Positions 1 to 64,000 of a stretch of 64,000 nt of DNA are shown in pieces (position 1 is the first letter of the stretch; the number at the start of each line of letters is the position of its first letter). The DNA lies in the IMG/VR virus record IMGVR_UViG_3300018080_000107; one strand, 5' to 3'. The notes beneath the pieces are model-generated. The model saw only the letters and a list, made by a program, of their open reading frames with translations. It did not search any database and was not told the DNA's origin. The DNA comes from a virus. Position numbers and translations under genes: made by a program.

Positions 1-2039
1 ATGCTCCACGTACCTATGGTAAACCCTCCAACGTGCTCCTCTTCGCTTCCAGCGGCTGCAAACGCTACGCCACCCATCATGCCAGAAGCATCATGCTTTC
101 TAAGCGCATCTACATACCCACCAATGCCAACAAAGTCATAGGCGGCATCACCTAACATATATCCGCCAATATCTCCAGTTACAGATGGGGCCTCAGCGAG
201 TGTTGCGCCACCAATGTCTCCAGAAGACGATGGTGCATCGGAATACATGATTCCACCAACAGCATTATTTTGACCACCCTTGATACCTTCTACCCAACAT
301 CCAATAAAACCAGATACTGGCATTGGGGCATATACATATCCACCGACGTTAATATTTTGACTGCCAAAAACACCTTCAGCCCAACCACCAATAGAGCCTG
401 AAGTTTCTCCATGCACAGCTTCAGATATTCCGCCGATAGAACCAGATGTTTGAGCATGACTTAATATATATCCACCAATATTACTTGAATTTTCTACAGT
501 TGCATATCCTTCAAGATAGTCAAGCTTAATCATATACTCGTTTGTAACAAAGTCTGGTGGACAAATGTTTCCACTTGCTTGACCAACAGCAGCAAAGAAT
601 GGAAATGTCGAAAAACGAAATTGTTCAAAGTATGCCTTTGTGTAATAATCAGGAGAAATAGTATTCCCGCCGCAAAATCTGCACGTCCCAGGTTGATTTG
701 TCGAATGGTACGCCAATGTGCTACTTATTGCATTTCCGGCCTTTTTGAAAACACCGTTGATGTAAGCTACTATTGTGCTCTCCCCGCCAAGTCCGTCCAT
801 GTATGCTATTCTTACATGATTCCAGTTATTTGTTTTCCAGGTGGAGTCGATAGGGATTGTTACATCTTCTACCTCATTGCCTGGTCCATTCCAATAATAA
901 AGCACTTGTAAATCTGGCGACACACCAGAAGAATATTGCACAACTAATTCATCACTTGATTCATCAAATTTTTTCGAGAAGAGTCTACCAGAAGGTTGAC
1001 TGCCCACATCGCGCACCCAAAAATCAATACACCAATTTCCACTTGGGATTGTCCAATTTTCACCAGTGGCTTCAATGTAAGAATATTGATCTGGATCATA
1101 GCTTGCGTCTACGCCATGAACATGAATCGCAGCATCCAGTTTGGCAAAGTATGGATATGTGCCACTACCATGAGCGTCTAAATCAACCCACCCTTTATCA
1201 AGTGAATTGTCTTCATTTTCTGATGTCGCCGCATTCCATGTATTATTTGCTTGTCCTGTTGTGCGCTCAGTCTTGTCATAAAAATCATACCAATTTCCAA
1301 CAGCAGGATCATCATTGAGTAGATATAAAAATCTATCATAAAATCCAGACGTTGCACCATTTGGATTGTAGCCAGATGCAGGTGTGTACGGAGCCTGTGG
1401 AAAATTGTAGTTGGTATATGTGCCACTTGGCGGATTTAAAGTTTCCCCACTTGGATTGCCGAAATAAATATAGTATCCCCAACCAATATTGCCAAGTTGT
1501 TTGCTTATGTCTATTCCAACAGGAATGTCATTTACAACCTGAAAGTATATTTTGTGTTGATTTTTTAGTTCAGTTATCTTATATGGAAGATTCCAATGTC
1601 GATAAGAAGCACCAACGCCACTTGTGAATATAATTCTAACATCTTCAAAGCTATCACCTTGAATATACCCAAGTGCTTTTAGGTTTTGTAGATCAACGGT
1701 AAAGCCGAGATAATTGATACCTGATGTGTATGGACCACAAATTGCGTTGTCTTTATTTTCGGTTTGGATATCATCGTGATCTGGCTTTCTATCTGGATAA
1801 CCAAGGGGTGTCGCAAGCATTTGTCTAAATGCCCAGCGAGTATCCCACCAATCTCCAGCCTCACCAGAATACTCAAGGTCCATAGTCACTGGCCAAATCA
1901 AAGACTCGCCAACGTTGTACGGACGAATATGCACTGTGATTGGAGAGTGAGAATCACCCACTTCATAACGGCCTAAAGCCGGAAAGATCAGCACACTTTC
2001 GAATGGTGCGCCTAATACTCCACTCTCACCTATTGGCAT
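1..2039 (-). CDS. Virion/baseplate-associated protein, DUF2341-like N-terminus plus LamG-like domain and IGG repeats; runs off the left edge (partial)
   Basis: Not in the ORF track. I translated both ends manually from ATG 2039 (MPIGESGVLG...WWDTRWAFR...FEDVRII...YYIYFGNP). Paralogous to 3565..5859; the distal part has ~13-aa SGxIGG(Y) repeats. Confidence 0.75.
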   Translation of the reverse strand, partial: MPIGESGVLGAPFESVLIFPALGRYEVGDSHSPITVHIRPYNVGESLIWPVTMDLEYSGEAGDWWDTRWAFRQMLATPLGYPDRKPDHDDIQTENKDNAICGPYTSGINYLGFTVDLQNLKALGYIQGDSFEDVRIIFTSGVGASYRHWNLPYKITELKNQHKIYFQVVNDIPVGIDISKQLGNIGWGYYIYFGNPSGETLNPPSGTYTNYNFPQAPYTPASGYNPNGATSGFYDRFLYLLNDDPAVGNWYDFYDKTERTTGQANNTWNAATSENEDNSLDKGWVDLDAHGSGTYPYFAKLDAAIHVHGVDASYDPDQYSYIEATGENWTIPSGNWCIDFWVRDVGSQPSGRLFSKKFDESSDELVVQYSSGVSPDLQVLYYWNGPGNEVEDVTIPIDSTWKTNNWNHVRIAYMDGLGGESTIVAYINGVFKKAGNAISSTLAYHSTNQPGTCRFCGGNTISPDYYTKAYFEQFRFSTFPFFAAVGQASGNICPPDFVTNEYMIKLDYLEGYATVENSSNIGGYILSHAQTSGSIGGISEAVHGETSGSIGGWAEGVFGSQNINVGGYVYAPMPVSGFIGCWVEGIKGGQNNAVGGIMYSDAPSSSGDIGGATLAEAPSVTGDIGGYMLGDAAYDFVGIGGYVDALRKHDASGMMGGVAFAAAGSEEEHVGGFTIGTWS

Positions 2040-2053
2040 ACCTTACCTCTACC

Positions 2054-3556
2054 TTATAGTTCGGTGTTATAACCATGCATTCTAAACATGACACCATTAT
2101 GTTCTCCTACGCCTAAATCAGTTGCCCAATCCCATACAAACTGATATCCACTTCCAGGAGGACTTGTTAAAACATCATCCATTCCAAGTGCTGTTGTGTT
2201 GTCTCCTTCTCCAGCTTTTCTGGTTGCTACATTCCATGTTGCTCCACCATCAGTAGAGTATTCTGGAACAACTGTTACGCCAGATCCAATTGCTTCTCTA
2301 TAAATCGCATAATCAAAAGTAATTTTTGTTCCGTCTATTGTGTATGTTCCACTGGATTCAACGTCTGGTGCATCTGGACTAAAATATTGATATCCTAATT
2401 GTCCATAGCCACCACCTCCACCAAGGCCGCTTAGTGCTGTGCCATATGGATTGGGTGCTCCAGCAAAAGTATATTCTGATCCAGTATCGGTAGTTTTATT
2501 GACAAAGAAAAGTCTATGCTCGCCATTCGGATCAACACATCCCTTAATGTGATGATAGGCAGAACTAATAGCAGATGGTAAATATTCTGTTACATTAGTC
2601 CAATCAACAGAATTTGTACTTTTCAACATTACAACGCCGCTTGCACTTGCTCCAACTCCACTTGCGTTTAGAAATGCATATAGCGAGCCTTCATGATTGC
2701 AAATATAACATCCATGACCAGCTACTTCTCCAGCATCTGCATTAACGGTAGATCCAAACCATCCATCATAAATATTTGGTACAGTATCTGTTAGGTCTGC
2801 AATTTCGGTTGCTTGTGCAGATTCTACATCCAAAAGTTTCCCGTCTGCTCCAAGACACAAAAGACCGTTCGTAGTGCCTTCGTTAAACTGGACAAAACTT
2901 CTGGCGCATCCTTGATCAACTTCTGGATTGCCAGCAGCACCAGTTTCTGGAATTACCCAAACTTGTGTTAAGACTCCTGTTGGTGGAACCATTTTAACAA
3001 TGAAATGTTCCGAACAAACATAAATTGCTCCTTTGTGAGCAACCGCATCACACAGAAACGCACAACACTGCATACTTGTACTATAGGTTCTATCGAATTC
3101 CAACGCCCATTGATTTGTTGCCCCAGTGTCAGTTAAAGTAGTGTCCTCTCCTGTAAAATATCCATAACGAACCGTATTGTAATTTGTAGCTCCCGTTACA
3201 TTTTCATTTTCCATATAAAAAACATAACAATTATTGCCATATGGTAAAAATAACGGCTGAGATGTTGGACGACTAGTAACTGCTTTAGTCATACTTCCTG
3301 TAAGAACAGTCCAAGTTTCTGATTCACTATTCCATCTACTAGCCTGCCACACTCTCCAACTTGTCATTGTCGTAGTCCATAGGCGTCCTTTAAACCAAGC
3401 ACAAGGCTTGTGATAGATACGAGCATCGTGTGCATAATATTGATCGGTGTAATATCCACCCGCATATGTTGTTTTTGGCAATTGTGCTCCTGGTGTTCCA
3501 CGATAAATTGGAACCGCATCACCGTGCTTGTACATTATAATATTCTGAACACTCAT
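2054..3556 (-). CDS. Baseplate/receptor-binding protein, propeller-like body plus C-terminal beta-sandwich
   Basis: 500 aa; Asp-box-like YSTDGGATW; C-terminal FVWDWATDLG shared with 7714..9642 and 9646..11943. Confidence 0.6.
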   Translation of the reverse strand: MSVQNIIMYKHGDAVPIYRGTPGAQLPKTTYAGGYYTDQYYAHDARIYHKPCAWFKGRLWTTTMTSWRVWQASRWNSESETWTVLTGSMTKAVTSRPTSQPLFLPYGNNCYVFYMENENVTGATNYNTVRYGYFTGEDTTLTDTGATNQWALEFDRTYSTSMQCCAFLCDAVAHKGAIYVCSEHFIVKMVPPTGVLTQVWVIPETGAAGNPEVDQGCARSFVQFNEGTTNGLLCLGADGKLLDVESAQATEIADLTDTVPNIYDGWFGSTVNADAGEVAGHGCYICNHEGSLYAFLNASGVGASASGVVMLKSTNSVDWTNVTEYLPSAISSAYHHIKGCVDPNGEHRLFFVNKTTDTGSEYTFAGAPNPYGTALSGLGGGGGYGQLGYQYFSPDAPDVESSGTYTIDGTKITFDYAIYREAIGSGVTVVPEYSTDGGATWNVATRKAGEGDNTTALGMDDVLTSPPGSGYQFVWDWATDLGVGEHNGVMFRMHGYNTEL

Positions 3557-3564
3557 TGTTACTC

Positions 3565-5859
3565 CTACCTATTGTATCCTATTTTCAAAGTATCACAAAC
3601 ATAGATACCTCTTGAATCCTCAAGTCTTATCCAAGGTGTATAATTGCCTGGCATTGCATAGTATGCGATTTGTGCAACAGCATTGTTGTATTGTGTAATT
3701 CCATTTCCATAGTCCCAATATAGTGTATGTGATCCAACAACACCAGATGTAGCAGCAGTCAAATCAACCGCTAACTGATTAGGAACATATCCAGTGCGTG
3801 GTAGCCCACTTAATGATACTCCAGGAATTTCATCAAGGGTTAATCCAGAAGCCAAATTCAAATCAGCATTTGCACTTCCTGCACGACCATAGCTATCCTT
3901 AACAATAACAATTGGTTTATAAACTCCACTATGAGAATAGGTATGTGTTGCGCTCCACACGTCTCCACTTGTAACAGGATTTGTGATATCAGTATAATCG
4001 TTATCTCCCCAAATTATTGTTACAGAATGAATGCCACTGCTATATGGTTGATTTTGATTACTATATGCTCTACCCGAAGCAGCTATTGTATAGGTAGCTG
4101 GCAAATTATAGCCGTCATAATCACTTGTCTCTTCGATAATCTCCACATATGGATTTAATTGAATCTTTGTTATGTTCATTCTTCCGTCGAAAAGCTCATG
4201 ATTTTCTGATTGAACAGTTACTGTTGCATCAAACTCGTCTGTAGCTTGTCCGTATAAGGTCAACAATGAATTTGCTCCAAATGCTTGATCTGGCACAATT
4301 TCATTATTTGCTTTTATCAATCCTCTATTTAGACTTTCAATTGAGTGTAAATCAATATCACCATAACTTCCAAGGCTAATACCACCAAATGTTCCGCTCG
4401 CTTCAGCTAAACAAAATGCAATACCACCCATAAATCCAGATTGAACGGGACTAAGAGCCCATACATGTCCACCAACAGAATTGTCTTGACCCATACGTCC
4501 AAGCACATAGGCTCCAACAAATCCAGACTGTTCTGAATACGGAGATTCAGACAAAACTGCGCCGCCAACTATTCCTGATTGTTGATTGTATAAAGTTGTT
4601 GTTCCAAGATATCCAATATATTGATTGTCTATCCAATCTGGTCTACACATATATAATTCATCTGCGCCCGTACCACTAATAGCAGGCAACACAAAGGTAC
4701 TATATCTAAATTGCTCCAGGTATCCCTTAAAGAATGTTCCAGCATTATTAAATGCTGTATTGTCGGCCAATCTTCCAAGCCAACAAGAAGTAGGATCGCC
4801 TGCAAAAAACGTCGTATCTTCTGCAACATTATTTGTGTTGTCACTAATAGAAAGCGCATTGACCAATTCGCCATCCATATAAATATGAATTTTGCTATGT
4901 AGATATCCTCCACCAGTTCGATATGACATTCTAAAATGACGCCATGTCTGCATTGGAATATAGCCAGTATTGACTTGTTGTCTTAATTCACGTTGTGACG
5001 TAAACAAACAGTTTGCTTCTGTTCTGTAGCTACCAACACCAGCAAGTGAGTGACCCCACCAAACGTAAACCATTTTTTCTTGTTCTGCGACTGGAGTAGC
5101 TTGTTTCAATTTACAAAATATATTATGTGTTGGATAAAAAACAGAACCATGAGGCATTGGGTAAACCCAAAAATCTACAGACCAATTGCCTGAAGGATGG
5201 CCCCAGTGATTATGTTCATTCTGTGGAATTTCAATAAAAGAACCACTAACCTCACTTGTATAAGTTGGATCAAAATATGTTGATTGGTCTAATATGCCAG
5301 AATGTCCTGGCTGGATGTTTTGATGATGACGACTTATACCACTGCCATGATTAGTGCAGTCCTCAAATATTCCATTGTGGCTTGCTGGTGAATCAGATAG
5401 CCTAAGAAAGTGTTTGTCAAGATAAGTTCCATACGCAGTTTCATGTCCGCTTGGGTGGCAGCTATATGGTGCCTTTGGAAAGTTAATATTCAAATAATCA
5501 TCTGATTGTTCGGAGGTATATGAAGCACCGTTGCCATAATACAAATAGTAAATACCGTTATCTGGATGAGAAATATTTTCATTCGCCCCAGCGTCATGTT
5601 GTATCGCAAAGAAAACTCTATTTGGAGTTGGTCCGTCAGCTACATAAAGCGGCACATTAATATTGTGCGTAGGTTTTTGACAGACAACCCTCAAATCTGC
5701 GTAATCTGATCTTAACAATTCTTGACTAATCAAAGTTGCTAAATCAGCATCCAATCTGACAAAGTGTACTCCGCTCTGGTGTGGAGAACCATTAAGCGGT
5801 GTATTTATTACACTTCTACCTTGCCAATCTGTATTCCACCAAGCATTTAAGTCAGCCAT
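3565..5859 (-). CDS. Virion structural protein: DUF2341-like + LamG-like + PKD/Ig-like domains
   Basis: WWNTDWQGR/DLRVV/YYLYYGN; WSVDFWV...IYMDGEL...FKGYLEQFR; PKD-like IIWGD...HTYSHSGVY and YWDYGNG...YAMPGNY. Confidence 0.7.
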   Translation of the reverse strand: MADLNAWWNTDWQGRSVINTPLNGSPHQSGVHFVRLDADLATLISQELLRSDYADLRVVCQKPTHNINVPLYVADGPTPNRVFFAIQHDAGANENISHPDNGIYYLYYGNGASYTSEQSDDYLNINFPKAPYSCHPSGHETAYGTYLDKHFLRLSDSPASHNGIFEDCTNHGSGISRHHQNIQPGHSGILDQSTYFDPTYTSEVSGSFIEIPQNEHNHWGHPSGNWSVDFWVYPMPHGSVFYPTHNIFCKLKQATPVAEQEKMVYVWWGHSLAGVGSYRTEANCLFTSQRELRQQVNTGYIPMQTWRHFRMSYRTGGGYLHSKIHIYMDGELVNALSISDNTNNVAEDTTFFAGDPTSCWLGRLADNTAFNNAGTFFKGYLEQFRYSTFVLPAISGTGADELYMCRPDWIDNQYIGYLGTTTLYNQQSGIVGGAVLSESPYSEQSGFVGAYVLGRMGQDNSVGGHVWALSPVQSGFMGGIAFCLAEASGTFGGISLGSYGDIDLHSIESLNRGLIKANNEIVPDQAFGANSLLTLYGQATDEFDATVTVQSENHELFDGRMNITKIQLNPYVEIIEETSDYDGYNLPATYTIAASGRAYSNQNQPYSSGIHSVTIIWGDNDYTDITNPVTSGDVWSATHTYSHSGVYKPIVIVKDSYGRAGSANADLNLASGLTLDEIPGVSLSGLPRTGYVPNQLAVDLTAATSGVVGSHTLYWDYGNGITQYNNAVAQIAYYAMPGNYTPWIRLEDSRGIYVCDTLKIGYNR

Positions 5860-6296
5860 TTATGTTCGCCAGTAATAATATCTATAATCAATTTCGCAAC
5901 CCGTTTTCCATTTTCTATGTATCCTACACTAACGAAATTGTTGGCTCCCTGTGCAATTTTATGAGTAGTGACAAGATACTCAGGATGTCCATCTAGTCTC
6001 AAATGTTCGGTTATATATACCCGTGCCTTGTCTTTTAATCCCATTGGATTTCTTACTCTAAATCGATGTCTCGATTCTCCGAAAGCATATCCTATTGCTG
6101 CGTCCTCACCTTCCATATTGCCTATTGTTTCTATCATTCCAGTAGTCGCTGTGAAAAAAACAAGAGGCTCGGTGCCTTTTGGAAGTTTGACCTGGAATTT
6201 TTTTTCTTCATTCGTCAATGTAGCTATTAAGTTTGTAATATGCAAATAGTCTACACCTTCGATTCGCTCAACATGAGTAGAAAAAGTCTTGTTCAT
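5847..6296 (-). CDS. Hypothetical protein (baseplate region)
   Basis: 149-aa ORF with GGAGG RBS, packed in the operon. Confidence 0.6.
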   Translation of the reverse strand: MNKTFSTHVERIEGVDYLHITNLIATLTNEEKKFQVKLPKGTEPLVFFTATTGMIETIGNMEGEDAAIGYAFGESRHRFRVRNPMGLKDKARVYITEHLRLDGHPEYLVTTHKIAQGANNFVSVGYIENGKRVAKLIIDIITGEHKWLT

Positions 6297-6304
6297 ACGT
6301 CCTC

Positions 6305-7012
6305 CTAATAATCCGTATGTGTTCCAGAACCAGTTCCAATATGTATGTGTGAAAATTCACTGGCCCAATCATACGTGAAACGCCAATGCAAATCAGTAAG
6401 TCCTAATCCGCCATATCGTCCTACCGGATACGTCCCTTCCGGTAAAATAATAGAAGAATAAATAATTTGCGTTCTTTCAAATCCCACTCCGCTTAACCAC
6501 GGCACACCGTCAATTCTTGAAATATTAGGTGTATCTGGCAATCCAGAGGGTACTTCAAATGCTCCGTAAGCCCCACTTGGCAGGACAAGATTCCTCACCC
6601 ATTCACCACTGGGCAACATCTGTATATACGGATTTAAGCCACTGGCACGCAACCCACTAAACGCTGTAGTGTTGTCCATCCACAATTTCATGTTAAAAAG
6701 CGTAATATCCGTGGATACCTGTTGTCCATCGTCCCATTTCGGCATAAATATAAAAGCAGCCGTTCTTGATGTCCATTGTGACGTATGCACATTAACTCCA
6801 GAACCAAAATTAATAAATCCAGATGGCTCTATCGATATCGCAGGACAAGAGCCTGCAAGTTGTTCAACGTCTGAGTGGCCAGAAGGCAACACTATATTCC
6901 AAGATTGTGGACCTAAAACCGCATTTGGATCTATTTGCATACAAACTACTTTTGGACGCAAATTTCCAATAACTTGATCAATATAAATTCCAGATTGATT
7001 TACACCAGCCAT
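6305..7012 (-). CDS. Baseplate structural protein (paralogue family with 7022 and 11953)
   Basis: Shared motifs FNMKLWM, QIIY, GRYGG, WRFTYDW. Confidence 0.65.
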   Translation of the reverse strand: MAGVNQSGIYIDQVIGNLRPKVVCMQIDPNAVLGPQSWNIVLPSGHSDVEQLAGSCPAISIEPSGFINFGSGVNVHTSQWTSRTAAFIFMPKWDDGQQVSTDITLFNMKLWMDNTTAFSGLRASGLNPYIQMLPSGEWVRNLVLPSGAYGAFEVPSGLPDTPNISRIDGVPWLSGVGFERTQIIYSSIILPEGTYPVGRYGGLGLTDLHWRFTYDWASEFSHIHIGTGSGTHTDY

Positions 7013-7021
7013 TATATTCTC

Positions 7022-7705
7022 CTAGTCGAATAGCGAATAGATGTTGTCAAGTGAATAAGTAATGCGGATTCTGAATCCCCTCGTATACTTCCCACCATAT
7101 TCGCCAGGTAGCACCGTCCCACTTGCCGCCATTGCAAAATACATAAATTCTGACACATCAGCATCTCCAGACGCATGTATGGTCAATCCACCATCTTGAC
7201 GATATAAGTTCTGTAAAGATGGCACTGTTGTTCCCAAAGCCTCGTCAAAACAATCTTGCCATGAGAATGTTTCTGTTGGTCGCCAATCTTGATAGTGGCG
7301 ATATCCGACTTTAAAATCTTTGATTAGAAAATCGCTTGTGTCAGATAACCACACTCTCATATGAGTGATACGTGTTTGCCAGCATTCCTGTGACGCAACT
7401 CGCAGTGTCATACATCTTGTATCACTTATACCACTACCATAACTAATATTTACATCGTTGAAATCTAACGGCACAATAATTTGGTCGTTAAGTGTTCCCA
7501 TGCCACTTCCAACAACGCCCATAAATGATTCATGACTTTGGATATGTCGTGATCCAGTCGGGTCACTTTTTTCCAAATTCCAAATATATAATTCTGGTAC
7601 AATGTATACGTGAGGCATAGCAAATGATCTTGTCTCAAATGCAGGACCATGTTTATAATTCAATGCAGTCGGCATTGATTCTCGCCATAGACCATATCTA
7701 TTCAT
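7022..7705 (-). CDS. Baseplate structural protein (paralogue family with 6305 and 11953)
   Basis: ITHMRVWLSDTSDF, DADVSEFMY, GEYGG, FRIRITY. Confidence 0.65.
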   Translation of the reverse strand: MNRYGLWRESMPTALNYKHGPAFETRSFAMPHVYIVPELYIWNLEKSDPTGSRHIQSHESFMGVVGSGMGTLNDQIIVPLDFNDVNISYGSGISDTRCMTLRVASQECWQTRITHMRVWLSDTSDFLIKDFKVGYRHYQDWRPTETFSWQDCFDEALGTTVPSLQNLYRQDGGLTIHASGDADVSEFMYFAMAASGTVLPGEYGGKYTRGFRIRITYSLDNIYSLFD

Positions 7706-7713
7706 TGCGTCTC

Positions 7714-9642
7714 CTATATATTGCTAACGCTCGGAATAATCCGCAGCTTTGTGTATGGATATTCAACATTGTAACCAATGCTCTTTACAAAATCCCAATA
7801 AAATGTATGCCATTCTCCAGAAGGAGAAGCTGACAAGTTAGTTATTGGATCGCCCATATATTGTAGCGTTTCGTAATTCTTAAAACGATAACAATCTTGC
7901 CAATTAGAACCATCGTCTAATGAGAATTGTATTCTAACATCTAAATCTCTACTCAAGTGATCAAACAGTTGAAAATCTACTACTGCATAATCACGACATT
8001 TGTATACAGCAGGAGTAATATCAGTATCATCAGTAGTGGGAATACCACTTACAGGATAATTTACACCAGATGGCAATCCAACATATGGTCCTTCGTAATC
8101 AAATCCAACAAGTTCACTACCAGCGTGGTATGAAGGATATGGAAACCATCCAAATTTTGTCCACGTTCTTGCATGTGTATCATATCGATATTGATGTCCT
8201 ATTCCAGCAGACTTATCTCCAAAGGTCGTAAAACCTATAGCACCTTGATCTGACATGGTTTGGTATACTACGCGCAAAGTATTGTCTTGTGGATCAGATA
8301 TTGTGTATACATTGCCTGGTCGTTGTTTCATAAGTGTTGGCAAGTCATCAGTTCGATTTTCCCATGTTTCCAAACTGCCCGAAGAAGCAAAGTGGTATGT
8401 TCCAGAACTTGCTCCAAACATAACATGCAACTCGCCATTGTGCTCAAAGAAAGCATTTTTGGTCGAACGATCTATTCCCCATTCTCGCGCATGCAATCCG
8501 CCATAACGCATAGTCAATGGTGCTATATAAGATAGATCAGTAACTCCGCTAATTGTAACATCTGTTTTTGTTGCATTAGGAATAATCTCAGAAACAACAC
8601 CCTTAGCATTGTGCATGTATAGTTTGCCATTATATTTGCATAACCATTTTGGAGTCGGATCATATGCTGTATCAATAGTAGAATCAAGAATTTTCATGTC
8701 GCCATGTCCACTCCCACACTGTATCAAGTGAAAGGCAGAAGTGGCATATATTTTTCCTTGATGTTCTTCGATGTCTAAAATATTGGCATTATACCACGGA
8801 GCATCTGTCAATATACCTTGTCCAGTTGTCCAATAGTCTGTCCATGTTGGCATATTAAATTCACCATGACGACCATTTGTTGTTGGATACGTTCCACTTT
8901 GATAAATGTTGAATGTTGTAAGGCCGCTTCCATTATTAGCTCGTGGGTTATACAAGAATGTGTAATAAAATGGAATTTGACTATTTGACACACCAGGATT
9001 CCAAGTTTCCCGCCCAACAATTTTCATTGCTTCGCCGTTTGTTAAAACAGGATCTTCTTGAACGGAATCAATAAATCCTTCATAAGAAAATGAATGTCGT
9101 TTTACACACCCTATTCCAAAAATATTTCCATTATGTTCTATTAGGCCAATATCCATTCCAGCAACAATAAAACCAAACGGATAAGTCAACCAAGCCTGAT
9201 CTCGATAACTATATCCCCAAACTATTCTTCCGCCAGTACCACTTGGCCATGCATCATCACTAATCGCCTCGTCTGCTCCATCCCATTCTATCATCTTGTA
9301 ATTACCAGCCAATATTTCATCGTTAAATGGTGGAGATGAAATGTACTGCGAGTGACTATGGGTTGTGTATAGCCTTTTGCCAAGAAGTGCCATACCTCTT
9401 TCATTTAAAAATGCGCCTGGTGGTAATGAAAACCTGCCATTGGATGAATGATTGAACATATATTCTGGTGCCATACTGAACGGACTTCCGCCTTCACCAA
9501 TTTTGACAAGCCAATCTGGATTATATTGCTTATCTATAACATCTTGTGTTCGATTTTTCCTTGTCCATTGTGAGAGCATTTTAGGCACTGCCCCATCAAG
9601 AATAAGGATTTTATCGTTGCATCTTTGTGCTATCTTTATCAT
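7714..9642 (-). CDS. Baseplate/receptor-binding protein, propeller-like plus C-terminal beta-sandwich
   Basis: 642 aa; repeated HNG/HQG/YNG blade-like motifs; FSLDDGSNW; FYWDF. Confidence 0.6.
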   Translation of the reverse strand: MIKIAQRCNDKILILDGAVPKMLSQWTRKNRTQDVIDKQYNPDWLVKIGEGGSPFSMAPEYMFNHSSNGRFSLPPGAFLNERGMALLGKRLYTTHSHSQYISSPPFNDEILAGNYKMIEWDGADEAISDDAWPSGTGGRIVWGYSYRDQAWLTYPFGFIVAGMDIGLIEHNGNIFGIGCVKRHSFSYEGFIDSVQEDPVLTNGEAMKIVGRETWNPGVSNSQIPFYYTFLYNPRANNGSGLTTFNIYQSGTYPTTNGRHGEFNMPTWTDYWTTGQGILTDAPWYNANILDIEEHQGKIYATSAFHLIQCGSGHGDMKILDSTIDTAYDPTPKWLCKYNGKLYMHNAKGVVSEIIPNATKTDVTISGVTDLSYIAPLTMRYGGLHAREWGIDRSTKNAFFEHNGELHVMFGASSGTYHFASSGSLETWENRTDDLPTLMKQRPGNVYTISDPQDNTLRVVYQTMSDQGAIGFTTFGDKSAGIGHQYRYDTHARTWTKFGWFPYPSYHAGSELVGFDYEGPYVGLPSGVNYPVSGIPTTDDTDITPAVYKCRDYAVVDFQLFDHLSRDLDVRIQFSLDDGSNWQDCYRFKNYETLQYMGDPITNLSASPSGEWHTFYWDFVKSIGYNVEYPYTKLRIIPSVSNI

Positions 9643-9645
9643 TGT

Positions 9646-11943
9646 TTATCCTATTGCTCTAAAACGGAATTGTACGTGATCTACGCGACCACCACCGACA
9701 TCAGAAGTATAATCCCATGCGAACATTTTTTCAACACCAATTATTCCAGAGGGATCTGTCGAAAGTGATCCTGTGTCAATATTACTCATTGAATCTGAAA
9801 GCGTTGTGTGAGGTGTTGCATTACTCCATGTAAGACCATAATCAGTAGTATATTGCACTTCTAAATCCACAGAATCAAAAAATGGCCAATCATATATTCG
9901 TACTGGCTGATATACGACTCTGTTTAATCTATCTTCATATGGGAATCGCTTTACCACACTGCCAGAAGGTAGCAATATTGAAGGTTCGTGCATATCCGTT
10001 GGTTCCAACCAAGAAATACGCTTACACCTAAATTGATTTTTGAATTCCCAATTTTCATTTGAATCAAGGGTATAATACAAAACTTGAGATGGAGGGTCTT
10101 GGCTCAACAAAGAAGCATCGCCTTCATCATTATAAAGTACATCTTCAGAAAAGAACAAATGAACCTTTTCTTCAATTTGATCCTTGTATCCAAAAACGTG
10201 GTAATTATGAACACCATTCCATCTCCAACCTTCAAATTTAGTTCCACTCGGTTGCAAACCACTCGGAATAAAAGCAATTGGCTCTTTTGTCTGTGTGGGA
10301 TACAAGAATTTTGTTTGTACATCATAATACATTGGAACATCCCATTGATCTGGAGATAGATCATAGTCGCAGTCATAAAATGTTCCTGACCCCTGCCAAA
10401 TAGGTTCTATTCCACTTGCTTGCAACCATCCAGATGGTTGACATGGTACTGCTGGTCCAGTTGTTCCAGATGGTTGTCCATTTAAAACAGTATCAAAATT
10501 ATTATAGCCAGAAAATTTATATGTCCCTATTTTACCCAAATATTCATTAGTTGTCATGCCTGATGGTGGAACAATCCCACTATTTGGCAATGAAGCAGAG
10601 TTATCTACAAATGAAGATAAATCTGATGATTTCAACCAGGCTATTCCAGCATTGCCGTCTGCCCTTCGATAATTCAAGAATAAATGTAGTGTATCATTAA
10701 GCTCAACACCATAGCACTTGTATCCATTAACACTATCTGGGTCGTCGGTGAATCTACCACCATAAATGCCAGAAGCTTGAGATGTTAGTGAAGTGTTTGC
10801 AACAACATCGTTTATAAGCACCACTTCTCCATCGACTATTTCATATAATTTACCATAATTGGTAAGTAGTAAAAGCCTTTGGTTATAATCAATAGGTGCT
10901 TTATATGCCGCGCCAGTTGTCCAATTACCAGCTATGGAAGGTTGATGATTTACATATTCTCCTGCTCTGACTTCAATATCAACAGAACCTTCTTTTAACA
11001 ATGGCACAAATCCATATCCACAAATTGTAGCTGGTGTCGTTACACCTATTAAAGTTTCTGCTACAATATAAATTCTACCATGCTTATAAACAGTTTGATG
11101 TTGAATACTATATCTCGCAGTATCTAAGCTACTTGTTGCATCAAGAGCAAATTGATGTGCTGTCCCACCAGTATATTCATTACTCGTACCACCTTGTTGT
11201 GAGGCATGAGTAAAGCCATGAAACAAACTCAAATAACCAGATGTGTAAACAGCAGATTGCCCATAAGGAGCCAATTCGTCTGCAGTCCAAAATTTTGTAT
11301 GTTGAACACCATATAGAAATCCACGAGTATATGCTGTAAATGTTTGTAATTGTGAAAATGAGTATGGTATATAATCAACGAAATGTCCCATGTCACATAT
11401 AGTAATAGTTGATCCACAACGAGTATAGTTGCCAAAATCTGAACGTCCTATTTTTTTATAGTATCCATCTTGAACCCAGCAAGGATATGGATTTCCCCAA
11501 TTCCCAGGATAAGTAGGACCAAGACTTCTATTACCAACTATGGCTGGATCGTTTGTAAGCGCATCACCGGCAAAAGCTGTTTCTAATCTGTCTAATCCTC
11601 CATATGGACAAAATGCTGTATAGTATATGTTGCCAAAATAACCAGTACCATATCTATGAACTTGTGTGAAAATTAATTCATTTCCACCCCAAGACAAACA
11701 ATTCACGCCAATATTTTGCCATCCTTGCCATGAATCAGGATAAACTTGTTGACTCGCGCCAGCACTGCCACCGTAATCTATAATGGTAGCACCTGGATAT
11801 GGAGCACGACATACATTTCCGCTTGGACCAATAAAAATCAAAAATGGATTCTTGGGACCAAAACCTCTATAGTCTGGATTTGCAGGGACAGTATCATAAC
11901 CACCTGCTCCCATAGCTGCTAATATTTTTCCACCGTAACCCAT
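9646..11943 (-). CDS. Baseplate/receptor-binding protein, propeller-like plus C-terminal beta-sandwich
   Basis: 765 aa; YTTDYGLTW; FAWDYTSDVG; paralogous to 2054 and 7714. Confidence 0.6.
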   Translation of the reverse strand: MGYGGKILAAMGAGGYDTVPANPDYRGFGPKNPFLIFIGPSGNVCRAPYPGATIIDYGGSAGASQQVYPDSWQGWQNIGVNCLSWGGNELIFTQVHRYGTGYFGNIYYTAFCPYGGLDRLETAFAGDALTNDPAIVGNRSLGPTYPGNWGNPYPCWVQDGYYKKIGRSDFGNYTRCGSTITICDMGHFVDYIPYSFSQLQTFTAYTRGFLYGVQHTKFWTADELAPYGQSAVYTSGYLSLFHGFTHASQQGGTSNEYTGGTAHQFALDATSSLDTARYSIQHQTVYKHGRIYIVAETLIGVTTPATICGYGFVPLLKEGSVDIEVRAGEYVNHQPSIAGNWTTGAAYKAPIDYNQRLLLLTNYGKLYEIVDGEVVLINDVVANTSLTSQASGIYGGRFTDDPDSVNGYKCYGVELNDTLHLFLNYRRADGNAGIAWLKSSDLSSFVDNSASLPNSGIVPPSGMTTNEYLGKIGTYKFSGYNNFDTVLNGQPSGTTGPAVPCQPSGWLQASGIEPIWQGSGTFYDCDYDLSPDQWDVPMYYDVQTKFLYPTQTKEPIAFIPSGLQPSGTKFEGWRWNGVHNYHVFGYKDQIEEKVHLFFSEDVLYNDEGDASLLSQDPPSQVLYYTLDSNENWEFKNQFRCKRISWLEPTDMHEPSILLPSGSVVKRFPYEDRLNRVVYQPVRIYDWPFFDSVDLEVQYTTDYGLTWSNATPHTTLSDSMSNIDTGSLSTDPSGIIGVEKMFAWDYTSDVGGGRVDHVQFRFRAIG

Positions 11944-11952
11944 GCCTACACC

Positions 11953-12507
11953 TTATAGATATTTATATGTTACTCTATATCGAAAACCACCAACTCCAGC
12001 CCCACCGTAAACTCCAACTGGCGTATCTGGATCAACAGACACGCTCAAATAAATGTACTGAGAACAATCAGCATCATTTCCAGCACTTTCAATTGTAGTT
12101 AAACCACTTGAGCTAAGAAGATTTTGTGCGCTTGGTAGCGAAGTCGGTGTAAACACACCATCATCTTTGTCTATTTGCAACCCAGACTGCCAAGCTGTAT
12201 TCATTTGTTGATTGAACCATACGTTATAATCGGTTCCTCGTCCAACAAAGTCAGTAATAGAACTTAACCAGAACTTCATGTCGAAAATTTGTTCGGTAGC
12301 ATCTTCCATGCTGTCTATAACCCATACGGCACATTTTGTTGGTGTAGTGACTACAACGCCACTCCCATTATTCAAATCTCCGTAGTTTAATTCTCCGCTT
12401 GGACTTACATCCAGTATCTTATAGCCGCTTGCAGAAATATTCCTAAAACCGCTTGGGCTTGGTGCTTTAACCGAATACTGTATGAAATGTGTAATAGGTG
12501 CTCCCAT
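11953..12507 (-). CDS. Baseplate structural protein (paralogue family with 6305 and 7022)
   Basis: IFDMKFWLSSITDF, DADCSQYIY, GVYGG, FRYRVTY. Confidence 0.65.
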   Translation of the reverse strand: MGAPITHFIQYSVKAPSPSGFRNISASGYKILDVSPSGELNYGDLNNGSGVVVTTPTKCAVWVIDSMEDATEQIFDMKFWLSSITDFVGRGTDYNVWFNQQMNTAWQSGLQIDKDDGVFTPTSLPSAQNLLSSSGLTTIESAGNDADCSQYIYLSVSVDPDTPVGVYGGAGVGGFRYRVTYKYL

Positions 12508-12516
12508 TATTCACTC

Positions 12517-13824
12517 CTATAGATACGTTAGATAGCTGCTGTAAGCCGGTGCGGTGAACGTCCACTCAATACTGAACTCAACAATATTCTCTGTCTCATC
12601 AATATTATACGACTTTTGGCTTACTCTGTAACTTGTTCCATAGCCTGTTGGGGCTACTTCTTCAATCCGTTCGTTTATATATGTTTTTAGGTCTGCCAGC
12701 GGATAATCAGGCTTTTTGACCGCTTTGCCTGCCACTGTGACAGTTCCTTCAGTCGATGTGCCAAGATCCTGAACCACTGGGCCGTCTATTTTATTGACAA
12801 TTGTATGAGAAGCAAACACTTCCACTGGCTCTGTTATATCTTTTGACATCTCAAATTCAGTAATACCAGATGGAAGAATATCAATATCATCTTCATAACC
12901 ATAGCTATAGTCTATAGTTCCGAGTTGTTGATTCTCAGCAACGCTATATGTATTTGGTAATGATGGTAGCTCCAGCAATCCTCCATAGCGAAGATATACA
13001 CCAGAAGCATGAGCCAACACATTGTTTTTTATCGCGTTCCAGCCATTTACCGCATTATCAAATTTTAATGTACTTCGACCAAGCCCCTCAATATTGCCAT
13101 CAATTGTAACGGTAATATTACCATCTTCATCTGAATCAAAACTACTGGAAACCGTATGCCGATATGCGCCAGATGACAATATAAAAGTTTCTGTTATTTC
13201 ATATGTTCCGTCAACTTCATTGGCGTTTTCAGAACGATATGTTTCATATGCAACCAGTGCTCCAGATCCTTCACAAAAAGCAGGCAAAAATGAAGGCACA
13301 CCATCGTAACCAACTTGATCTAAAACATAAATCTTTGCATTTTCTAAAGCATTCTGTCCGGCAGTATTAATACCTTGGGCATTAACTGTGTGCTCAACAG
13401 TAATAGTCTTTAGATCCTCATTTTCTGTAAAACTCCAGGATTCATCATAAGTCTCAATGCCACTTATTGAGCCAGCAGACTCTTTCTCATACATTTCGAT
13501 TGTATATGGAATCTTGTCAACCCAGACGCCCTCTTCAAAAGACACGCTATTAACTGTTGGATATCCAGACATCAATGGAACGTCGTTATACTCTACGACA
13601 AATTGCTGATTGCCGCTTGCGAGTGCAATTTCCATTTCTTGCCGTAGATCCATAAGGCTGCCAAAGTCGCCAGGCTTATAAATCAAGTATCCAGCAAGAG
13701 AATATGTAACGCCAGTGAATATTAAATTTTCTTGAGCGTCAAAATTATTCTCTATAGTTTTTGTGATGAGTGGCGCAGGCACAAACTCATAATTGCCATA
13801 GAACATTCGTGATGCTGTTGCCAT
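12517..13824 (-). CDS. Putative distal tail/hub protein
   Basis: Immediately downstream of the tape measure gene; acidic, beta-rich, 435 aa. Call is positional. Confidence 0.5.
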   Translation of the reverse strand: MATASRMFYGNYEFVPAPLITKTIENNFDAQENLIFTGVTYSLAGYLIYKPGDFGSLMDLRQEMEIALASGNQQFVVEYNDVPLMSGYPTVNSVSFEEGVWVDKIPYTIEMYEKESAGSISGIETYDESWSFTENEDLKTITVEHTVNAQGINTAGQNALENAKIYVLDQVGYDGVPSFLPAFCEGSGALVAYETYRSENANEVDGTYEITETFILSSGAYRHTVSSSFDSDEDGNITVTIDGNIEGLGRSTLKFDNAVNGWNAIKNNVLAHASGVYLRYGGLLELPSLPNTYSVAENQQLGTIDYSYGYEDDIDILPSGITEFEMSKDITEPVEVFASHTIVNKIDGPVVQDLGTSTEGTVTVAGKAVKKPDYPLADLKTYINERIEEVAPTGYGTSYRVSQKSYNIDETENIVEFSIEWTFTAPAYSSYLTYL

Positions 13825-13826
13825 CT

Positions 13827-16800
13827 TTATACTCCGTCAATTCCTGCTTCTTTTAACCTACGAATAATGTGGTTCAAGGTAGCCTGCAACGCAGCAGACT
13901 CAGCCTTAGAAGTAATCTTTGCCATATTGCGCTTGAATATTTGCTCAAGTGCTTGTCCCATTTCCGCAACACCCTTAACAGTCAACTCTCTCTTTCCACC
14001 GACATCGATCTTTATATTCTGCTCTTGCTTGAAAAGCTTCTTATCGCCTGCCAGATCCATTAGCTCTTTCTGTTGACCCATGAGTGCTTCTATCTTTTTC
14101 AAGAGCGCAGGGACGCTCTCAGCCCCCTCTAACCGCAAACTACCATTGCTTCCAGGTTGACTTGTTCTTTCAATCGACTTACGTGACGACCTAACTGTGG
14201 TATCAGGAATATTAACCTGTCCAAATACCTTGGCCGCCTGTTGTGGTGTCATGACCAATTCAGAACTATTAGCAAGAACTAATTCAGATCCCGCTGGCAT
14301 TTTTGCTTTCTCTCGTTTTGCAGCAGCAACCAAATTGCCCATTTCTGGCATTGTCAAACCAGTTGCCCGGTTACTTCCACCACTATATTTATTAGTTATG
14401 TTCTTTACGGTAACATTAATCTTAATATTTAATGCCGCCACTGCCCTTGCTACCGCATCAATACTCGCAACAACTCGACCAAGCGAAGAGCCTCCTGCTA
14501 GATTTTCAATAGCCCGTGTGGCCGCAGCAGTATTTTCCTGAACCTTTAGGTTTGTTTTCGCCATATTTTCGGCATGCACAAGATTCTTTGCAAGATTTTC
14601 TGATGTTGTTCTGGATGTTGTCTCAATGGATGCCAATTTGGCAGCACTTTCTGTTGTCTGTTGTGCAATAACCTCAGAATTTGTAGCAGACGTTTCATCA
14701 AGTGCGGCTGATTTTGCGGTGCTTTCAACAATCGCTTGCTGATTGGGCACAAGAGTTTCTTCCATTACCTGACGATTCGCCTCAATAACGGCGTCTCTCA
14801 TTTTTTCTTGACTAATAGCTTCGTCTGCACCTTCCTCTTCAGTTAGTGATCTTTGTTCCTCAAGTTGTTGAAGAACTCCATTGAGAACTTCTGTCATATT
14901 AACTTGAGTATTTGTAAGATTAATTTGTGCTTGCTGAAAAGCATCGATATTAGATCGTAACGCTGTAATTTCTGCAGCAAGTGGTGCAGTTGCGTTAGCA
15001 TTTTCAGAAAGCTTTTGAATTAGTAGTTCGTCGTCCAGTGCCACCTTGCTTATGTCGGCAATCGGACCCTCTGCAGACTGGATTCCCTTTTCTGTCAATC
15101 CACCGAGACTTTTTGCCAACTCACTCATTGTGCGTGTATTTTCACTAATCCCTTCAAGGATTCCCTTATTTGTTGCTATCTGTTCTGGAACTCCTTCAAC
15201 CAAGGCTCTCATGCCAGGATTAATACTATCAAGGATTGCAACATTGGAACGATATGTATTTTGCTCCTGCTCAAGTTGTCCCTGGAGGAACTTTTTGCGC
15301 TCTTGTGCATCCTTCAATTGTTGTTTTAATGTTTGACCACTTTCCTCTGTGGCATTTTTCATTTCTTCAATTTTTTGTGCAGCTTCTTCAGACTCTCTTA
15401 TCTCAAGTTCATTTTGACGGATTTGGCGTTCCATATTGCCAACCATACCGTCTATTCCCTCATTTGTCTTTTGCTGCTCCTCAACCATGCGAATTTGCTC
15501 ATTAGCAACCGCCTGTGCCGATGTTACAACTTGACTCTTTAATGTATCGAGTGCTGAAGTATCTATACCTGCACGTTCCAATCCTGCGCGTGCAACAAGC
15601 TCCTCGCCCTGCTCACCAAATCGCAACTTAAGAATCTGTGCTGCCGCATCTCTCAAATGTGCTGGCATTTGTGCCAAGGTATCAGACATGCTTGCAGTTG
15701 AATTTTGAAGAATAGCGTTTGCCTGTGCAAGCTTTCTAATTTGTGTGGGGCTTGCTGTAAACAGTGATTCTCCAAAGCCCTTTAGTTTATCATACTCACT
15801 CTTGAAAATATCAAGTGATGCCTGGGCGCTTTCTGTTCTAACACGAACGATTGAATCTTCAGAAGACATCAACATATTTGCAGCAGTCTCGCTGGCAATA
15901 GCAATCTGTCCAAATGCGTTAGTCAAGGTTTTGGTTAAGCCCAGTTCGCGTTTTATTCCAATGACGTATTGGTTGGCAGAATCGCGTGCATCTTGTAAAG
16001 CCTTCTTTTGTTCTCTAAGTTGATTGTTTACAGCCTGCACGGCACGGATATGCTCAATCTGTGCTCGTATCTGTTCGTTCTGTGCAACCAGAGAATCTCG
16101 TCGGCCTGCACGGTTTGCCAATTCCTCTGGCACAGCAACTGTTTTCATCTGTGCCTTTAGCTTTGTAATTTCCTTATCAAGATTTTGAATGTCTGCTCGC
16201 AAAGACACCATCTTATTTAATGAGTCTGTAGCGCCTTGTGCCGCCTCTTCCATTCTGCTGAAAGAATCAACAACACTACGTTCCATAGCTTGTGCTACTG
16301 CAATAGCCGTATCTTGCTTTTTCTTTTCTTCGGCCTGAATAATTTGTGATGCAAGCTGGGCTCTTTTAACTGTGTCTGTTGTTCTATTGCGAACAGCTTG
16401 AAGCATTTTGGTTTCGGCGTTAGAATTTGCGTTAATGCGTTGTAGTGTGTACGCAAGCTCAACCTTTGATGCATTATTAAGCTGATTTGTAATTTCTGTA
16501 CTAAGATTTGCCAACTGATCCTTAATAACACCAGTGTTTAGAACAGCGGCAATTTCTTGGTCACTAATACCAGCCTTCTCTGCAGACTGCAAAAATGCCT
16601 CTGTGATATTACGTCCAATTTCTCCTCGTGCAGCTTCGAGTTGCTTTAGTTGTTCTAATTCTGTTTTGACAACATCAAACCTAGACATTTCAAGTTGCTT
16701 AATCTCATCAGTTCGTTGAAGAATTAGCTTGCCAAGTTCATCAATCGCTGCTTTGGATTGTTCTGTCAATTGAGCATTCAATCTTAATTCAATTTGTCGA

Positions 16801-19800
16801 ATTATAGGCGATATTTCTTTTTCGCCAAGCCCCTGTGCTCTTGCCGCTTCGATATTTTGTTGTTTGAGTTGTTCTGCTGCTTGTGCAGCTTTCACCATTG
16901 CGTCACGAGTTTCTGTAACAACCTTCTTGGCGCTAATCATAGCCTTTTCGGACTGTGATATATTTTGACCTTGTAGCGCAGCAGACAACGCGATATCTTG
17001 CTGTAGCAACTGTAACTCAAGAGCAACTCGTGCCTCTTCCTGTTGTAGAGACAATGACTCTTCTAATGCCTTGTTGCGAAGCTTGATGGACTCAACTGCC
17101 TTGAATGCATTGATAACAAAATCGGCACCAGTTTTATTAGCTTCTTTTTGCGCCTCTTCATATCGTTTTGTAAATTTAGATATAGCTTCATTAACACCGG
17201 CAAGTTGCTTACCAGTCTTCAAAGCCTCTTCTAAATCTTGATTCCAATTTTGTGTAATCGCATTAATAACATCCATACGATCTTTTAGTGCATCTGCACC
17301 AGCAGCACCCTCAACAAGTTTTCTAACATGATCGGAAAGATTGTCTGGAATTTTATCCCCAGTTAGTTCTGCGATCTGCTTATAGCTTTCAGCCAATTTT
17401 TGCACGTCTGTATCAGTAAGACGTGACCCTTCTTGAATTTGTTTTTGACCTTCTAATATATTATCAATAGCATTGTAAATATTATCTACATCTCCAACTT
17501 CAAGCTTAATTCCATCTTTTCCAATATTTTGTGTACTTGTTTGAATGTCACTAAATTGTTGTGTAAGGTCACGTGCCTGTTTTTCCATTCTCACAAGCTC
17601 ATCTTCCATGAGTTTAAGTTGTGGAGTTGACACTTTGACATTTTTATTCCATTCACCCATCGCTTGTGATGCATCTATGACACCGCGATTAATCTTATCA
17701 GTAATTTCAGCAATTTCATTAAATGGCAATTGCATATCTTTTACATTTTCACCACCAAAGAATGAAATCTCAAATTGTTCACGATTAGCCTCTTGTATTC
17801 CATCAAGAAAAGTTTTAATCTCGGAATCCATTTTGCCAAGCGCATCTTCTGCACGGCTTATATCAATATCAACTTGAGTTTTGCCAATATCAGCAAGAGC
17901 CTTACGCAATGATTTGGCCAATGGTTCGGCATCTTCTAATTCTTGGAATGCTTCCTCCCATTCAACCTTAAGTAGATCAGCTTGTTTAACCAGTTCGTTA
18001 ATTTCTTGTTTGATTGCAGCAACGCCACCGGCTTTCAAAACTTCAACAGAAACCTGCAAAGGAAGTTTTGTTGTATCAAATACCAAACGTCTTTCTATCC
18101 CTTGTGGAGTAGCGAACTCTTGCCATTCCGCAAGGCCGCGACTAACAAGACCTTGAGCAATTGTAAAATCTCGCGCTGCAGCAGCCATTAATTCTTGTTG
18201 ATTTACAACTGCTTTGGCGGCTTTAATTTCTTCGTCTCTTAATCTATTCTGTGCTTCTACTCTTTGTTGCCATGCCTGTATGGTGAATTGCAATGCGCCT
18301 ATAGCGGCACCTGCTATTGCGGCCTTGCGACCAAAAAGTGCCATTGGTACTGTAGTTTTTAATATTGCATTTGTTGCATCTGCAGTAGCTTTAGTTGTGG
18401 TGTTGCCATTTTCTTCTGCAATTTCAGAAAGACGATTAAGTTGGGTGCTAACAGCATCGGTTGCTTGCAACAAAACAGCCCAAGATGCCATTTTAAATGC
18501 TGGACTTTGTGTAATATTATTTACCCTACCACCAAATGTAGCAATTCTTGACCCTATTCTTTTAACATTAGATCCAAAATTTTTCAAAGATGTCACAATA
18601 GAACGCTGTTGCTTTATTACTGCGTCATTTGGCGCTCTCCATTTTTGAAGGCCCTTCGTTACATCGTTGATAGCAATTTGGAAATTATCAGTTTGTGCTT
18701 TTCTCACTGCTGCCAATGCTTTAACTTGCTTGGATACTCCAGGACTTGATTGTGCTGATGAAGGTTGTCCAGCTAATCCTCCTGCAAGCATGCCTGGATC
18801 TACAGTTGCTTTACGCTGTTGTAATAGTTTATTTCCATCAGCAATAAGTTTGTTTTGTTGTGCATATTTGGCATTTGTTTGTGTGATATTGACTATCCGA
18901 CCACCTTCTGCTTCAATCAATTTTTTTATGCCAGCTTGGCTTGCTGTTAAAAATGCTGAAAATCCAGCAGCAGCCTTTTTGATATGAGGCAATAATACCT
19001 GTGCAAACAATACTAACACCAAATTCTTTATGGCACTAAATGAACTTAATGCACCACCAAGAAATGGACTCCAGCTTTCTATTCCTTTTGCAAAATCTTG
19101 TACAGCTTGGATTCCGCCTGTTATTGTTCCAATTACATTAGAAAGTAAGTTTACAGTTTCCTTGTAAAAAGAGGTTGCTCCAACATCTTGCAAAAGCTTA
19201 GCAAATTTAGCAATTGATACACCGAGTGCTCTATGTGCAGCTTCAAGTGTTTGTGCTTCAATTGTAGCTTTGCGCTGTACTTCTCCACTTCTTTCTTGAG
19301 CAGCATTAAGATTGTTTAAAAATTTCTCATTGTTGCTCATCAAAGCAGAAAGCTCAGTGAAGCGTCTTGCTCCTCCAACAAGCTGACCAATAGCGGTTCT
19401 TTGACTGTCGCCAAGTTTGTCCCATGCTCCTGCTACAAACTGAAGTGTTTTAGCTACACTGTTATTTTCTGCATTTAACTGTGTTAATGATTTTTCATTG
19501 CGTGTATATTCTGCAGTTAGTTCAATAATACGCTGTCTATTCTTAGCCGTATTGACAAGAATTGTTTTGAATGCTGTTCCAATTCTATTGGCTGCTAACT
19601 GGGTGGTTCCAGCAACGGTTGCCATCATAGCAGCAAGTTCCTCTGTGGATATGCCGAATGCATTAGCTGTCGCACCGGCCCTAATAAAGCCTTGTGCTAA
19701 ATCTTTTACGACTACTGCGTTTTGATCAGCAAGCTGTGAGAAAACTGCTACCTTATCACGTGCATCTTCCCAACTAACACCCATAGCATTTACAGTTGTT

Positions 19801-20561
19801 GTCAATAGTTTTTGGGCAGTAACAGAATCTACAGTGGAAACATTGAGCAAATCCATTGCTGCTCGTGTTGCTCGCATCGCATCTTCAGCATTAAGACCAG
19901 TTCTTACAAAACCAGTCATAGCGTCAGAAACTTCAGAAAAACTTCGTCGGCTATCAACTGCAAGGTCAAGAAGATCGTTTGTTATTGCGTCGATTGACTC
20001 TGCGGTTTCTCCTCCTAAAACCTTGGCTAAGCTTGCGGCAGTGCTATCAAGTTCTTTCATCGCGTCCGAAGTCGCACGCAGTGCTTCCATAAACTTAAAT
20101 AGTAATGTTGTCCACACAAAGAATCCTGAAAATCGTTTTCCAATTTCTGCAATGCGAACACCAAATAGTGCTGAACTCACACCAGCATTTTGAAAACTTT
20201 TTCCAAGCTCTCGCACCTTTTGGTCTGCTGCAGTCAATACTTGCACTTCTTTTGGATCTACTGAGCGACTTTTACTCATTCTAATGCGTGCGTCTGCCAA
20301 TCCTTTAGTGGCCTTAGCATCTTTATTGATCGCAGTGGTGTGTGAAGTTAGTGCTTTGGTTTCCTTATTTATCTTCGCAGCACCCTGTTGGCCACCGCCA
20401 ACGCTATCTATTTTAAGTTGCTCGAACTTCTTTTTCAGTTGTGCGAGATTAGTTTTGGCAATTGCTGCATTGATAGCTGCTTGAACCTGCTTTGTAATTG
20501 CAGATGTTTCAATGTCGCTATCAAGAAACTTAATCCCAAGTCGTATCTGTACGTCAGCCAT
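13827..20561 (-). CDS. Tail tape measure protein
   Basis: 2244 aa, Ala/Gln/Leu-rich helical; TP901-type core (DAMTGFVRTG...DLAQGFIRAGATANAFGISTEELAAM...IGTAFKTI); lies after tube and chaperones. Confidence 0.92.
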   Translation of the reverse strand: MADVQIRLGIKFLDSDIETSAITKQVQAAINAAIAKTNLAQLKKKFEQLKIDSVGGGQQGAAKINKETKALTSHTTAINKDAKATKGLADARIRMSKSRSVDPKEVQVLTAADQKVRELGKSFQNAGVSSALFGVRIAEIGKRFSGFFVWTTLLFKFMEALRATSDAMKELDSTAASLAKVLGGETAESIDAITNDLLDLAVDSRRSFSEVSDAMTGFVRTGLNAEDAMRATRAAMDLLNVSTVDSVTAQKLLTTTVNAMGVSWEDARDKVAVFSQLADQNAVVVKDLAQGFIRAGATANAFGISTEELAAMMATVAGTTQLAANRIGTAFKTILVNTAKNRQRIIELTAEYTRNEKSLTQLNAENNSVAKTLQFVAGAWDKLGDSQRTAIGQLVGGARRFTELSALMSNNEKFLNNLNAAQERSGEVQRKATIEAQTLEAAHRALGVSIAKFAKLLQDVGATSFYKETVNLLSNVIGTITGGIQAVQDFAKGIESWSPFLGGALSSFSAIKNLVLVLFAQVLLPHIKKAAAGFSAFLTASQAGIKKLIEAEGGRIVNITQTNAKYAQQNKLIADGNKLLQQRKATVDPGMLAGGLAGQPSSAQSSPGVSKQVKALAAVRKAQTDNFQIAINDVTKGLQKWRAPNDAVIKQQRSIVTSLKNFGSNVKRIGSRIATFGGRVNNITQSPAFKMASWAVLLQATDAVSTQLNRLSEIAEENGNTTTKATADATNAILKTTVPMALFGRKAAIAGAAIGALQFTIQAWQQRVEAQNRLRDEEIKAAKAVVNQQELMAAAARDFTIAQGLVSRGLAEWQEFATPQGIERRLVFDTTKLPLQVSVEVLKAGGVAAIKQEINELVKQADLLKVEWEEAFQELEDAEPLAKSLRKALADIGKTQVDIDISRAEDALGKMDSEIKTFLDGIQEANREQFEISFFGGENVKDMQLPFNEIAEITDKINRGVIDASQAMGEWNKNVKVSTPQLKLMEDELVRMEKQARDLTQQFSDIQTSTQNIGKDGIKLEVGDVDNIYNAIDNILEGQKQIQEGSRLTDTDVQKLAESYKQIAELTGDKIPDNLSDHVRKLVEGAAGADALKDRMDVINAITQNWNQDLEEALKTGKQLAGVNEAISKFTKRYEEAQKEANKTGADFVINAFKAVESIKLRNKALEESLSLQQEEARVALELQLLQQDIALSAALQGQNISQSEKAMISAKKVVTETRDAMVKAAQAAEQLKQQNIEAARAQGLGEKEISPIIRQIELRLNAQLTEQSKAAIDELGKLILQRTDEIKQLEMSRFDVVKTELEQLKQLEAARGEIGRNITEAFLQSAEKAGISDQEIAAVLNTGVIKDQLANLSTEITNQLNNASKVELAYTLQRINANSNAETKMLQAVRNRTTDTVKRAQLASQIIQAEEKKKQDTAIAVAQAMERSVVDSFSRMEEAAQGATDSLNKMVSLRADIQNLDKEITKLKAQMKTVAVPEELANRAGRRDSLVAQNEQIRAQIEHIRAVQAVNNQLREQKKALQDARDSANQYVIGIKRELGLTKTLTNAFGQIAIASETAANMLMSSEDSIVRVRTESAQASLDIFKSEYDKLKGFGESLFTASPTQIRKLAQANAILQNSTASMSDTLAQMPAHLRDAAAQILKLRFGEQGEELVARAGLERAGIDTSALDTLKSQVVTSAQAVANEQIRMVEEQQKTNEGIDGMVGNMERQIRQNELEIRESEEAAQKIEEMKNATEESGQTLKQQLKDAQERKKFLQGQLEQEQNTYRSNVAILDSINPGMRALVEGVPEQIATNKGILEGISENTRTMSELAKSLGGLTEKGIQSAEGPIADISKVALDDELLIQKLSENANATAPLAAEITALRSNIDAFQQAQINLTNTQVNMTEVLNGVLQQLEEQRSLTEEEGADEAISQEKMRDAVIEANRQVMEETLVPNQQAIVESTAKSAALDETSATNSEVIAQQTTESAAKLASIETTSRTTSENLAKNLVHAENMAKTNLKVQENTAAATRAIENLAGGSSLGRVVASIDAVARAVAALNIKINVTVKNITNKYSGGSNRATGLTMPEMGNLVAAAKREKAKMPAGSELVLANSSELVMTPQQAAKVFGQVNIPDTTVRSSRKSIERTSQPGSNGSLRLEGAESVPALLKKIEALMGQQKELMDLAGDKKLFKQEQNIKIDVGGKRELTVKGVAEMGQALEQIFKRNMAKITSKAESAALQATLNHIIRRLKEAGIDGV

Positions 20562-21322
20562 TATTCAACCTTCTTGTTAGTTCTCCGCTTTCGCGTTTGC
20601 TTCTTTACTGCTTTCTTTATCTTTTTCTTAGCTGGCGTCTCTTCCTTCTTCTCTTCCGGCTTTTTGACAACTTCATTCTCTGTAATGAGTTCATCATAAT
20701 ATTTCTGTGTAAATTGGCCCTCGTCTCCAAGATATCCATTTGCCTCAAGCCACTCACGCTCGTTTAACTTAAGCTCCATATCCTCTGCTGTCATTCCCAT
20801 GTTTGCCAAAAGCGCATGTGAAAAACACTTATCTGCCAATGCAGAATCAGCATCCTCACAAAATGACTTTTTGTTTGGGAATACAAGATTGCCAGCTTCA
20901 TTCATAACACATTGATAAGTAAAAGCTGCCATTTTGACAGTTTCCGCATAGCCTTCTGCTGTGCATGTGCTCATCATGCGTGATTTATAATTCACAAGGT
21001 CCATGAGTTTATTTCGCAATCCCATAATCTCGAATGCAATCTCACGACCCTTTTTATTATCTTTTGTTTTTTCAAGATCAAGCTCAAGAGCAACGATTTT
21101 CATTTGGAGTCCGGTAACTTCCTTTTCGTGCTCATCTGTCCAAGTCCCATTTTTCTCAAATGTACGTTTGGCCTCAAATTCAGTCATCATTCCCTCACGG
21201 ACTGCTTTGGAAAATGCCTTCCTGTATTCCATGTCCATATGAAGCAACTGCTCTTGTGTTGGAGCTACGATGTGATACTTGACGCTCTCATGTTCAAATT
21301 CTATAAGTGTTTTCTGTGCCAT
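20561..21322 (-). CDS. Putative tail assembly chaperone
   Basis: Directly upstream of the TMP; helical; similar to the N-terminal part of 21616..22671 (GTWT motif). Confidence 0.6.
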   Translation of the reverse strand: MAQKTLIEFEHESVKYHIVAPTQEQLLHMDMEYRKAFSKAVREGMMTEFEAKRTFEKNGTWTDEHEKEVTGLQMKIVALELDLEKTKDNKKGREIAFEIMGLRNKLMDLVNYKSRMMSTCTAEGYAETVKMAAFTYQCVMNEAGNLVFPNKKSFCEDADSALADKCFSHALLANMGMTAEDMELKLNEREWLEANGYLGDEGQFTQKYYDELITENEVVKKPEEKKEETPAKKKIKKAVKKQTRKRRTNKKVE

Positions 21323-21325
21323 TTT

Positions 21326-21658
21326 TTACTCCTCGTCCTTACCTTTGTCCTTTTGTCCAAACTCAACGCCAACAGTTTCTGGTACATATTCTACATTAAC
21401 AGTATCTAATGCAGAGTGCATATCACGAATAGCATCATTGCCAATTCCTAATATTTCACTACGTAAACCTTCAAACTGTGGAAATCCGTTACCAAGACGT
21501 GTCTCTATTGCCCTTAACGCACCAACGAATACACCCTTAATGTCCTTATAAAGCCTATCCCTAAGCCATTCCTTTGACTTATGAGAATATCTATCTGTAG
21601 CAGGCTCTATCTCACTTATTCGTCGCGCTTTATGAACTTGCCTTTTCTCAGTTCCCAT
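21326..21658 (-). CDS. Hypothetical protein in the tail chaperone cluster
   Basis: 110 aa, GAGGTG RBS; overlaps the upstream gene by 43 bp. Confidence 0.6.
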   Translation of the reverse strand: MGTEKRQVHKARRISEIEPATDRYSHKSKEWLRDRLYKDIKGVFVGALRAIETRLGNGFPQFEGLRSEILGIGNDAIRDMHSALDTVNVEYVPETVGVEFGQKDKGKDEE

Positions 21659-22671
21659 TCTCTCACCTCGCCTTTTTCCTCAAGTACCTTACGCTCTTGC
21701 CTTAAACCAGCCCTTGTAATAGGATCATTTAGGCCCTGTATTTTTTCAATAGACTCTTTATCTTCACGGTCTGTAAATACAAAAACCTCCTGAAGTCCAT
21801 TACCTCCATGTTTTTTACTAAAAGCCGTAGACTTTCTACTATTTAATACGTCTTTCTCTCTTTTCTTCGATTCTTTTTCAATCCATGCGTCCAGTGCCGC
21901 ATCATCGTCTACAATATGACTTGGCAATTCTGGCTGCATGAAAACATTATCATAATATAAACTCCAATATATTAAAGCATTTTGTGCCTCAGACCACTCT
22001 GCAGCGGCTTTTCCAAACAAATCAGCACCATTTTTAGCGCCATTCCATCTATATCTCCATTGAGGGGATCGTGCTATCGCTCTAATATCACACTCTTTTA
22101 ATATAAATGTTCGCAGATATGCCTCCACAACGTTATTCACAAAGATGAAATCAGTGAAATTATTAAACTCCTCCGCAGTCCAAAACGGCTGTTCATCTAT
22201 TGTTTCCAGGCAATAAAAAGCAATTTTCCTGAATTTTACTTCCTGGGCTCTATATTCCAGACAGTTTACAAATAATTTATGATGGGCAGTTTGAAGTTCG
22301 TTTAGTTCTTCCTGTGCGGTTTGTATACGCTTTTTTATTTGGCGCAGACGATTACGCCGGTACTGGAAGTCGGGTATCATATTATTAAGTCTCTTGATAC
22401 CAACGCTAAGGCTCTCCATTTTATCATCGTCTTCTTTGGTCCATGTACCTGATTTTAGATATAATTCTTTAAGTTCTTCTTGGGTGCATAGACCCTGGCG
22501 CTTTCCATCGGTTAATTCTTTTTCATGGATGTATGTTACTAATACATTTTCGCGGCCAGTTAATGACCTAATAAGGTAAGTTTCTTCTTGGCCTTCACTA
22601 TTGGTAATATCTGCAATAGCCTTGCCAAAAAGTATTTCTTTGATATGTCTTTCGACTTGCTCAGAATCCAT
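21616..22671 (-). CDS. Putative tail assembly chaperone
   Basis: Between tube and TMP; C-terminal WSLYYDNV...IVDDDAALDAWI resembles pre-TMP chaperones. Confidence 0.6.
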   Translation of the reverse strand: MDSEQVERHIKEILFGKAIADITNSEGQEETYLIRSLTGRENVLVTYIHEKELTDGKRQGLCTQEELKELYLKSGTWTKEDDDKMESLSVGIKRLNNMIPDFQYRRNRLRQIKKRIQTAQEELNELQTAHHKLFVNCLEYRAQEVKFRKIAFYCLETIDEQPFWTAEEFNNFTDFIFVNNVVEAYLRTFILKECDIRAIARSPQWRYRWNGAKNGADLFGKAAAEWSEAQNALIYWSLYYDNVFMQPELPSHIVDDDAALDAWIEKESKKREKDVLNSRKSTAFSKKHGGNGLQEVFVFTDREDKESIEKIQGLNDPITRAGLRQERKVLEEKGEVREWELRKGKFIKRDE

Positions 22672-22726
22672 GCCCTTAAAGAGCCTGTGTGGCTCCCTCC
22701 CTGCCTTTCCTTTACCTTTGAGTGTC

Positions 22727-22741
22727 TACACTCATAATACG
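22727..22741 (-). promoter_or_regulatory. Putative late promoter CGTATTATGAGTGTA
   Basis: Variant of the motif at 41925 and 47840 with the same flanks as 47840 (AGT...GACACT); lies between a terminator and the next gene. Confidence 0.65.
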
Positions 22742-22775
22742 ACTACAGCGTCTTGTGGTCGCTCTCAGCAGCTAT

Positions 22776-22804
22776 AAAAAAAGCCCCCGCCTTGTGGCAG
22801 GGGC
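22776..22804 (-). terminator. Rho-independent terminator after the tail tube gene
   Basis: GCCCCTGCC-ACAA-GGCGGGGGC followed by T7 on the minus strand. Confidence 0.85.
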
Positions 22805-22818
22805 ATAGTTAGCTTTAG

Positions 22819-24006
22819 TTACTCAGCGGTATGTGTAATAGTTAGTGAGTTAGAGTTCTGGAACTCCATTGTCACAGCACCATTTCCACCACCAGCGTCA
22901 AACCCACCGAATGTTACAGAACTTATCTTGTTCTTAGTTCCAAGATCAATGGTCAGCCCACCAAGTGTCTTGAGGATGATTGCTCGATCCGTCAAGTTAT
23001 CCACTGTGGATAAAGCTTCAACCTTATCTCCCTCAGAAGTAATAACTTCAAAAGTTGTAGTAACTGTCAATGGGAATGTTACAGCGCGGTAATAAGGACG
23101 TTTGCTACCAAGCTCATAAATCTCTTCACGGCCAACATCCGCAGAAACCGCAATCGACTGAATGTGGTCATCATTTGGAAGGTCAGCAGGTAGAGTTGAA
23201 CCAGCAACATCAAAATCCTCGGTACGCTGTACACCGGCACCAACAACTGTTGCATCATACTCATCAGCAGTATAGAAATACCCTGATGGAGTCTGATCAG
23301 TAGTAAGCGTCCATGTCTTATCATTACCAACCAGAGTAATACTCTCAGTAAAGTTACCGTCAACAGGCATGTTGTAAGAAACTGCACTCACATACATACC
23401 AGAGCAGTAAACTACCGAATCATGTGTTCCAACTGCAGAGTCCTGACTATCAGGATAGACATTGATTGCAACGTCAACTGTGAAGTCGGCTGTTCGGCCC
23501 TTAAGAGTGGTTTGATCTGGGTCAGTAACCATAGACCAAAGAGGCTTAGTACCATCAAGAACACGCTCAAGCGTTACTTCAATGTCTGGAATACCCTCAA
23601 TGTTCTCGTATGAGTCAAGCTGACCAATGTGGAACACGTCTTCCAAGTTGAAAGCTGTGCTAACACTGGCTGTCTGCATACCCATTGGGACTTCCCAACC
23701 ATTAAACTCAACGTTTTGACCATTCACTCCGGTAGCTGCAGTTGTACTGCCATCTCCACGCACACAGCCTGTCAAAGTTGTGGCTGTCTTGCCAGCGTAG
23801 TAAATATACTCACTGCCAATACGAACCTGACCAGAATCTGGCCATTCAACAGGAACCGCGAGCAATGTGATAGTAGCATCGCCTGTACCAATTGGACCGT
23901 CCAATGTTCCAGATGCCACAGCACCATCGATTACACGGGTAAAACGTCTTCGAGTGTCCTTGAGAGCAACCTGTGCCGTAGAATAAGTAATTCTATTATT
24001 AGCCAC
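22819..24006 (-). CDS. Major tail (tube) protein with an inserted small decoration domain
   Basis: 395 aa, GTG start with AGGAGG RBS, flanked by its own promoter and terminator; two-fold internal repeat (EDVFHIG / EEIYELG); insert TLDGPIGTGDATIT...LTGCVRG. Confidence 0.8.
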   Translation of the reverse strand: MANNRITYSTAQVALKDTRRRFTRVIDGAVASGTLDGPIGTGDATITLLAVPVEWPDSGQVRIGSEYIYYAGKTATTLTGCVRGDGSTTAATGVNGQNVEFNGWEVPMGMQTASVSTAFNLEDVFHIGQLDSYENIEGIPDIEVTLERVLDGTKPLWSMVTDPDQTTLKGRTADFTVDVAINVYPDSQDSAVGTHDSVVYCSGMYVSAVSYNMPVDGNFTESITLVGNDKTWTLTTDQTPSGYFYTADEYDATVVGAGVQRTEDFDVAGSTLPADLPNDDHIQSIAVSADVGREEIYELGSKRPYYRAVTFPLTVTTTFEVITSEGDKVEALSTVDNLTDRAIILKTLGGLTIDLGTKNKISSVTFGGFDAGGGNGAVTMEFQNSNSLTITHTAE

Positions 24007-24060
24007 AGCTTACCTCCTTACAATATTTTTTCCCCAGGCACGCAATTAGGGGTTGTTTCC

Positions 24061-24076
24061 TACAATATATTATACG
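24061..24076 (-). promoter_or_regulatory. Putative late promoter CGTATAATATATTGTA
   Basis: 12/16 match to the 16-mer found at both 41925 and 47840; upstream of the tube gene. Confidence 0.55.
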
Positions 24077-24077
24077 G

Positions 24078-24941
24078 TTACGGATTTTGATACAGAGTTA
24101 TTAACCCTTCAACCCGTCCCTTATACAACTTTATTAATAATTCTCTGCTTCTAATTGACATTTTATCGAAATAAATCCTGCCCCAAGGATAATTTGCACC
24201 AAGATCGGTATAGCTTTCATAGGTGGCGGCCTTACTTCCATAGAAACTTAATATTTCAGGAACATCGTTATAATCTGCCCCTTCGGTTGTTTCTCTTGCT
24301 GCGTCAAAGATTATATCCATGATTGCGTCACGTTCCCAATCTCTTGCAGCATACACCCAGAAATTTACTCTTTCACTTAATATTTTTCCACCACCAATTT
24401 GTCGTGGCGCATGATCTCGCGTTTGAAGATCGACAACAACAAGTGGCAGCAACCGTGTTATACCAGATGGAAATATGTCTGTTGAGTCATAACTTGGATT
24501 GTGCAAATATTCTGACATCAAGAAATTATAATTATCGGAATCCACAAAATCTACAGAAACATCTTTATATGTAAAATTGGCCTGCACCAAATCTGAAGCA
24601 GCAGGAACAGTGCCCGTAAATATGATTCTCCCGCGCTTATAATCTACTTTTGGATAATATGGAGATGAATCCTCAGCATGAAAAGTGCCATTAACCCATA
24701 CGCCACTTACACTTATGGGTGCTGTGTATCCAGAAGGGACTGTCACATCCTCTTCGTAAACCCACTCATTGGCAACCGATTCAAAAAACTGACCATCTTT
24801 GCGTAATGTGGCATTGCTATCGCCAGCGTAGCTTACATCGCCAATTTCTGCATGTGCGTACATTCCATTGTCAAGAAGCTTAAGCTCCAGCCATTGTTTT
24901 AGATTGTACCGCAAATTAGAACTTTGTCCAATTCCTATCAT
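24078..24941 (-). CDS. Putative tail terminator/completion protein
   Basis: Upstream of the tube; LPLVVVD...QIGGG...FWVYAARDWERDAIMDII. Confidence 0.6.
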   Translation of the reverse strand: MIGIGQSSNLRYNLKQWLELKLLDNGMYAHAEIGDVSYAGDSNATLRKDGQFFESVANEWVYEEDVTVPSGYTAPISVSGVWVNGTFHAEDSSPYYPKVDYKRGRIIFTGTVPAASDLVQANFTYKDVSVDFVDSDNYNFLMSEYLHNPSYDSTDIFPSGITRLLPLVVVDLQTRDHAPRQIGGGKILSERVNFWVYAARDWERDAIMDIIFDAARETTEGADYNDVPEILSFYGSKAATYESYTDLGANYPWGRIYFDKMSIRSRELLIKLYKGRVEGLITLYQNP

Positions 24942-24950
24942 TTTTCCATC

Positions 24951-25625
24951 CTAATCTGTAAAAACTATAGACATAACTAATAAATCTTCCGGTGGAGTCT
25001 GCGCAAGTGTCTCATAAAATGTGTCTTCAAATACATGAGTGCCAGCAAACTCAAAATTAATACCTGTTGGCCCAGATTGCCCCATGAGGCCATATCCAGA
25101 ACGACCGGCATTTTTCCGCAAATACAAGTACCCAGGCGCTGCAAATCCATATTCCACCAAATCAACCCAGGATATCGTATGCTTTCCATCGTGATACTGG
25201 GCATCTGCGTCAAACTTCAAATTGGCGAAATCTATTTCTAAAAAGCCTTTTACGCCTTTAGAAGTCTCTTGTATTCTGAAATTTGCGAAATCTCCAAGTC
25301 TTATTTTACTTATGATCCCTGTCACTGTACTAATACGACTTTTAGGAATACCGATCATACCCCAAAGTGGATTACTCGTGGCGGCAGATTTAGATGTATA
25401 GCCTCCCATTGGTCCTGTTAATGATGGGATTTGAAGGTGTTGTATCGTACTACTTGCTCGCAGATTTTCTCGATATCTTTTAAGGAAGTTGTCAACAGCG
25501 GCTAAAAGCTTTCCTTTGTCCACCACAAATTTGCCAATGCGTTGACGCACCGCTGCCCCAATTTTCTTTTGCAGGACTGCAACAAATTGTAAGTCCCATT
25601 GTTGGGGGTACGTCGCTTTGGGCAT
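24951..25625 (-). CDS. Putative neck/tail completion protein
   Basis: Basic 224 aa with WVDLVEYG (HK97 gp10-like xEYG motif); positional. Confidence 0.5.
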   Translation of the reverse strand: MPKATYPQQWDLQFVAVLQKKIGAAVRQRIGKFVVDKGKLLAAVDNFLKRYRENLRASSTIQHLQIPSLTGPMGGYTSKSAATSNPLWGMIGIPKSRISTVTGIISKIRLGDFANFRIQETSKGVKGFLEIDFANLKFDADAQYHDGKHTISWVDLVEYGFAAPGYLYLRKNAGRSGYGLMGQSGPTGINFEFAGTHVFEDTFYETLAQTPPEDLLVMSIVFTD

Positions 25626-26173
25626 TAATTAACTCTCTTCCAATAACATTCTACAAACTTCAAATCAGTAGGCTCATTTCCCATTCCACGCTTGTATGGT
25701 TCAGACAGTCGAATAAAATCTAAGCCATCAATTGTGGCACGAATACAATTATTAACATCTTCCCATGCTTCAGAAAGCATCTTGGTCAAGATAACATTTT
25801 GTGGCTCAACGCCATGCACATCGTATTCATAATCTTCTGGGCTCTTGACAATTGTTGCTCGCCAAACAGCAGTCTTTGTTGTCTTAATAATATGAGTCCC
25901 TTTACATACCGGACATTTTACGTTGTCAGGAAATGGTTGATTCAACGGCCCCGCCCCAAATGGATTTGAGGTGTTATATTCGTTCAACGCCCTATCGCCA
26001 ATTGAAAGGAACTTGCAGTTTGGACAGCCAGACTCCGCAGGCTGCATGTGTAAGGTCGTCTCGCGCCCCATGTCGGCAATTATTTGGCTAATTGCTTCAT
26101 AGTATTGGTTCTTGAGATTTGGCGTCAGATACTTTCCTGCTGCCGGTAGTAAGCTATCATCTTTTGAAGCCAT
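25625..26173 (-). CDS. Putative head closure protein with Zn-binding insert
   Basis: CPNC...CPVC; position in the neck cluster. Confidence 0.5.
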   Translation of the reverse strand: MASKDDSLLPAAGKYLTPNLKNQYYEAISQIIADMGRETTLHMQPAESGCPNCKFLSIGDRALNEYNTSNPFGAGPLNQPFPDNVKCPVCKGTHIIKTTKTAVWRATIVKSPEDYEYDVHGVEPQNVILTKMLSEAWEDVNNCIRATIDGLDFIRLSEPYKRGMGNEPTDLKFVECYWKRVN

Positions 26174-26886
26174 TACACTATTCCTCTATTTGTAATTTTA
26201 AATATCGGCTTATTATTAGCCACTTTTTCATATTGCAATCCAGCACCGCCGTTATACAATTGTGATGCTTCATTGTCTGTTAATACTCTATTCCACATGG
26301 CAAATTCATCTATGACACCATCGTACTTAAATGAAGTCCCAAATGCACTTCCTATATACATACTATCGTTTGCAAAATCAAAATTTAAATCAAAATTATC
26401 TAATACTTTAACTCCATTATGCCAAGCACTTCCTTTTTTTGTAACAGTGTCAAATGAAGCAACAATATGTTTCTGTGAATATTCACGAGGTTCCACAATT
26501 GACCAATTTGATGCAGAAATTAAGTTGCCACCATAATAAAAGAATCTTTTACCTAGTCCAGTGGAATAAATTGTACTCATCCAAACTCCACGACTATTCA
26601 GTTGGTTATAACATGCAAATATATACTGACTAGACAAATACAAATCATCACTATGTAGCCAAACTGAAATAGTAAAACTACCACTTGGATTACCAATAAA
26701 TCCAGTTGGTTCTTTTAACGCTGTTCCAGAAGCAAGTTGAAATAATGCCCCATCTCCAAATTTGCCAGGAGCACTTGGCAAAGGATTTCCATCTTCTACC
26801 AAAGAAAAACCTCCGTGTGAATCCTCTCTTGTTCCAGAAGGTTCACCCATTTTAAAATATGATTCTAATCCTTCATATAGCGCCAT
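26173..26886 (-). CDS. LamG/ConA-like lectin domain protein (tail class A)
   Basis: GKFGDG, FTISVW, HIVASFD, GVIDEFAMWNRVLT. Confidence 0.85.
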   Translation of the reverse strand: MALYEGLESYFKMGEPSGTREDSHGGFSLVEDGNPLPSAPGKFGDGALFQLASGTALKEPTGFIGNPSGSFTISVWLHSDDLYLSSQYIFACYNQLNSRGVWMSTIYSTGLGKRFFYYGGNLISASNWSIVEPREYSQKHIVASFDTVTKKGSAWHNGVKVLDNFDLNFDFANDSMYIGSAFGTSFKYDGVIDEFAMWNRVLTDNEASQLYNGGAGLQYEKVANNKPIFKITNRGIV

Positions 26887-26887
26887 C

Positions 26888-27619
26888 TTAATTCCTTATC
26901 TGTATTTTCATATACTCTGCGCGGAGCACTGATTGCTGCCCATATCCAAGAACCCCAGTATTATACGTCACGCCATCTCCATTATTGTATAAACTATCAA
27001 TGTCTGATTGGTCAAGTTCACGATTCCATATTGCAATTTGGTCTGCCCCCATTAATTGGCCAGCGTATTGCCCATTATTCATCGCACCTATTGCAAAATC
27101 ATATCCATTATCTTGAATTTGTGCAGCGCCTACGCCCTGTTCTTTATATAAAGATCCATTAAGATACCAACGCTTTCTATGATTCGCTTCGCTAAATGTA
27201 CATACAAAATGATGCCAAACATCAGTAGATGGCCATGCTGCTGCTGATATTATATCTGTTTGCCCCTTGGAAATAAAGCGAAATGTGCGCGAAGGCTCAA
27301 TATAAATATGTATATCACGATCATCAGATGGTGTGTGTGTTTGTTTGTACATTATAAGAGCATACTTACCGGCATATTGTTTTATCCAACCAGAAATCGA
27401 AAAACTTCCACCGGCAGCAAACAATGCGCCACCATGTGTTGCATATTCCATTAGCGGCCTATTTGATCCAGAATTGATTTCAAGACCATTTCCAACTTTA
27501 CCAGTAATTTCTGTCGGCGTACCAATCACCGTAAAATCATAATTGCCGACCATATCTTGTAAACCATCAGTAATATTATTAAATGTCCACCAAGATTGTA
27601 ATCCATTTGCTAATGACAT
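26888..27619 (-). CDS. LamG/ConA-like lectin domain protein (tail class B)
   Basis: GKVGNG, FSISGWIK, WHHFVCTF, DQIAIWNREL. Confidence 0.85.
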   Translation of the reverse strand: MSLANGLQSWWTFNNITDGLQDMVGNYDFTVIGTPTEITGKVGNGLEINSGSNRPLMEYATHGGALFAAGGSFSISGWIKQYAGKYALIMYKQTHTPSDDRDIHIYIEPSRTFRFISKGQTDIISAAAWPSTDVWHHFVCTFSEANHRKRWYLNGSLYKEQGVGAAQIQDNGYDFAIGAMNNGQYAGQLMGADQIAIWNRELDQSDIDSLYNNGDGVTYNTGVLGYGQQSVLRAEYMKIQIRN

Positions 27620-27621
27620 TT

Positions 27622-28347
27622 TTAATTCCTTATTTGAATACGCATATATTGCGTTTTAAAAGTTGACTGTTCTCCATAGCCAAGTGCCACCACGTTATAT
27701 GTTTTTCCTTGACCATTGTTGTATAAGGACAACACTTCTTCTGGTGTTAAGCCACGATTCCAAATAGCAAGTTCGTCATAATAAGATTGGTCTATGCTCG
27801 ATGTTCCATGACTCATTGTCCAAATAGTAGCGGCATTTGCCAAGTCGCCAACTTGATAGCTATGATGATTTACCAAAACTCCATCTATCCACACATCACG
27901 TCTTGCAGTTGTACCATCATGAATACCTACAAAGTGGTGCCATTCTCCGTCAACAGGAAGTGAAAATGTACGAGAGTGCGAATACCCAGAAGTTCTTTCG
28001 CGTGTCGCCCATGTACATCCTATTGTCGCTGGTCCACCACCGCCACCAAAAATAGAAAAATTAGGTGTCGGCGTTCCACCTTTTAACCAATATTGATTGT
28101 ATCCGAGATTTGGTTTTATCCACATGGATATCGTTATGTTGTCAAATGTCATAGGGACAGTTGTTGTTTCTCCTGTAACACCTGATTTATTCCATTTTGG
28201 AGCATTTCCAAATTTACCAGTTGTAGATTCAACGGCCGTACCTCCAGTTTGTTGCAAGGTTAAACCAGCGATTCTATCAATCCACGGACCACCCGGATAA
28301 GAATTTTCAAAATCCCAATAATAAACTAATCCATTGCTTAATGCCAT
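27622..28347 (-). CDS. LamG/ConA-like lectin domain protein (tail class B)
   Basis: GKFGNA, TISMWIKP, WHHFVG, DELAIWNRGLT. Confidence 0.85.
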   Translation of the reverse strand: MALSNGLVYYWDFENSYPGGPWIDRIAGLTLQQTGGTAVESTTGKFGNAPKWNKSGVTGETTTVPMTFDNITISMWIKPNLGYNQYWLKGGTPTPNFSIFGGGGGPATIGCTWATRERTSGYSHSRTFSLPVDGEWHHFVGIHDGTTARRDVWIDGVLVNHHSYQVGDLANAATIWTMSHGTSSIDQSYYDELAIWNRGLTPEEVLSLYNNGQGKTYNVVALGYGEQSTFKTQYMRIQIRN

Positions 28348-29042
28348 TACACTATTCCCCTGTTTGTAATTTTAAATATGGGTTGATTTTGTGATATTTT
28401 TTCATATTGGAGCCCAGCACCATCGTTGTACATTTGTAAAGCTTCTGCATCAGTTAATGTTCTGTTCCAAATTGCTAATTCGTCAATAACACCATCGAGT
28501 ATAGTGCTTGGACCTATATTATAACCACCTATTTGCAATGGAAGACCAGTAGGAGCATCAAATGTAAATGAAAAATCTTCTATAACTTTCACTCCATCAA
28601 ACCACAATTCAGCTTTTTGTGTAGATGCATTATAGGTCAACATTATATAAGAATCGTCCCATGTTCCAACTGGATGTTGCCACCATGTTACAGATGGTGA
28701 AGCCCCATATCCATTTAATATTAAGAAACCACTGCTAAGCTCTAAATTTATTCCCCTAGATGGAAGAGACTTCCAAGAAATTATAAGATATCCTGAATCA
28801 TTAACCTTTGACCAAAACCCTATAGTAAAATTCTTTGTGGGGTCAATAAAATCTTGATTTGGCACAACCATATTGCCGCTTGTAGCAGTAGAAAAATCTA
28901 CCCCATCTACAAAATGTCCACCAGAACTTGCAATTGGAAACGCGCCAGATTCCACCATAGTATAATTCCCATGAGAATCTTCCCTTGTTCCAGATGGCTC
29001 ATTCATTTTATAATAAGCAATCAAATTCTGATATAGTGACAT
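28347..29042 (-). CDS. LamG/ConA-like lectin domain protein (tail class A)
   Basis: FTIGFW, LWFDGV, GVIDELAIWNRTLT. Confidence 0.85.
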   Translation of the reverse strand: MSLYQNLIAYYKMNEPSGTREDSHGNYTMVESGAFPIASSGGHFVDGVDFSTATSGNMVVPNQDFIDPTKNFTIGFWSKVNDSGYLIISWKSLPSRGINLELSSGFLILNGYGASPSVTWWQHPVGTWDDSYIMLTYNASTQKAELWFDGVKVIEDFSFTFDAPTGLPLQIGGYNIGPSTILDGVIDELAIWNRTLTDAEALQMYNDGAGLQYEKISQNQPIFKITNRGIV

Positions 29043-29043
29043 T

Positions 29044-29781
29044 TTATCTCCTTATACGAACTTGACCATTGATAATTTTCATGGTTGCTTCGCCATCTAT
29101 TGTTCCAAGGTCTGCAGCGACTTCAGAATATGTACGTCCTGTACCACCATTATAAAGCCAATCAACCTCAGCAGGAGTTAAACACTTATTCCAAACTCCA
29201 ACTTCATCTAAAGACGCTCGTGCTGTATAGCTATCAAGATTGGTCAATAAATGAACGTCATTTCCACTATTATTAAGTGCATTACTATGACTAGCTGTTG
29301 CCTGACCGTCAACAACATTATTCAAATAGATTATTTTTTCTTTTGTAGTAGAATCATAAGTAAAAACATAATGATTAAAACCGCCTGGCATATTTGTATC
29401 CGCCACCAAGGTATGAGCACTAGGCCCAGAGCCATATGTTACAAAAAGCGGTCTATATGCTGGACTACCATTTTGTCTATAATACACGCCAACGTGATTG
29501 GCCCTCCAATAAAAACATGAGCGCCAATTGAAAATTCCATACGCCCACCAAGATTGCAAAGAAAAGCTACCAGTAAAATCTAATCCTGTCTGTGCGGCAT
29601 TTGCTATTTTTAAATAATCAACACCATCATGATTGGTTAAAGCACCATAGTTGATGTGTCCAGTAGTTTGCAATACATTGCCGATATTTGACATTGTATT
29701 TGAACCGTGCGAATCAACACGATCCTGACCATCAGCCTCTTCCATTTCCCAATATGATATAAGCCCAACGCCTGTTGCCAT
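29044..29781 (-). CDS. LamG/ConA-like lectin domain protein (tail class C)
   Basis: FSLQSW, HYVFTYD, LDEVGVWNKCLT. Confidence 0.85.
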   Translation of the reverse strand: MATGVGLISYWEMEEADGQDRVDSHGSNTMSNIGNVLQTTGHINYGALTNHDGVDYLKIANAAQTGLDFTGSFSLQSWWAYGIFNWRSCFYWRANHVGVYYRQNGSPAYRPLFVTYGSGPSAHTLVADTNMPGGFNHYVFTYDSTTKEKIIYLNNVVDGQATASHSNALNNSGNDVHLLTNLDSYTARASLDEVGVWNKCLTPAEVDWLYNGGTGRTYSEVAADLGTIDGEATMKIINGQVRIRR

Positions 29782-29782
29782 A

Positions 29783-30541
29783 TTATCCTCCAGCCCTCAA
29801 AGTGATATGTGCTTCACCTTCAATAAACTGATCTCCGGCTATTGTGTTATAATCTATTCCATCTCCATTATTCCAAAGTTGTTCAACCTCTGCTGGAGTA
29901 AGTACACGTTTCCATACCGCCATTTCATCCATGTATTCATCATGATTTAAGCTTTGGCCCTTGTATCCAACATAAAATTCAGAAGAAATATCGTTTCTTA
30001 AATCTACTGAATGTGAAGCAGTCCCATTGTATCCTTCAGAGTTATCAACATAAATAATTTTCTGTTTAGTTGTTGCATTAAATGTGATAACAATATGATG
30101 CCAATCACCATCTAATATCTTATGACCAGAATCTACTTTTCCACTATGCTGTGTACCATTTTCATCTTCTGTCATAAATATAAGCTGTCCAGCATCCCCG
30201 CCAGCAGCATTCGCAAACAAATTCCATGTTCTTCGTTCAGTTACATACTGATGCCATCTACCACCAATTATTATCCATTTTGCAGAATCCCATGATTGTC
30301 GCTGCAACCACAATGATACAGAAAAATCATAATTGTGAAATGTCAAATCTGTTGATGCGGCCATAGTCACACCATATCTGCTTGAATTAGCCCCAGTGTG
30401 ATAATGCGCATTGCCAATTTTACCTGTCACGCTTGTAATTGTTCCAGACTTGGTGAGATTGTTTGAACCATGTTGATCAACCTCAGTAGCGCCTGCAACG
30501 TCCATATTCCAGTAAGAAACTAAATCATCTACAAGAGCCAT
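29783..30541 (-). CDS. LamG/ConA-like lectin domain protein (tail class C)
   Basis: GKIGNA, FSVSLW, WHHIVITF, MDEMAVWKRVLT. Confidence 0.85.
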   Translation of the reverse strand: MALVDDLVSYWNMDVAGATEVDQHGSNNLTKSGTITSVTGKIGNAHYHTGANSSRYGVTMAASTDLTFHNYDFSVSLWLQRQSWDSAKWIIIGGRWHQYVTERRTWNLFANAAGGDAGQLIFMTEDENGTQHSGKVDSGHKILDGDWHHIVITFNATTKQKIIYVDNSEGYNGTASHSVDLRNDISSEFYVGYKGQSLNHDEYMDEMAVWKRVLTPAEVEQLWNNGDGIDYNTIAGDQFIEGEAHITLRAGG

Positions 30542-30543
30542 AC

Positions 30544-30762
30544 TTAATCCTCCTCGGTGTAACCATTAAGAAAAGATATGGATGTGCCCTTGTTGCATCT
30601 TATGGCCTCACTATTTATAAATACGGCTGCTCCCTCATGTATAATAAGTTTACATGGATGAACAATTGCATCACATGCGAATATTTTTCCAGAAGGAATT
30701 TCAATAATCTCTTCTGCATTGGCAATCGCGTTCATTAGTGCCACATTAGTTCTAATTTCCAT
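30544..30762 (-). CDS. Small protein, IVHPC family (paralogue of 39920..40255)
   Basis: 72 aa, AGGAAG RBS; CDAIVHPCKLII. Confidence 0.6.
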   Translation of the reverse strand: MEIRTNVALMNAIANAEEIIEIPSGKIFACDAIVHPCKLIIHEGAAVFINSEAIRCNKGTSISFLNGYTEED

Positions 30763-30771
30763 GACTTACTC

Positions 30772-33700
30772 CTATATTATAAATCCAAGATTTTGAAGCG
30801 TCATTTGGGCACTCCAAACCTTAACTGGCTTATTGTTTGAAGAAGCTGCAAATCGCAAACTAATAAGTTCCAAACTTCCCAGTTCTATAATAATATTCGC
30901 TGACACATCGAGTACAGTAGCACTTCTGAAATATGATCTTGTTCCAGGTATTTCTACATCATCTTTAAACAATGCAACAGCATGTGTTGTAGCTGAGTCA
31001 CCTTCAACAGACACACTGTATGTCGCACGTGCTTGAGAAACAATCCCATGTGGGAAGAACGACTGGAAACCACTCGGCGAAATACTTACACCTGTTCCAC
31101 CTGATCCTCCACTTGCCTCATGAAAAACATAATATTCAAATTGTTCAGCAACTGGCAAATCAAAAGATTGACCGTTCCACGCATTATCTTCATATATAGT
31201 AGAATACCTCAAAAGTGGATTAGTAATTCTATCCCAAATATTATCGTGTCCATATCGTAAATAACCACTTGCAAAGTGATAATATTCATCACCAAAAACG
31301 GCTGTAGTTCCAGAAGCCACACCAGGCATATCACCAGTCCAACCACTTGCTACCGCACGCGCTGGCACAACAGGATTGTCTGCTATCGTTATTGAGTCAG
31401 AAGAAATATGTACTGTTCCGGTCCCGATTTGTACTCCGTTTACAAAGTATCCCGACTGTGCAGTAATTGTTCCCAGTTTGTCAATGGTACACTTTTCATC
31501 TGTTGTCCGTAAATCCCATCCAGTACCTGCGTTCTGAAGATAAATCATATCCCCTGCGCCAGCACCAGTTTTTACCAGATCAAGAACATGGCTATTTCCT
31601 TGATTGTTTATATTGATACAATTACCAACAGTTGTATTGCTCATGTAGAAACAATGGTCAGTTCCACCACTCTTCTGCATATAGATGCCATACCCACCGC
31701 CAGTATGAATGAACTCTAAAGATGTACCGTCACTTCCACTATTAATTTTTATTCCGCCACCTTCACCGGCAACGATATTAATAGCTTCTTTTGTTGCACT
31801 GGCATTTGAAATGTCAATACCATAACCTTCGCCAGTGTTATTTATATCAAGTGCAGATCCACTTCCAGCATTCTCAATTTGCATTGCATGCGAATCACCA
31901 ACCGTGGTTTTATCAATGTACAGCCCACGTTCTTCTCCAGCTTGAGTTATGCTTAACCCAATCTCATCATTGTTTTGAGTGATATCAAGTGAGCTATCCC
32001 CAGAAGCTGTTGATATGTTGATTCCAGCAAAACTTGCTTCTCCATTGGCATTTATGTTCCATGCTGGCGCTGTAATTGAATCGGGAGAAATATGAACCGA
32101 CCCTTCTCCAACTTGCATCCCATTTAAGAAACGGCCAGATGCAGTAATCATTGTTGCATTGTCGTCACCAATACGAATAATATCATCTTCATCACGATCT
32201 ATGTGTGCGCCATAGCCCAAAGCAAGAGAACGAAGGCCATATGAAAAAGCATTGCGCCCAATTGCCATAGCATTTTCTGCTCGTGTTTCAGCGGCATAAC
32301 CAATTACAACATTGAAATTTCCACTACCAACAGCATTATTTCCAATGGTCAACACATTGCCTATACCTACATAAGCTGGAGATGTAGCACTATTTCCTAT
32401 ATAAATGTTATTTGAACCATTAGTTGGTCCATCTCCTGCTCCATAACCAATTCCAATATTACTACCGCCACCTTGTCCCCAATTGCCAAGTGCTCGACGA
32501 CCAACTGCTATATTGTTATCACCATTCCATTGTTGACTCAAAGCATAATAACCAATAGCTATATTATAATCACTACCACGACAATTTTGATGTGCTCTTT
32601 GACCTAGTGCAATATTATTAGTCGCGGTATAAACACCTTGACCCTCATACATGGCATAATCACCAATTGCAATATTGTGCTCTGCAGTAACAAAATTAAA
32701 CAAGTTGCTTCTACCAGCACAGAAATTGTAATTAGCCGTTGTACAATCTCTTAATGAACGATATCCAAAAACAGTATTGTAGTTACCAGCAACACTGCCA
32801 GGTGTCGCAGAATCCAAATTTTCTCTTCCAAGCAGAATGTTGTGACTACCACCGCCAAGTGAAAGACCATTATTTTTTCCAAATATAATATTGTGGTCGC
32901 CGCTTGTTAATCCAGATCCAGCACCGTCGCCAAAAACAAAATTATGATCAGCACCTGCTGCAAGTCTATTGAAATTATTTGTACCGATAGCAAAATTATA
33001 TTCACCACTTGACTTCATTATTGTATTGTCAGGAAATCTAATATGTGCCCCGGTTTCAATTCTTGCACCATTCAAAAAGCTACCAGAAGCCATAACAACT
33101 GTAGCGTTATCATCTCCAATGCGAATTTCGTCATCTACATTTGTTGAAGCTTGATAACCTATTGCCGCCGAACGAAGGCCGCCAGCATATGCGTTACGCC
33201 CTATTGCAATACTATCGTCTGCACGAGTTTCTGCATTATTTCCAACAACAAGTGTATAATCTCCACTTGGGGTAGCATTTGTACCAATTCCAATCATACC
33301 CCAATATAGATCATTTGCTGGAACATCACAATTAGCACCAATCAAAACAGAAGTATCAATAGTTGGTGCGCCATTTCCAGCTTGGTATCCAATAGCTACG
33401 TTGTGGTCCCATGCTACGCTCACTAGTGCATCTTGACCAATGGCTATATTGCGGTAAGAATCAATTCCACAGGTTGCCATAGCATTATAACCAATTGCAA
33501 TATGGCTATATCCCGTTCTGTTTTGTTTAGCTGATCTATATCCCAAAGAAATATTTTGATATCCAGTAGTCAAGTCGCTTTGCGCTTCATATCCAATAGC
33601 AATGTTGCTATATGCGCTTGTAGCATTTAAACCAATACTATTACCAATCATATAGTTTTGATAAGCAGTATCTGCAATTGGCATAATTGAATGACCAATA

Positions 33701-34641
33701 CAGGTATTATAGTTGCCTGTTAGTGTCGCATCATCCATAATGCTAGTTCCAATTCCGATAACACCTATAGCACCATCACCCTTTGAAAATACATCACGAC
33801 CAAATATAGCACAAGTTGTTCCACTTGCTCTAACAAGCATATTGCCAGGAAGTTTAACACGATCACCATTTATGTGAATAGTTCCACCACCAACACTTAT
33901 GCCGTTTGTAAATCTACCAGATGGAGCTACTATTGTTCCAACATTGTCTATTTCCCAACCACCAGTCTCACTATAAAGGTCTTTACCAGTACCAGAATTT
34001 ACAATATAGACTACATTGGATGCGCCACCAGTCTTTTCCATGCGCAAACAGGACACATCTGCGTCCCAATCCTTAAGCGTCACCTCGTCACCAACCGCAA
34101 CCTGGCTTGAGAAGCTACCAGAGGCTGCTGAGACATGATCTACTGACAACTCCGCATCAAGAGTCACATTGTCACTAAAATGTCCTGAAGTGGCTGACAG
34201 GCCGCCCTGCTGAGTGATGTGCCAATTGAGTCCTGCAGCGTCTATGGATTCATGATCGCCGGTGTTTTCAACAACAATTCCGCTACCACCGGCATATTGC
34301 AACAATAAACCAGCATGAAGTGGATCTGAAAGCCTTTTGATTAATATTCCACGACCATCATAACCTGGATCAACGCGCAAAGCTTCTACGCCTTGATATG
34401 ACGCACCCAAAATCATTAATGGATTAGAACCAGCTACAGACTTATTAATTTCAATTCCAACACCATCAGCACTCAATACGCCATATATTAATTTTCCTAT
34501 TCCATAACTGGTCAAACCCCAACCAACTACAGAATCATATATGTCCATATTGACCGCACTACCAGCCTCACGTTTATTAATATCAAGAACGTTTTTAATT
34601 CCGCTGGCTGATATGTCGAATAGACCGCGCTTTGAACCCAT
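30772..34641 (-). CDS. Fibre/adhesin protein with YadA-head-like beta-roll repeats
   Basis: 1289 aa; two blocks of NIAIGxxA ~14-aa repeats; collagen/C1q-BclA-like C-terminal domain possible. Confidence 0.75.
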   Translation of the reverse strand: MGSKRGLFDISASGIKNVLDINKREAGSAVNMDIYDSVVGWGLTSYGIGKLIYGVLSADGVGIEINKSVAGSNPLMILGASYQGVEALRVDPGYDGRGILIKRLSDPLHAGLLLQYAGGSGIVVENTGDHESIDAAGLNWHITQQGGLSATSGHFSDNVTLDAELSVDHVSAASGSFSSQVAVGDEVTLKDWDADVSCLRMEKTGGASNVVYIVNSGTGKDLYSETGGWEIDNVGTIVAPSGRFTNGISVGGGTIHINGDRVKLPGNMLVRASGTTCAIFGRDVFSKGDGAIGVIGIGTSIMDDATLTGNYNTCIGHSIMPIADTAYQNYMIGNSIGLNATSAYSNIAIGYEAQSDLTTGYQNISLGYRSAKQNRTGYSHIAIGYNAMATCGIDSYRNIAIGQDALVSVAWDHNVAIGYQAGNGAPTIDTSVLIGANCDVPANDLYWGMIGIGTNATPSGDYTLVVGNNAETRADDSIAIGRNAYAGGLRSAAIGYQASTNVDDEIRIGDDNATVVMASGSFLNGARIETGAHIRFPDNTIMKSSGEYNFAIGTNNFNRLAAGADHNFVFGDGAGSGLTSGDHNIIFGKNNGLSLGGGSHNILLGRENLDSATPGSVAGNYNTVFGYRSLRDCTTANYNFCAGRSNLFNFVTAEHNIAIGDYAMYEGQGVYTATNNIALGQRAHQNCRGSDYNIAIGYYALSQQWNGDNNIAVGRRALGNWGQGGGSNIGIGYGAGDGPTNGSNNIYIGNSATSPAYVGIGNVLTIGNNAVGSGNFNVVIGYAAETRAENAMAIGRNAFSYGLRSLALGYGAHIDRDEDDIIRIGDDNATMITASGRFLNGMQVGEGSVHISPDSITAPAWNINANGEASFAGINISTASGDSSLDITQNNDEIGLSITQAGEERGLYIDKTTVGDSHAMQIENAGSGSALDINNTGEGYGIDISNASATKEAINIVAGEGGGIKINSGSDGTSLEFIHTGGGYGIYMQKSGGTDHCFYMSNTTVGNCININNQGNSHVLDLVKTGAGAGDMIYLQNAGTGWDLRTTDEKCTIDKLGTITAQSGYFVNGVQIGTGTVHISSDSITIADNPVVPARAVASGWTGDMPGVASGTTAVFGDEYYHFASGYLRYGHDNIWDRITNPLLRYSTIYEDNAWNGQSFDLPVAEQFEYYVFHEASGGSGGTGVSISPSGFQSFFPHGIVSQARATYSVSVEGDSATTHAVALFKDDVEIPGTRSYFRSATVLDVSANIIIELGSLELISLRFAASSNNKPVKVWSAQMTLQNLGFII

Positions 34642-34651
34642 TTTTTACTCC

Positions 34652-35206
34652 TTACAGATTATTAGCCTGATCGTCATCAAAGGCACTGTCGAATGGATGC
34701 TTGTTAGGCTCTGCATATTGCCCGTCATGGTCAACATCCTCATATTTCCTTTGTTCACCGTACCACATAAGCGTTCCATATTCAGACAATGTATCAGACC
34801 GCTCATCCTTTTCTGCTTCCTTAAGATAATCTTTTATAGCTTGCTGCAATTCACCACAAACATTTTTAACAGCGTTTTGATATCCGCCGAACCCAGCAGT
34901 TGTATCTACCTCATCAGAACCGCTCTTAATTCTGATTCCTTTACTAACAGCTTCACCCTGCTGTGTCTTAACAGCAAGACATTCCATTTGAAGCACCATG
35001 ATATCCGCAACGGCATTGTCAGGAAAAGTAATAATACCCGAAGCGTCAATAGTTACTTCGTTTGTTGTCCCTGTGAAGTGCAGCCGTCTATTAATACGTC
35101 TTATTGACTTATTAACATAATCTAAGGCTCCAGAAGCAGTAAGCATCTCACCAAGATCGATAGAAACGTCTTCTGCAATATCATTTTGATCAAATTGAAC
35201 GCTCAT
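34652..35206 (-). CDS. Putative head-tail connector (adaptor) protein
   Basis: 184-aa acidic helical protein downstream of the MCP; positional. Confidence 0.5.
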   Translation of the reverse strand: MSVQFDQNDIAEDVSIDLGEMLTASGALDYVNKSIRRINRRLHFTGTTNEVTIDASGIITFPDNAVADIMVLQMECLAVKTQQGEAVSKGIRIKSGSDEVDTTAGFGGYQNAVKNVCGELQQAIKDYLKEAEKDERSDTLSEYGTLMWYGEQRKYEDVDHDGQYAEPNKHPFDSAFDDDQANNL

Positions 35207-35219
35207 TTATTCCCCCGCC

Positions 35220-38200
35220 TTATCCTATTCTATGAATATTGACATTTACATGCTCGAAATTAATCTCGTCACCATTACCGTCGCTTGTCATTTTTAATGT
35301 CACGTTGTCACTTGGACTCAATTGTATAAATCCTGTAAGCGATGCACTTCCTGTGTCACCACCAACTCCAAGCTTTCTCTTTACATGCAAATTGTTCTGC
35401 ATCGTTTCGTTTTTGAATACCATGCCCTCAATTAAGGCACCGCCAGTTCCGCCAAATGACATTTGTGCATTAATAGCATACAGCCCTGCACCATCAGAAC
35501 CTATCAAAAGACCACTTGCTGTGGATGTTACATATCCAGCACCAGCTAAAGATCCATCACTGTATGAAGTTTTAGCGTACCAACTTCCAGCAGTAACAAC
35601 TGTTATTGTTCCTGACTCATGTGCATATATTTCGCCATATGAAGATTTCTGTGCGATAGTTTCACTATCTACATTGATTCCATTTGGTCCAATATGTAAT
35701 GTTGATGTTCCAACCTTAATGCCATTTAGAAATTCTCCAGAAGCAGCAGTGATGGTATTTTCAACCTTAAGATTTTCACATTGAACTTCGGTAAACGAAT
35801 CGCCAAGACGCATTGTGTTGTTGCCACTCGCAACTGCATTGTAGCCAATTGCACTAGCATTATGACACGTGCTAATTGTATCTGCGCCACTGCCGATAAC
35901 CACACAGCCAGATGCTTGAACCGCATCATAAGCTGCGTCTTTCCCGATAATCACATTGCCACCACCAGTAGTTAAACGCTCTGCAGCACGATGTCCTATA
36001 GAAACATTCCAATCACCAAGAGTGACTGCTTGGCCTGCTCTATATCCTATTCCAATACATCCAGATGCATATGTTGCATTGTTTAGTGCGTTAATTCCCA
36101 ACGCTATATTCCAATTTCCATCCCGCAAATAATGTAATGAACTTTGTCCAATTGCTATATTCCAAGAACCAGCATCAAGCCAATTCATTGTAGACGTACC
36201 AATTGCTATATTGCTTGTTCCTTGTCTATCTGTCTGGCCTGCTGCCCAACCCATAGCCTTATATCCAACGGCAACAGAATCTTGTGTTGTCGTGCTAAGA
36301 AATCTTCCAGCTTCTGCACCCAATACTGTATTATAACTTCCATTACGAGTATTGTAAGCATTGTATCCCATAACAGTATTATAATCGCCGCCAGAAATAC
36401 CATAGCCAGCATTTGCACCAACAGCAGTATTGTATTGACCGCCATTAGTTCCCCGCAATGCTTTATATCCGATTCCAACATTGTAATTGCCACCATTGGA
36501 ACCATTATACATTACTTCTTCACCAATTGCAATATTATAACTTCCAGCAGTAGATGCGCCGGTCCAACCCATTGCATCATATCCCATAACAATGTTACGA
36601 GTTCCTTGTGTTAGTGCTCGTCCTGCCTGTTTTCCAATTATAATATTTTCAGCACCAGAATTTACTCTATATCCAGCTTGCTGTCCAATTGCCACATTAC
36701 CGTCACCTTGAACATTGCCTTGCAAAGCTTCATATCCAATTGCAACATTATACTGTGAATCATGACAATCATCCATCGCTCGACATCCGATTGCCACATT
36801 GTAATCTGAAAGGCCAGTCGTATTTTCTCCAGCCTCATATCCAATCGCTACATTGTAATCACCTTGGTCTGAATTTTCTAATGCATAAGCTCCAATACCA
36901 ACATTATATGTGCCAGAAAGTGCCCCATTCATTGCACTTCTACCGATTGCAACATTATTGCCAGCATAAATTGCAGCATCTAAAGCACTAAATCCTATGG
37001 CCACATTATAGTCGCCCAAAGTACCGGCGCTATTTGCATTTGCACCAATTGCTACATTGTATGCACCAGTTGTAATGCCATAACCAGCATCATATCCAAT
37101 CCCGATATTGCTTGAACCAGTTGTTACAGCCCGAAGTGCATTGTAACCAAGTGCTACAGAGTATGCAGCTTCACATGCGCCATTCCCAAGAGCAACATAT
37201 CCAAGAGCAATATTGTTGTGTGCCGACGTAGCATTAGCCATTGCACTTCTACCCAGCGCAATATTTTGGTCCCCATTACAATCTTGCAATGCGGCATTTC
37301 CTATCGCAACATTATAATCTGCAGTTGTAAGATATTGCCCCGCTGCCCTACCAGCAACAAAATTATATGCTCCAGTTGTTAGACCACGCAAAGCATAAAA
37401 TCCCATTGCTACGTTTTCATTACCTTGACAATTTTTTAATGCCTCTTCACCCATTGCAATGTTTGCACTTGCATCATGTGCGTCAATCATAACGTCATGA
37501 CCAAAAGCAATATTGTATTTTGTTTTACCAGTAGCATTTTGTAACGCATACTGCCCGATTGCGACATTACTATCTGCAGTATTATCAGCAAGATATCTAC
37601 CAGCACCTTCTCCAATGGCAACATTGAATGTTCCAGATGCTGCATTTCCAAGAGCATAATATCCGATACCGACATTACTACCCTTTGTAGCATCCTCCGC
37701 TGCATGATGTCCAATTGCAACACTATATTGCCCATTAACATTGTCTTGCAAAGCCTGTGTTCCGATAGCAATGTTTCCTTGTGCCGTTGTTGTAGAACTA
37801 AGAGACTCTTCACCTAATGCTATATTATTTGTTCCAATTGTAATTTTGTAAGCTGAACGATACCCCATTCCTATATTGCCACCACCAGTTGTTATACCTT
37901 GTAATGACTGGTAGCCAAGTCCAATATTGTGTGTACCTGTTATCATAGATTGCATAGATAAAATACCAAGAGCGACATTGTATGAAGCCCCGCTTGCATT
38001 TTGAATAGTGTAATCACCTAGTGCAATATTGCCGTCACTATTGGCTTTAATTCCTTGCATAGAATAGTAGCCCATAGCGATATTACTATCACAATTAGTT
38101 GTTTCAACAGATCCACGAGCAGCCTCGTCACCTATTGCAATGTTCCTATTTCCAGCATGATAACAACCAGCTAAATAACCAAGTGCAACATTATCATCAC

Positions 38201-39920
38201 CATCAGCATTTTGCAATGCTCCATAACCAATGCCAATACTATTTGTTGCATTGACTGAATTATTTAATGCTCCACGTCCCAATGCCACACAAGCTGTTAA
38301 ATTATGTGCGTTGGCAATTGCATATGCACCCATAGCAATATTTTCTACAGATATACCATTTAGATTTTGTCCAGCATATCTTCCAAGAACAACATTGTAA
38401 TCTGATCCAGCATCTTTCAAATCTTCCAATGCATAATAACCAAGCGCAATATTGTACATTCCAGAACCACAAAGTGTGCCAGCATTTTTTCCTACATAAA
38501 TATTATAATCAGCATTGCTAAGACTGTAACCAGCATTTTGACCCAAACAAATATTTCCTTCGCATCCACCAGCGGCTTGGCGCATTGCATCATAGCCCAT
38601 AGCGATATTGTTGTCGCCATTTCCACCACCATTATACAACGAACGAAGACCCATAGCAATATTGTTGCTTCCCCCACCAGTCAATTGCATAGATTGACTA
38701 CCGAGTGCAATATTATTTGCACCACCAGCCTGCAGTGCCAAATTTCCTATTGCTATATTATCATTACCTGTGATTCCATAACCAGCAGAAAGACCAACTA
38801 TAAAGTTGTTTGAAACACCAGCGGCAGTTGTCATTGCCTGATATCCCAAAGCTACATTATTTGCCCCATCTGTATTATCTTCTCCAGCACGATAACCTAT
38901 ACCAATATTTGATGACCCAGTTGTATTTCCTTCAAGAGCCCTAAATCCAATTGCTGTATTGTAAAGACCTTCTGTATTAGCCTCAAGACACTCTTGTCCA
39001 ATTGCCAAATTGTAATCACCAACTGTATTGGCCTTCAAGCAGTCACCACCTATTGCAACATTGTAGTTTGCCGTAGGAGTAAGGTTTCCAAAATTGCTTG
39101 CCCCAATATTAATGTTGTGAATACCACTGGTTTGAATACCCAGCGTAATTGTAGTATCGTCAGGAAAAATTATATTCCCGTATGTTGTTATATTTCCAAG
39201 TTTGTCAATATCCCAATTACCACTTGTTCCAATGATGTCTTTTGCGCCAGCTTCACTTGTGTTGGCTATACGTAGCGCAGCCTGTGAAGACCCTCCTGCT
39301 GTCTTGGCTACATATATTGCATCTTGATTGCCTGCATCAAATACTTGCAGCCCATACCCTGTTCCAGTCTGTTCCATGCGACTTACCGCCGCACTTGTGT
39401 TCGCAGACAAAGACTCAAGGTTAGAGCCACCCGCAGCGTCTTGGTGCATATTTAACCCAACAGCATTAACATCAAGATTAACATCAATTGCAGTACCAGC
39501 TACAAGGTGTGTAATTTTTATTGTTGGGTCAGCAGATGCAGAGCCGATATCACGAGTTACAAGCATACCAATACTTTGACCACCATGTGTAATCGCCAAA
39601 GATTGATGGTTTGCATTTTGTTCAATTGATACTCCAGGTCCATATGCATCTTGTTGGACTTTTAACGCAGCACCAGTTCCATCATTATGGACATCAAGCA
39701 CATTTCCAGCACCTACCGCAGCTTTATGAATAGTAATTCCAGCCACATCATCATTTTGAGTAAATGCTAATGCGCTTCCGCTTGCAGTTATGGTGTTTCC
39801 ATTGTCAAACGCAATTTGCAAATCCGCTTGCACAGGAACGCCCGAAGTTGTGACCAACGGGACACCACTTACTGTCGGGACTCTATCAAAATCACGAGAA
39901 CCTAAAATATCCTGACTCAT
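35220..39920 (-). CDS. Long fibre/adhesin protein with extensive YadA-head-like repeats
   Basis: 1566 aa; ~1100 aa of N(I/V)A(I/L/M)GxxA repeats; C-terminal beta domain. Confidence 0.8.
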   Translation of the reverse strand: MSQDILGSRDFDRVPTVSGVPLVTTSGVPVQADLQIAFDNGNTITASGSALAFTQNDDVAGITIHKAAVGAGNVLDVHNDGTGAALKVQQDAYGPGVSIEQNANHQSLAITHGGQSIGMLVTRDIGSASADPTIKITHLVAGTAIDVNLDVNAVGLNMHQDAAGGSNLESLSANTSAAVSRMEQTGTGYGLQVFDAGNQDAIYVAKTAGGSSQAALRIANTSEAGAKDIIGTSGNWDIDKLGNITTYGNIIFPDDTTITLGIQTSGIHNINIGASNFGNLTPTANYNVAIGGDCLKANTVGDYNLAIGQECLEANTEGLYNTAIGFRALEGNTTGSSNIGIGYRAGEDNTDGANNVALGYQAMTTAAGVSNNFIVGLSAGYGITGNDNIAIGNLALQAGGANNIALGSQSMQLTGGGSNNIAMGLRSLYNGGGNGDNNIAMGYDAMRQAAGGCEGNICLGQNAGYSLSNADYNIYVGKNAGTLCGSGMYNIALGYYALEDLKDAGSDYNVVLGRYAGQNLNGISVENIAMGAYAIANAHNLTACVALGRGALNNSVNATNSIGIGYGALQNADGDDNVALGYLAGCYHAGNRNIAIGDEAARGSVETTNCDSNIAMGYYSMQGIKANSDGNIALGDYTIQNASGASYNVALGILSMQSMITGTHNIGLGYQSLQGITTGGGNIGMGYRSAYKITIGTNNIALGEESLSSTTTAQGNIAIGTQALQDNVNGQYSVAIGHHAAEDATKGSNVGIGYYALGNAASGTFNVAIGEGAGRYLADNTADSNVAIGQYALQNATGKTKYNIAFGHDVMIDAHDASANIAMGEEALKNCQGNENVAMGFYALRGLTTGAYNFVAGRAAGQYLTTADYNVAIGNAALQDCNGDQNIALGRSAMANATSAHNNIALGYVALGNGACEAAYSVALGYNALRAVTTGSSNIGIGYDAGYGITTGAYNVAIGANANSAGTLGDYNVAIGFSALDAAIYAGNNVAIGRSAMNGALSGTYNVGIGAYALENSDQGDYNVAIGYEAGENTTGLSDYNVAIGCRAMDDCHDSQYNVAIGYEALQGNVQGDGNVAIGQQAGYRVNSGAENIIIGKQAGRALTQGTRNIVMGYDAMGWTGASTAGSYNIAIGEEVMYNGSNGGNYNVGIGYKALRGTNGGQYNTAVGANAGYGISGGDYNTVMGYNAYNTRNGSYNTVLGAEAGRFLSTTTQDSVAVGYKAMGWAAGQTDRQGTSNIAIGTSTMNWLDAGSWNIAIGQSSLHYLRDGNWNIALGINALNNATYASGCIGIGYRAGQAVTLGDWNVSIGHRAAERLTTGGGNVIIGKDAAYDAVQASGCVVIGSGADTISTCHNASAIGYNAVASGNNTMRLGDSFTEVQCENLKVENTITAASGEFLNGIKVGTSTLHIGPNGINVDSETIAQKSSYGEIYAHESGTITVVTAGSWYAKTSYSDGSLAGAGYVTSTASGLLIGSDGAGLYAINAQMSFGGTGGALIEGMVFKNETMQNNLHVKRKLGVGGDTGSASLTGFIQLSPSDNVTLKMTSDGNGDEINFEHVNVNIHRIG

Positions 39921-40255
39921 TACTGTTCTCCAATACTCTTTAGATAATTACACCATGTTACGAATGTACAAACTTTGCAATCCATATCTTCCGCCAAATC
40001 TTCTGGCATCAAATGATACAAATGATCTGGATGAATAGGCTCTATTAAATTGAAAGGCTCAAGCCTATGACAATGACCGGCATGGATATCTCCGTCAATA
40101 AGACGAAGAAGACAATGTGGCGGAATTTCGACCATACAAGGATGGACTATATTAAGACCACATTCAAGACTGTGTGTCATACGAATATAACGAACCTTAT
40201 CCAATACAGCCTGTTCTATTTCTTCCCTACTGGAAACTGTTCTAACTTCACCCAT
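39920..40255 (-). CDS. Small Cys/His-rich protein, IVHPC family
   Basis: 111 aa; CGLNIVHPCMVEI; C-terminal CxxC. Confidence 0.6.
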   Translation of the reverse strand: MGEVRTVSSREEIEQAVLDKVRYIRMTHSLECGLNIVHPCMVEIPPHCLLRLIDGDIHAGHCHRLEPFNLIEPIHPDHLYHLMPEDLAEDMDCKVCTFVTWCNYLKSIGEQ

Positions 40256-40265
40256 TTTTTATACC

Positions 40266-41879
40266 CTATCCTCTGATAATTACGCCAACATTGTCATTGG
40301 TTGAAGACCATACCTTAATCGTATTTGTATCTGTCAATACGTGATGATCAACTTCCACACTATCAAACGTACTTGGATTATAATATTGAACAATGACCAG
40401 ACGATTGCCAAGATTGTGAGATACGTTGGCCCAATAAAGACCTTCGCCAGCATCCCATGTCCAAGATGAAATCGTCGCAGTTACATTTCCACCAACTGGT
40501 TTTCCGCCAATGGTCAGATTGTCAAATGCGCCAGATGCGAAAACTGCATTTCCAAGTGAATCAACAGACCAATTATCGCTATTCCCAGTTATATCATTTC
40601 CATCCCCAGCATTTGTTATGCCAATTACAGGGAAAGATTCGCCAGAAGCAGCAGACAATGCCAATGTATTTAAATTACCAGAAGTAGCATGCAAATTGCT
40701 TGCATATGCGTCTGAAAATCCCTTCGATGCTGTTCCAAGTGTATATATGTCATCTGTATCAGGCTCTACGTTAGCATTCTTCTTGTAGAAATCTCCAGAC
40801 ACGCCTATTACATTAGCCATCTCTTCAACAGTAACAGAATATGTTTCATCTGACAAAGAACCATCTGGTCGCAAATGAAGTGTACTTCCACCTATTTGAA
40901 GGCCGTTTGTAAACCTACCCGACTGTGCAAAAATAGTGCCCTCTGGATTAATCCACCAAAGATCACTTGTGCCTTCAATATCATAACCAGTTCCACTATT
41001 TGCAATCCTAATTACTGGAGATGCGCCGGTTGCCAATTTCTCAAGGTCAAGAGCAATAGCTTCACCACTGTTGCTAATGTCAAAAATTGCCACGTTAGAG
41101 TATGAATCAATTTCAAGTGCTGGTTGTGTGCCATTCTCAGCATTAATATAAACACCCTTAAAATGCCCAGAAACAGTGTGCAGGTCATTAAACTTGGTAG
41201 CTTCCTCGCCAATGTCATAAGTAGAATCAGCAGATGGAATCAAATCCTCGTCTTTTCTGTAGAATATACCAGACTGAGTTGTGAGTATAGAGTGTTGCGC
41301 GTCAGTCAAATGGTAATATTCACTTGTTGCCCCGCCTTGCAATCCCTGCAAATTATTATGCGTGATTACAGAACCAAAAGGCATCCATGAGGTATTAAAA
41401 ACATATGCCGTATCTTCATCTTCTACCCAAGCTGCCATTCCCTCATTGGCAGTTGTGAAATCCCATGCTGCGCCATCCCATTCGGCAATATTATCACCTT
41501 GACCAGCCCAAGCTCCTGTGCCAGAACCATTTACGATATATCTATCGCCTGTAGTTGGACTTGGTGGTGGAGAACCTGAAGTTTGCGTAATCACACTTTC
41601 TTGCCAATCAAGGCTATTGAGAGCATCTATTTGATCCTGGAGGTGTCCAGATGTTTCAATCAAATCTGCTTGTGTTACATCCCCAGTTCCGCCGCCACTA
41701 ATACCAGAGACATTAACAAGTAGTGCTCCAGAGGCATCTACCATTAATGGGCGGCCCTTTGGACCATATCCATAAATATAACCACTTGCTGAAGGATCAG
41801 CATTCATGATAAGTCTATTATTTTCGTCCACATAGATACTTCTACCTTGTGGCCCAAATTCAAACATTCTCCACTCCAT
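40266..41879 (-). CDS. Fibre/decoration protein with DUF2793-like domain
   Basis: WQESV...PPPSPTTGDRYIV...GAWAGQ..NIAEWDG..W.F....EG..AWV.DED is characteristic of DUF2793. Confidence 0.7.
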   Translation of the reverse strand: MEWRMFEFGPQGRSIYVDENNRLIMNADPSASGYIYGYGPKGRPLMVDASGALLVNVSGISGGGTGDVTQADLIETSGHLQDQIDALNSLDWQESVITQTSGSPPPSPTTGDRYIVNGSGTGAWAGQGDNIAEWDGAAWDFTTANEGMAAWVEDEDTAYVFNTSWMPFGSVITHNNLQGLQGGATSEYYHLTDAQHSILTTQSGIFYRKDEDLIPSADSTYDIGEEATKFNDLHTVSGHFKGVYINAENGTQPALEIDSYSNVAIFDISNSGEAIALDLEKLATGASPVIRIANSGTGYDIEGTSDLWWINPEGTIFAQSGRFTNGLQIGGSTLHLRPDGSLSDETYSVTVEEMANVIGVSGDFYKKNANVEPDTDDIYTLGTASKGFSDAYASNLHATSGNLNTLALSAASGESFPVIGITNAGDGNDITGNSDNWSVDSLGNAVFASGAFDNLTIGGKPVGGNVTATISSWTWDAGEGLYWANVSHNLGNRLVIVQYYNPSTFDSVEVDHHVLTDTNTIKVWSSTNDNVGVIIRG

Positions 41880-41924
41880 TTTAGTTCTCCTGCATTATTA
41901 ATGACTAGAAGTTTACACACTCTA

Positions 41925-41940
41925 TACACTATTAAATACG
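41925..41940 (-). promoter_or_regulatory. Putative late promoter CGTATTTAATAGTGTA
   Basis: 16 bp identical to 47840..47855; sits just after the terminators and upstream of 41879. Confidence 0.75.
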
Positions 41941-41945
41941 TCTTC

Positions 41946-41986
41946 AAAAAAACCCCGGCAAGCCATTAGATTATAGCCAACCGGGG
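41946..41986 (-). terminator. Second terminator-like hairpin after the MCP
   Basis: CCCCGG...CCGGGG stem followed by T7. Confidence 0.6.
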
Positions 41987-41995
41987 AATTTTATT

Positions 41996-42029
41996 AAAAA
42001 AAAAGAAGCCGGGCGATTAACCCGGCTTC
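41996..42029 (-). terminator. Rho-independent terminator after the MCP
   Basis: GAAGCCGGG-TTAATCG-CCCGGCTTC followed by a T run. Confidence 0.88.
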
Positions 42030-42061
42030 CGGCCAACAGAGCGTTAGGAAGGACGTTTATT

Positions 42062-43081
42062 TTATAGTGTCCCGATGAGCGCATAACGCGCATCAAGGCA
42101 CACGAATCCAACTTCAGCCCAGCCATAGACACCAGCGCGAGCACTGCGATGCAGTGTAGGATCATCAAAGACCCGAACATCCTCGCGGATAGGCATCTTG
42201 AATGGGTAGTTAGCCCGACGTTGCAGATCAAGAGCTATACAGAACTCAACATCTGTTCCGCCACCACCTGTGAACCAGCTTGCCCGATTACCACCATCGG
42301 TAGCTTCGATATAAGTCTGGTATGACTGGCCTTCACCAAGTTCCTGAAGCTCATGAAGCTTAACGCCATAAATCTCAGGAATGCCAGCAGGCCCCTTACC
42401 AACCTGAACCTCACGACGAGAAGTCTGATCAAGCTCAGTATCCACCCAATGGCGAATATCAGCAAGTGCTTCTGGTGAAAGATAAAGGTCTGTGACCTTA
42501 CTTGCGCGACCACCTGTTAGACGCTTAATTCCAACCATTAGATTGGTGATTAGGCGCTTTGTTAGGACACCAGCAGTAGCTGCGGTATCAACAACACGAC
42601 CGTTTGTGACAGCGGCCTGAATTACAGTGTGCCAACCGTCATCATTAAACCTACGGACGAATCCATAGCGGAATACATCCAGTGCATCCTGCACAACATC
42701 CCACCGAGCGTCACGTGCATAGCGCAGTGGCCAATCAATGGAGTTAGCAACCACGTAGGTTGGTACATAAATCTCATCGCCTTCGATGAACCGCTGTGGG
42801 ATTGCTCCCTCTTTAGGCATCACGAATGCAATGCGGTCCTCTTCCTCTCCTGGAGCCAGGAAGTGAAGGGGGAACCGTGTATCAGCACCAGCAGGCACAA
42901 CAATCTTCTCGAAAATGCCGTCGAGTGTATCGTCGGCAAGAACAGCAGCCCTGAAAGCACCCTCAAGTGCCTTCGCCAATGCTCGACGTGCCTCTGTCAT
43001 GTCACCTTCGTTTTCACTAGCTGTCATGCGAAGGAGGCCCTTTTGCTTGTCAGTAGGCTCAAAAATTCTTTTCTTACCCAT
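42062..43081 (-). CDS. Major capsid protein (HK97 fold)
   Basis: 339 aa after protease/scaffold and decoration genes; GIPEIYGV...GVYGWAEVGF C-terminal pattern; strong RBS and terminator. Confidence 0.85.
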   Translation of the reverse strand: MGKKRIFEPTDKQKGLLRMTASENEGDMTEARRALAKALEGAFRAAVLADDTLDGIFEKIVVPAGADTRFPLHFLAPGEEEDRIAFVMPKEGAIPQRFIEGDEIYVPTYVVANSIDWPLRYARDARWDVVQDALDVFRYGFVRRFNDDGWHTVIQAAVTNGRVVDTAATAGVLTKRLITNLMVGIKRLTGGRASKVTDLYLSPEALADIRHWVDTELDQTSRREVQVGKGPAGIPEIYGVKLHELQELGEGQSYQTYIEATDGGNRASWFTGGGGTDVEFCIALDLQRRANYPFKMPIREDVRVFDDPTLHRSARAGVYGWAEVGFVCLDARYALIGTL

Positions 43082-43097
43082 CTTTTTCCTCCTTTAA

Positions 43098-43556
43098 TTA
43101 TCGCAGACAGTTGAAGCGAACTTCAACATAGCCGTCTGTATCGACATCACTCTCAAACACACCTACCTTCTTATAGGTGTAACCATCGGCAGAAGCATTA
43201 TTTGTGAGAATACCACTTTGGTTCACATATGCCAATGCCCCAGCGACTAATGCAGCATCATGATTATGAATAACATTAGTCCGAATACGACCAGCCTCAA
43301 GTACGGGAACCATCCCGCCTTGCCAGACTTCAAAAGCCTTCTGGAAATTGACTGGACGTGAATCGCTGTTGTCAGCGATCATGTCATTTAGGAGACAACC
43401 AATAACCTCTGTCTTGTCACCATCCATGTCATCCACGACCTTGACATAACCGGCAGTACCGGATGACAACATCACGAAATAACCACGAGTAGCGACTTCG
43501 TTAAGACGGAACTTTGCTGTCTCGAAAAGAATCTGGCGATCACCTTTTAGAGCCAT
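43098..43556 (-). CDS. Capsid decoration/cement protein
   Basis: 152 aa directly before the MCP; MALKGDR...VGVFESDVDTDGYVEV. Confidence 0.65.
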   Translation of the reverse strand: MALKGDRQILFETAKFRLNEVATRGYFVMLSSGTAGYVKVVDDMDGDKTEVIGCLLNDMIADNSDSRPVNFQKAFEVWQGGMVPVLEAGRIRTNVIHNHDAALVAGALAYVNQSGILTNNASADGYTYKKVGVFESDVDTDGYVEVRFNCLR

Positions 43557-43558
43557 TC

Positions 43559-45199
43559 TTATTCCTCCTTAGTTTCTTCTTTACGAATACCAATATCTAA
43601 ATTATCAATAACTTCACGAAAATCATCAAACAGGCTACTTTCGCCATCGTCGTCAGCAGTGAAGTCTACCACTTCTTCTTCCTTGTCCGCTTTTTCCAAT
43701 GCATCCTCTACAGCATCCTCGATAGCCTCTTCCTCACTGACGGGTTCCTCTTTGGGTTCCTCAGCTTTATCCTCAGCAGGCTTCTGCTCTGCAGGAGGCT
43801 CCTCAACAGGTTTAGGCTCTTCCTTTGGTTCCTCTTTGGGCTCCTCTGGAGTTTCCTCTTCCTGTACTGGCTCCTCCGCAGGCTCTTCGACTGGTTCCTC
43901 CGCTGGAGATTCTTCTACAGGAGGCTCCTCTTCTGCTGGTACTTCCTCTGCAGCAGGCTCCTCTACGGGTGCCTCCTCAGTGGGTTCCTCTACAGGTGGT
44001 TCCTCTTTTGTAGGTTCCTCTACGGGTTCCTCAGTCTCCTCTGCTTCGGGCGTAGCCTCTTCTGCTGAAGTTTTGCCCATTTGCTCAGTAAGTTCCGAAA
44101 TCCTAGCCTCGGCTTCCTCAAACTGCTTCTTATAGGCAGCAATTCTCTCGTCTCGCTTGACTAGCTCTTCCTTCAACTCGGCTATTTGTGCCTCAAGCTC
44201 AGCTAAACGATTATCCACCTCAGACTCAGATGCCTCTACCTCTACGTCAGTGCTGTCAGACTCTAAAGATTCTTCAACTTTCGGTGTTTCCTCTTCGGAC
44301 TCATTCAATGTGGGAGTTTCCTCCTCAGTCCCTTCTGGAGTCGCCTCAAGCTGCTCATCCTTAAGCTGCTCTTCCTGAGATGCATTCGCCTGCGTCTTAT
44401 CAAGTTTTTCCCCAGCCATCAATACCTCCTCTGGGTCTGCGGAGAACAAAAATCCCTTAGTGTTCTCCTCAAGTAAACGTTGAAGCTCATCCGATACTAC
44501 AGTAGTACCAACATGCTCATCGCAAACAGAACGTATCACACTGTCCTTATTGGCAGGTTTTTCGACCAGGCCGATTCCGGCAATAGTCAAATTCCTTAAC
44601 ACTCTGCCAACTTTTTGGCCTTCAATAAGACCATCCCCTCCGTTCATCCTCAACTTCGGCTCAATGTAAGCAGACGTAATGGCATTTCTTTCTACGATTC
44701 TACTACCTACAGCATAATCATAGTCCGAATACCAAGCTTCAACACTAACAAAAAGCTCGCCAGTTTGCGCATACTCCCTAATTGTGCGTGCCTCTCCTGG
44801 AAAAACATGCGCGTACATAACGGACTCACTGATAATATCAAAGAACGTCGGAACACTGTCCGGGTCGCTAAGAATTTGTTCCTCTTCTATCCTCTTGCCA
44901 TCTTTTTTAGCAGGATATGTTGCAGTAATATGCCCCACGATCCTGTCATCATCATGTTCAATATTCATTGGTTTGTGACGACCAGTATCCCTGGCTTCCA
45001 ATAACTCAGAACCAAGAAAAACATCGTCGTTACGATTCATACCAACTGAAACCAAAACTGCGTCAATGCGCATAAGGTCTATTTGAGCATCAATATACTC
45101 TCCGTCGCAAGCCTCTTCTTTTTCTTCATGATGCGTCTCTAATGCAGTAGGCATCACGCTGGCTTTGGCAATAAATCGTGTCTTATGCAACTTGCTCAT
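43559..45199 (-). CDS. Prohead protease/scaffold fusion
   Basis: N-terminal NRNDDVF..KPMNIEH..IVGHI..VSVE..GIGLVEKPAN; then a coiled coil and a Glu/Pro-rich tail. Confidence 0.8.
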   Translation of the reverse strand: MSKLHKTRFIAKASVMPTALETHHEEKEEACDGEYIDAQIDLMRIDAVLVSVGMNRNDDVFLGSELLEARDTGRHKPMNIEHDDDRIVGHITATYPAKKDGKRIEEEQILSDPDSVPTFFDIISESVMYAHVFPGEARTIREYAQTGELFVSVEAWYSDYDYAVGSRIVERNAITSAYIEPKLRMNGGDGLIEGQKVGRVLRNLTIAGIGLVEKPANKDSVIRSVCDEHVGTTVVSDELQRLLEENTKGFLFSADPEEVLMAGEKLDKTQANASQEEQLKDEQLEATPEGTEEETPTLNESEEETPKVEESLESDSTDVEVEASESEVDNRLAELEAQIAELKEELVKRDERIAAYKKQFEEAEARISELTEQMGKTSAEEATPEAEETEEPVEEPTKEEPPVEEPTEEAPVEEPAAEEVPAEEEPPVEESPAEEPVEEPAEEPVQEEETPEEPKEEPKEEPKPVEEPPAEQKPAEDKAEEPKEEPVSEEEAIEDAVEDALEKADKEEEVVDFTADDDGESSLFDDFREVIDNLDIGIRKEETKEE

Positions 45200-45477
45200 T
45201 ACTTCAAACCCTTAACATACTTCATTATATCGTCCCAGGCTTCCAAACTATGGGCACCCTCAACAATAACACTCGTAACCTCATTTTTGGAGTCACGGTG
45301 AATAATAATATATACTCCGTCCATATAAATAGGACCGTCACTATCAGACTTATTCTCAAGCTCCAGCCAAATCTCCTGCATAGTATGCATTGTTTCCTCG
45401 TTTACGATTTTAGCTGTTGCTTTACCTTCACTCATGACTTTCTCTACTTCGCTCAAAATATCAAGATTCTTTTTCAT
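45199..45477 (-). CDS. Hypothetical protein
   Basis: 92-aa ORF, tightly coupled to its neighbours. Confidence 0.6.
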   Translation of the reverse strand: MKKNLDILSEVEKVMSEGKATAKIVNEETMHTMQEIWLELENKSDSDGPIYMDGVYIIIHRDSKNEVTSVIVEGAHSLEAWDDIMKYVKGLK

Positions 45478-45480
45478 TTC

Positions 45481-45771
45481 CTAACCCTCTCTATTTATAC
45501 GGTTTAATGCATCAACGATCCTCTGGTGTTGATTACTATTATTAGAATCATGGGTATTGATGCAAGAGGTAAGTCCTTGGACTGCTTCTGTAAGCTTTAG
45601 GATGTTGGCTTGATTAACTCCGCTTTGCTTATCAATCACTTCTTTCCACACAGTCCTATCTTTTTCGTGGTCTGACAATATTCGCTTCAACAAAAACCAA
45701 CATGCAAAGCCTAGTGCGAAGACGCATACAACGGCTAAGCCATTTTCTTGAAGTAGCGAAACCCAGTCCAT
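45481..45771 (-). CDS. Holin-like membrane protein (BhlA/UviB-like)
   Basis: Single N-terminal TM segment (GLAVVCVFALGFACWFLL) followed by a charged coiled coil. Confidence 0.55.
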   Translation of the reverse strand: MDWVSLLQENGLAVVCVFALGFACWFLLKRILSDHEKDRTVWKEVIDKQSGVNQANILKLTEAVQGLTSCINTHDSNNSNQHQRIVDALNRINREG

Positions 45772-47796
45772 TTATTCTCCTAACTGCTTCCGGCAAATTG
45801 CCCAAGCAGAACTTCTTAGTTTATCCTTCGCCTTTTCAGACGGAGCCTTGCCATTCTTCTCTTTATACTTCTTAACAAGTTTCTTATAAACTTGCTTGAC
45901 GCACCTGTCTAACTTAGCAGGCGCTTCCACTTTATAGAATACGGCATTAATAATATTTTCGCTATTAATACTTTCTATATTACTAAACCGCGACATTACA
46001 TCCATAGCAATTTCGCCTATTTCTGCCAAATCGGCAGCATTTAACGCACTTGCCTTAACATTACGCGATTCAGCAACTTGTTCTGCTACAACCTGCTTAA
46101 TATTTTTGAAAGCCTGATAAGCAGCAACTTTATATTTTTTATCTACAGCCATGCCCTTTGGTTTGGTGTCACGTTGAACTTCCTGCTTTTGTTCTGGTGC
46201 AGGATTTTCTCCCTTTTCAGGTCTACCGCCTGCCTCACCTGCTGGACCCTGTGCTGATGGAGCACTACTTGCTTCATTATCATTATCCTGTTGACCTTGA
46301 TCGTGAGGACCAAATTTACCCAATTTCTTAAGTGTGTTAGGTGACTTTTCCTCAAGAGATTTGCGCAACTTATCTTCTCTGCGCATTCTATTAACTTCAA
46401 TATCAAGGTCTTCGCCAAATCGCTCCAGTAAAGTCTTATAAGATATAATGTTACGATCAACAAGCTCAAGAAGCATTTTCTTTTCTGCATTCTCGTCACG
46501 CAATGACATATGTGCAAATTTGACAACGGGTGGCTTTCTAAGCCCCAAAGCCTTGCTAATATTCATCAAATGACAAGACAGCCACTCAAGAACCTGATAG
46601 CGGCCCGTCTCAAGCCTCTCTAATAGCGTCCTACAGCTTAGGAATGAATTTGAATACTTGCCCCCAGGTCCACCAATCAAGACCTCAGAAATGCCCAGAC
46701 CGGCCAATATATCAGCATTAACCTGGGTATACTTATCCGCACCAAGGATCTTCCCGGTATCAGGATAATCACTTTCAATAGAAACAAGGTCATCCCACAC
46801 AATTTGTTTTGATTTTGAGGGATTTCTAAGCATATCAGCAAATTTTTGGAACATCGCTGGCGAAGGTGGATAACCACTCTTAATATCGCCAAGCTTAAAA
46901 ATCTGAACCGCATTCTGAATACTCTCAGCAATAGAAATATCCATACTTCGCAGTGTATGCTTGAATTTTAGATCATCTACGACTCTCCACAGCATAGGAA
47001 TGGCCCAATCAGTATATGAATCCTTTTTGTAATAGATCATATATAGATCAGTAAGTGGAAATTCTCCAGTCGTAATAAATCTTTCCCACTGCTTTGGAGT
47101 CATGCCCTTCTTCATTTGGGCAACGAGTTCTTTTGTTTCTTGATCTGTGCGCCTAAGAGTTGCCTTGACCTCATCAAGATTGAACTCATAATAATAAGAT
47201 GGTCTTCCAAATAGATCCTTGCCCCTGCTCTTGACATGTAAAACATCTAAAACCCTAAACTTATAGGGAATTACCATTGGCTCTACATCATCTTTACAAA
47301 ATAGGTCTGATCCACCAACTGCAGCCACAGCACGCTTCATACGTCGTACAGAGTCCTCAGAAATTTTAGCATCATAATGTACTATGGGCACATTACCATC
47401 TCTATAGATGTCTTTTAATATTTCTTCTGCAACCCTATGAACCTGAACCTTTTTCGCCCATTTATTAAAAAATCTTTCTGCGGCTAATGATTCATGAACA
47501 ATAGTTAGTCCTTCAAGGGCAAAGTCAGTCATAATATCTACAACATTGCCAATTAGACCAATATTAAAATATGCACTTCTACAAGTTTTTATTTTTTCTG
47601 TTATGGGCTTAGACTTTGAGCGAGAAAATAAATCATAATTGGTTCCATTGGTAGTGGAAGACAACCGACGACTAATAACACGCTCTGACATCGGGGCATT
47701 CTCTTCACTATGACTTTCATGCCAAGCAGCAATTGCCTTGTCTCTGTTGGTATTATTCAAGCCCTCAAGTCCATTCTGCTTATTATCTGTACTCAT
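45772..47796 (-). CDS. Portal protein
   Basis: 674 aa directly after TerL; IGNVVDIMTDFA, DIYRDGNV, DILAGLGISEVLIGG. Confidence 0.85.
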   Translation of the reverse strand: MSTDNKQNGLEGLNNTNRDKAIAAWHESHSEENAPMSERVISRRLSSTTNGTNYDLFSRSKSKPITEKIKTCRSAYFNIGLIGNVVDIMTDFALEGLTIVHESLAAERFFNKWAKKVQVHRVAEEILKDIYRDGNVPIVHYDAKISEDSVRRMKRAVAAVGGSDLFCKDDVEPMVIPYKFRVLDVLHVKSRGKDLFGRPSYYYEFNLDEVKATLRRTDQETKELVAQMKKGMTPKQWERFITTGEFPLTDLYMIYYKKDSYTDWAIPMLWRVVDDLKFKHTLRSMDISIAESIQNAVQIFKLGDIKSGYPPSPAMFQKFADMLRNPSKSKQIVWDDLVSIESDYPDTGKILGADKYTQVNADILAGLGISEVLIGGPGGKYSNSFLSCRTLLERLETGRYQVLEWLSCHLMNISKALGLRKPPVVKFAHMSLRDENAEKKMLLELVDRNIISYKTLLERFGEDLDIEVNRMRREDKLRKSLEEKSPNTLKKLGKFGPHDQGQQDNDNEASSAPSAQGPAGEAGGRPEKGENPAPEQKQEVQRDTKPKGMAVDKKYKVAAYQAFKNIKQVVAEQVAESRNVKASALNAADLAEIGEIAMDVMSRFSNIESINSENIINAVFYKVEAPAKLDRCVKQVYKKLVKKYKEKNGKAPSEKAKDKLRSSAWAICRKQLGE

Positions 47797-47839
47797 ATTT
47801 GAATCCCTGTTCGATAAACTGCTAAAAAAATACAGTGTC

Positions 47840-47855
47840 TACACTATTAAATACG
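47840..47855 (-). promoter_or_regulatory. Putative late promoter CGTATTTAATAGTGTA
   Basis: Identical to 41925..41940; overlaps the TerL stop codon, upstream of the portal gene. Confidence 0.75.
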
Positions 47856-49655
47856 ACTGAAATCTTCTGACCATCCACCATACGCACCTGGGTCAGCCCA
47901 ATTCCGATATGAATCCTTCTGTGGGTTCTTATAATCAGCCATTTCATGCGCAATAAAATTTGCTATTAAAAGCGCACTATATCTATCTTTACGTGGTTTT
48001 ATCTTACGTTTTTTATCCTCCAAAGAAGGCTGAATATCGAAATGCCTCTTGCCAGTAATAGTTTGAGTTACTGAGATTTGAGCCAACTCTTTTTTGCACG
48101 CCTCGATCTCATTATGGATCTCCTCCATAACATCAATATTCTCCCCTTTGTATTTCTTGCCGGATAAAGTCTGACTTGGAAATAAAATTTCACGATCTTC
48201 AATATTTTTCTGAAGTTGGAAATTAGCATCCTCAATCCACCGTGTTTCAAAATTAATCATATTAAGGATATATTTTCCAGGTCGTGACTTATTATCTTCA
48301 TCAAAACGATAAATGGGTGAGCGTCCGTCCAGCATTTGTGGATCTTGTAAAAAGTCTTCTACCGCCAATCCACCACCACCAAGGTCCATGCCGACCCGAA
48401 CAATATTAAACTTTTCCATCAACTCAAGCATATGGCGAGCATTTTTAGTAAACGGCTCATTAATAGATGTATAACAATAAACCACCTTTCGAGGATTGCC
48501 AAGCTCAACTATTACTATTCCAAATGCGTCACTTGTACGCGCAGGGTCAACCCCCATCACATATTCACGACCAAGAGTGCCATTAGGCTTAACAACAAAT
48601 CCATTCTGACCACTCGATGTTGCACGCATAATATCTTGGTGTTTAAAGAATCCATGAGATGTGTCAGCAAAGATACAATTATATTCCATATTGAACAACA
48701 TTGTACTCATGGTCATCTTGGCATTGGAAATCATATCTCTATCCAACATACCCTCTGGAACAAAGAACCAAGGCAGTGCTATCATCCCATAATCACGATA
48801 ATCAACCCACATATCTCCAAGGTCTTGGCCAAGTTTGTCCGCGACTTCATAGCCATAACCGATAGCTTCGCTCGCAACAATGGTTTCATACTGCTGATAT
48901 AACTTGTGGAAATTGCCACCAGTAAACCCAGCCGTACCGGCGATAACAATCTGGTTGCCCTCTCCAACTTTTCTAACCTTCTTCAGCCCCTCACGCTTTC
49001 TACGTGCAGCCTCTTTAATCTTCGCCATAGGATTAAGCTGTGTGGCTGCGAAACCACGTACAACAACATGCATTGTTTCTGGATCTACCGAATCCACTTC
49101 GTCCACAATAATGTGTGATGCACGTTGACCACGAATACCATCTCCATTACCCATAGGTAGCGCAGTGATTGTACTATCGCCTACCTTGAATATACAATGA
49201 TCAACACTTTTTCTTGGTTTCTCTCTAACACATGCCCTAAGCAAAGGGGCTCGCTTATATATGTTTTCTATTTCAGTGAAAATGTGTTTAGCTTGACGGA
49301 AGGTGGCTGATACGATAACAACCTTACTACCTTGATCAAACAAAGCACGTAAGGTTGCATAAACTGCCAGCGTGAATGTTTTAGAAGCACCACGAGATGC
49401 AAGCAGCAGTGGATATTTTTTAGTCCACAACATATATAGGAATGCTGTCTGATATGCCGCAAGTTCTGTATTGAGAATATATTTACACGCCCAACCTAAA
49501 CTATAATATGACAACCCGGCAATTTCAAAAAATGGTTCTTCAATTTTTGTAGTCCACTCACCTTGCGTAAGCGGATTAATAAGAAGTTCTGGATCAACCT
49601 CATTTTCCCAGTAATAATCTGGATTTATAATTGTACCTTCTGGCATTAGTCCCAA
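47847..49655 (-). CDS. terL: Terminase large subunit
   Basis: Walker A ASRGASKT, IRGQRA + Walker B IIVDE, nuclease GVDPA and KDRYSA. Confidence 0.95.
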   Translation of the reverse strand: MGLMPEGTIINPDYYWENEVDPELLINPLTQGEWTTKIEEPFFEIAGLSYYSLGWACKYILNTELAAYQTAFLYMLWTKKYPLLLASRGASKTFTLAVYATLRALFDQGSKVVIVSATFRQAKHIFTEIENIYKRAPLLRACVREKPRKSVDHCIFKVGDSTITALPMGNGDGIRGQRASHIIVDEVDSVDPETMHVVVRGFAATQLNPMAKIKEAARRKREGLKKVRKVGEGNQIVIAGTAGFTGGNFHKLYQQYETIVASEAIGYGYEVADKLGQDLGDMWVDYRDYGMIALPWFFVPEGMLDRDMISNAKMTMSTMLFNMEYNCIFADTSHGFFKHQDIMRATSSGQNGFVVKPNGTLGREYVMGVDPARTSDAFGIVIVELGNPRKVVYCYTSINEPFTKNARHMLELMEKFNIVRVGMDLGGGGLAVEDFLQDPQMLDGRSPIYRFDEDNKSRPGKYILNMINFETRWIEDANFQLQKNIEDREILFPSQTLSGKKYKGENIDVMEEIHNEIEACKKELAQISVTQTITGKRHFDIQPSLEDKKRKIKPRKDRYSALLIANFIAHEMADYKNPQKDSYRNWADPGAYGGWSEDFSRI

Positions 49656-50158
49656 TCTCCTCGTTCCGCTTTTTCCTCTTCGGCTTGATACTCAAGAAAG
49701 TATTGATACGCCTTAATCAAAATCTTCCTCGAAATGTCCTGTGCATTTTTGTGTGTACCAGCGAATATAACCTGAATATCATGTTTCAACATCAGGCTTA
49801 CAATTGAGCCAAGAATTGCGCTCGCACTCATACGTGTGTACCGCTGATTATGAATAGCAGACAGATAATCCTCAACCACAATAAACTTATGATCCACATG
49901 GTCCATTCTCTCAATCTCACGGTAGAATCTTGCACGATGCTTGCCGAGATTGTTGCATAATTCAGTAATCGTCTGCTTTCTTTCTATGATTACAAAATGC
50001 TCAAGCCCCTTAATGGAATAATCTCCATAATCAAGCTTCTGTACAATCATCCCAGCACAGTTCTTACTCTTCTTAAAATGAAATCCCTTTTTCTCCCTGG
50101 TGTCGCAGATAATCCAAGGTAGTTCAGGACTTTTCTTCGCCTTTTGCTTTTTTGGCAT
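49646..50158 (-). CDS. Stand-alone ERCC4/XPF-family nuclease
   Basis: DTRE, GDYSI and IERK motifs; start moved to the ATG at 50158. Confidence 0.85.
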   Translation of the reverse strand: MPKKQKAKKSPELPWIICDTREKKGFHFKKSKNCAGMIVQKLDYGDYSIKGLEHFVIIERKQTITELCNNLGKHRARFYREIERMDHVDHKFIVVEDYLSAIHNQRYTRMSASAILGSIVSLMLKHDIQVIFAGTHKNAQDISRKILIKAYQYFLEYQAEEEKAERGDWD

Positions 50159-50978
50159 CCTTGTCCACCCTTTCCTCAAGTTTAGGTGGCTCATAGTCTG
50201 CAGGTAGCTTCCCGTCTATAAAATTCTTAGCCAAATCAACGGGTTCTACTCCTAGAGCCAAATCGTTGTCTACCAACAAATTGACAGCTTCCTCCATCCT
50301 AAATTTCAACATTGTAGCCTCTTCACCGGCCAAAACGCGAGTGTGCCTTTCATTGATTTCTCTAATTAAGTTTGTAAAGTTTGTAGCACTATCCTCTTGT
50401 TTCTTTAGTCGCTGTCCACGTTCAATATCCAAACTATGTTTGAACTTCAAAATAAGCTCAGTTGCTTCCTTGATCTGCTTACTATTATCTACAAGTGTTT
50501 GACCACTCTGCCTCGATTCAAATTCTTCTTTTCGCAACCTAAGAATTGTTATTTGAAGCATTGTTAATTCATGCAGATCATCTTCCTCATGAGATGTCAA
50601 AGTCTCTATGTCAGGAGAAGAAAAATACTCCACATACTTTTCCTCGTACAGCCTTAGTTCATCTACGCTCAACCCCTGTCTCATCAAATGATATCGTGGC
50701 CTTTGCCTCAACTGATGTAAAAAGAACTCACGCCTTTCCTCTTCAGACATGCGTTTTAGACTTACGGCTTTGACAGGAGCCTTTATTATTTCATTATCAC
50801 TCGTCTTAGACTGAACGCCTCTTTTGGTTAAACCAAGTCTCTGCGTCCTCCACTTCAACACCGTACCACGAGGAACATGCAAAATTTTGCCCATCTCCTC
50901 ATCAGTCATTTTGAGATAGTTTTCTTTAATAAACCTCTCTTTTTTAGGCGTCAAAACATATTTCTTACGAATGCCCAT
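50124..50978 (-). CDS. HTH protein, putative terminase small subunit
   Basis: N-terminal HTH (TDEEMGKILHVPRGTVLKWR), helical C-terminus, two genes upstream of TerL. Confidence 0.55.
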   Translation of the reverse strand: MGIRKKYVLTPKKERFIKENYLKMTDEEMGKILHVPRGTVLKWRTQRLGLTKRGVQSKTSDNEIIKAPVKAVSLKRMSEEERREFFLHQLRQRPRYHLMRQGLSVDELRLYEEKYVEYFSSPDIETLTSHEEDDLHELTMLQITILRLRKEEFESRQSGQTLVDNSKQIKEATELILKFKHSLDIERGQRLKKQEDSATNFTNLIREINERHTRVLAGEEATMLKFRMEEAVNLLVDNDLALGVEPVDLAKNFIDGKLPADYEPPKLEERVDKDAKKAKGEEKS

Positions 50979-50980
50979 TT

Positions 50981-51517
50981 TTACCTCTTTCCACCACCGA
51001 TCAAACTACTCATACAACTTTTGCACTTGCTACCAAATGCCATCATATCCTGTGTTCCAACATCGAACTCTTTGCCGCATTGCGAACACTTTGCTTTTTG
51101 CTGCGGTAGCCTATTAACGCTTGCCTCGATGTCTATTGTGCCATCCTCTGCTCTTTTAACACGAGGATTTTTGGCAATGCCAGTTTCTTCTATTCCTTTG
51201 TCTTCAACAACTGGTTGCTTATCGGCATTCGCTGTCTTTTTGTTCCTCCGACGCCTACGCTTCTTCACTACCGGCTTTGCTTCTTCTTCAGCACTCTCTT
51301 CTTCTTCTGCGACAAAGCCAAGAAACATACTTGTTTTACACTCAGGACAAGCAAACGTCTGAAAAAATGCACCACGTGCCTTAATATCTTCTGGCACATC
51401 TTCCATTTCACTAACGTCAAGTATGGCCAACTTATCAAGGTCAACCTTTTTACCACACTTTAGGCAAACAACCTTTGAAATATACGCATCTTTATACAAC
51501 ATAAATCCTCCTACCAA
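50981..51517 (-). CDS. Zn-ribbon protein
   Basis: CLKC, CPEC, CSQC and CKSC with a basic linker; true start may be 51502. Confidence 0.65.
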   Translation of the reverse strand: MVGGFMLYKDAYISKVVCLKCGKKVDLDKLAILDVSEMEDVPEDIKARGAFFQTFACPECKTSMFLGFVAEEEESAEEEAKPVVKKRRRRRNKKTANADKQPVVEDKGIEETGIAKNPRVKRAEDGTIDIEASVNRLPQQKAKCSQCGKEFDVGTQDMMAFGSKCKSCMSSLIGGGKR

Positions 51518-52164
51518 TCAAGTGTATTATACACTACGTCCTTCACTGCATCAAACAATCTTTCCTCGTCTTCGGGTGATATTCCAGAATTAGCAAGCAT
51601 CATTCTATATGGCACTATCAAACCACTTGGAAGCATGACGCCTATATCATCTATCGCCCGTTCATAATATTCTTCTTGATCAAAAATAAACCCATTGCTC
51701 TGCTGTGTATTCCACGAGAACTCAGGATCACATCTCATATGCGCAATCCCCTCTTTTTTCCTTTTGTTCTCTAGGTAGTCCTTATATCTATCACATTTTT
51801 CTAAATCTTCCCCATGAAGAAAGCATTCACCATTTCTATAAAACACACAGCGAGCGCACACATTTGTTCTACGCAATGTATGACGACGCCTTAAATCTCT
51901 AAGGCAATTGTCAACACATCTTCCAAAAAAATTGAATGCAGAATGTGTTCCCGGCCTGAATTTCGCAATAATCTTCGAGCATTTAAGCCGAATTTCTTGT
52001 GCAACATCATCAATAGCATACACACCAATAGAACCAAATTGTTTGCTTTTAACAGCAGCAATATACTCTACGATTGGCTCTATATCAGAATAAACTAATG
52101 GGCGCTTTGTTGCTATATCTATGATTTGTTTTTCAATGCCGGTGATTTCCGACTTACTCACCAT
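51511..52164 (-). CDS. Phage sigma-like factor (ECF-type region 2, Cys-rich insert, no obvious region 4 HTH)
   Basis: DDVAQEIRLK...KFRPG..SAFNFF.RCVDNCLRDLRRR matches the region 2 pattern DxxQE...F..(W/F)...(A/V)xNxxxDxxRR. Confidence 0.7.
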   Translation of the reverse strand: MVSKSEITGIEKQIIDIATKRPLVYSDIEPIVEYIAAVKSKQFGSIGVYAIDDVAQEIRLKCSKIIAKFRPGTHSAFNFFGRCVDNCLRDLRRRHTLRRTNVCARCVFYRNGECFLHGEDLEKCDRYKDYLENKRKKEGIAHMRCDPEFSWNTQQSNGFIFDQEEYYERAIDDIGVMLPSGLIVPYRMMLANSGISPEDEERLFDAVKDVVYNTLDW

Positions 52165-52333
52165 CTATTGTTCCTATCTGGTTATCAGTAATGATGTCCT
52201 GGATTTCTCCCGCTATCACACCACTTGGTGTCACTTCTCTAAATGCCCTGCTCTTTTTCAAAACAGGGTCTGCAGAGTTGGCCTTAACTGGTTTGTCACC
52301 CCAGTTGATCCTATTTTCTTCTCGATCACTCAT
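52154..52333 (-). CDS. Small hypothetical protein (59 aa)
   Basis: Manual call: GGAGG RBS, MSDREENRINWGDK...TIDGE; fills the gap between genes. Confidence 0.6.
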   Translation of the reverse strand: MSDREENRINWGDKPVKANSADPVLKKSRAFREVTPSGVIAGEIQDIITDNQIGTIDGE

Positions 52334-52655
52334 GTTTTACCTCCCGCAGACACGAACAAAGCTGCAGCAATGGCAATCCACCATACTGCTCCTCATTAGA
52401 CTCAAACAGCCCAACGTAACCCATGCCATAACACTTTCGACAATTGTTCTTGGCACGATACCGCTTAACAGACACACCATCTTTTGCACTTGCATCTGCC
52501 TCCCTAACATGGAAAACACGCCTTGCCCCCATCTCGACATCCTCAATGGGCATAAGAGGCATCTCACCATACCTTTCCACGACCTCCTGAATAAGCTCCT
52601 TCAGGTCTGTCGATTCCTTCTTCTCTTCTACCTTTTCGGCTCTCTGTTCTTCCAT
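52326..52655 (-). CDS. Small Zn-finger protein
   Basis: CRKCYGMG...CSC; GGAGG RBS. Confidence 0.6.
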   Translation of the reverse strand: MEEQRAEKVEEKKESTDLKELIQEVVERYGEMPLMPIEDVEMGARRVFHVREADASAKDGVSVKRYRAKNNCRKCYGMGYVGLFESNEEQYGGLPLLQLCSCLREVKHE

Positions 52656-52664
52656 TACGTCCTC

Positions 52665-55295
52665 CTACACTGAACAAGCACCCCATCCACACGATGGGCA
52701 AGTTTTACACTTTTCTGTTATGGCCAATTCGCTACCACACTCTGGGCAAATCAATTTCTTCTTAGATGCCGTCGCTTCTATTGTGGTATCGTCTTCAATA
52801 AACGTATAAAAATCTTCAACAGCAGACTTAGGTATATAAACACGCTCATCTGTTATCTTAACTTCAATCTCTGTCTTTTCCGAGAACACCTCCATAAACT
52901 TTTTCAACACACCAATATTTCTACTGTTGGACTTAAACTTGATACCACCGTGTTTAGTTTGAATACCACCAACAAGATATAAATGTCTTACAAAATACGG
53001 AGTAACAAACTCCCGCAATTCTCGCTTAGTGGAAATATCAATAACGGAATCATAATCAATTGGAGTATCATACAAATCTTTCAAAAAGTGTGTGTCAAAG
53101 TAATAATAAGTCTTATCCGTCACAATGCTCTCGATGGGGCCACATACAATCCCATGATCTAAAAATTGCTTGCGAACATCATGAGCATAGACCAAATGAT
53201 CGGCAACCTGTCGATATGATGATTGATGGTCAACAGTAGTAAGCTTAGAGTGGCCAACTAATATATTGGCCATTATGATTTCTGTTAATGAACGTGTAAG
53301 CTTTTGCATACTCGCCTGGCGTGCTGTTTCATGCTCTTCTTTGCGAATACCATATCGCTTAAGTTTAGCGAATACCTTTTGTTCTGACACACCAAGAAGA
53401 TCGGCAATCTCTTTTGCTGTTAGTCCCTCTCGACAATATTTCTGGAATAGGAAGTCACGAAGTTCCTCGTGATATTTATCATCTTTTGACCCAACACTTA
53501 GCACACCAGCCTTACTACCTTCACGAAATATAGTGGTGCCCTTACACTTAAGTCTGTGTGCCAATTTGTATGCTCCAGCAACATGATGTACGGTCGCATC
53601 TGGTGGCATATTGATTGTTTTTGAAATACCAGAATCCACATTCTCTTGTGCTGCTGCTTGCATCTTGATATGATCTTCAACCGAAATATCAGCCGCACAC
53701 TTAAACAACCTCCTAATGTCTGCTGGAATTTCTTCTATCTTTTGAATAGACCCAACCTTCTCAAGCTTCTTAATGATTGCATTGATGTCAAGACCTGCAG
53801 CTTCAATACAAGCCTTAAACTTTGGATTCAATTCAATATAGATGTCACCATCATATGTGCGCCTTCGATAGAATACATTGAAATATGGCTCAATGGAATG
53901 ACTTGCCCCAGCTACCATAGCAACACTACCTGTTGGCTGCAATGTTGTATGCCAAAGGTTGCGAATTTTGATTCCCTTCTTTTCCCAAACTGAACCTTTC
54001 CAATTTTCAGGTAGTCCACGTTCTTTCGCCAACTCTATGGACTCCATAATAGCATATTCCTTTACTGATTCTCCGATGTGGCGCAAAAGATCACGTGCCT
54101 CTTCAGAATCATATGGAATGCCCAAATCAATTAGGATGTCGGCAAAACCCATTAGGCCAATGCCAACTCCACGTGTCTTCTTGACACACTCTTCAATCTG
54201 CTTCAGTGGATATGAACTTACATCAATTGCATTTTCTGCAATCCTCACTGCTGTACGCACCATATCCTCAAGTAGAGAATGAAGAAACTCACCACCTTTA
54301 AAACACTTATTAAGATTTACAGCAACCAAATTGCACGCATGATATGGGTGCATATACAATTCACCACACGGATTGGAAGCTTCTATCCTGCCAAGGTGTG
54401 GCATAGTGTTGCCTTCATTTACAGTATCAATAAAACAAACACCCGGATCTCCACTCTTCCAAGCATATTCACACACCATATTAAAAAGTCGCCTCGCCTT
54501 AACGGTTTTTACAACCTTGCCATTTTGGCGCGACACTAAGTTCCAATCAGAATTTTCCTCAACCGCCTTCATAAACCTGTCTGTCAATTTGACAGATAGA
54601 TTAAATTTGGTTAATCTTTGAAGTTTTTCCATCTCCATCTCGGCAAACTTCTTGAGAGTCTTATCTGTAGAACTTAGTACAATCCTCATTAGTCGATTAA
54701 TCTCTTGCAGATTCTGCGACTTTACAGTAATAAATTCTTCGATGTCTGGATGATCCATATCCATAAACGCAATCGACGCTGCACGCCTAACACCACCTTG
54801 CGTCACAACGTTTGAGGAGGCGTCAAACACCTCCAAAAAGGATAGTGGCCCAGAGGACTTACCCTTAGACGTTTTGACGATAGAGCCCTTCTCACGCAGC
54901 ACAGAGATATCAATACCAATACCTCCACCAGCTTGATAGACCCTGGCACAATTACCCATAGTATCATATATACCATCTATAGAATCTGCAAGTGGTAAAA
55001 CGAAACATGAAAAAAGCCCACCAGGAGTATCGACTGATGGATCACGAGAATTAAACAAATATGGCGATGCTGGCATAACATTAAGATTCAGTAGGTGCTC
55101 CAATACCCTATTATACCAATATTCTCTTGCTTCTGGAGTTCTTTCGGCATAAGTGACACATTTCGCCACTCTTTCAAACATTTGTCTTGGTGTTTCTACT
55201 ACTTTTCCCTCATTATTTTTCAACAGATAGCGCGATTCAACTAGACGCCTGCTGTTCTCGGTCAAATAAGGCCGACGATCCATAATATCTCCCAA
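52665..55295 (-). CDS. nrdJ: Class II (B12-dependent) ribonucleotide reductase with an inserted HTH/LAGLIDADG-like domain
   Basis: SCFV, GGGIG, QGGVRRAA, NPCGE, CNL, QPTGS, DSGISKTIN, KGTTIFR; C-terminal CPECG..CxxCxxCG..C tail; no beta-subunit gene nearby. Start may be the ATG at 55283. Confidence 0.9.
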   Translation of the reverse strand: MGDIMDRRPYLTENSRRLVESRYLLKNNEGKVVETPRQMFERVAKCVTYAERTPEAREYWYNRVLEHLLNLNVMPASPYLFNSRDPSVDTPGGLFSCFVLPLADSIDGIYDTMGNCARVYQAGGGIGIDISVLREKGSIVKTSKGKSSGPLSFLEVFDASSNVVTQGGVRRAASIAFMDMDHPDIEEFITVKSQNLQEINRLMRIVLSSTDKTLKKFAEMEMEKLQRLTKFNLSVKLTDRFMKAVEENSDWNLVSRQNGKVVKTVKARRLFNMVCEYAWKSGDPGVCFIDTVNEGNTMPHLGRIEASNPCGELYMHPYHACNLVAVNLNKCFKGGEFLHSLLEDMVRTAVRIAENAIDVSSYPLKQIEECVKKTRGVGIGLMGFADILIDLGIPYDSEEARDLLRHIGESVKEYAIMESIELAKERGLPENWKGSVWEKKGIKIRNLWHTTLQPTGSVAMVAGASHSIEPYFNVFYRRRTYDGDIYIELNPKFKACIEAAGLDINAIIKKLEKVGSIQKIEEIPADIRRLFKCAADISVEDHIKMQAAAQENVDSGISKTINMPPDATVHHVAGAYKLAHRLKCKGTTIFREGSKAGVLSVGSKDDKYHEELRDFLFQKYCREGLTAKEIADLLGVSEQKVFAKLKRYGIRKEEHETARQASMQKLTRSLTEIIMANILVGHSKLTTVDHQSSYRQVADHLVYAHDVRKQFLDHGIVCGPIESIVTDKTYYYFDTHFLKDLYDTPIDYDSVIDISTKRELREFVTPYFVRHLYLVGGIQTKHGGIKFKSNSRNIGVLKKFMEVFSEKTEIEVKITDERVYIPKSAVEDFYTFIEDDTTIEATASKKKLICPECGSELAITEKCKTCPSCGWGACSV

Positions 55296-55352
55296 CGCTC
55301 TTTATATTTGAAGTCGAATTGACATAAATGCCTACCACGAATATACTTATAC

Positions 55353-55381
55353 AAAAAAACCACCATTAAAAGCATAATGGT
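55353..55381 (-). terminator. Weak terminator-like hairpin between the MTase and nrdJ
   Basis: ACCATTA/TAATGGT stem followed by GG and a T run. Confidence 0.4.
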
Positions 55382-55405
55382 AGCATATGTAATAGTATTA
55401 TACGT

Positions 55406-56428
55406 CTATAGGTCTTTTGTTCCGACTGAAACTGTATATCTAAGTGGAGTATACTCCGCAACAAACAAATCGGTTGCCACGCTGACATCTTTTATCATTT
55501 GCAACTGGATATCCTTCTCTTGAGGACTCATACAGGCAAAATCATAATTAACACAACGATGTTTCATCTCTCTAGTTTGTGTGAACTTATAATGGTCGTC
55601 CAACCTCCTGTGATTCATCGAATTTCCTAAATCTTGCGCATCACGCATGTTGTCAGAAATAATATCAAAACACCCGTGCCGAATTTCACATCCATAACTA
55701 TTCCGCCCGTTAATAAGCGCCGCCTTCATTGTTGTGCCAGCACCAAGAAACGGATCAAGTACCAAATCGCCTTGCATTGAAAACATATTAATCAATCTAT
55801 GTGGAATTTCAAGTGGAAAGGCGGCAGTTCGTATTCCCTTTTTATTCTGTCTAACACCTGTGACATCCCACAAATCAGAAAACCACTTATTACGCTCTTC
55901 CCAAAAATACGCACTACGTCTACGTATCTTCTTTTCTCTTTCAGAATGCTTCCTTGGATTACCCTTTCTAAAGATTAGGATGTGTTCATGTTCAAGCGTC
56001 ATATATGCGCCACAAGGCAACATCCCAGATCCCATAAATTTTGTAGGTGAGTTTGTAGGCTTTCTCCAAATAACTCCTGGCAACAATGTCATACCCATAG
56101 AAGTCAAATACTCTATAATCTTAGAGTGATTGGGATATAGTGCAAAATGTCCCTCAAGCGTCCTTACTGCATCTCCTATATTGATGCACATAAAGCCACC
56201 TTTTCTAAGAACATGGACGCACTGATGTAAAACATTGCGCAATTGCATATGTTGATGATTATACACGCCCCAAGGATCGTGCTTAAAGTCGCCACCCAGC
56301 ATTTCATCCCACATCTTGACCATAGGATATGGAGGCGATGTTACAATCAAATCCACTGTACCAGAAGCATGACTACTCAATACATCCCTTGCATCTTCCC
56401 TGTATACTCTATGTGATGTCCAAAGCAT
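55406..56428 (-). CDS. DNA methyltransferase, beta class (N4-C/N6-A)
   Basis: TSPPY motif IV precedes DPFLGAGTT motif I. Confidence 0.92.
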   Translation of the reverse strand: MLWTSHRVYREDARDVLSSHASGTVDLIVTSPPYPMVKMWDEMLGGDFKHDPWGVYNHQHMQLRNVLHQCVHVLRKGGFMCINIGDAVRTLEGHFALYPNHSKIIEYLTSMGMTLLPGVIWRKPTNSPTKFMGSGMLPCGAYMTLEHEHILIFRKGNPRKHSEREKKIRRRSAYFWEERNKWFSDLWDVTGVRQNKKGIRTAAFPLEIPHRLINMFSMQGDLVLDPFLGAGTTMKAALINGRNSYGCEIRHGCFDIISDNMRDAQDLGNSMNHRRLDDHYKFTQTREMKHRCVNYDFACMSPQEKDIQLQMIKDVSVATDLFVAEYTPLRYTVSVGTKDL

Positions 56429-57423
56429 TATCTAATCGACCTTTTTGAAACTCTATTTAGCCAAAATTTACACATCCTATCAACCATACCCTGAAATGAC
56501 ACTTCTCTTTCCCAACCAAGTATTGACAAAGCCTTAGTCGAATTACCAAGAAGATAATTTACATCCGATGGGCGAACAAATTGTTGATCAATAACAACGT
56601 GCTTTTCATAATCAAGTCCAAAAAATCCAAACGCCCGATCACACAAATCTCTAATAGAATGTGCCTCACCAGTAGACAGCACAAAATCATCCGGCTTATC
56701 ATGCTGTAACATTAAGTGCATCCCACGTACATAATCTGGCGCATAACCCCAATCACGCCTTGCCTCAAGATTGCCGAGAGCCAATTCATGCCGCATCCCC
56801 AAATAAACCTCAACGGCACCTCTGCATATTTTCGCAGTTACAAACTCTTCTCCACGCAACTCACTTTCATGATTAAAAAGAAGTCCCACACTTCCAAAAA
56901 TCCCATATGCTTCTCTGTAATTCTGCACCACATGATGTGCAAATGTTTTAGCACACCCATATGGCGACCTTGGATGGAATGGAGTCCGCTCGTCCATTGG
57001 TTTGCCAGCAGGCCATTCATCATATCCAAACTGTTCTGAAGATCCGGCTTGGTACACCTTTGTCTCTGGGCTATGAACACGAATGGCTTCTACAAGATTA
57101 AGTACACCCATTCCAGTCACATCACATGTAGCAATCGGACTGTTGAATGACTCTCCAACAAAACTTTGCGCTCCAAGATTATAACATTCATCTGGATGAT
57201 ACTTAGACATTAGCGTACCAAGTGAAGCATGATCTATTAAATCGCCGCTTACCAAATGAAAATTTGGATTGCCGATAGCCCCAACATGTCTTAGTCGCCA
57301 CAACTTGTCTGTAGCACCACGCCGAATCATTCCATATACTTCATAACCCAATTCAAGCAAATGCTTAGAAAGCCATGCTCCATCTTGCCCATTGCAGCCA
57401 GTTATCAATGCTGTTTTAGACAT
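56428..57423 (-). CDS. gmd: GDP-mannose 4,6-dehydratase
   Basis: ALITGCNGQDG, YNLGAQSFV, YQAGSSE, PRSPYGCAK, LFNHES, RDWGYA; start taken at MSKTALITG. Confidence 0.95.
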   Translation of the reverse strand: MSKTALITGCNGQDGAWLSKHLLELGYEVYGMIRRGATDKLWRLRHVGAIGNPNFHLVSGDLIDHASLGTLMSKYHPDECYNLGAQSFVGESFNSPIATCDVTGMGVLNLVEAIRVHSPETKVYQAGSSEQFGYDEWPAGKPMDERTPFHPRSPYGCAKTFAHHVVQNYREAYGIFGSVGLLFNHESELRGEEFVTAKICRGAVEVYLGMRHELALGNLEARRDWGYAPDYVRGMHLMLQHDKPDDFVLSTGEAHSIRDLCDRAFGFFGLDYEKHVVIDQQFVRPSDVNYLLGNSTKALSILGWEREVSFQGMVDRMCKFWLNRVSKRSIR

Positions 57424-58415
57424 TATTGCAACCTTTCTCTTTTGTAATCCCACTCACCCTTATATACCAGCCTCTGAACACACAAATAATCATCATCATC
57501 AATAAATATATTGCCTTCTTTAACTCCACATTTTCTACACGTATGTTTATCAGGCATGGCAATAACATCCCAAGGTATTTGCCATTTTTTGCCATCTTCA
57601 AAAGAAAACTTTTGCCTATTGATTTGCAGACTATTTACTTTTTCTGTTGTAATAGATCCTACAAATGCTGTTTTGCCAGCATTGGAATCAACAATAAAAA
57701 ACGCAGCCTCATCTATATATTTTAATTCTTCCTTACTAAGTATTAATGAACATTTAAATGAAGGAATTGAAACACCTTTTTTACCAGCCTCCAATTTATC
57801 CATTCCACTACGCCATCTAGCAACATAATCTTCATGCGGAGGGCGTCTATCGAAAGTACACCGGACAGCCACCTTTCTACCATCTGGATGTATAAAATCA
57901 ACCAACCCATCACCTCTTCCCAATAATACATATGAATTTGGATAAATTCCAAACATTTGGCAATGTGCCAATTCTGCCATCAAGCTCTTAACACGCTTAA
58001 TAAATTCCTTGCTATCAACACCACGCTCTTTATTGTTATTTGCTTTTCTGTTTATCAACTCCAAAGCAAAACTCTCCATTTTTTCTTTCCAATATGCTGG
58101 AGTAGATTCCCACTGTAATTCATTATTAGAACGTGGCATATGTCCCTTTATAAAATGAACATCATCAGAACCCATAGCAGTATATGAGCCATAAACATGA
58201 ATGCACTTCGGCCTACATTTAACCAGTTCCAACATTGAATAAATACAATTATTTTCTGTGCTAAAATTTTCTATATATCTATATTGTACCCAACCACTTA
58301 TTCCATATTTAAGCAACAAAGCCTTATAAACCTCTGAACTATATGGAAATACAAATGATCTAATAACAACATCTTCAACAGGCGTAGGAACTAAAATAGT
58401 TTGCGAATTATTCAT
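57423..58415 (-). CDS. Hypothetical protein, possible degenerate PD-(D/E)XK-like domain
   Basis: 330 aa; AELA...GDGLVDF...VAVRC is only weakly nuclease-like. Confidence 0.5.
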   Translation of the reverse strand: MNNSQTILVPTPVEDVVIRSFVFPYSSEVYKALLLKYGISGWVQYRYIENFSTENNCIYSMLELVKCRPKCIHVYGSYTAMGSDDVHFIKGHMPRSNNELQWESTPAYWKEKMESFALELINRKANNNKERGVDSKEFIKRVKSLMAELAHCQMFGIYPNSYVLLGRGDGLVDFIHPDGRKVAVRCTFDRRPPHEDYVARWRSGMDKLEAGKKGVSIPSFKCSLILSKEELKYIDEAAFFIVDSNAGKTAFVGSITTEKVNSLQINRQKFSFEDGKKWQIPWDVIAMPDKHTCRKCGVKEGNIFIDDDDYLCVQRLVYKGEWDYKRERLQ

Positions 58416-58890
58416 TTTCTATGCTTTCTTCAAAACGCTCTGCCGCCATTACTGCCAATTTATCAACCCTTTCATTCCCAGGTTGGCCATTGTGACCTCG
58501 CACCCATTGAAATTTTGGATTCACACGATTCAATAAATTATTGATTTTCTCCCACAAATCTCGATTTTTAACTTCCTTATCTTGTGAGTTAATAAATCCT
58601 CGCTTAATCCAACCATGAATCCACTTTGTACAACCATTTACACAATACTGTGAATCACTAATAATGGTAATGTCTTCAGCCAGTAGATTGGAAGTCCATA
58701 AAAACTTCATGGCCTCTATAATAGCTGTTATCTCCATGCGATTAGACGTTGTGTCCTTCTCTGCTCCATACCGCCAAAATTCTAACGGAGCAGAATTGTG
58801 ATGATACGTTACCCGACAATAAAACGCCCACCCACCAACCTTACTCGTATGGACCTTTGCGGAGCCATCAGTGTAAATTTCTACCTTCAT
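58408..58890 (-). CDS. rnhA: Ribonuclease HI
   Basis: IYTDGS, TSNRMEITA, SDSQY, VKNRDLW, WVRGHNG, NERVDKLA. Confidence 0.95.
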   Translation of the reverse strand: MKVEIYTDGSAKVHTSKVGGWAFYCRVTYHHNSAPLEFWRYGAEKDTTSNRMEITAIIEAMKFLWTSNLLAEDITIISDSQYCVNGCTKWIHGWIKRGFINSQDKEVKNRDLWEKINNLLNRVNPKFQWVRGHNGQPGNERVDKLAVMAAERFEESIENE

Positions 58891-59143
58891 GCTGTTTAAG
58901 CTCTCTTCCTAACATTAAAGTACATTTTCTCCAAGAATACATACGAAACAACTCTTTTGGAATAAGCGGGATATCTCGTTTTATCTTCCAACCCTCACGC
59001 TTAATCCATGAGCAAAATGAAAAGCTGGCGAAAAAACGAAACAACTTAAACTCAGCACCAAAATACCAGCCCTTTTGCCGACTCCGCTTCCTTTTCTGGA
59101 TAGAACATCCGATTCTAAACCAATTACCGATTGTGAGTTTCAT
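58868..59143 (-). CDS. Hypothetical basic protein
   Basis: Start probably MKLTIGNW (59143); fills the gap. Confidence 0.45.
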   Translation of the reverse strand: MKLTIGNWFRIGCSIQKRKRSRQKGWYFGAEFKLFRFFASFSFCSWIKREGWKIKRDIPLIPKELFRMYSWRKCTLMLGRELKQHEGRNLH

Positions 59144-59351
59144 GCCGATGCACCTTTCCCCACTTGATATAGCGAGTCCATAACTGCTCATGTCCAAAAA
59201 ACATAAAAAAACGAATGCCATAAAATAGAAATGTCATCTTACTTACTTCTGCTTGATTTTTAACAGTTAGCATTCCCACTATCAACATAGTCATTATGCC
59301 AGTAAGTTCCCAAATAACAGCTTTTGCAAACGAACGCCTAGGTGTATCCAT
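59124..59351 (-). CDS. DUF2061-like small membrane protein
   Basis: MDTPRRSFAKAVIW...HEQLW..IKWG pattern; GGAGG RBS. Confidence 0.7.
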   Translation of the reverse strand: MDTPRRSFAKAVIWELTGIMTMLIVGMLTVKNQAEVSKMTFLFYGIRFFMFFGHEQLWTRYIKWGKVHRHETHNR

Positions 59352-59362
59352 AACACCCTCCT

Positions 59363-60310
59363 TTACAGATGCTTCCTTAGAATATCGACAATCATCTTCG
59401 CTGTTCCTGCAAAGACGTGCTTCTTTTCCTTCTTCTCAAGTTCCTGTAATTGGTCGCCGAAATCCTTCTCGAAGTCCTGTTGAGCATCCTTCATTACAAA
59501 TCCAATATAACGACCGATACTCTTTGGATCATCTATTTCACCCTCTTTTGAAAACACATTCTGAACCCTATTCTCAGTAATGTATGATATAAACTCAGCC
59601 CTAAGCCGCTCTACTTGCTCAAAATAAACCACCGCTTCCTTTGGCTTACCCGTCTGCTTTTTCTCAGAAAACTTCGCATTCTTCTTCTTAAGATAAAAAG
59701 TCTTCCCATCCCAATGGCGAAACACCTTCTTGAACGGCTTAATAACAATGCCTTCACAAATATTGTCTTCATTTGAACTAAGCAAAGAATCAAACTCTAT
59801 ATTGAAAGCCAAAGCCTTCTCTAATCCATCCACAACTGTAATAATTGGTACAAGATAACTCAAAAGTCCATGATGTGCCATTATGTCAATCAAGGTTGAC
59901 TGAGGCATAAGTTCGCTGTCAATTCTAATATCAAAGATAAGAAAGCGTTTACGCTTCCCGTAGTCAATGCCCTTTTGAATCCCCGGCCCAAAGAACTCGC
60001 CATGCAGTGTGATTGTGCTGTTCTGGCTCTCAGCATATTCTTTCATCTTGCTAACAAGCTCTGTAAGCTCTGCATCTACATAGTCCCAAATGCCAAAGTG
60101 CTTATCGTCTCGTGAACCAAGTCTTCGATTTCGAGAACAAATGTGCATATCCCCATTAGGCTCAAATACAAACATTGTATGAGTGCCGTGAATTTTCTCT
60201 GTGATTATAAACTGGATGTTCTGAAGCTCTGGGAACTCCATCAACATTCGATCTATAAATTTCTCCCTATAGGAGTTTTCTATACTAACGTACTTCGTAA
60301 ATTCCATCAT
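59363..60310 (-). CDS. RNA ligase, T4 Rnl2 family
   Basis: F.KY.SIEN, EKIHG, GEFFG, FDI, EGIVIK, LKKKN; start taken at ATG 60310 (GGAGG RBS). Confidence 0.9.
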   Translation of the reverse strand: MMEFTKYVSIENSYREKFIDRMLMEFPELQNIQFIITEKIHGTHTMFVFEPNGDMHICSRNRRLGSRDDKHFGIWDYVDAELTELVSKMKEYAESQNSTITLHGEFFGPGIQKGIDYGKRKRFLIFDIRIDSELMPQSTLIDIMAHHGLLSYLVPIITVVDGLEKALAFNIEFDSLLSSNEDNICEGIVIKPFKKVFRHWDGKTFYLKKKNAKFSEKKQTGKPKEAVVYFEQVERLRAEFISYITENRVQNVFSKEGEIDDPKSIGRYIGFVMKDAQQDFEKDFGDQLQELEKKEKKHVFAGTAKMIVDILRKHL

Positions 60311-60455
60311 CTTCCTCCAAGAACCAATCGAGTTCTTCTTCCGCTTCAAGCTCCTCAATACGAAGCTTGTCACGCTTCTTGCGCTTCTTACCAGCATTAA
60401 CTTCCTGATCCGCTAACCGACGATTACGACTCTTGCCGCGCTTATCAACAGACAC
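60285..60455 (-). CDS. Small bipolar (basic then acidic) protein, 56 aa
   Basis: Manual call: AGGAG RBS, GTG start, MSVDKRGKSRNRR...EELEAEEELDWFLEEDDGIYEVR. Confidence 0.65.
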   Translation of the reverse strand: MSVDKRGKSRNRRLADQEVNAGKKRKKRDKLRIEELEAEEELDWFLEEDDGIYEVR

Positions 60456-60499
60456 CTTACTTTCTCCTATAAAACACTTTCAAAAAAACAATCCTCTAC

Positions 60500-60532
60500 T
60501 ATAATAGACGTTAAATTCGCACAAAAATTACC
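60500..60532 (-). promoter_or_regulatory. Putative ECF-type promoter GGTAAT-N16-CGTCTATTATA
   Basis: 20/21 bp shared with 62774..62794. Confidence 0.7.
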
Positions 60533-60536
60533 ATAT

Positions 60537-61622
60537 TTATTGAATAATTTCTTCAATAGTGCGCTTTTCTACAGCCTTCCAAACAACTTCTTCTATTGGC
60601 TTGCCCCTCATTCGAGCGAACAAAATACTTCTGACTTCCTCACTGGCATTCTCTGCAAATAATAGCGCACATGCCTTATAGTTTTCTGGATCTTCTACCA
60701 GTCTCCATACAGCCTCAACCTCATCAAGCACTTCGCTCTTTATGCCATTGATTGCTGCAAACAAATCATCAAACTGTTCGAGCATATGAACCGGCAAACT
60801 ATCCAGCAAATCATCATAATCTGTATGCGAACGCATAAACTCTATAATGCGCTTCGGTCTAATAAAGCCCATAAATCTATGCAAACGCACATAGCGCAAA
60901 GACTTAAGCTTTGTCCTGGTTCCATCTGCAAGCTGAATAACATAGCCCTCAGCATCATCATCTATATGATCTCCAGACAGAACTTCATCTGGATCAAAAT
61001 CAAACATAACAGGACGACCAAAACCACAATGACTCGCCACAGCATCCAAAACCTCATCTGAACACTCTCTTAAGTCCCACTCATTCCACATCATAGCAAG
61101 CAAAACAAGCTTCTCTTCCTTGTAATGCACAACCTTCCTATCCCAATCCACACCGATCATCTCAAACAAATAAGTTTGGTTCGGACTTAACTCTTGATAT
61201 TGTGGATACTTAGATTCCAAAAGACCCATTGCATGTTCAGAATGCTTAGAGTTGATAGCGCCAGTTGTAGAAGTGTGCCATCTACCGTCATAATACCACA
61301 AAGCTATCATAGATCCATCAAGCTTATCATAGACTTTAAACTTGCGCATCTTCATACGATGTAAGATTGCCTTGCGCTTAGTGCCTGGCATTTCATCAAT
61401 ATTGAAGAATTTATCAAAAGGACGACAAACTATTGCCCCAGTTCTGTTATCAAGAATAATACCACGGGCTTTTTTCGCCGTTTTTGACCATCGTTTCTTG
61501 AATGCGCAATCTTGAGTGTATTTGAAAAGAGATAAATGGCCTTCCTGCCGCTCTGTCACCAATCCGTTCTCTTCTGCCTGCCTAAGTCTATGTAGATGGT
61601 CCAATAATTCCATCTTGTCCAT
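60537..61622 (-). CDS. RNA ligase, T4 Rnl1 family
   Basis: ARGIILD, PFDKFFN, DKLDGS, YLFEMI, EGYVI, KLKS. Confidence 0.9.
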   Translation of the reverse strand: MDKMELLDHLHRLRQAEENGLVTERQEGHLSLFKYTQDCAFKKRWSKTAKKARGIILDNRTGAIVCRPFDKFFNIDEMPGTKRKAILHRMKMRKFKVYDKLDGSMIALWYYDGRWHTSTTGAINSKHSEHAMGLLESKYPQYQELSPNQTYLFEMIGVDWDRKVVHYKEEKLVLLAMMWNEWDLRECSDEVLDAVASHCGFGRPVMFDFDPDEVLSGDHIDDDAEGYVIQLADGTRTKLKSLRYVRLHRFMGFIRPKRIIEFMRSHTDYDDLLDSLPVHMLEQFDDLFAAINGIKSEVLDEVEAVWRLVEDPENYKACALLFAENASEEVRSILFARMRGKPIEEVVWKAVEKRTIEEIIQ

Positions 61623-61625
61623 ATG

Positions 61626-61871
61626 TTAAACCTCATGTATAGTGTTTTCCGTCAAAGTAAATTCTACAATCTCATATGTATCTTCTGGTATGCGCATATT
61701 GGCCGTACACGCCTTCAACATACCACGGATAGCATTTTTTGCAGAACCAAGTGAATAATATAACTTATTGGTCCTTGAACGTTGTGTCCCAGGACGGGCA
61801 CAATCAATCCAATTTCCAGTCTCCTTTAGCCTTATTCTGAAAACTTTCAACTCTCTTAACCCTTTTGTCAA
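61626..61871 (-). CDS. Hypothetical protein
   Basis: 81-aa ORF in the operon. Confidence 0.55.
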   Translation of the reverse strand: MTKGLRELKVFRIRLKETGNWIDCARPGTQRSRTNKLYYSLGSAKNAIRGMLKACTANMRIPEDTYEIVEFTLTENTIHEV

Positions 61872-62055
61872 GTTGGTCTGTAATTTCCGAAGTTAGAAAC
61901 TCCTCGCCACAATTCGTACACTGTTCCCACGTAACATTATCGACCACCACTATGGCCGGTGTGCAATTATCTGGCGTATTATAAACAAAACTACCATGTA
62001 CCGTATGTAGTGTCAAATCACCACAAATTGGGCACCTATCTGGTTTTTCACTCAC
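61804..62055 (-). CDS. YgiT/MqsA-type zinc-finger protein without HTH
   Basis: CPICG...VVVDNV...CTNCGEEF; GTG start at 62055 with GAGGAG RBS. Confidence 0.75.
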   Translation of the reverse strand: MSEKPDRCPICGDLTLHTVHGSFVYNTPDNCTPAIVVVDNVTWEQCTNCGEEFLTSEITDQLDKRVKRVESFQNKAKGDWKLD

Positions 62056-62212
62056 TCTCCTCATCTTCCTCCTCGTCACAATCCCAACACAAGGGATTTT
62101 TTTCATCCGGCATAGCGAGCATCTTCTGCCCACAATTTGAACACTCCACCTCAACTGCCTCGGCCATCTTCTTTGATAGCGCATCAGCAAACAAATCGTC
62201 AAATCCACCCAT
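62048..62212 (-). CDS. Small Zn-ribbon protein (54 aa)
   Basis: Manual call: MGGFDDLFADAL...CSNCG...CWDC plus an acidic tail. Confidence 0.65.
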   Translation of the reverse strand: MGGFDDLFADALSKKMAEAVEVECSNCGQKMLAMPDEKNPLCWDCDEEEDEESE

Positions 62213-62214
62213 AA

Positions 62215-62652
62215 TTACTTCCCTTCAAATTTAGCCTTAAGTCTCTCGTACTCTTTACGCTCTTTTTCTTCTTTATTTTTCTTACGTCTTGCAGCCGACT
62301 TTTTGGCGCTCAACGATTTTTTTAGACGCTTCTGTACCTCTTCTTGGGTTTCATACCGAGAACCCTCTATATTGATATCGACCTCCTCACAATGACAATC
62401 TATATATGTATGAATGTCCACATAGATATCAAAAAATCCCTTGGCTTCTGCCTCTGCCTTGATATCTTGAAGCATCTTAATAACGTCCTCAATTGGACCT
62501 TCTATGTAAATCTCAGATTTAATTCTTTGACGCCTTAACACCTTCGGCTCATTTGGATCTGGCCTCTTTGTTTTAACTGGTTCCATTTTGCTCATATCTG
62601 GCATTCCATTCAACATTCTTTGTACTGCCGCTAAGTGTCTCTTGTCCTTCAT
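62215..62652 (-). CDS. Hypothetical protein
   Basis: Start moved to MKDKRH (GGAG RBS) because the longer ORF overlaps the tRNA. Confidence 0.65.
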   Translation of the reverse strand: MKDKRHLAAVQRMLNGMPDMSKMEPVKTKRPDPNEPKVLRRQRIKSEIYIEGPIEDVIKMLQDIKAEAEAKGFFDIYVDIHTYIDCHCEEVDINIEGSRYETQEEVQKRLKKSLSAKKSAARRKKNKEEKERKEYERLKAKFEGK

Positions 62653-62680
62653 AACGCTTCTCCAAAAAAATAGGTGCCCT

Positions 62681-62758
62681 TGGGAGCGAGTGTCGGAAAT
62701 CGAATCCGAGTCACCTGGGCCACAACCAGGAGTTCTAACCACTAAACTACACCCGCGC
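62681..62758 (-). tRNA. trnH: tRNA-His (GUG), atypical acceptor end
   Basis: GCGGGTG/CACTCGC acceptor stem, GTTT/GAAC D-stem, CCTGG-TTGTGGC-CCAGG anticodon arm, TCGGA-TTCGATT-TCCGA T-arm; core 62685..62756. Confidence 0.85.
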
Positions 62759-62773
62759 CCTAAGACACCCCAA

Positions 62774-62806
62774 TATAATAGACGTTTAATTCGCCCATTT
62801 GTTACA
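62774..62806 (-). promoter_or_regulatory. Putative ECF-type promoter TGTAAC-N16-CGTCTATTATA upstream of the tRNA
   Basis: Repeat of the 60500 motif; spacing typical of ECF promoters. Confidence 0.7.
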
Positions 62807-62813
62807 TGAAAAA

Positions 62814-62978
62814 TTATTCACCAAATACAGAAGGCTCTTGCATAAGCTTCCTTAGAGCCTCATTTGGCTCTGCTGGCTTACCTAAATCCTCTATAAACTT
62901 TGAAAATGCACCAGATGACATAACAATAACGTTTTCTGGCAACACCCTAAGATTAATCAAGTCATCTTTTTGTTCCAT
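62814..62978 (-). CDS. Truncated DUF1778/TacA-like protein (C-terminal part only)
   Basis: VIVMSSGAFSKFIEDLGKPAEPNEALRKLM resembles the DUF1778 C-terminus (I.LS...F..F...L..P..PN..L..LM); start taken at 62978. Confidence 0.6.
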   Translation of the reverse strand: MEQKDDLINLRVLPENVIVMSSGAFSKFIEDLGKPAEPNEALRKLMQEPSVFGE

Positions 62979-62979
62979 T

Positions 62980-63525
62980 CTAATCCCACCAATTCTGTGC
63001 CCATTTACCAACCATCTTCATTACATAATCAATAGCTCTCTGCTTTTGTCGGGCAGCATGTTTACAGCCCTTTAGAAACTCCCTACGACACCTCTCCTTC
63101 TCTTCGTCTGTCACAGCATGCTTCCGGTCGAAATGCAATGTGCTGTATCCTGGACGGTCCTCACATGGCTCAAATCGCCACTTGGCCTTACCCCACTTCT
63201 TATCGTGCGCCTCAGCAAAATCATCTTCGTACTTGTCTGTAATAATCCTATTAAGAAGCTCGATACAAATTTTTATCTTACGCCTATCCTCATCTGCATT
63301 CACATGATGAACAAGTTCTGGCTTAAGGCGTTCAAGCTTTTTCTTCATAAGCTCAAATATGCCAGGCTCACAATTGAAATCCCAATCGTGCCAAATTATA
63401 GGAATATAGTCAATAACTCGCCAAAACCTATGCCAACAAACACGAATATCTTGTGGAATCTCGTCTCCAAGAACCAAAAAACGCCTATCTATCCAACGAC
63501 AAAAAGCGTCAATCTTATCAAACAT
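62980..63525 (-). CDS. Conserved-looking phage hypothetical protein
   Basis: Start likely MFDKID (63525); IIWHDWDF...NWWD. Confidence 0.6.
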   Translation of the reverse strand: MFDKIDAFCRWIDRRFLVLGDEIPQDIRVCWHRFWRVIDYIPIIWHDWDFNCEPGIFELMKKKLERLKPELVHHVNADEDRRKIKICIELLNRIITDKYEDDFAEAHDKKWGKAKWRFEPCEDRPGYSTLHFDRKHAVTDEEKERCRREFLKGCKHAARQKQRAIDYVMKMVGKWAQNWWD

Positions 63526-63973
63526 CGTCCAAATAATCTTCATCTTCATCATCACTGTAATACCTTGGACTTTCTTCAGTAAGAAAATTGCGTGTTTTAA
63601 GAATAATTGACTCTGGCATTCCAGCCTCACGCATTTCCCTTTCCCAGCCTCCACGCTCAATTATACCATAGCCACATGCATTATGGTCGCCAAGATAGAA
63701 TCTAACTGGAGAACTATATACTCTTTTACCCTCCACCATTAAAAATGGCAAAGCATACATTGGGGCATCTGAACAACACCCACAATCCGCCACAAAATCC
63801 ACATCTTCCACATGTTTATTAGCAAGTGCAGATGATATTCGCTCAGTTCCCCAACGACTCACCTCAATGGTTATATCATGAAATTTAGAGTGTATAGCGT
63901 CAATTTGTTTTAGTTGCTCTCCCAATTCCGAAACCTGCTTTGCCAACTTTTGTGTGTAATCTGTGTATTCCAT
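63518..63973 (-). CDS. Hypothetical protein with a CGCC motif
   Basis: 151 aa, GGAGG RBS. Confidence 0.65.
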   Translation of the reverse strand: MEYTDYTQKLAKQVSELGEQLKQIDAIHSKFHDITIEVSRWGTERISSALANKHVEDVDFVADCGCCSDAPMYALPFLMVEGKRVYSSPVRFYLGDHNACGYGIIERGGWEREMREAGMPESIILKTRNFLTEESPRYYSDDEDEDYLDDV

Positions 63974-64000
63974 TATTCCTCCGTTGTTTTTGGTAGGTCT

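Follow-up and report, generated by a model that had tools for sequence, protein, structure and literature searches.

A candidate domesticated homing endonuclease at the site of the IscU-like domain in a phage class II ribonucleotide reductase

Introduction

Ribonucleotide reductase (RNR) genes are classic hosts of inteins and introns, and the nrd loci of phages are homing hot spots. The homing endonucleases found in RNR genes are usually transient parasites that are removed by splicing. The C-terminal domain of the class II enzyme, NrdJ, has been described only as an IscU-like part plus a zinc finger (PMC9669993, PMC5704485), on an arm that varies in length and tolerates insertions (PMC9669993). 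A form of this domain built from a helix-turn-helix (HTH) and a LAGLIDADG domain is mentioned in neither PMC9669993 nor PMC5704485. LAGLIDADG domains can take on other roles, as in WhiA, whose HTH binds DNA while its dead endonuclease domain provides the link to WhiB and protein contacts (PMC10243135, PMC3240954).

Here, we describe an nrdJ gene from a large phage (record of 95.9 kb), analyzed within a 64-kb stretch of its DNA (termed the window). A sequence-only reading of this gene had proposed a class II RNR with an in-frame HTH, a degenerate LAGLIDADG domain, and no intein. We favor, with a probability of about 0.6, an unspliced, nuclease-dead HTH and LAGLIDADG module of single origin that sits at the IscU-like site and would serve, in the manner of WhiA, as a scaffold for the redox arm.

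Results

The minus-strand ORF at 52665..55295 is translated without a stop in one continuous reading frame of 876 amino acids and, judged by its sequence, is a B12-dependent class II RNR (NrdJ). Pfam placed Ribonuc_red_lgN at residues 11 to 86 and the barrel from residue 96, and both the RNR all-alpha and barrel models matched (PF00317 at 7e-18 and PF02867 at 3e-126). NCBIfam TIGR02504 (NrdJ_Z) spanned residues 17 to 597 with 569 bits, compared to an equivalog cutoff of 400. The NxCxE loop (N308, C310, and E312) and the barrel redox pair (C97/C321) are invariant across the NrdJ family (26 sequences). The database form of the protein (P0002) has 872 amino acids and begins with the ATG at 55283, which is likely the real start. 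The features of the gene are as follows.

52665..55295, minus strand: nrdJ ORF, 876 amino acids from the TTG at 55295; stop codon at 52665-52667
53505..55295, minus strand: catalytic core, residues 1-597 (all-alpha domain and ten-stranded barrel), from Pfam/NCBIfam and alignment
53487..53504, minus strand: linker 1, residues 598-603; disorder predicted for 592-608, pLDDT <50
53310..53486, minus strand: HTH module, residues 604-662, four helices, from alignment and AF2 model
53061..53294, minus strand: LAGLIDADG lobe 1, residues 668-745 (alpha-beta-beta-alpha-beta-beta-alpha); motif 1 at 53247-53279
52788..53027, minus strand: LAGLIDADG lobe 2, residues 757-836; motif 2 at 52965-52994
52752..52787, minus strand: linker 2, residues 837-848, 22% identity; 837-846 at pLDDT <50 and predicted to be disordered
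52668..52751, minus strand: six-Cys zinc-finger redox tail, residues 849-876, C-x2-C-x9-C-x2-C-x2-C-x4-C

The insert comprises about 240 residues (~600 to 840) between the end of the barrel and the six-Cys zinc-finger tail. All peptide strings quoted in the sequence-only reading were found where it had placed them, and its interval 52790..53470 corresponds to residues ~609 to 835. Identity in the NrdJ clade alignment is 46% over residues 598 to 611. The full-length model (pTM 0.67) has both linker regions, 592-608 and 837-846, below a pLDDT of 50, and it suggests a module tethered on flexible linkers. The tail has the same cysteine spacing as in TSCPD-bearing NrdJ relatives, with all six cysteines invariant among the nine close clade members aligned.

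The insert is an I-SceI/LAGLIDADG_2-type homing endonuclease module with one HTH repeat and a monomeric, two-lobed LAGLIDADG domain. The AF2 model of the insert (pLDDT 88.3) shows a helical HTH module followed by the two lobes, and I-SceI was the top match of this model in both Foldseek (E of 6e-8) and VIA (Z of 16.2, rmsd of 3.4 Å, 189 of 223 I-SceI residues aligned). A profile including the window sequence matched I-WcaI at 6e-13 and I-SceI at 6e-12 with the LAGLIDADG motifs in register. Homologous inserts in two remoter NrdJs scored above the PF03161 cutoff of 25 bits (P0015, 36.8 bits; P0016, 31.5 bits). Direct searches saw less: Pfam found no LAGLIDADG/PF03161 match in the window protein's insert, and Pfam, PHROGs, and PDB sequence searches with the insert gave weak HTH matches only and no LAGLIDADG. 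The fold, the structural matches, the profile search, and the PF03161 scores of P0015 and P0016 agree with the HTH and two-motif LAGLIDADG_2-like region that had been read from the letters.

Pfam matches to the HTH itself were below threshold (E of 3e-4 to 1e-2), while more than 100 proteins with tandem HTH repeats matched it, with E values down to 1e-15. The NrdJ insert holds this repeat only once, whereas free-standing relatives carry it in tandem arrays, and the recognition helix of the NrdJ copy is nearly invariant among insert-bearing NrdJs. The sole PDB sequence match of the insert, the “CAP repeat” 8vd6, was set aside as uninformative because 8vd6 is cited in a protein-design paper.

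We looked for signs that the gene product loses the insert. Hint and intein Pfam models (PF14890, Hint_2, PT-HINT, and Intein_splicing) had no match to the nrdJ product at E<=1, and the same search does detect inteins in the relatives P0010 and P0015. Rfam models matched neither strand of 51500..56500 at E<=1 and, at the gathering score, detected no group I/II intron in the whole 64-kb window. In the clade alignment, a conserved C/S/T...HN-C/S/T splice junction is absent from the insert boundaries, and the CPxCG tail is preceded by I, V, L, S, T, or K, and never by N. With neither a Hint domain nor an intron signal, the insert should remain in the mature enzyme of ~100 kDa. A competing explanation is that the insert leaves as a group I/II intron, an intein, or a BIL domain, so that the mature enzyme is an ordinary short-tailed NrdJ. 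The classic role of RNR genes as intein and intron hosts fits this idea, as do the inteins that P0010, P0011, P0014, and P0015 carry elsewhere in the barrel. However, besides the empty Hint and Rfam scans and the unconserved junction residues, the HTH and LAGLIDADG domains explain the entire insert fold, the frame is open, and conservation at the protein level runs throughout the insert. We consider removal largely refuted, with a chance close to nil. The proposal of a class II RNR with an in-frame HTH, a degenerate LAGLIDADG domain, an intact frame, and no intein was upheld by the Pfam/NCBIfam matches, the fold, the Hint and Rfam scans, and the stop-free ORF. We also considered a maturase role and rejected it, as no group I/II intron lies within the 64-kb window and there is therefore no obvious RNA substrate.

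Two points were absent from the sequence-only reading: the genome is that of a phage, and the location of the insert is exactly the IscU-like/TSCPD half of the ordinary NrdJ cysteine-rich C-terminal domain. A TSCPD (IscU-like) domain and the same zinc finger occupy this position in the closest relatives that lack the insert (43% identity). PF12637 (TSCPD) had no match at E<=1 in the window protein, while the relatives do carry PF12637. Given this and the HTH and LAGLIDADG fold, the insert is distinct from an ordinary NrdJ C-terminal domain. From its position in the nearest outgroups, we infer that the HTH and LAGLIDADG module took the place of the IscU-like domain. No intermediate form between TSCPD-type and insert-type NrdJ was found.

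The sequence-only reading had noted that the expected LAGLIDADG acids are replaced, and this holds both in the alignment and in the I-SceI register. The position of I-SceI D44 is occupied by H682 (53250-53252) and that of D145 by G776 (52968-52970). Other insert-bearing members have N, T, or P/S at the H682 position. Both acidic positions are lost in 14/14 main-clade members, with replacements that differ between subclades. As both metal-binding acids are lost, the insert should not cut DNA and, from its residues, should be nuclease-dead. The opposite view would be a still active, mobile homing endonuclease that uses substitutes such as His682 and moves from one phage nrdJ allele to another. 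In its favor, the nrd loci of phages are hot spots of homing, the related phage L002 has an HNH-AP2 endonuclease gene immediately upstream of nrdJ, and P0015 and P0016 retain a Glu in motif 2. The loss of both acids in every main-clade member, with subclade-specific replacements, speaks against such activity. No closely related free-standing or differently placed copies were found, and no second LAGLIDADG_2 copy (paralogue) of the same phage was found within the 95.9-kb record.

The phylogeny bears on mobility as well. The insert entered the C-terminal arm of phage NrdJ once and was then inherited with the barrel: in a barrel-only tree, a single branch (SH-aLRT of 100) sets all insert-bearing NrdJs, which are encoded in syntenic phage contigs, apart from the rest, and barrel and insert identities correlate (r of 0.68; Mantel, 0/5000). 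This single branch and the codivergence with the barrel speak against current mobility, and we regard an active endonuclease as very improbable. Relatives were recovered only by alignment-based scans of viral contigs; tblastn against GenBank phages and a single-sequence scan of viral contigs found none.

At the sequence level, conservation of the insert is close to that of the barrel: mean pairwise identity is 57% in the barrel, and within the insert it is 64% (HTH), 63% (lobe 1), and 49% (lobe 2). Synonymous sites are saturated (pS of 0.62 to 1.0), and the insert pN of 0.19 to 0.34 is in the same range as that of the barrel. Where computable, dN/dS was 0.06 to 0.3, but these ratios are unreliable because nearly all pairs are saturated at synonymous sites. 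We found no frameshifts, stops, or deletions in the insert among 15 diverged members. One could picture the insert as a neutral, slowly decaying, functionless remnant tolerated in a flexible linker. The NrdJ C-terminal arm does vary in length and accept insertions (PMC9669993), and the linkers on either side are disordered. Yet a remnant of this kind is hard to reconcile with conservation at or above that of the catalytic barrel although synonymous sites are saturated, or with 15 diverged members that remain intact, and we give it little credence. Taken together, the single acquisition, the inheritance with the barrel, and the barrel-like conservation bear out the proposal of a domesticated homing endonuclease.

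The second half of that proposal was that the domesticated endonuclease gives NrdJ a DNA-binding function for autoregulation or tethering. Net charge, a crude proxy for DNA binding, is −5 for the LAGLIDADG body here and ranges from −8 to +6 across the clade, in which P0010 and P0013 have a basic body. In the free-standing proteins P0070, P0085, and P0089, it is +5 to +10; P0121 is neutral. Most members have a neutral to basic HTH segment. Because the body is at −5 as opposed to +5 to +10, we favor a scaffold over saddle-type DNA binding.

The whole module could instead be a sequence-specific DNA-binding device, so that NrdJ would act as a trigger enzyme, repressing its own operon, or would tie dNTP synthesis to replicating phage DNA. 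The relatives of the module are all DNA-binding proteins. The recognition helix and saddle hairpins are nearly invariant, and the same positions vary in free-standing relatives. The neutral-to-basic HTH segment also fits, and enzyme-repressor fusions and regulators derived from homing endonucleases, such as WhiA, are known (PMC3240954). However, the LAGLIDADG body no longer has the positive charge found in its free-standing relatives, and one HTH repeat is kept, compared to 2 to 7 matched stretches in the free-standing proteins. The region upstream of nrdJ, 55296..55405, which had been put forward for binding assays, does not behave as a conserved operator. It has no counterpart in two related phages, L001 and L002, whose nrdJ and upstream ORF overlap and leave no intergenic gap, and in the window it holds a terminator-like hairpin and no match to a minus-strand promoter. 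Domestication therefore stands, while DNA binding has the HTH in its favor and the charge and upstream region against it; we consider a DNA-binding device possible but doubtful. Against the scaffold reading, the beta-hairpins and the recognition helix have invariant polar residues that would suit a conserved DNA or RNA target just as well.

Discussion

In our preferred reading, the insert would be a selected, noncatalytic, WhiA-like module. The dead LAGLIDADG body would act as a rigid scaffold hung on two flexible linkers, giving the cysteine-rich arm a folded body in place of the IscU-like domain and bringing the cysteine pair of the zinc finger to the active site. Its invariant beta-saddle surface may also serve contacts between subunits or with a partner. 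Of the whole module, only the one HTH that was retained, with its invariant recognition helix, would be likely to touch nucleic acid, if any element does.

A homing endonuclease module has become fixed, conserved, and nonspliced in the NrdJ of a whole clade of large sediment phages. A conserved case of a selfish-gene domain fixed within an essential enzyme is apparently undescribed. Replacement of the IscU-like half would amount to a domain swap made by nature, informative on what the C-terminal body of NrdJ has to do, and the module would be a second example, besides WhiA, of a LAGLIDADG scaffold reused after catalysis is lost. More tentatively, the phage RNR could be a sequence-specific DNA-binding enzyme, in which the HTH, possibly with the saddle, docks NrdJ on defined phage sites. 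If this were true, docking would place dNTP synthesis at the replication fork, a direct physical link to DNA, or the nucleotide-loaded state of NrdJ would control transcription. NrdJ would then be the first RNR to have a DNA-binding domain built in, and a homing endonuclease would have been domesticated in the WhiA manner a second time, independently.

Compared with known systems, the insert shares with the monomeric PF03161 enzymes I-SceI and I-WcaI the two-lobed alpha-beta-beta-alpha-beta-beta-alpha fold (Z of 15 to 16) and the motif register. It differs from them in having H682 and G776 in place of both catalytic Asp residues, an acidic body, a preceding HTH, and a position fused inside an enzyme, as I-SceI and I-WcaI are intron encoded or free-standing. 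Its nearest sequence relatives outside NrdJ are the free-standing multi-HTH and LAGLIDADG_2 proteins P0070, P0085, P0089, and P0121, which align from the last HTH repeat through the LAGLIDADG domain. These have kept the GDG and DG catalytic motifs and several HTH repeats, are mostly basic, and have no enzyme fusion.

RNR inteins and homing endonuclease genes, including the P0010 and P0015 inteins, likewise place a homing endonuclease domain within a phage RNR gene. The insert has no Hint domain, and nrdJ is neither split nor spliced; it is of the LAGLIDADG_2 type, whereas the P0010 and P0015 inteins have the intein-typical LAGLIDADG_3. The ordinary NrdJ cysteine-rich C-terminal domain has the same post-barrel position, six-Cys zinc-finger spacing, and beads-on-a-string layout as the window NrdJ, but here the IscU-like/TSCPD half is absent and the HTH and LAGLIDADG stand instead. 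WhiA (DUF199) is likewise a domesticated homing endonuclease with a nuclease-dead LAGLIDADG domain and an HTH, and it matches the insert structurally with a Z of 12.6. WhiA Pfam models match neither the nrdJ product nor the insert, so that the similarity is at the fold level only. Compared to WhiA, the insert has the reverse domain order (HTH first), is embedded in an enzyme, and is of independent origin.

Identification of a LAGLIDADG insert in NrdJ

Pfam and NCBIfam identified the product of the following window ORF as a class II ribonucleotide reductase (RNR), with TIGR02504 (NrdJ_Z) scoring 569 bits over residues 17-597 (cutoff, 400). The database form, P0002 (872 aa), is the same protein begun at the ATG at 55283.

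52665..55295, minus strand, nrdJ ORF, stop-free translation of 876 aa
Residues 11-86, Ribonuc_red_lgN (Pfam)
From residue 96, barrel (Pfam/NCBIfam)

About 240 residues separate the barrel end from the terminal six-cysteine segment. Here, at 52790..53470 (residues ~609-835), a sequence-only reading had proposed a helix-turn-helix (HTH) and a degenerate LAGLIDADG_2-like region, and every peptide string that it quoted was present in the ORF. By itself, the insert gave only below-threshold HTH matches and no LAGLIDADG match in Pfam or PHROGs; by sequence, the LAGLIDADG assignment was reached via relatives. An exhaustive phmmer search returned seven whole-insert matches; the five with domain data, classed by Pfam scan or precomputed domains, were four NrdJs and one intein-bearing fragment. 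The remotest NrdJ relatives, P0015 and P0016 (35-37% identity in the insert), exceed the Pfam cutoff for LAGLIDADG_2 (PF03161) in the corresponding region. Four free-standing proteins (P0070, P0085, P0089, and P0121) have several HTH matches and a strong LAGLIDADG_2 match (E values of 1e-17 to 2e-28), and their alignment to the insert starts at the HTH and continues into the endonuclease domain. When the insert and its relatives were combined in a profile, it matched the PDB entries I-WcaI (6e-13) and I-SceI (6e-12), and the two motifs aligned in register.

In the same phmmer search, more than 100 further proteins matched only insert residues ~14-60, a stretch present in them as 2 to 7 matched copies. 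These belong to a large family (P0017-P0159), of which the few scanned members had several HTH matches, and some have an intact LAGLIDADG_2 domain at their end. These proteins resemble homing endonucleases carrying HTH units in modular arrays, and we found no description of such proteins in the literature searched.

The AlphaFold2 model of the insert (mean pLDDT, 88.3; 20-row alignment) opens with four helices and continues with two alpha-beta-beta-alpha-beta-beta-alpha units. Foldseek placed I-SceI at the top (E value of 6e-8), followed by I-WcaI, I-DmoI, WhiA, PI-PfuI, and the bI3 maturase, and VIA-align superposed the model on I-SceI with a Z score of 16.2 and an rmsd of 3.4 Å (189 of 223 I-SceI residues aligned). 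The predicted structure is consistent with the identity assigned via relatives; relatives, fold, and I-SceI match together confirm the proposed HTH and LAGLIDADG_2-like insert.

Catalytic positions and splicing

In this register, motif 1 still reads GDG and motif 2 DG in the free-standing relatives, corresponding to I-SceI D44 and D145. The acidic residues had been read as replaced in the window protein, and this was borne out.

Residues at the catalytic positions
Window NrdJ: motif 1, LVGHS (H682); motif 2, LVGG (G776)
Other clade members: motif 1, N, T, or P/S; motif 2, G
P0015 and P0016: motif 1, T; motif 2, Glu kept

Because these positions are replaced, the module, judged by its residues, is almost certainly not a nuclease.

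The insert is very probably not spliced; the sequence-only reading had seen no intein end blocks and an intact frame. Intein_splicing and Hint profiles had no match in the window NrdJ at an E value of ≤1, in a search that detected inteins in the P0010 and P0015 barrels; Rfam had none at the same threshold on either strand of 51500..56500 and identified no intron in the whole window. The HTH and LAGLIDADG domain account for the entire insert fold, and Asn never precedes the CPxCG tail in the aligned members.

Several clade members carry one or two inteins in the barrel (P0010 [L001:3232-6825], P0011, P0014, P0015, and L005:3-4637). These proteins are 1,197 to 1,609 aa long, and Intein_splicing occurs with LAGLIDADG_3; the window copy has no intein. 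Thus, two kinds of endonuclease domain coexist in one gene family.

Origin and selection of the insert

In a tree built from barrel columns only (residues 1-597), a single branch (SH-aLRT, 100) separated all 15 insert-bearing sequences from the rest. Within this clade, barrels shared on average 57% identity per pair; the corresponding means were 64% (HTH), 63% (lobe 1), 49% (lobe 2), and 60% (zinc finger), with linkers at 22-46%. At the DNA level, synonymous differences were saturated (pS, 0.62-1.0), while nonsynonymous differences of the insert (0.19-0.34) equaled the barrel's range. Barrel and insert identities were correlated (r = 0.68; Mantel, 0/5,000), and motif variants tracked barrel subclades. 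Taken together, these sequence comparisons point to an insert acquired once, co-inherited vertically, and held under purifying selection, which supports the earlier suggestion of domestication.

Homologs without the insert were also found. The nearest, Archaeoglobaceae-type NrdJs of ~750 aa (43% identity), have at this position a TSCPD domain and then a six-Cys finger with spacing identical to that in the window.

Genome context

The window derives from a 95.9-kb virus record (estimated completeness, 59%) and also encodes a portal protein, tail-fiber-like proteins, a DNA methylase, RNase H, and two RNA ligases. Two related IMG/VR loci, L001 and L002, share the order GDP-mannose dehydratase ... 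nrdJ ... ERCC4 nuclease, terminase. The single match among 185,579 species genomes was a 74-kb contig in a Candidatus Makaraimicrobium (Omnitrophota) MAG, which is a phage contig, as the same terminase is present. This contig (L010; QNCM01000003.1), deposited under Candidatus Makaraimicrobium thalassicum, has terminase and nrdJ synteny as in L001; either the contig was mis-binned or it gives a clue to the host.

The slot directly upstream of nrdJ varies among the syntenic phages, and the neighborhood appears to be a mobile-gene hot spot. Downstream, a gap of ~500 bp (250-440 bp in related phages) contains a small ORF, and GC climbs there to 0.48.

Window 47847..49655, large terminase
Window 50981-51517, minus strand, 178-aa ORF between nrdJ and terminase, weak CpXC and HypA-like zinc-ribbon matches
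Window 52326-52655, minus strand, 109-aa ORF with cysteine pairs, just downstream of nrdJ
Window 55406-56428, minus strand, upstream slot, N6/N4 DNA methylase
L001 2256-3260, plus strand, upstream slot, unannotated 334-aa ORF
L002 3531-4184, plus strand, upstream slot, HNH and AP2 homing-endonuclease-like ORF

Proposed role and relation to known systems

The site proposed for autoregulation, 55296..55405, is not conserved, since nrdJ overlaps the upstream ORF in L001 and L002. In the window, this gap between the methylase gene and nrdJ had no minus-strand promoter match and contains a terminator-like hairpin followed by a T-run (55359-55384, minus strand).

In the full-length model (pTM, 0.67), the domains are confident and the linkers at 592-608 and 837-846 are disordered, so the insert resembles a bead strung between barrel and redox finger. 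The net charge of the LAGLIDADG body is −5 in the window, with values from −8 to +6 among clade members; in turn, among the free-standing relatives, it is +5 to +10 in P0070, P0085, and P0089 and neutral in P0121. The HTH segment has a nearly invariant recognition helix and, in most clade members, is neutral to basic. In WhiA, specific DNA contacts are the task of the HTH, and protein contacts fall to the dead endonuclease domain (PMC10243135, PMC3240954), a division of roles that this charge pattern and recognition helix resemble. Given the bead-like layout, the charge pattern, and this resemblance, we favor a selected, noncatalytic scaffold that would take over from the redox arm's IscU-like body; any nucleic acid contact would be made by the HTH.

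In published descriptions, the long NrdJ C terminus comprises an IscU-like domain and a zinc finger (PMC9669993, PMC5704485). Both papers are silent on a LAGLIDADG form, and a full-text literature search found no description of an NrdJ with LAGLIDADG. The insert-type NrdJ adds a new form both to the domesticated LAGLIDADG proteins and to the known C-terminal domains of NrdJ.
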